Origin: a virus
Taxonomy: Duplodnaviria; Heunggongvirae; Uroviricota; Caudoviricetes
Length of the DNA stretch: 4,468 nt
IMG/VR virus record: IMGVR_UViG_2711768074_000001
Reading direction: 5' to 3' (one strand)
Part shown: positions 1 through 4,468 of the stretch, in pieces
Layout of the letters: the number at the start of each line of letters is the position of its first letter
Position numbering within the stretch: the stretch's first letter is position 1
Position numbers and translations under genes: made by a program
The notes under the pieces: model-generated
The model's database searches: none
The model's input: only the letters and a program-made list of their open reading frames with translations
Told to the model about the DNA's origin: nothing

Positions 1-1
1 C

Positions 2-115
2 GGCGTGTTTCCCAACCAGGACGGCACGTTTACCGCGATGACGTATACCAGAAGCAAAACGTTTAAAACCGAAAATGGTGCCCGTCGCTGGCTGGAAAGA
101 AACTCAGGTGAGTGA
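2..115 (+). CDS. 3' end of an upstream gene (5'-partial, start lies left of the window); hypothetical protein ending ...VFPNQDGTFTAMTYTRSKTFKTENGARRWLERNSGE
   Basis: Frame open from the window edge to TGA at 113-115 with protein-like composition. The other two + frames stop at 39-41 and 64-66. The next ORF starts 1 bp downstream with its SD inside this 3' end, a typical operon arrangement. Confidence 0.4.
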   Translation, partial: GVFPNQDGTFTAMTYTRSKTFKTENGARRWLERNSGE

Positions 116-116
116 T

Positions 117-245
117 ATGGATTTCGACACAATCATGGAAAAGGCTTACGAAGAATACTTCGAAGGCCTTGCCGAAGGCGAAGAAGCTCTCAGCTTCAGT
201 GAGTTTAAACAGGCGCTTTCCAGCTCGGCAAAATCTAACGGCTGA
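117..245 (+). CDS. Small, highly acidic hypothetical protein (42 aa; MDFDTIMEKAYEEYFEGLAEGEEALSFSEFKQALSSSAKSNG)
   Basis: ATG at 117 preceded by SD AGGTGA (106-111) with a 5-nt spacer; stop TGA at 243-245. 10 acidic against 3 basic residues; enterobacterial-looking codon usage. Below the length cutoff of the supplied ORF track. An alternative in-frame ATG at 75 lacks an SD. Confidence 0.5.
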   Translation: MDFDTIMEKAYEEYFEGLAEGEEALSFSEFKQALSSSAKSNG

Positions 246-274
246 TAAGCGAAGCAGCACCGCGAGGAATCAGT

Positions 275-493
275 ATGCAGAAACGAGAACCCGTCATCAT
301 CTCGCCAGACTATACCGATGATGAACTTTATGAGTGGATGCGCCAGAAAATTAATGCAGCGCAGGATCTGAAATGGGCCAATGAAGCCAGGGCTAAGCAG
401 GCTGAAAATCTGTCCGCTCTGGAGCAGGATATCACCAGGCTGGAAAAAGCAGCGGCATTAAGCATTGCCAGAATGATTACATACCCGCGTTAA
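275..493 (+). CDS. Hypothetical small phage protein (72 aa) with a predicted helical/coiled-coil C-terminal half
   Basis: ATG at 275 with SD GAGGA (264-268) and a 6-nt spacer; tandem stops TAA-TAG at 491-496. Protein-like composition (DYTDDELYEWMRQKINAAQDLKWANEARAKQAENLSALEQDITRLEKAA). Function not recognised. Confidence 0.7.
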   Translation: MQKREPVIISPDYTDDELYEWMRQKINAAQDLKWANEARAKQAENLSALEQDITRLEKAAALSIARMITYPR

Positions 494-771
494 TAGCTAA
501 CCAACGAAGCTAAGGTTGGTAATTAAGGAGTTCTCCACGGGTGAGGTGGAGTGCGTGCGCCGGACATGGGTGAGCATCCGGCACTGACAGTTTACTGAAA
601 GGATATTTCCATGAAAAGTCAGACCATAACGCGAAAGCGCACGGCGAGGTAGCTGGTTCATAGATAGCCTGTCGTTAAATTTTCGTCGACCGTGCGCTTC
701 CGGTTGTGGCACTCCGCGAAATGGCGCGGCGGTAAGTATGGCGGGGTTATTCCTTCCCCGTTGAGGACACC

Positions 772-808
772 GGGTTGTCAGGTTGACCATACGCTTAAGC
801 GACAACCC
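772..808. repeat. 8-bp inverted repeat GGGTTGTC-N21-GACAACCC within the ORF-poor region; the loop contains the palindrome GCTTAAGC (793-800)
   Basis: 772-779 is the exact reverse complement of 801-808. The strongest of several potential hairpins in 494-1060. Confidence 0.4.
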
Positions 809-984
809 CGCTGCAACGCCCTCTGTTATCAATTTTCTGGTGACGTTTGGCGGTATCAGTTTTACTCCGTGACTGCTCTGCCGCCGTTTTTAAAGTGAAT
901 TTTGTGATGCGGTGAATGCGGCTGAGCGCACGCGGAACAGTTAAAACCAAAAACAGTGTTATGGGTGGATTCTCTGTATCCGGC

Positions 985-1029
985 GTTAATTGTTAACTGG
1001 TTAACGTCACCTGGAGGCACCAGGCACCA
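985..1029. promoter_or_regulatory. Candidate operator/regulatory block: three closely spaced GTTAAY hexamers (GTTAAT 985-990, GTTAAC 992-997, GTTAAC 1000-1005) followed by tandem heptamer GGCACCA x2 (1016-1029), about 30-75 bp upstream of ATG 1061
   Basis: Direct reading. GTTAAC is itself palindromic and 992-1005 forms a near-palindromic 14-mer. No convincing -35/-10 pair was found, so the regulatory role is inferred from repeat structure and position only. Confidence 0.3.
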
Positions 1030-1060
1030 CATCACAAAATTCATTGTTGAGGACGCGATA

Positions 1061-1249
1061 ATGGAAACGTTATTACCAAACGTTAATACGTCTGAAGGTT
1101 GTTTTGAAATTGGTGTCACTATCAGTAACCCTGTATTTACTGAAGATGCCATTAACAAGAGAAAACACGAACGGGAGCTATTAAATAAAATATGCATTCT
1201 TTCAATGCTGGCCCGTTTACGTCCGATACAAAAAGGATGCTGGCAATGA
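1061..1249 (+). CDS. Hypothetical small protein (62 aa), translationally coupled to the downstream gene
   Basis: ATG at 1061 with SD TGAGGA (1048-1053) and a 7-nt spacer; the stop TGA (1247-1249) overlaps the next ATG (1246-1248) as ATGA. The track's longer version (956-1249) starts at a GTG with no SD and would run through the GTTAAC repeat block, so I prefer 1061. Confidence 0.5.
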   Translation: METLLPNVNTSEGCFEIGVTISNPVFTEDAINKRKHERELLNKICILSMLARLRPIQKGCWQ

Positions 1250-1437
1250 ATACAGCATTTGCACTTGTTCTGACAGTTTTTCTTGTTTCCGGAGAGCCAG
1301 TTGATATTGCAGTCAGTGTTCACAGGACAATGCAGGAGTGTGTGACTGCAGCAACCGAACAGAAAATTCCCGGTAACTGTTACCCGGTCGATAAAGTTAT
1401 TCACCAGGATAATAACGAAATCCCGGCAGGTCTTTAA
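1246..1437 (+). CDS. Small protein with N-terminal hydrophobic (signal-peptide/TM-like) segment; in the position occupied by racC immediately upstream of recE in Rac-type prophages (positional inference only)
   Basis: ATG at 1246 with SD AAAGGA (1231-1236) and ATGA coupling to the upstream ORF; stop TAA at 1435-1437. The N-terminus MNTAFALVLTVFLVSGEPVDIAVS is hydrophobic. Other in-frame starts at 1192 and 1237 are possible (1192 gives the 81-aa track ORF). Confidence 0.6.
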   Translation: MNTAFALVLTVFLVSGEPVDIAVSVHRTMQECVTAATEQKIPGNCYPVDKVIHQDNNEIPAGL

Positions 1438-1529
1438 AACAGTTCCGTAATAAACATCCGGTTTCATTCTTATATGCCAGCAATGGCAGGGATTTGTTCA
1501 CCCTTAAATCTGTAATGAGGTAAAACAAA

Positions 1530-4001
1530 ATGAGTAAAGTCTTTATTTGCGCTGCTATTCCTGATGAACAGGCCATAAAAGAAGATAGCGCTGTTGCGGT
1601 GGCCACTGCCATTGAAGCTGGTGATGAGCGTCGCGCACGCGCAAAATTTCATTGGCAATTTCTGGAGCAATTCCCTGCAGCTCAGGACTGCGCTTATAAA
1701 TTTATTGTCTGTGAGGATAAACCCGGCATACCCCGCCCTGCCCTCGATTCCTGGGATGCTGAATATATGCAGGAAAACCGCTGGGATGAGGAGTCTGCTT
1801 CCTTTGTCCCGGTTGAGACTGAATCCGATCCGATGAACGTCACTTTTGACAAGCTGGCCCCTGAAGTACAGAACGCTGTCATGGTTAAGTTCGACACATG
1901 TGAAAACATCACCGTTGATATGGTTATTAGCGCACAGGAATTGTTGCAGGAAGACATGGCAACATTCGACGGACATATCGTTGAAGCGTTGATGAAAATG
2001 CCAGAAGTTAACGCCATGTATCCGGAGCTTAAGCTGCATGCCATCGGGTGGGTTAAGCATAAATGTAAGCCTGGTGCCAAATGGCCCGAAATTCAGGCAG
2101 AGATGCGCATCTGGAAAAAACGTCGCGAAGGTGAACGCAAGGAAACCGGAAAATACACGTCTGTTGTTGATCTCGCCCGCGCCAGAGTCAATCAACAGCA
2201 CACTGAAAATTCAACAGGAAAAATCAGCCTGGTCATTGCTGCCATTCATCGCGAATACAAGCAGACATGGAAAACACTGGATGACGAACTGGCCTACGCT
2301 CTCTGGCCTGGTGATGTGGATGCCGGAAACATTGACGGCAGCATCCATCGCTGGGCAAAAAATGAAGTTATCGACAACGACCGCGAAGACTGGAAGCGTA
2401 TCTCGACATCAATGCGCAAACAGCCTGATGCCCTTCGCTACGACCGCCAGACTATTTTTGGCCTTGTCCGTGAACGTCCGATCGACATTCACAAAGATCC
2501 CGTAGCACTGAACAAATATATCTGCGAATACCTGACGACAAAGGGCGTGTTTGAGAATGAAGAAACAGACCTGGGCACTGTTGATGTTCTCCAGTCATCA
2601 GAAACACAAACTGATGCAGTGGAAACTGAGGTATCTGATATCCCAAAAAATGAAACCGCGCCGGAAGCTGAACCATCTGTAGAGCGTGAGGGGCCGTTCT
2701 ACTTCCTCTTCACCGACAAGGATGGCGAAAAATACGGTCGCGCAAACAAACTTTCTGGTCTGGATAAGGCGCTGTCTGCTGGGGCTACTGAAATCACGAA
2801 AGAAGAATATTTCGCCCGCAAAAACGGTACATACTCAGGTTCACAACAAAATACTGGTGCATCTGACACGACCGCACAACCAGGGCCGGTAAAAGTTACC
2901 GCTGACGAAGTAAACAAAATTATGCAGGCAGCCAATATCAGCCAGCCTGACGCCGATAAGTTACTTGCTGTATCGCGTGGTGAATTTGTTGAGGGGATTA
3001 GCGCCCCTAATGATCCGAAATGGGTCAAGGGGATCCAGACTCGCGATTCTGTGAACCAGAACCAGCATGAATCGGAACGGAACTACCAAAAAGCGGAACA
3101 AAACAGCCCAAATGCGTTACAAAACGAGCCAGAAACGAAACAACCTGAACCAGTAGTGCAACAGGAACCGGAAAAGATCTGCACCGCCTGCGGTCAGAGC
3201 GGTGGCGGCAACTGCCCTGATTGTGGTGCGGTGATGGGTGACGCAACATACCAGGAAATATTCGATGGAGAGAATCAGCCTGAAGTTCAGGAAAATGATC
3301 CGGAGGAAATGGAAGGCACTGCGCATCAGCACAAGGAGAACACTGGCGGCAATCAGCATCATGCCAGCGATAGTGAAACTGGCGAGGCGTCAGATCCCTT
3401 AATTAAGGCGAACGGTCATCATAATCTCACATCCACCAGCAGAGCGGGGATTCATCTGATGATCGACCTTGAAACCATGGGAAAAAATCCCGATGCCCCG
3501 ATTATCTCAATAGGTGCAATATTTTTCGATCCGCAAACCGGAGATATGGGACCGGAATTTAGTAAGACTATCGATCTGGAAACTGCTGGCGGAGTCATTG
3601 ATCGGGACACCATTAAATGGTGGCTTAAACAATCACGCGAAGCGCAATCTGCCATTATGGCCGATGAAATCCCGTTAGATGATGCACTGTTACAATTGCG
3701 GGAATTTATCGACGAAAACTCCGGTGAATTTTTTGTTCATGTCTGGGGAAATGGAGCCAACTTCGACAACACGATTTTGCGCCGTTCATACGAACGGCAG
3801 GGGATCCCCTGCCCGTGGCGTTACTACAACGATCGCGATGTACGCACAATCGTTGAGCTGGGGAAAGCCATAGACTTCGATGCCAGAACGGCTATTCCAT
3901 TCGAAGGTGAGCGCCATAATGCACTTGATGACGCCCGTTACCAGGCAAAATACGTTTCAGCTATCTGGCAAAAACTGATCCCGAGTCAGGCTGATTTTTA
4001 A
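1530..4001 (+). CDS. Large prophage exonuclease (823 aa): long N-terminal region of unknown function, Q/E-rich linkers, Cys4 zinc-ribbon-like motif, and C-terminal DEDDh (DnaQ-like) 3'-5' exonuclease domain; possibly of the family annotated as exodeoxyribonuclease VIII (RecE)-like in enterobacterial prophages
   Basis: Single 2.47 kb ORF with SD TGAGG (1516-1520) 9 nt before ATG 1530. The C-terminal ~180 aa carry the three DEDDh motifs in canonical order: D646-x-E648 (MIDLETMG), D746 (GNGANFD), H796-x4-D801 (HNALDDARY). CxxC-x7-CxxC at residues 551-565. The central stretch ADKLLAVSRGEFVEGISAPNDPKWVKGIQTRD resembles what I recall of the non-catalytic part of Rac RecE (unverified). All antisense and alternative-frame ORFs inside it are treated as spurious. 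Confidence 0.9.
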   Translation: MSKVFICAAIPDEQAIKEDSAVAVATAIEAGDERRARAKFHWQFLEQFPAAQDCAYKFIVCEDKPGIPRPALDSWDAEYMQENRWDEESASFVPVETESDPMNVTFDKLAPEVQNAVMVKFDTCENITVDMVISAQELLQEDMATFDGHIVEALMKMPEVNAMYPELKLHAIGWVKHKCKPGAKWPEIQAEMRIWKKRREGERKETGKYTSVVDLARARVNQQHTENSTGKISLVIAAIHREYKQTWKTLDDELAYALWPGDVDAGNIDGSIHRWAKNEVIDNDREDWKRISTSMRKQPDALRYDRQTIFGLVRERPIDIHKDPVALNKYICEYLTTKGVFENEETDLGTVDVLQSSETQTDAVETEVSDIPKNETAPEAEPSVEREGPFYFLFTDKDGEKYGRANKLSGLDKALSAGATEITKEEYFARKNGTYSGSQQNTGASDTTAQPGPVKVTADEVNKIMQAANISQPDADKLLAVSRGEFVEGISAPNDPKWVKGIQTRDSVNQNQHESERNYQKAEQNSPNALQNEPETKQPEPVVQQEPEKICTACGQSGGGNCPDCGAVMGDATYQEIFDGENQPEVQENDPEEMEGTAHQHKENTGGNQHHASDSETGEASDPLIKANGHHNLTSTSRAGIHLMIDLETMGKNPDAPIISIGAIFFDPQTGDMGPEFSKTIDLETAGGVIDRDTIKWWLKQSREAQSAIMADEIPLDDALLQLREFIDENSGEFFVHVWGNGANFDNTILRRSYERQGIPCPWRYYNDRDVRTIVELGKAIDFDARTAIPFEGERHNALDDARYQAKYVSAIWQKLIPSQADF
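3447..4001 (+). other. DEDDh 3'-5' exonuclease domain (C-terminal domain of the 823-aa protein)
   Basis: Exo I DLET (codons at 3465-3473), Exo II NGANFD (3750-3767), Exo III HNALDD (3915-3932), spaced as in DnaQ-like exonucleases. Domain boundaries are approximate. Confidence 0.75.
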
Positions 4002-4016
4002 TGTTCAACCCTAATT

Positions 4017-4043
4017 GCCGCTAACCGTATATAGTTAGCGGCG
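4017..4043. repeat. Perfect 9-bp inverted repeat GCCGCTAAC-N9-GTTAGCGGC in the exonuclease/xis-like intergenic region (possible operator or RNA hairpin; not a canonical intrinsic terminator)
   Basis: 4017-4025 is the exact reverse complement of 4035-4043. No U-tract follows (GGTTATGAG), so it is not a typical rho-independent terminator. Confidence 0.5.
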
Positions 4044-4059
4044 GTTATGAGATATAGCT

Positions 4060-4263
4060 ATGAGCAGCTTATTTTTAACCGAAGATGAATTGCTAATATT
4101 AACGGGCTGCAAATATGCAAGCCACCAGCGAAAATGGTTAATGGAAAACGGGCTTCCGTTCTATACCAATCGTAGTGGCAAACCGATTGTCAGCCGGGAG
4201 CTATTTACCTGCAATAAAACTTTACCACCACGCGAGGTAGAGCCGAATTTTGGTGCGATCTGA
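4060..4263 (+). CDS. DUF4224-like small protein (67 aa), excisionase-like by position directly upstream of the integrase
   Basis: N-terminus MSSLFLTEDELLILTG...WLMENGLPF...GKPIVSRELF fits the pattern I recall for DUF4224 proteins found next to prophage integrases. The stop TGA (4261-4263) overlaps the integrase ATG (4263-4265). The SD is weak. Confidence 0.7.
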   Translation: MSSLFLTEDELLILTGCKYASHQRKWLMENGLPFYTNRSGKPIVSRELFTCNKTLPPREVEPNFGAI

Positions 4264-4457
4264 TGGGAAGACGAAGGAAAAATCCTGAACACGAAAAATT
4301 ACCTCCAAATGTATACCCAAATAAATATAGTTATGTATGGAAACCAACATCCAGAGAATCTGTAACACTAACCGCCGGTAATGACTCCAACTTATTGATA
4401 GTGTTTTATGTTCAGATAATGCCCGATGACTTTGTCATGCAGCTCCACCGATTTTGA
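4263..4457 (+). pseudogene. int: Phage tyrosine integrase, N-terminal fragment only; interrupted by IS1 after codon 38 (native part 4263-4376, then 26 IS1-encoded codons to a stop)
   Basis: MGRRRKNPEHEKLPPNVY... resembles the arm-binding N-terminus of lambda-family integrases (lambda Int begins MGRRRSHERRDLPPNLY, from memory). From 4377 the reading frame is inside the IS1 terminal sequence and terminates at TGA 4455-4457, whereas a full integrase is about 350-400 aa. Confidence 0.8.
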
Positions 4458-4468
4458 GAACGACAGCG
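4377..4468 (-). mobile_element. IS1 insertion sequence, terminal 92 bp (IRR end, element in inverted orientation, continues past the window edge)
   Basis: 4377-4468 (GGTAATGACTCCAACTTATTGATAGTGTTTTATGTTCAGATAATGCCCGATGACTTTGTCATGCAGCTCCACCGATTTTGAGAACGACAGCG) is the reverse complement of the IS1 right end as I remember it, including the ~23-bp terminal inverted repeat. Needs BLASTN confirmation. Confidence 0.9.
4392..4468 (-). CDS. insB: IS1 transposase InsB (InsAB'), C-terminal 24 codons (3' end of the gene; 5' part lies beyond the window)
   Basis: Minus-strand translation of 4466..4392 gives ...LSFSKSVELHDKVIGHYLNIKHYQ*, with the stop TAA at 4394-4392, matching the InsB C-terminus inside the IS1 right end. 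Confidence 0.85.
   Translation of the reverse strand, partial: LSFSKSVELHDKVIGHYLNIKHYQ

Follow-up and report, generated by a model that had tools for sequence, protein, structure and literature searches.

We believe that the 567-bp gap between ydfC and dicB in a Qin-like lambdoid prophage (positions 494-1060) is the dicF locus of the dicBF operon, together with the pathway by which the small RNA DicF is processed, and we put the probability of this reading at about 0.93. DicF, its precursor and the dicB leader are already known, and the region is real, non-coding and not an insertion. An apparently empty, hairpin-rich gap is explained here as a textbook prophage sRNA locus, and the added value of the analysis is that the documented RNase III and RNase E events can be assigned to specific stems.

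The window, that is, the whole stretch of DNA that was analysed (4,468 bp), corresponds to the early-left arm of a lambdoid prophage of the Qin type from E. coli or Shigella. The gene order was taken from the open reading frames, from Pfam and from the RefSeq annotation of a region 100% identical to the window. A ydfB-like ORF is followed by ydfC (275-493, + strand, 72 aa; the identical RefSeq gene carries this name, and the K-12 layout matches), by the gap and by dicB (1061-1249, + strand, 62 aa), which encodes a cell-division inhibitor and is recognised by RefSeq and, over its full length, by Pfam (PF05358 DicB, E = 1.7e-37). Downstream of dicB are a DUF1482/ydfD gene (1246-1437), a gene (1530-4001) whose 823-aa product carries an Rv2179c-like 3'-5' exoribonuclease domain at its C-terminus, a xis-like gene with DUF4224 (4060-4263) and, near the end of the window, the start of an integrase gene only. 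The 823-aa ORF is intact, its Pfam match is limited to the final ~180 residues, and the first ~640 residues have no Pfam family match. The integrase is interrupted: homology to intact integrases stops at 4376, and 4377-4468 is the end of an IS1, which matches thousands of places in E. coli genomes. The exact integrase/IS1 junction in one piece was absent from all complete genomes of the collection.

Identity of the gap

The first-pass annotation, made from the letters of the DNA, had described an ORF-poor gap that could hold a structured non-coding RNA, a termination or antitermination region of the early-left transcript, or an insertion. DicF, DicB and YdfC went unrecognised in it, but the structured RNA it suggested was the correct option, since the gap holds DicF (also annotated in K-12) and a structured precursor. 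The Rfam search that it had proposed found RF00039 at 835-886 on the + strand at 72.5 bits (gathering score 48, E = 3.4e-15), and the match covered the full model (positions 1-52 of 52). In K-12 MG1655, the interval between ydfC and dicB is likewise 567 bp long, with the annotated ncRNA dicF (b1574) 340 bp inside. The window and the K-12 interval are 98% identical with no indels, and dicF therefore maps to 834-886 (+ strand, 53 nt). Compared with the characterised K-12 DicF, its 5' and loop pairing regions included, 52 of the 53 bases are identical, and the sole change is the last base (G886 for C). The location between ydfC and dicB of a lambdoid prophage, given by PF05358 and by the RefSeq and K-12 layouts, is that of DicF. 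The hairpin 849-855/879-885 (-16.6 kcal/mol), which encloses an inner helix (857-861/871-875), is followed by TTTTT at 887-891, as in a Rho-independent terminator. Besides G886, the window copy carries two further private changes, C800 and A1029.

Studies have shown that the K-12 copy of DicF acts in trans with Hfq on the ftsZ, manX, xylR and pykA mRNAs. Both DicF and DicB act on the host, whose cell division they inhibit and whose metabolism they alter, and an intact copy in a less-decayed prophage therefore matters for the physiology of the strain. In the complete genomes that match best (e.g. L002, 6001-6567), RefSeq/PGAP leaves dicF without a feature, and among the records examined an ncRNA feature on dicF was found in K-12 only. 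It is for lack of RefSeq annotation that the gap looks empty, and we regard the unannotated dicF as an annotation gap and not a biological one.

Of 5426 complete E. coli genomes, 4726 contain the gap sequence, at a median of 2 places per genome, and 3517 have a match over at least 80% of the gap. Matches were also obtained in 77 deposited phage genomes (e.g. ON470583.1, PV340562.1 and LC567820.1), and in 19 of these at least 80% of the gap is covered. A 2016 paper reported no DicF or DicB matches in about 2000 phage genomes, which was read as survival of the operon in defective prophages only.

The gap exists as claimed and is poor in ORFs. In the ORF listing, the only + strand ORFs of at least 30 aa that cross it are 692-898 (68 aa, GTG start) and 956-1249, the latter being an in-frame upstream extension of dicB, and an antisense TTG-start ORF of 111 aa is present on the - strand (497-832). 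The two long ORFs, 692-898 and 497-832, had been judged not to be genes, and the judgement held: neither has a Pfam match, the curated K-12 record has no CDS in the matching interval, and neither frame stays open in relatives, with stop-to-stop lengths of 25-107 and 22-144 codons across 146 unique related loci. A 13-codon ORF at 611 with an SD-like AAGGA upstream was also rejected as a gene, since K-12 and most loci have CTG in place of its ATG.

Two other explanations of the gap were weighed against the dicF locus. That it is a decayed or frameshifted coding gene, or that one of the two long ORFs is real, might be supposed from some phage records, which annotate a "hypothetical protein" over the matching stretch. 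Besides the ORF evidence above, the substitutions are compensatory in the RNA helices, and the variable parts differ through indels and block replacement, so that we consider a coding origin extremely improbable. An insertion of mobile or recombined DNA between otherwise adjacent genes, as the first-pass annotation had also envisaged, is hardly more credible. The region is mosaic, with sub-segments that occur separately in other phages and a 5' part that exists in unrelated variants, but such mosaicism is the module exchange typical of lambdoid phages rather than a discrete insertion. The K-12 interval has the same length, the 3517 genomes matching over at least 80% carry the sequence as well, no terminal repeats or transposase are seen at the gap, and ydfC and dicB were adjacent in none of the DicF loci collected by the DicF core pattern. 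We therefore keep to the dicF locus as the identity of the gap.

The composition and folding of the gap agree in part with the earlier description. The part that had looked GC-richer by eye is so, with 58.7% GC at 676-825 against 48-50% upstream and 36-47% downstream. All five inverted repeats were found where they had been placed: 500-505/515-520, 559-564/577-582 and 772-779/801-808 were recovered by an inverted-repeat search, and 714-718/725-729 and 742-746/756-760 are helices of a covariation-supported structure. The 8-bp repeat had been singled out as the only notable one, but the documented functional stems are others, and the strongest structures had been overlooked, namely 849-855/879-885 with its T-run at 887-891, 632-644/690-702 and 896-914/1025-1043. 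The RNA fold of the whole gap had z = -5.37, and none of 100 shuffles was equally stable. The folding strength is uneven: 494-600, a segment with two of the five listed hairpins and a mosaic makeup among the loci, folds at shuffle level (z = -0.61). It belongs to a variable 5' spacer (494-624, + strand) with weak hairpins at 500-505/515-520, 533-538/546-551 and 559-564/577-582. Among the loci, the spacer variants show about 40%, 70-75%, 86-89% or >94% identity, and the part 523-595 was found alone in an unrelated phage. ARAGORN found no tRNA- or tmRNA-like elements in the window. Other Rfam families (AgvB, AsxR and so on), including the C4/CI antisense RNA (RF01695) and isrK (RF01394), had no window match at E up to 1; C4 and isrK RNAs do occur elsewhere in related loci.

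Processing of the DicF transcript and the dicB leader

Studies have shown that DicF of K-12 is made from a polycistronic transcript whose promoter, dicBp, lies upstream of ydfA and which crosses ydfABC, and that the operon has no internal promoter that could be found (PMC10448788). This agrees with our search of positions 1-1600 of the window, in which no promoter-like site was found on the + strand. DicF has been described as 3'-UTR-derived (PMC9438474), and ydfC is the gene named as its source. The K-12 transcripts either stop after dicF or continue into dicB-ydfD, and most of them terminate at the DicF hairpin and U-run (PMC10448788). The 53-nt DicF requires RNase E, and a 190-nt species is lost in the absence of RNase III and builds up upon RNase E inactivation (PMC10448788). 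Rho-independent termination sets the 3' end of the 53-nt form, and RNase III, acting on the full-length read-through RNA, sets that of a 72-nt form (PMC9438474, PMC5069750). The idea that the gap holds a termination region of the early-left transcript was thus partly right: the DicF hairpin with its T-run (887-891, + strand) terminates the ydfABC-dicF transcript and is leaky (PMC10448788, PMC9438474).

The RNase III and RNase E positions were carried over from the lengths of the K-12 species by arithmetic; Gordon 2017, which merely cites DicF, contains no direct RNase III cleavage coordinates. Because the 190-nt and 53-nt species share their 3' end, the RNase III cut is expected 137 nt upstream of 834, at ~696/697. 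It would fall in the 3' arm of a processing stem (625-708, + strand; arms 625-647 and 686-708) and create the 5' end of the 190-nt precursor. The stem contains the 13-nt repeat 632-644/690-702 found by the inverted-repeat search, has a fold z of -3.63 and keeps all of its 19 pairs in 38-40 of 40 distinct variants, and its apical part (648-685) is hypervariable. Among the related loci, the break between mosaic and conserved sequence at ~700 coincides with the 5' end of the precursor. The RNase E cut is predicted at 833/834, at the end of a U-rich single-stranded linker (818-833, + strand), and would give the 5' end of the 53-nt DicF. The annotated dicF start of K-12 maps to 834, and the linker reads AAU/UUU at 833/834, which fits the RNase E preference RN/WUU. 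A second RNase III cut may occur at ~905/906 in the 5' arm of the leader stem described below and produce the 72-nt DicF. The species lengths (190, 53 and 72 nt) place the RNase III ends inside the two longest stems, which were found independently. No compensatory changes were found in the two RNase III stems, where all changes are one-sided, the arms being too conserved.

The 3' arm of the processing stem (686-708) overlaps the 5' arm (703-710) of the outer stem of the scaffold that follows it. The two pairings are therefore mutually exclusive over 703-708, and we speculate that the RNase III cut at ~697 could free the scaffold arm and let the scaffold close.

Downstream of DicF, the 5' leader of dicB (887-1053, + strand) forms a long stem (887-914/1025-1053) of ~27 bp with a variable apical part. 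It contains the 19-nt inverted repeat 896-914/1025-1043 (95% complementary) and encloses conserved hairpins at 982-991/999-1008 and 1010-1014/1020-1024. The fold z of the leader stem is -4.97; its arms are conserved, and its apical part is hypervariable with indels. The only mismatch is C.A at 910/1029, where most loci have C-G and K-12 has U.G. Both this C910.A1029 and the private change C800 weaken predicted pairs in the window copy.

At the base of the leader stem, pairing is predicted from U887-A1053 through A893-U1047. The terminator U-tract (887-893) would thereby pair with UUGAGGA (1047-1053), which includes the dicB Shine-Dalgarno sequence GAGGA (1049-1053, + strand, 7 nt before the ATG), so that the ribosome-binding site of dicB is predicted to be sequestered in the read-through RNA. 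Cleavage by RNase III would split this RNA into the 72-nt DicF and a shortened dicB mRNA.

The scaffold and its exchangeable heads

Between the RNase III and RNase E sites lies a GC-rich scaffold of 115 nt with four helices (703-817, + strand). An outer helix (703-710/810-817) closes two hairpins (714-718/725-729 and 774-783/793-806) and a stem (730-733/769-772) that encloses the helix 742-746/756-760, and three of the five hairpins of the first-pass annotation are scaffold helices. The covariation analysis that had been named there as a check gave a positive result for 703-817. In an alignment of 19 non-redundant copies, 93.1% of the cells were paired, compared with 32-61% when the partners were slid. 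Eight pairs were changed on both sides, compared with 3.0 +/- 1.4 in shuffles, and none of 500 shuffles reached this number. RNAalifold also recovers the scaffold helices. C800 of the window copy breaks the A780-U800 pair; the 18 other representatives all have T at 800.

Related loci were gathered by sequence patterns of the DicF core and of the scaffold core. In almost all DicF loci, 703-1045 has an identity of at least 93-95%, and 494-702 occurs in several unrelated or diverged versions. The scaffold is more conserved in these loci than the coding sequence upstream, and with phage BLAST 703-825 was also found by itself in Stx2c-converting phages and P1. The scaffold has no Rfam family match, and no description of it was found in the literature searched, a search that stopped short of Faubladier 1990, Faubladier and Bouche 1994, and Murashko 2017.

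Lying between the two upstream cuts, the scaffold most likely serves as a folding and processing platform. It would mark the limits of the precursor and protect it, and by presenting the linker to RNase E it would give the released head a defined 5' end. A Salmonella locus has the DicF core but lacks the scaffold, which a DicF gene therefore does not strictly need. In this locus (L127, Salmonella enterica CP191473), the exact DicF core pattern is at 3663-3684 on the - strand, with neither the scaffold upstream nor the E. coli leader downstream; its flanks have 39-44% aligned identity, and the scaffold covariance model (R1) has no match.

What follows the scaffold is not always DicF. Among 126 unique scaffold loci, 82 carry the canonical DicF core. 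In the remaining 44, the core is replaced by one of at least ten other heads, each of which consists of a short single-stranded stretch, a hairpin and a T-run. On these alternative heads, the Rfam DicF model gave 30-39 bits for some, which is below the threshold, and no score for others. Of 133 unique loci, 131 have a stable hairpin with a T-run after the scaffold, and in 117 of these 131 the T-run is the start of a helix with a minimum of 15 bp (median 27 bp). A Stx2c-type locus with unrelated flanks has the same order of elements, with a fold z of -5.19. It is conceivable, although we hold this only tentatively, that Qin-, Stx2c- and P1-type temperate phages have a modular sRNA cassette in common and that DicF is one of its heads. 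Such a cassette would consist of an RNase III stem, the scaffold, an interchangeable head of seed plus terminator and a second long stem, and the job of the scaffold in it would be RNase E release, control of read-through or an action of its own. We see a modest and perhaps new lead in this combination of a conserved scaffold and exchangeable heads. If it is new, it offers a handle on phage sRNAs that are missed by sequence models of a single head.

Some loci deserve mention in their own right. In a Stx2c-converting phage (LC727877; L004, 2405-2860), the scaffold is followed by a 14-bp hairpin with a T-run and by a 25-bp stem. This element sits just 3' of a cI-like repressor gene and before yfdP/yfdQ-like genes, has no Rfam family match and may be an uncharacterised sRNA of Stx2c phages. 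Two viral contigs (L154, 4732-5348, - strand; L168, 750-1359, + strand) have five structured RNAs in a row within ~600 nt: the scaffold, a DicF-like head, an STnc100-like leader, isrK and a C4 antisense RNA.

Instead of serving DicF processing, the scaffold might have a function of its own, either as a cis-acting RNA that affects RNA polymerase or terminator read-through in the manner of put, or as a stable by-product of ~137 nt that binds a protein or RNA. We think this rather unlikely. Its conservation above that of the upstream coding sequence, its covariation and its retention while the downstream head is swapped for at least ten alternatives would all suit such a function. The put-like form was weighed because the scaffold is promoter-proximal in P1 and Stx2c-type phages and a terminator follows it, as in the 131 of 133 loci above. 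It immediately follows the C1-controlled ban promoters of P1 and lies ~350 nt after the repressor gene of the Stx2c-type phage, and these positions resemble those of HK022 putL and putR. In the window, however, it is ~800 nt from the promoter and behind three genes, and its four-helix junction is unlike the put RNA of HK022, which has about 70 nt and two stem-loops (PMC9378689). The identity as a put-like antiterminator was rejected, as model R1 had no match in the early region of HK022 (20000-31600; best 9.5 bits, E = 0.17). Moreover, processing is the sole explanation of the region in published work, where most transcripts are reported to end at DicF and neither termination nor read-through is linked to 703-817. 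The platform for folding and processing is thus the role that we prefer for the scaffold.

Comparison with known systems

Like putL and putR of HK022, the scaffold is a structured RNA in early operons of temperate phages and lies upstream of terminators. The annotated "dicF-like region" of P1 (AF234173, 68472-68573), in the leader of the ban operon, also contains the scaffold, which scores 93.3 bits with model R1, shows compensatory changes in two helices and is followed by a hairpin and T-run. The P1 head differs in that it has neither the DicF seed nor the DicF hairpin sequence and is not matched by the Rfam DicF model, and the region is followed by tRNA genes and not by dicB.

The dicB leader resembles STnc100/PasD. 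It aligns over the whole 206-position model and shares the outer stem, the motif GGUGAAU...GCG and the hairpin CACCxGGAGGCACCxGGCACC. The match to STnc100 (RF02076) at 884-1093 reached 35.3 bits (E = 3.6e-5), below the gathering score of 47, and we do not count the leader as a member. STnc100 proper is reported from different phage surroundings, such as a site 75 nt downstream of stx2 or beside Fels-1 genes. At most, the dicB leader may be a distant relative of STnc100/PasD that is used as an mRNA leader. Sub-threshold STnc100 matches (30-39 bits against 47) lie, besides that over the dicB leader, over like elements in P1 (upstream of tciA) and in other phage contigs (L003, 3842-3961; L154, 5002-5155; L168, 958-1090; L135, 5296-5444). 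P7 and D6 share 908-1031 of the window at about 80% identity.

CpxQ, SroC, SdhX and MicL are 3'-UTR or intra-operonic sRNAs with which DicF shares two properties: the terminator is shared with the upstream mRNA, and the 5' end is made by RNase E in a U-rich single strand beside a structured element (PMC9438474). Unlike these sRNAs, the DicF locus is cut by RNase III on both sides and has a 115-nt four-helix domain between its RNase III and RNase E sites. Its terminator is also leaky, and the U-tract is predicted to pair with the ribosome-binding site of the next gene.

The closest known system is the dicBF operon of K-12 Qin (RF00039, b1574), which shares with the window the gene order ydfC, gap, dicB and ydfD, the terminator hairpin and the stems upstream and downstream of it. 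The prophage in the window is less decayed than K-12 Qin. Where K-12 has the pseudogene ydfE, interrupted by IS2E, the window has the intact 823-aa exonuclease gene, and, in contrast to K-12 Qin, it keeps the xis-like gene and the start of the integrase up to the IS1 interruption at 4376/4377.

Follow-up and report, generated by a model that had tools for sequence, protein, structure and literature searches.

The window analysed here, a complete 4468-bp contig, encodes an 823-residue modular exonuclease whose gene leads directly into the excisionase and integrase genes of a prophage with no annealase gene beside it. The reading that we consider probable is that this protein, a RecE-like scaffold with a DEDDh domain in the nuclease slot of RecE, acts alone as a 3'-5' exonuclease and that the phage leaves annealing and strand exchange to host RecBCD and RecA. 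The window carries the dicB (early-left) operon of a lambdoid prophage of the Qin type, the rest of which lies outside the sequence. Its gene order is ydfA'-ydfB-ydfC-dicF-dicB-ydfD, the exonuclease gene, a DUF4224 excisionase gene and an integrase gene cut by IS1 (Table 1). Pfam, Rfam and colinearity with K-12 Qin all gave the Qin-type order ydfA-ydfB-ydfC-dicF-dicB-ydfD-ydfE, K-12 ydfE being a 5' remnant of the exonuclease gene severed by IS2E. The match to E. coli prophages stops at 4376. A scan for promoters and terminators gave no signal above chance; the hairpin in the spacer downstream of the exonuclease gene has a z score of -3.56, was equalled in none of 200 shuffles and is followed by no T run.

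Table 1 Features of the 4468-bp window
Feature	Position	Strand	Evidence or remark
ydfA 3' part (DUF1391)	1..115	+	PF07151 9.4e-19; gene call; contig starts inside gene
ydfB	117..245	+	gene call; ydfB annotation in colinear genomes
ydfC	275..493	+	phrog_1744 7e-39; ydfC annotation in colinear genomes
DicF small RNA	835..886	+	Rfam RF00039, full length, 72.5 bits vs gathering score 48
dicB, cell-division inhibitor	1061..1249	+	PF05358 6e-37; gene call
ydfD (DUF1482)	1246..1437	+	PF07358 7.8e-25
823-aa mosaic exonuclease gene, intact form of K-12 ydfE pseudogene	1530..4001	+	phrog_2082 end to end
YdfE_N N-terminal module, aa 1-260	1530..2309	+	alpha/beta domain aa 1-96; helical domain aa 105-205
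RecE-homologous middle, aa 262-625	2313..3404	+	BLASTP vs RecE 278-591, E 2e-59
Putative zinc ribbon CTAC...CPDC, aa 551-565	3180..3224	+	CxxC motifs; conserved in RecE alignment
Chi site GCTGGTGG	3433..3440	-	about 30 bp past RecE-homology breakpoint; same site kept in mEp460_ev081
Predicted DEDDh 3'-5' exonuclease domain, DexA/Rv2179c family, aa 642-813	3453..3968	+	PF16473 1.4e-66; PDB 8KEL 6.5e-6
Hairpin, 14-bp stem, in 58-nt exonuclease-xis spacer	4012..4047	+	minimum free energy -21 kcal/mol
DUF4224 excisionase-like gene	4060..4263	+	PF13986 1.7e-15; phrog_1266 excisionase 4e-21
Second Chi site	4122..4129	-	one of two Chi sites in the window
Tyrosine integrase, first 38 codons, cut by IS1	4263..4376	+	tyrosine recombinase annotated from same start in colinear genomes
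IS1 end, up to contig end	4377..4468	-	PF03400 IS1 transposase C-terminus; sequence reading

The exonuclease reading frame ends with a TAA codon at 3999-4001, and its product is 93.8% identical to the corresponding protein of phage mEp460_ev081. Compared with the phage copy, the gene has a dN/dS of 0.25 over its whole length and of 0.09 within the N-terminal module, which argues that it is maintained. The N-terminal two thirds of the protein form the scaffold, composed of the YdfE_N module, the middle region and a zinc-ribbon/acidic linker common to RecE, and the C-terminal third is a DexA/Rv2179c-type DEDDh nuclease standing in place of the PD-(D/E)XK 5'-3' nuclease of RecE. The middle region contains a helical domain (residues 245-340), a small beta-hairpin domain (residues 388-432) and the acidic linker, and the two cysteine pairs of the putative ribbon would bind metal. 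When aligned with Rac recE the DNA is nearly identical from about 2945 to about 3404 (about 90%), after which homology ends abruptly at about codon 625. As the homology extends to RecE residue 591, the breakpoint falls about 27 residues inside the published boundary. The NCBIfam equivalog for exodeoxyribonuclease VIII (NF007259) matched over profile positions 271-603 only, short of a full-length match, and scored 273.9 bits where the cutoff is 1269. By these alignments the protein is genuinely homologous to RecE over part of its length, which makes the comparison with Rac apt, and what sets the two apart is a swapped C-terminal cassette.

The cassette aligned with PF16473 from position 2 to 177 of the 177 profile positions with a score of 224 bits (gathering cutoff 27), and the putative catalytic residues D646, E648, D746, H796 and D801 were invariant when the protein was aligned with the mEp460 exonuclease and T4 DexA. 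The C-terminus had no match beyond chance to either the RecE nuclease (residues 595-866) or lambda Exo and does not qualify as a PD-(D/E)XK domain. It is therefore assigned, by sequence, as a DEDDh 3'-5' exonuclease rather than the PD-(D/E)XK 5'-3' nuclease of RecE; its polarity and its substrate (DNA or RNA) we infer from family membership.

A preliminary description of this DNA had placed the exonuclease stop codon at 4001, the DUF4224/xis-like gene 58 nt downstream and no annealase gene between them or upstream in the window, and this picture proved accurate. The excisionase-like gene begins at 4060 and matches PHROG excisionase families as well as Pfam, and the integrase frame begins at 4263. 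A six-frame Pfam scan of the window with stops masked found no annealase family, returning only DUF1391, DicB, DUF1482, the Rv2179c-like domain, DUF4224 and the IS1 transposase end. We also searched by tblastn with a panel of lambda Bet, Rac RecT, two Erf proteins, HK620 Sak4, a Rad52-like domain and NinB together with Gam, lambda Exo and the RecE nuclease; Abc2 and canonical SSB were not part of the panel. No annealase was detected in the window at E<1, the sole row being lambda Exo at E=0.55, and the positive controls gave strong matches in other loci. The remaining reading frames of the operon encode 42-72 residues, too short for known annealases, and the six-frame scan and the tblastn panel together ruled out that the window holds an annealase that is short or broken by a frameshift.

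The search for annealases had been proposed for the whole prophage, and the panel was also negative for annealases in a related 44-kb prophage region of an O157:H16 strain and, below E=0.01, in the complete mEp460_ev081 genome. In that phage the HK620-type SSB had no match, and Gam gave a marginal match only (E=0.007 over 37 residues). Pfam and PADLOC analysis of its unannotated early reading frames found no annealase, and the early-region frames tested had neither an SSB domain nor an anti-RecBCD Pfam family. An unannotated 449-residue protein of mEp460_ev081 considered as an annealase was rejected upon its identification as PD-T7-1. A 339-residue replication-region protein and a 125-residue reading frame of the same phage matched no family. 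The absence of an annealase partner beside the exonuclease gene is confirmed; for the rest of the prophage it is judged from these close relatives.

The arrangement is no accident of one contig. Of 5426 complete E. coli genomes, 2770 are colinear with at least 80% of the window, and the exonuclease gene directly adjoins xis-int both in the complete phage mEp460_ev081 and in prophages that carry other integration modules. The gene is also present in Tritos (93% identical), HannyBb and PhiR42_1, which like mEp460_ev081 are deposited as phage genomes. The gene is very common in E. coli prophages, and its lack of an annealase partner is an established trait rather than a lesion or a gap in annotation. 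The same arrangement has already been described for related phages and the finding, although correct, is ordinary. A literature search returned nothing specific on Rv2179c in prophages or on ydfE. Several lambdoid prophages usually reside in one E. coli strain, with a median of 11 matching places per genome, and an annealase might therefore be supplied in trans.

Rac RecE occupies the same early-left slot as the 823-residue exonuclease, after a division inhibitor and before xis-int, and the homology between the two proteins includes the CxxC...CxxC motif. Unlike RecE, the exonuclease has YdfE_N instead of PF06630, a predicted DEDDh domain in place of the PD-(D/E)XK domain and no recT behind it. 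The Rac and lambda orders quoted in the preliminary description are right (recE-recT-ralR-rcbA-xisR-intR and gam-bet-exo, respectively), and RecT follows the RecE-nuclease version in the Rac-type loci examined (recE-recT in both Rac and vB_EcoS-673R7). An adjacent gene for an annealing protein marks a SynExo pair (RecE/RecT or lambda Exo/Bet), and no such gene was found in the window or in the related loci. The proposal that this protein is not a canonical two-component recombinase is thus borne out by its DEDDh domain and by a complete related phage in which no annealase was detected.

The nuclease domain matches the T4 DexA/Rv2179c-like family (PF16473), which includes E. coli EcD, over its full length with the five catalytic residues conserved, but it is only 27% identical to T4 DexA and is fused to a 625-residue scaffold. 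Other relatives are the stand-alone DnaQ-like exonucleases in the P22-like Rec modules of Salmonella phage NM-3 and E. coli phage CurroJimenez_Bas106, which are 54-56% identical to the C-terminal domain and are also encoded in early-left operons. In these modules the homologue is a separate protein of about 180 residues encoded between erf-ssb and abc2, in the presence of an annealase and an anti-RecBCD function, and hence annealase absence is not intrinsic to the nuclease family. The nuclease-less RecE relatives called RecE-2 (PMC12315714) share the middle region and linker; an example is the 682-residue protein of Shigella phage 75/02 Stx, which has no nuclease domain and whose gene precedes a complete gam-bet-exo set with a Bet 94% identical to lambda Bet.

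Also among the closest described systems is the Tritos-type Rec module of lambdoid phages. The window has two Chi sites against 0.15 expected, a number reached in none of 200 shuffles, and mEp460_ev081 has nine against 1.74 expected, of which seven share a strand. A nuclease-only, Chi-rich class B with Tritos as prototype is described by Zheng, Casjens, Davidson, Amundsen and Smith (Genome Res 2025). Their Table 1 gives this class a nuclease, many Chi sites and no annealase, SSB or anti-RecBCD function, and they argue that lambdoid phages poor in recombinases and rich in Chi make use of the RecBCD of the host (PMC12315714). By these properties mEp460_ev081 is of the Tritos type, having a Chi excess, no detected annealase or HK620-type SSB and the marginal Gam match only. 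The module in the window likewise resembles that of Tritos in its Chi enrichment and in having no annealase or Gam found, although the window differs from the Tritos phage in being a copy from a defective prophage whose int is interrupted by IS1. As neither annealase nor Gam was found and the genomes of this type (Tritos, mEp460_ev081) are enriched in Chi, host RecBCD and RecA most likely handle strand annealing and exchange. The exonuclease would then work alone as a 3'-5' DNA exonuclease, possibly trimming 3' tails to let RecBCD load. We know of no established positive role for a 3'-5' exonuclease in phage recombination. The same survey states that the usual effect of DnaQ-type nucleases on homologous recombination is inhibitory, and it calls one- or two-gene Rec modules "somewhat suspect" (PMC12315714).

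Among the alternatives, the one that fares best is that the protein is an exclusion or defence enzyme that degrades incoming hydroxymethylcytosine-modified T-even DNA, like the E. coli DexA homologue EcD ("HREX"), and we regard this as rather improbable. The nuclease and T4 DexA (PDB 8KEL, identified as DexA in PMC12153337) are members of one DEDDh family, plasmid-borne EcD digests T4 DNA and protects E. coli (PMC12153337) and the dicB operon already carries host-directed genes. However, the DexA residues reported to recognize 5hmC, W152 and D169 (PMC12153337), are Tyr and Ala here, a placement that is approximate at 27% identity. The same approximate alignment retains Asp at the position of DexA D90, the tetramer-forming residue that is Ala in EcD, and has Pro at the position of its partner S87. 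Moreover, EcD is a different, stand-alone protein that starts MIDTET, whereas this nuclease is fused to a RecE scaffold. PADLOC gave only a generic DEDDh match (1e-5), and assignment to a known defence system was rejected. The position of the gene also argues against defence: it lies within the early-left operon, with dicA, the annotated regulator of dicB, upstream of it, and by analogy with other lambdoid phages it is therefore probably silent in the lysogen.

It is less probable still that the exonuclease partners an annealase in trans, be it the Rac-type RecT or lambda-type Bet of another prophage or an unrecognized phage protein. Each genome carries many related prophage segments, the P22-like stand-alone homologue lies between erf-ssb and abc2 and the scaffold is common to RecE, all of which speak for such a partnership. 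Against it, the gene is carried by four phage genomes, and mEp460_ev081, the only one examined in full, has no detected annealase. Moreover, the published partner specificity of the RecE-RecT and Exo-Bet pairs involves the nuclease domain that is missing from the 823-residue exonuclease. That the N-terminal scaffold itself anneals or binds single-stranded DNA, making the protein a single-chain recombinase of two functions, seems very improbable, although in relatives this scaffold is joined to an annealase of the Rad52 fold. The least probable explanation, that an annealase was lost by decay of a defective prophage through deletion, IS activity or frameshift, would suit a prophage whose integrase gene is cut by IS1 at 4377 and whose related copies are often struck by IS elements, but it is contradicted by the lack of an annealase remnant in any frame, by a spacer of only 58 nt and by the same exonuclease-xis-int junction in complete phage genomes and the 2770 complete bacterial genomes; the comparison of gene order in related prophages, which the preliminary description had called for, gave no sign of such decay.

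The scaffold is not confined to the DEDDh version. Among 50 long scaffold representatives, the C-termini were Rad52-like in 17, a RecE-type nuclease in 11, DEDDh in seven and a RecT fusion in one, with none detected in the other 14, and the DEDDh, RecE-type nuclease and Rad52-like tails were each seen with either N-terminal type, YdfE_N or RecE_N. For the Rad52-like tail, PF04098 scored above threshold in a stand-alone homologue. The AlphaFold2 model of the tail had a pLDDT of 86.9 and its top 27 Foldseek matches in the PDB were all RAD52 (E 2e-6), and on these grounds we take the Rad52-like tail to be real. A profile search of the tail against PDB sequences missed Rad52, which only the fold search found. 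In phage ZF40 and in a Yersinia prophage the Rad52-tailed gene occupies the equivalent early-left slot, flanked by the genes for the repressor and the integrase. These fusions appear not to have been recognized previously as annealases; ZF40 gp07 is one of them, and the 2025 survey lists ZF40 as a phage without a strand-annealing protein (PMC12315714). Homologue searches for the scaffold returned almost only E. coli sequences of at least 84% identity, and thus the structure was predicted from an alignment of 11 sequences.

A broader and frankly speculative proposal, which we think unlikely as it stands, is that YdfE_N or RecE_N plus the middle scaffold forms a general platform of enterobacterial temperate phages that brings interchangeable DNA-end enzymes (a 5'-3' nuclease, a 3'-5' nuclease or a Rad52-fold annealase) to one target, which might be a DNA end or a protein of the host. 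The DEDDh version would then be a functional single-gene "recombination module" that prepares phage DNA ends for host RecBCD-Chi-RecA, and the Rad52-like fusions would be unrecognized annealases.

Several phage records label this protein "exodeoxyribonuclease VIII", which misleads, as the polarity predicted for its nuclease is the opposite. To our knowledge the N-terminal two thirds of RecE has no known function. A scaffold that RecE shares and that recurs in combination with three or more different DNA-processing domains merits more attention, and understanding it could explain the difference between full-length RecE and its nuclease domain in recombineering.

The window is one complete contig (CYGG01000159.1, assembly GCA_001284325.1) that carries the early-left operon of a Qin-type lambdoid prophage, and 2770 of 5426 complete E. 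coli genomes are colinear with at least 80% of it at ~98% identity. In K-12 the counterpart operon ends in the pseudogene ydfE, a 5' remnant of the exonuclease ORF cut by IS2E. As the sequence from 4377 on is the end of IS1, a repeat, the assembly stops there, and owing to the IS1 cut the prophage cannot be excised by its own integrase.

Features of the window (nucleotides) and of the exonuclease protein (aa)
Feature	Position	Remarks
ydfA'	1-115	
ydfB	117-245	
ydfC	275-493	
DicF RNA	835-886	Rfam 72.5 bits
dicB	1061-1249	
ydfD	1246-1437	
Exonuclease ORF, 823 aa	1530-4001	
YdfE_N module	aa 1-260	precomputed PF27430
RecE-homologous region	aa 262-625	versus RecE 278-591, E 2e-59
DEDDh exonuclease, Rv2179c/DexA family	aa 642-813	PF16473 1.4e-66
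DUF4224 excisionase-like gene	4060-4263	
Tyrosine integrase, first 38 codons		then cut by IS1
IS1 element end	4377-4468	integrase cut after codon 38; contig end

A six-frame Pfam scan of the window, run with stop codons masked, detected no RecT, Redβ, Erf, Rad52 or RecA-like domain. The window was also searched by tblastn, together with a 44-kb stretch surrounding a 98%-identical prophage, the vB_EcoS-689R5 locus and the whole mEp460_ev081 genome, using a panel of lambda Bet, Rac RecT, two Erf proteins, HK620 Sak4, a Rad52-like domain and NinB, plus Gam, lambda Exo and the RecE nuclease domain. No annealase match with E < 0.01 was detected in any of these four targets, and the panel gave strong matches to its own targets in control loci. 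The exonuclease stop codon (3999-4001) is separated from the next start codon by only 58 nt. The preliminary description had stated that the exonuclease lacks a neighboring annealase and directly adjoins xis-int, which was taken to fit the idea that it is not a canonical two-component recombinase. Our searches and the short spacer bear out the observation, the inference is supported, and an annealase elsewhere in the operon or obscured by a frameshift was looked for and not found. The spacer itself contains a perfect 14-bp hairpin (4012-4047; -21 kcal/mol, z -3.56). As no T run follows, the hairpin is not a typical intrinsic terminator; it might instead serve RNA processing or the regulation of xis-int expression.

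Phage mEp460_ev081 (45.9-kb genome) encodes a protein 93.8% identical to the window exonuclease in the gene order dicB-ydfD-exonuclease-xis-int. Its other early ORFs match DUF1391, YdaT, DUF977, DUF968, Q, a serine recombinase and PD-T7-1, and no annealase was found among the remaining early ORFs. The exonuclease also directly adjoins xis-int in prophages having other integration modules. The PD-T7-1 defence protein match of mEp460_ev081 (full-length, 4e-157) is an unannotated 449-aa protein encoded at 33825-35171, minus strand, thus on the opposite strand within the replication region.

The exonuclease is a mosaic of three parts. Over the last ~150 residues of the RecE-homologous region, which contain a CTAC...CPDC motif and an acidic linker, the DNA is nearly identical to Rac recE until ~3404, where homology vanishes. 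This breakpoint at RecE residue ~591 is ~27 residues inside the published RecE boundary, and past it the PD-(D/E)XK 5'-3' nuclease sequence is replaced by a nuclease of opposite predicted polarity. The best solved relative of the DEDDh domain is T4 DexA (PDB 8KEL), with conservation of D646, E648, D746, H796 and D801. Several phage records use the label exodeoxyribonuclease VIII, which is wrong here, because the protein scores only 274 bits against the NCBIfam exonuclease VIII model, which has a cutoff of 1269. Purifying selection acts on the gene overall (dN/dS 0.25), and dN/dS is 0.09 in the N-terminal module.

When the DEDDh segment (3405-4001) was compared with two related loci (L008 and L019) it was near-identical (dS 0.05), although the first 470 codons of these genes were saturated with differences or non-homologous (dS >1.5). 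A DEDDh-segment dS of 0-0.06 between genes with unrelated N-terminal modules points to recent exchange. Moreover, many genome matches stop no more than ~10 bp past the exonuclease stop codon, and hence the DEDDh domain and the xis-int module appear to move independently, each as a block. Two minus-strand Chi sites (GCTGGTGG) are present in the window at 3433-3440 and 4122-4129 (0.15 expected), the first lying ~30 bp beyond the end of Rac recE homology and being kept in mEp460_ev081.

A missing annealase is not characteristic of the nuclease family. In the P22-like phages NM-3 and CurroJimenez_Bas106 a stand-alone DEDDh homologue (54-56% identity) lies between erf-ssb and abc2; the order in Salmonella phage NM-3 (L011, 2772-4852) is erf-ssb-exonuclease-abc2, whereas in E. 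coli phage CurroJimenez_Bas106 (L010, 2379-4919) an additional endonuclease gene separates ssb from the exonuclease gene. The original mEp460 (L005, 2222-6567) also encodes a stand-alone DEDDh exonuclease of 190 aa in its early-left operon, with DUF2303, YfbR-like deoxynucleotidase, DUF551 and Ead/Ea22 proteins as neighbors and no recognised annealase close by.

Relatives of the non-nuclease part of the protein (the scaffold) bear on whether an annealase was lost or never present. Residues 1-640 matched only 242 clusters among 1.84 billion representative proteins, and C-terminal domains were mapped by local BLAST and phmmer on the 50 clusters of at least 450 aa. A shared tail that matched no Pfam family was found in 17 of these, a RecE/DUF3799-type nuclease in 11, DEDDh in seven and a RecT fusion in one; the other 14 had no detected C-terminal module. 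DEDDh, RecE-type nuclease and Rad52-like C-termini are each found with YdfE_N as well as with RecE_N. In Rac and phage vB_EcoS-673R7, recT comes after recE (866 aa), whereas vB_EcoS-689R5 and strain ET625 combine a RecE-type N-terminus (PF06630) and the middle region with DEDDh and have no annealase. In Shigella phage 75/02 Stx (L007, 4068-7877) a 682-aa protein consisting of the PF06630 N-terminus, middle region and linker, but no nuclease domain, precedes a complete lambda-type gam-bet-exo; its record names the Bet homologue RecT. In the RecT fusion P0201 (703-aa representative), recE and recT are joined in frame and the nuclease domain is absent: the RecE N-terminus (100% identical to K-12 RecE 1-277) and linker lead directly into RecT (PF03837, 1.2e-42). 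The C-terminal slot of one scaffold gene accepts alternative cassettes, DEDDh being that of the E. coli Qin/Tritos lineage. Given these gene orders, the annealase looks neither lost nor hidden. A structure model of the scaffold argues against an annealase within it, with moderate strength since its alignment comprised only 11 sequences.

The tail shared by 17 clusters is a Rad52-fold annealase domain. Its AlphaFold2 model (pLDDT 86.9) gave RAD52 as all of the top 27 Foldseek matches in the PDB (E 2e-6, probability 1.0). One stand-alone tail homologue passed the PF04098 threshold and five others matched the same region below it; some sources call such homologues Rad52/22-family or RAD52-like annealing proteins. 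In a Yersinia enterocolitica prophage (L014, 5682-7467) the tailed version occupies the slot of the exonuclease, the order being repressor, small ORFs, scaffold-Rad52, Sipho_Gp157, DUF4224 xis and int. Pectobacterium phage ZF40 (L013, 4468-6633, gp07) has repressor, small ORFs, scaffold-Rad52, Sipho_Gp157, small ORFs and int, so that Sipho_Gp157 follows the fusion in both loci examined. These proteins are annotated as exonuclease or hypothetical, and ZF40 was scored as having no strand-annealing protein in a 2025 survey (Zheng et al., PMC12315714). Scaffold-annealase fusions seem to have been overlooked so far. The most interesting by-product of this analysis, although outside the window, is a RecE-like scaffold that is joined to a Rad52-fold annealase or to a nuclease of either 5'-3' or 3'-5' type.

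The annealase-free exonuclease itself is of low surprise: E. coli shows this arrangement very commonly, and a nuclease-only class is already published. In a survey of 325 lambdoid phages, Zheng, Casjens, Davidson, Amundsen and Smith (Genome Res 2025, PMC12315714) defined a class, with Tritos as prototype, that has a nuclease and 7-21 top-strand Chi sites but lacks annealase, SSB and anti-RecBCD protein. They argued that host RecBCD serves such recombinase-poor, Chi-rich phages and noted that DnaQ-type nucleases usually inhibit recombination. The Tritos copy of the exonuclease gene is 93% identical, and mEp460_ev081 has nine Chi sites versus 1.74 expected, a number reached in none of 100 shuffles. 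A function in defence, as for the DexA homologue EcD, which digests 5hmC DNA (PMC12153337), is improbable: the positions reported to recognise 5hmC carry Tyr and Ala in the exonuclease, PADLOC did not recognise the protein, and the gene is probably silent in the lysogen because its early-left operon is downstream of dicA, the annotated regulator of dicB. On the best-supported reading, the phage relies on host RecBCD and RecA for strand exchange, and its own protein is a stand-alone exonuclease of predicted 3'-5' polarity. One reasonable possibility is that the nuclease trims 3' tails, which would allow RecBCD to load.

Follow-up and report, generated by a model that had tools for sequence, protein, structure and literature searches.

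An IS1 insertion after codon 38 probably inactivates the integrase gene of an Escherichia coli lambdoid prophage

Can a prophage whose integrase gene runs into an insertion sequence after only 38 codons still make an integrase of its own and leave the chromosome by site-specific excision? This question is raised by the right edge of a 4,468-nucleotide stretch of DNA (the window), which is the whole of contig CYGG01000159.1 in draft assembly GCA_001284325.1. A sequence-only reading of the window had proposed that the native int frame enters IS1 at position 4377 after 38 codons and stops at a TGA that belongs to IS1. We compared both sides of this proposed junction with public sequences. On the native side, positions 4200-4376 match the xis-int regions of many E. 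coli chromosomes with 100% identity. Each of these matches ends exactly at position 4376, which bears out the proposed point of entry. Beyond this position, intact int alleles continue with ATCAAGG (Ile39-Lys40; ATCAAGGATGG) and encode IKDGLAALW after codon 38, whereas the window continues with GGTAATG (GGTAATGAC). Since the two continuations differ from the first base, the boundary is unambiguous.

The native side of the boundary ends in a 5' remnant of int (positions 4263-4376, plus strand), in which the ATG at 4263 through codon 38 (GCC, 4374-4376) encodes MGRRRKNPEHEKLPPNVYPNKYSYVWKPTSRESVTLTA. The DNA of this remnant is 100% identical to that of intact alleles, and its N-terminus aligns with residues 1-37 of lambda Int, which identifies the remnant as a portion of the N-terminal arm-binding region in a tyrosine recombinase of the lambda-Int type. 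The open reading frame list shows that this frame continues through 26 IS1-derived codons to a TGA inside IS1 at 4455-4457, exactly where the stop had been predicted, producing a 64-codon fusion ORF (4263-4457, plus strand). No Pfam domain was matched in the 64-aa fusion ORF, no such product is on record among recorded genes, and contig CYGG01000159.1 carries no gene call at 4263-4457. All coordinates given in the sequence-only reading are right to the base.

Comparison of positions 4377-4468 with the IS1A and IS1B copies of complete E. coli genomes (9330 records) revealed 92 identical positions out of 92 (E = 6e-40). The match with IS1A of K-12 MG1655 (NC_000913 19796-20563) starts at element nucleotide 1, and in the K-12 annotation a distance of 15 bases separates this matching end of IS1A from the stop codon of insB. 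The window thus closes with the terminal 92 bases of IS1 at its insB-stop (IRR) end (4377-4468, minus strand), and the earlier identification of the terminal sequence as IS1 holds from the terminal nucleotide onward. The 23-bp terminal inverted repeat, GGTAATGACTCCAACTTATTGAT (4377-4399), is identical to the IS1A end, has the GGTRATG start at the exact element end, and agrees at 18 of 23 positions with the reverse complement of the opposite IS1A end. Within the same 92 bases, the minus strand of 4392-4468 holds the 3' end of insB, namely its last 24 codons and a TAA stop (4392-4394 in plus-strand coordinates), and its translation, LSFSKSVELHDKVIGHYLNIKHYQ followed by the stop, is identical to the last 24 residues of K-12 InsB1. 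Since the IS1 transposase genes are on the minus strand, they are convergent with xis and int. The resemblance of positions 4377-4468 to IS1 is not due to chance.

A complete IS1 is 768 bp long and has a second inverted repeat; its transposase genes are insA and insB, and InsAB' is produced by frameshift. In the window, insB is represented by its last 24 codons only, and the contig ends before insA and the frameshift site are reached. The window agrees with IS1A and IS1B of K-12 (IS1 family) in its 23-bp terminal repeat and in the C-terminus of InsB. With 92 of 768 bases visible here, the sub-type may be IS1A, IS1B or another, and the 92 bases could come from a truncated IS1 instead of a full copy.

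A junction that is known from a single contig might also arise during assembly, as a chimeric join of int and IS1 reads from a genome in which int is in reality intact. The window is indeed a short contig of a draft short-read assembly, and its junction is seen in no other genome: no place in 5426 complete E. coli genomes covers both junction sides, and no exact junction match was found in GTDB species representatives, IMG/VR or JGI metagenomes. However, a unique junction is expected for a recent strain-specific transposition, and assemblers normally break at repeats and seldom invent junctions. Moreover, IS1 starts here at its precise first terminal nucleotide with no shared bases at the joint, which a random misjoin would rarely achieve. 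A join that begins at the exact nucleotide 1 of IS1 is instead a signature of transposition, and we regard the probability of an assembly artefact as close to negligible.

The position of the contig end is itself accounted for by IS1. Complete E. coli genomes hold a median of 10 IS1 matches each, and the contig ends 92 bases into the element because the short-read assembler halted at this multi-copy sequence. The sequence-only reading had suspected such a repeat-induced assembly boundary, and with the window now recognized as an entire contig, a repeat-caused end at IS1 is well supported. The left end of the contig falls inside a DUF1391 gene. Since some segments of the window recur in E. coli genomes, with a median of 2 and a maximum of 10 matching places per genome, this end is probably another repeat-caused break, here at prophage repeats. 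An Escherichia/Shigella background had also been suggested, and this agrees with the record of the contig's 823-aa exonuclease as CTZ98602.1/WP_053904817.1 from Escherichia coli and with a best DNA match of 98.5% to E. coli prophages. A Shigella origin was considered, since IS1 is present and complete E. coli genomes lack the junction, and was rejected because the contig's protein is recorded as Escherichia coli.

What the interruption separates from the first 38 codons can be read from intact alleles. In twelve related E. coli loci, the int ORF opens with these 38 residues. Most of these ORFs encode 341 aa, two others encode 346 and 321 aa, and that of the closest relative encodes 360 aa. Pfam comparison of the 360-aa Int located Phage_int_SAM_3 at residues 62-117, Phage_int_M at residues 68-154 and Phage_integrase at residues 183-317. 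The core-binding domain and the catalytic domain (PF00589, with the active-site Tyr), which span residues 62-317 in intact alleles, are absent from the window ORF. Since all recognized core-binding and catalytic domains lie downstream of residue 38, the gene is predicted to be inactivated, and by its domain content the int of the window is a pseudogene fragment and no functional member of the lambda-Int-type tyrosine recombinases.

The family to which this fragment belongs is well represented. A BLASTP comparison of the intact protein with lambda Int produced a whole-length alignment with 23% identity (E = 2e-18) and the common N-terminal pattern MGRRR..LPPN.Y, and the solved structures that match Int are lambda integrase entries only. 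Both results agree with the earlier description of a lambda-Int-like N-terminus. In the arm-binding motif, residues 1-20 align with residues 1-19 of lambda Int; the N-domain of lambda Int comprises approximately 64 residues, and 38 residues remain here. Thus, this Int and lambda Int (PDB 1z1b, 5j0n) have the arm-binding motif and whole-length homology in common, although their sequences are distant. A much closer counterpart is the integrase of lambdoid prophages associated with serU and mtfA (341/360 aa, for example WP_000533622.1), with which the window is 100% identical in codons 1-38 and in the upstream xis DNA, and with which it has the same upstream gene order, the difference being that IS1 cuts the gene here after codon 38. 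This integrase is labeled "integrase for prophage CP-933U" in Shigella flexneri and "tyrosine-type recombinase/integrase" in E. coli. It is carried by 1155 of 5426 complete E. coli genomes, and in 1096 of these 1155 at least 80% of the gene's length is present without a break. IMG/VR holds 397 relatives of int, and all 80 loci that were kept have a full-length int; likewise, a homology search with the C-terminal part of Int yielded full-length cluster representatives only.

Immediately upstream of int lies an intact xis-like gene (4060-4263, plus strand) whose 67-aa product matches DUF4224 (PF13986, E = 1.7e-15, 57.1 bits against a cut-off of 22). Its TGA stop codon overlaps the int ATG by one base (TGATG), and the same 67-aa protein is found upstream of int in ten E. 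coli chromosomes. We consider this DUF4224 protein a putative excisionase. An xis gene directly upstream of int and overlapping it is a feature of phage lambda as well, but the xis gene here encodes a DUF4224 protein and not lambda Xis, and in relatives the attachment site is at a tRNA-Ser gene and not at the attB site of lambda.

Gene calls and Pfam comparisons place a ydfA-like DUF1391 fragment with its 5' end missing (1-115), ydfB (117-245), ydfC (275-493), dicB (1061-1249) and ydfD (DUF1482; 1246-1437) in the left part of the window. The DicF antisense sRNA is encoded on the plus strand at 835-886, where Rfam RF00039 is matched over its full length (1-52/52) with 72.5 bits. Since DicF lies between ydfC and dicB, the window appears to hold a complete dicBF-type operon of a Qin-like prophage; the Qin prophage of K-12 carries the same dicF-dicB-ydfD-ydfE module. 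The operon is followed by the gene for the 823-aa exonuclease (1530-4001, plus strand), an intact ORF with YdfE_N and YdfE_C domains and a C-terminal Rv2179c-like DEDD 3'-5' exonuclease domain (residues 642-813, E = 1.4e-66). This gene content identifies the window as the leftward early region of a lambdoid prophage of the Qin/CP-933 type. The sequence-only reading had supposed that "recombination genes" of the prophage are retained by the host. This part of it is not upheld: the sole nuclease of the window is of the YdfE 3'-5' exonuclease type, and no RecE/RecT or Exo/Bet pair was found in the 4,468 nucleotides. An identification of the 823-aa protein as RecE was likewise rejected, as its Pfam matches are to YdfE_N, YdfE_C and the Rv2179c-like 3'-5' exonuclease instead. 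Exonuc_VIII (PF06630) replaces the YdfE domains only in a different, related allele (L012). The exact 823-aa allele comes from one contig common to two samples and has two UniRef entries, from E. coli.

In relatives, int is followed by tRNA-Ser (serU) and mtfA, one record labeling the tRNA gene as tRNA-Ser-CGA. The closest relative is the prophage of strain DCE7, which is 98.5% identical to the window overall and 100% identical from approximately 2600 to 4376. In DCE7, int is the last gene of a lambdoid prophage that looks full and has genes for replication, lysis, terminase and portal proteins; for the strain of the window, the comparison covers 4.4 kb of the early region. ON470583.1 (L096; vB_EcoS-689R5, partial genome) was considered as proof of an active phage with this int and was rejected, since host genes mtfA and tRNA-Asn lie inside the record. 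Given that it has mtfA, tRNA-Ser and tRNA-Asn, this record appears to be a prophage region with chromosomal flanks and not a virion genome.

Given these comparisons, we consider it highly probable that IS1 transposed between codons 38 and 39 of int, that this ended the prophage's own production of Int, that site-specific excision would not occur unless Int were supplied in trans, and that the multi-copy IS1 then ended the contig. IS1 would have entered the 5' part of int in a lambdoid prophage of an E. coli strain, the early region of which would run ydfA-ydfB-ydfC-dicF-dicB-ydfD-exonuclease-xis-int and the relatives of which are located at serU next to mtfA. Ribosomes that start at the int ATG would then read into IS1 and stop after 26 foreign codons. 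Because the 64-aa product is devoid of the core-binding and catalytic domains, the prophage would make no integrase of its own. In lambda-type phages, Int is needed for both integration and excision; unless it receives a matching Int in trans, this prophage should thus have lost the ability to excise site-specifically, and it is probably locked in a non-excisable state.

IS1 usually makes 9-bp target duplications (range 8-9 bp), and the predicted IS1 target site, CTAACCGCC, occupies positions 4368-4376, in agreement with the suggestion that a target of this sequence ends at 4376. A simple insertion would be predicted to have duplicated this site on the far side of the element. One IS1 junction is carried by the window, and the far end of IS1, the duplication and the remaining 303-322 int codons would lie past its edge. 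A simple insertion with duplication would read ...GGCAGCATCACC + CTAACCGCC (or TAACCGCC) + ATCAAGGATGGTTTAGC..., and the far contig end would then read ...AAGTTGGCAGCATCACC, followed by CTAACCGCC (or TAACCGCC) and by ATCAAGGATGGTTTAGCTGC...

It is also possible, though rather unlikely, that the junction is real and yet not one side of a simple insertion. IS1 is known to promote adjacent deletions, and such a deletion, or an inversion between IS1 copies, might have removed or relocated the rest of int together with attR and left unrelated DNA on the far side of the element. The window shows nothing of the other junction, and patterns consisting of an IS1 end, a spacer of 7-10 or 0-30 nt and int codon 39 onward had zero matches in genome representatives, IMG/VR and metagenomes, collections that probably do not include this strain. 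Other decay routes of the same int exist as well, as seen in the O111:H8 remnants and the exonuclease-int fusions described below. Against such a rearrangement, IS1 transposition most often yields a simple insertion, and here the break is at the exact IS terminus with the upstream sequence intact. Since int is inactivated under a simple insertion and under a rearrangement alike, the main conclusion is unchanged by the choice between them.

Loss of the prophage's own integrase would immobilize it only if no substitute were available. A second prophage or prophage remnant might supply the same Int in trans, or translation might restart at Met61 and give a partly active protein. In complete E. 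coli genomes, this int matches up to 3 places per genome, and the xis gene of the window is intact. If the 9-bp duplication is present, the frame past IS1 opens behind a TAA contributed by IS1 and has Met61 as its earliest start codon, giving an ORF of 281 or 300 aa that would retain the core-binding and catalytic domains. Proteins with exactly these 281- and 300-aa Met61 sequences (P0121-P0124) are present in a public protein collection. The 281-aa form, carried by 199 contigs, bears the name "integrase for prophage CP-933U" in Shigella flexneri 2a 301 (AAN43587.2) and 2457T (AAP17412.1), and such ORFs are annotated in some E. coli as well. Judging from these records, N-terminally shortened versions of this int do recur. 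The median copy number of this int is nevertheless one per genome, and a Met61 protein would be without the arm-binding domain, which is required for arm-dependent recombination by a lambda-type Int, both integrative and excisive. We therefore consider it distinctly unlikely that the element has escaped immobilization by either route, and we retain the reading that IS1 has probably locked the prophage in place.

Two more elaborate histories are highly improbable in our view. In one, selection would have favored the IS1 insertion as a "grounding" of the prophage, the early region of which (DicF sRNA, DicB, YdfD and the 823-aa exonuclease) would be useful to the host; in the other, an arm-less Met61 Int would be expressed and would have been retained to serve the host, for example in arm-independent recombination.

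Integrase loss with a predicted loss of excision has been described for the lambdoid prophages Sp3, Sp11 and Sp12 of O157 Sakai, in which int is disrupted; they are predicted to be non-excisable and are not among the nine prophages with detected circular forms (PMC2669165). The event proposed here is of the same kind, although the insertion site and the strain differ. Indeed, insertions that inactivate prophage int genes are well documented and form an ordinary decay route in E. coli and Shigella. The components found here are all known, namely IS1, a serU-type lambdoid integrase, a DUF4224 xis and the dicBF module, and this particular insertion appears from the sequence comparisons to be strain-specific and not of a new kind. 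Another disrupted int is intQ of the K-12 Qin prophage. For annotation, the int of this contig is best called a pseudogene interrupted by IS1; this call flags the prophage of this strain as probably non-excisable and explains the position of the contig end, and it has little significance beyond annotation.

The same int is shortened by a different route in other strains. In O111:H8 (NZ_CP077519.1, H124) and other E. coli, int nucleotides 265-1083 alone remain and adjoin the exonuclease gene, and the recorded proteins include exonuclease-int fusions of 637 and 795 aa (P0125, P0129, P0133). These remnants and fusions represent a deletion-based mode of decay of this int.

Some variation was also observed among the longer forms of int. 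The main forms are those of 360 aa and 341 aa (L014:24264-25346 versus L006:10204-11229), with matched spans of 1083 and 1070 bases, respectively. The 341-aa form ends in ...PRKYSK, and the int of AMSHJX01, which reads as this form, is flagged "frameshifted" by RefSeq. In the BLASTP alignment, the HELR motif of lambda Int, which contains Arg311 of the catalytic set, is aligned to HDLK in this family (residues 285-288 of the L014 Int). Given this alignment, the conserved catalytic Arg may be replaced by Lys in this Int family.

Finally, the window and the DCE7 prophage have 65 differences between them, and these are unevenly placed, with 29 at positions 1401-1800 and 8 at positions 2001-2200. 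Judged by sequence, this clustering is a mosaic pattern typical of lambdoid recombination.
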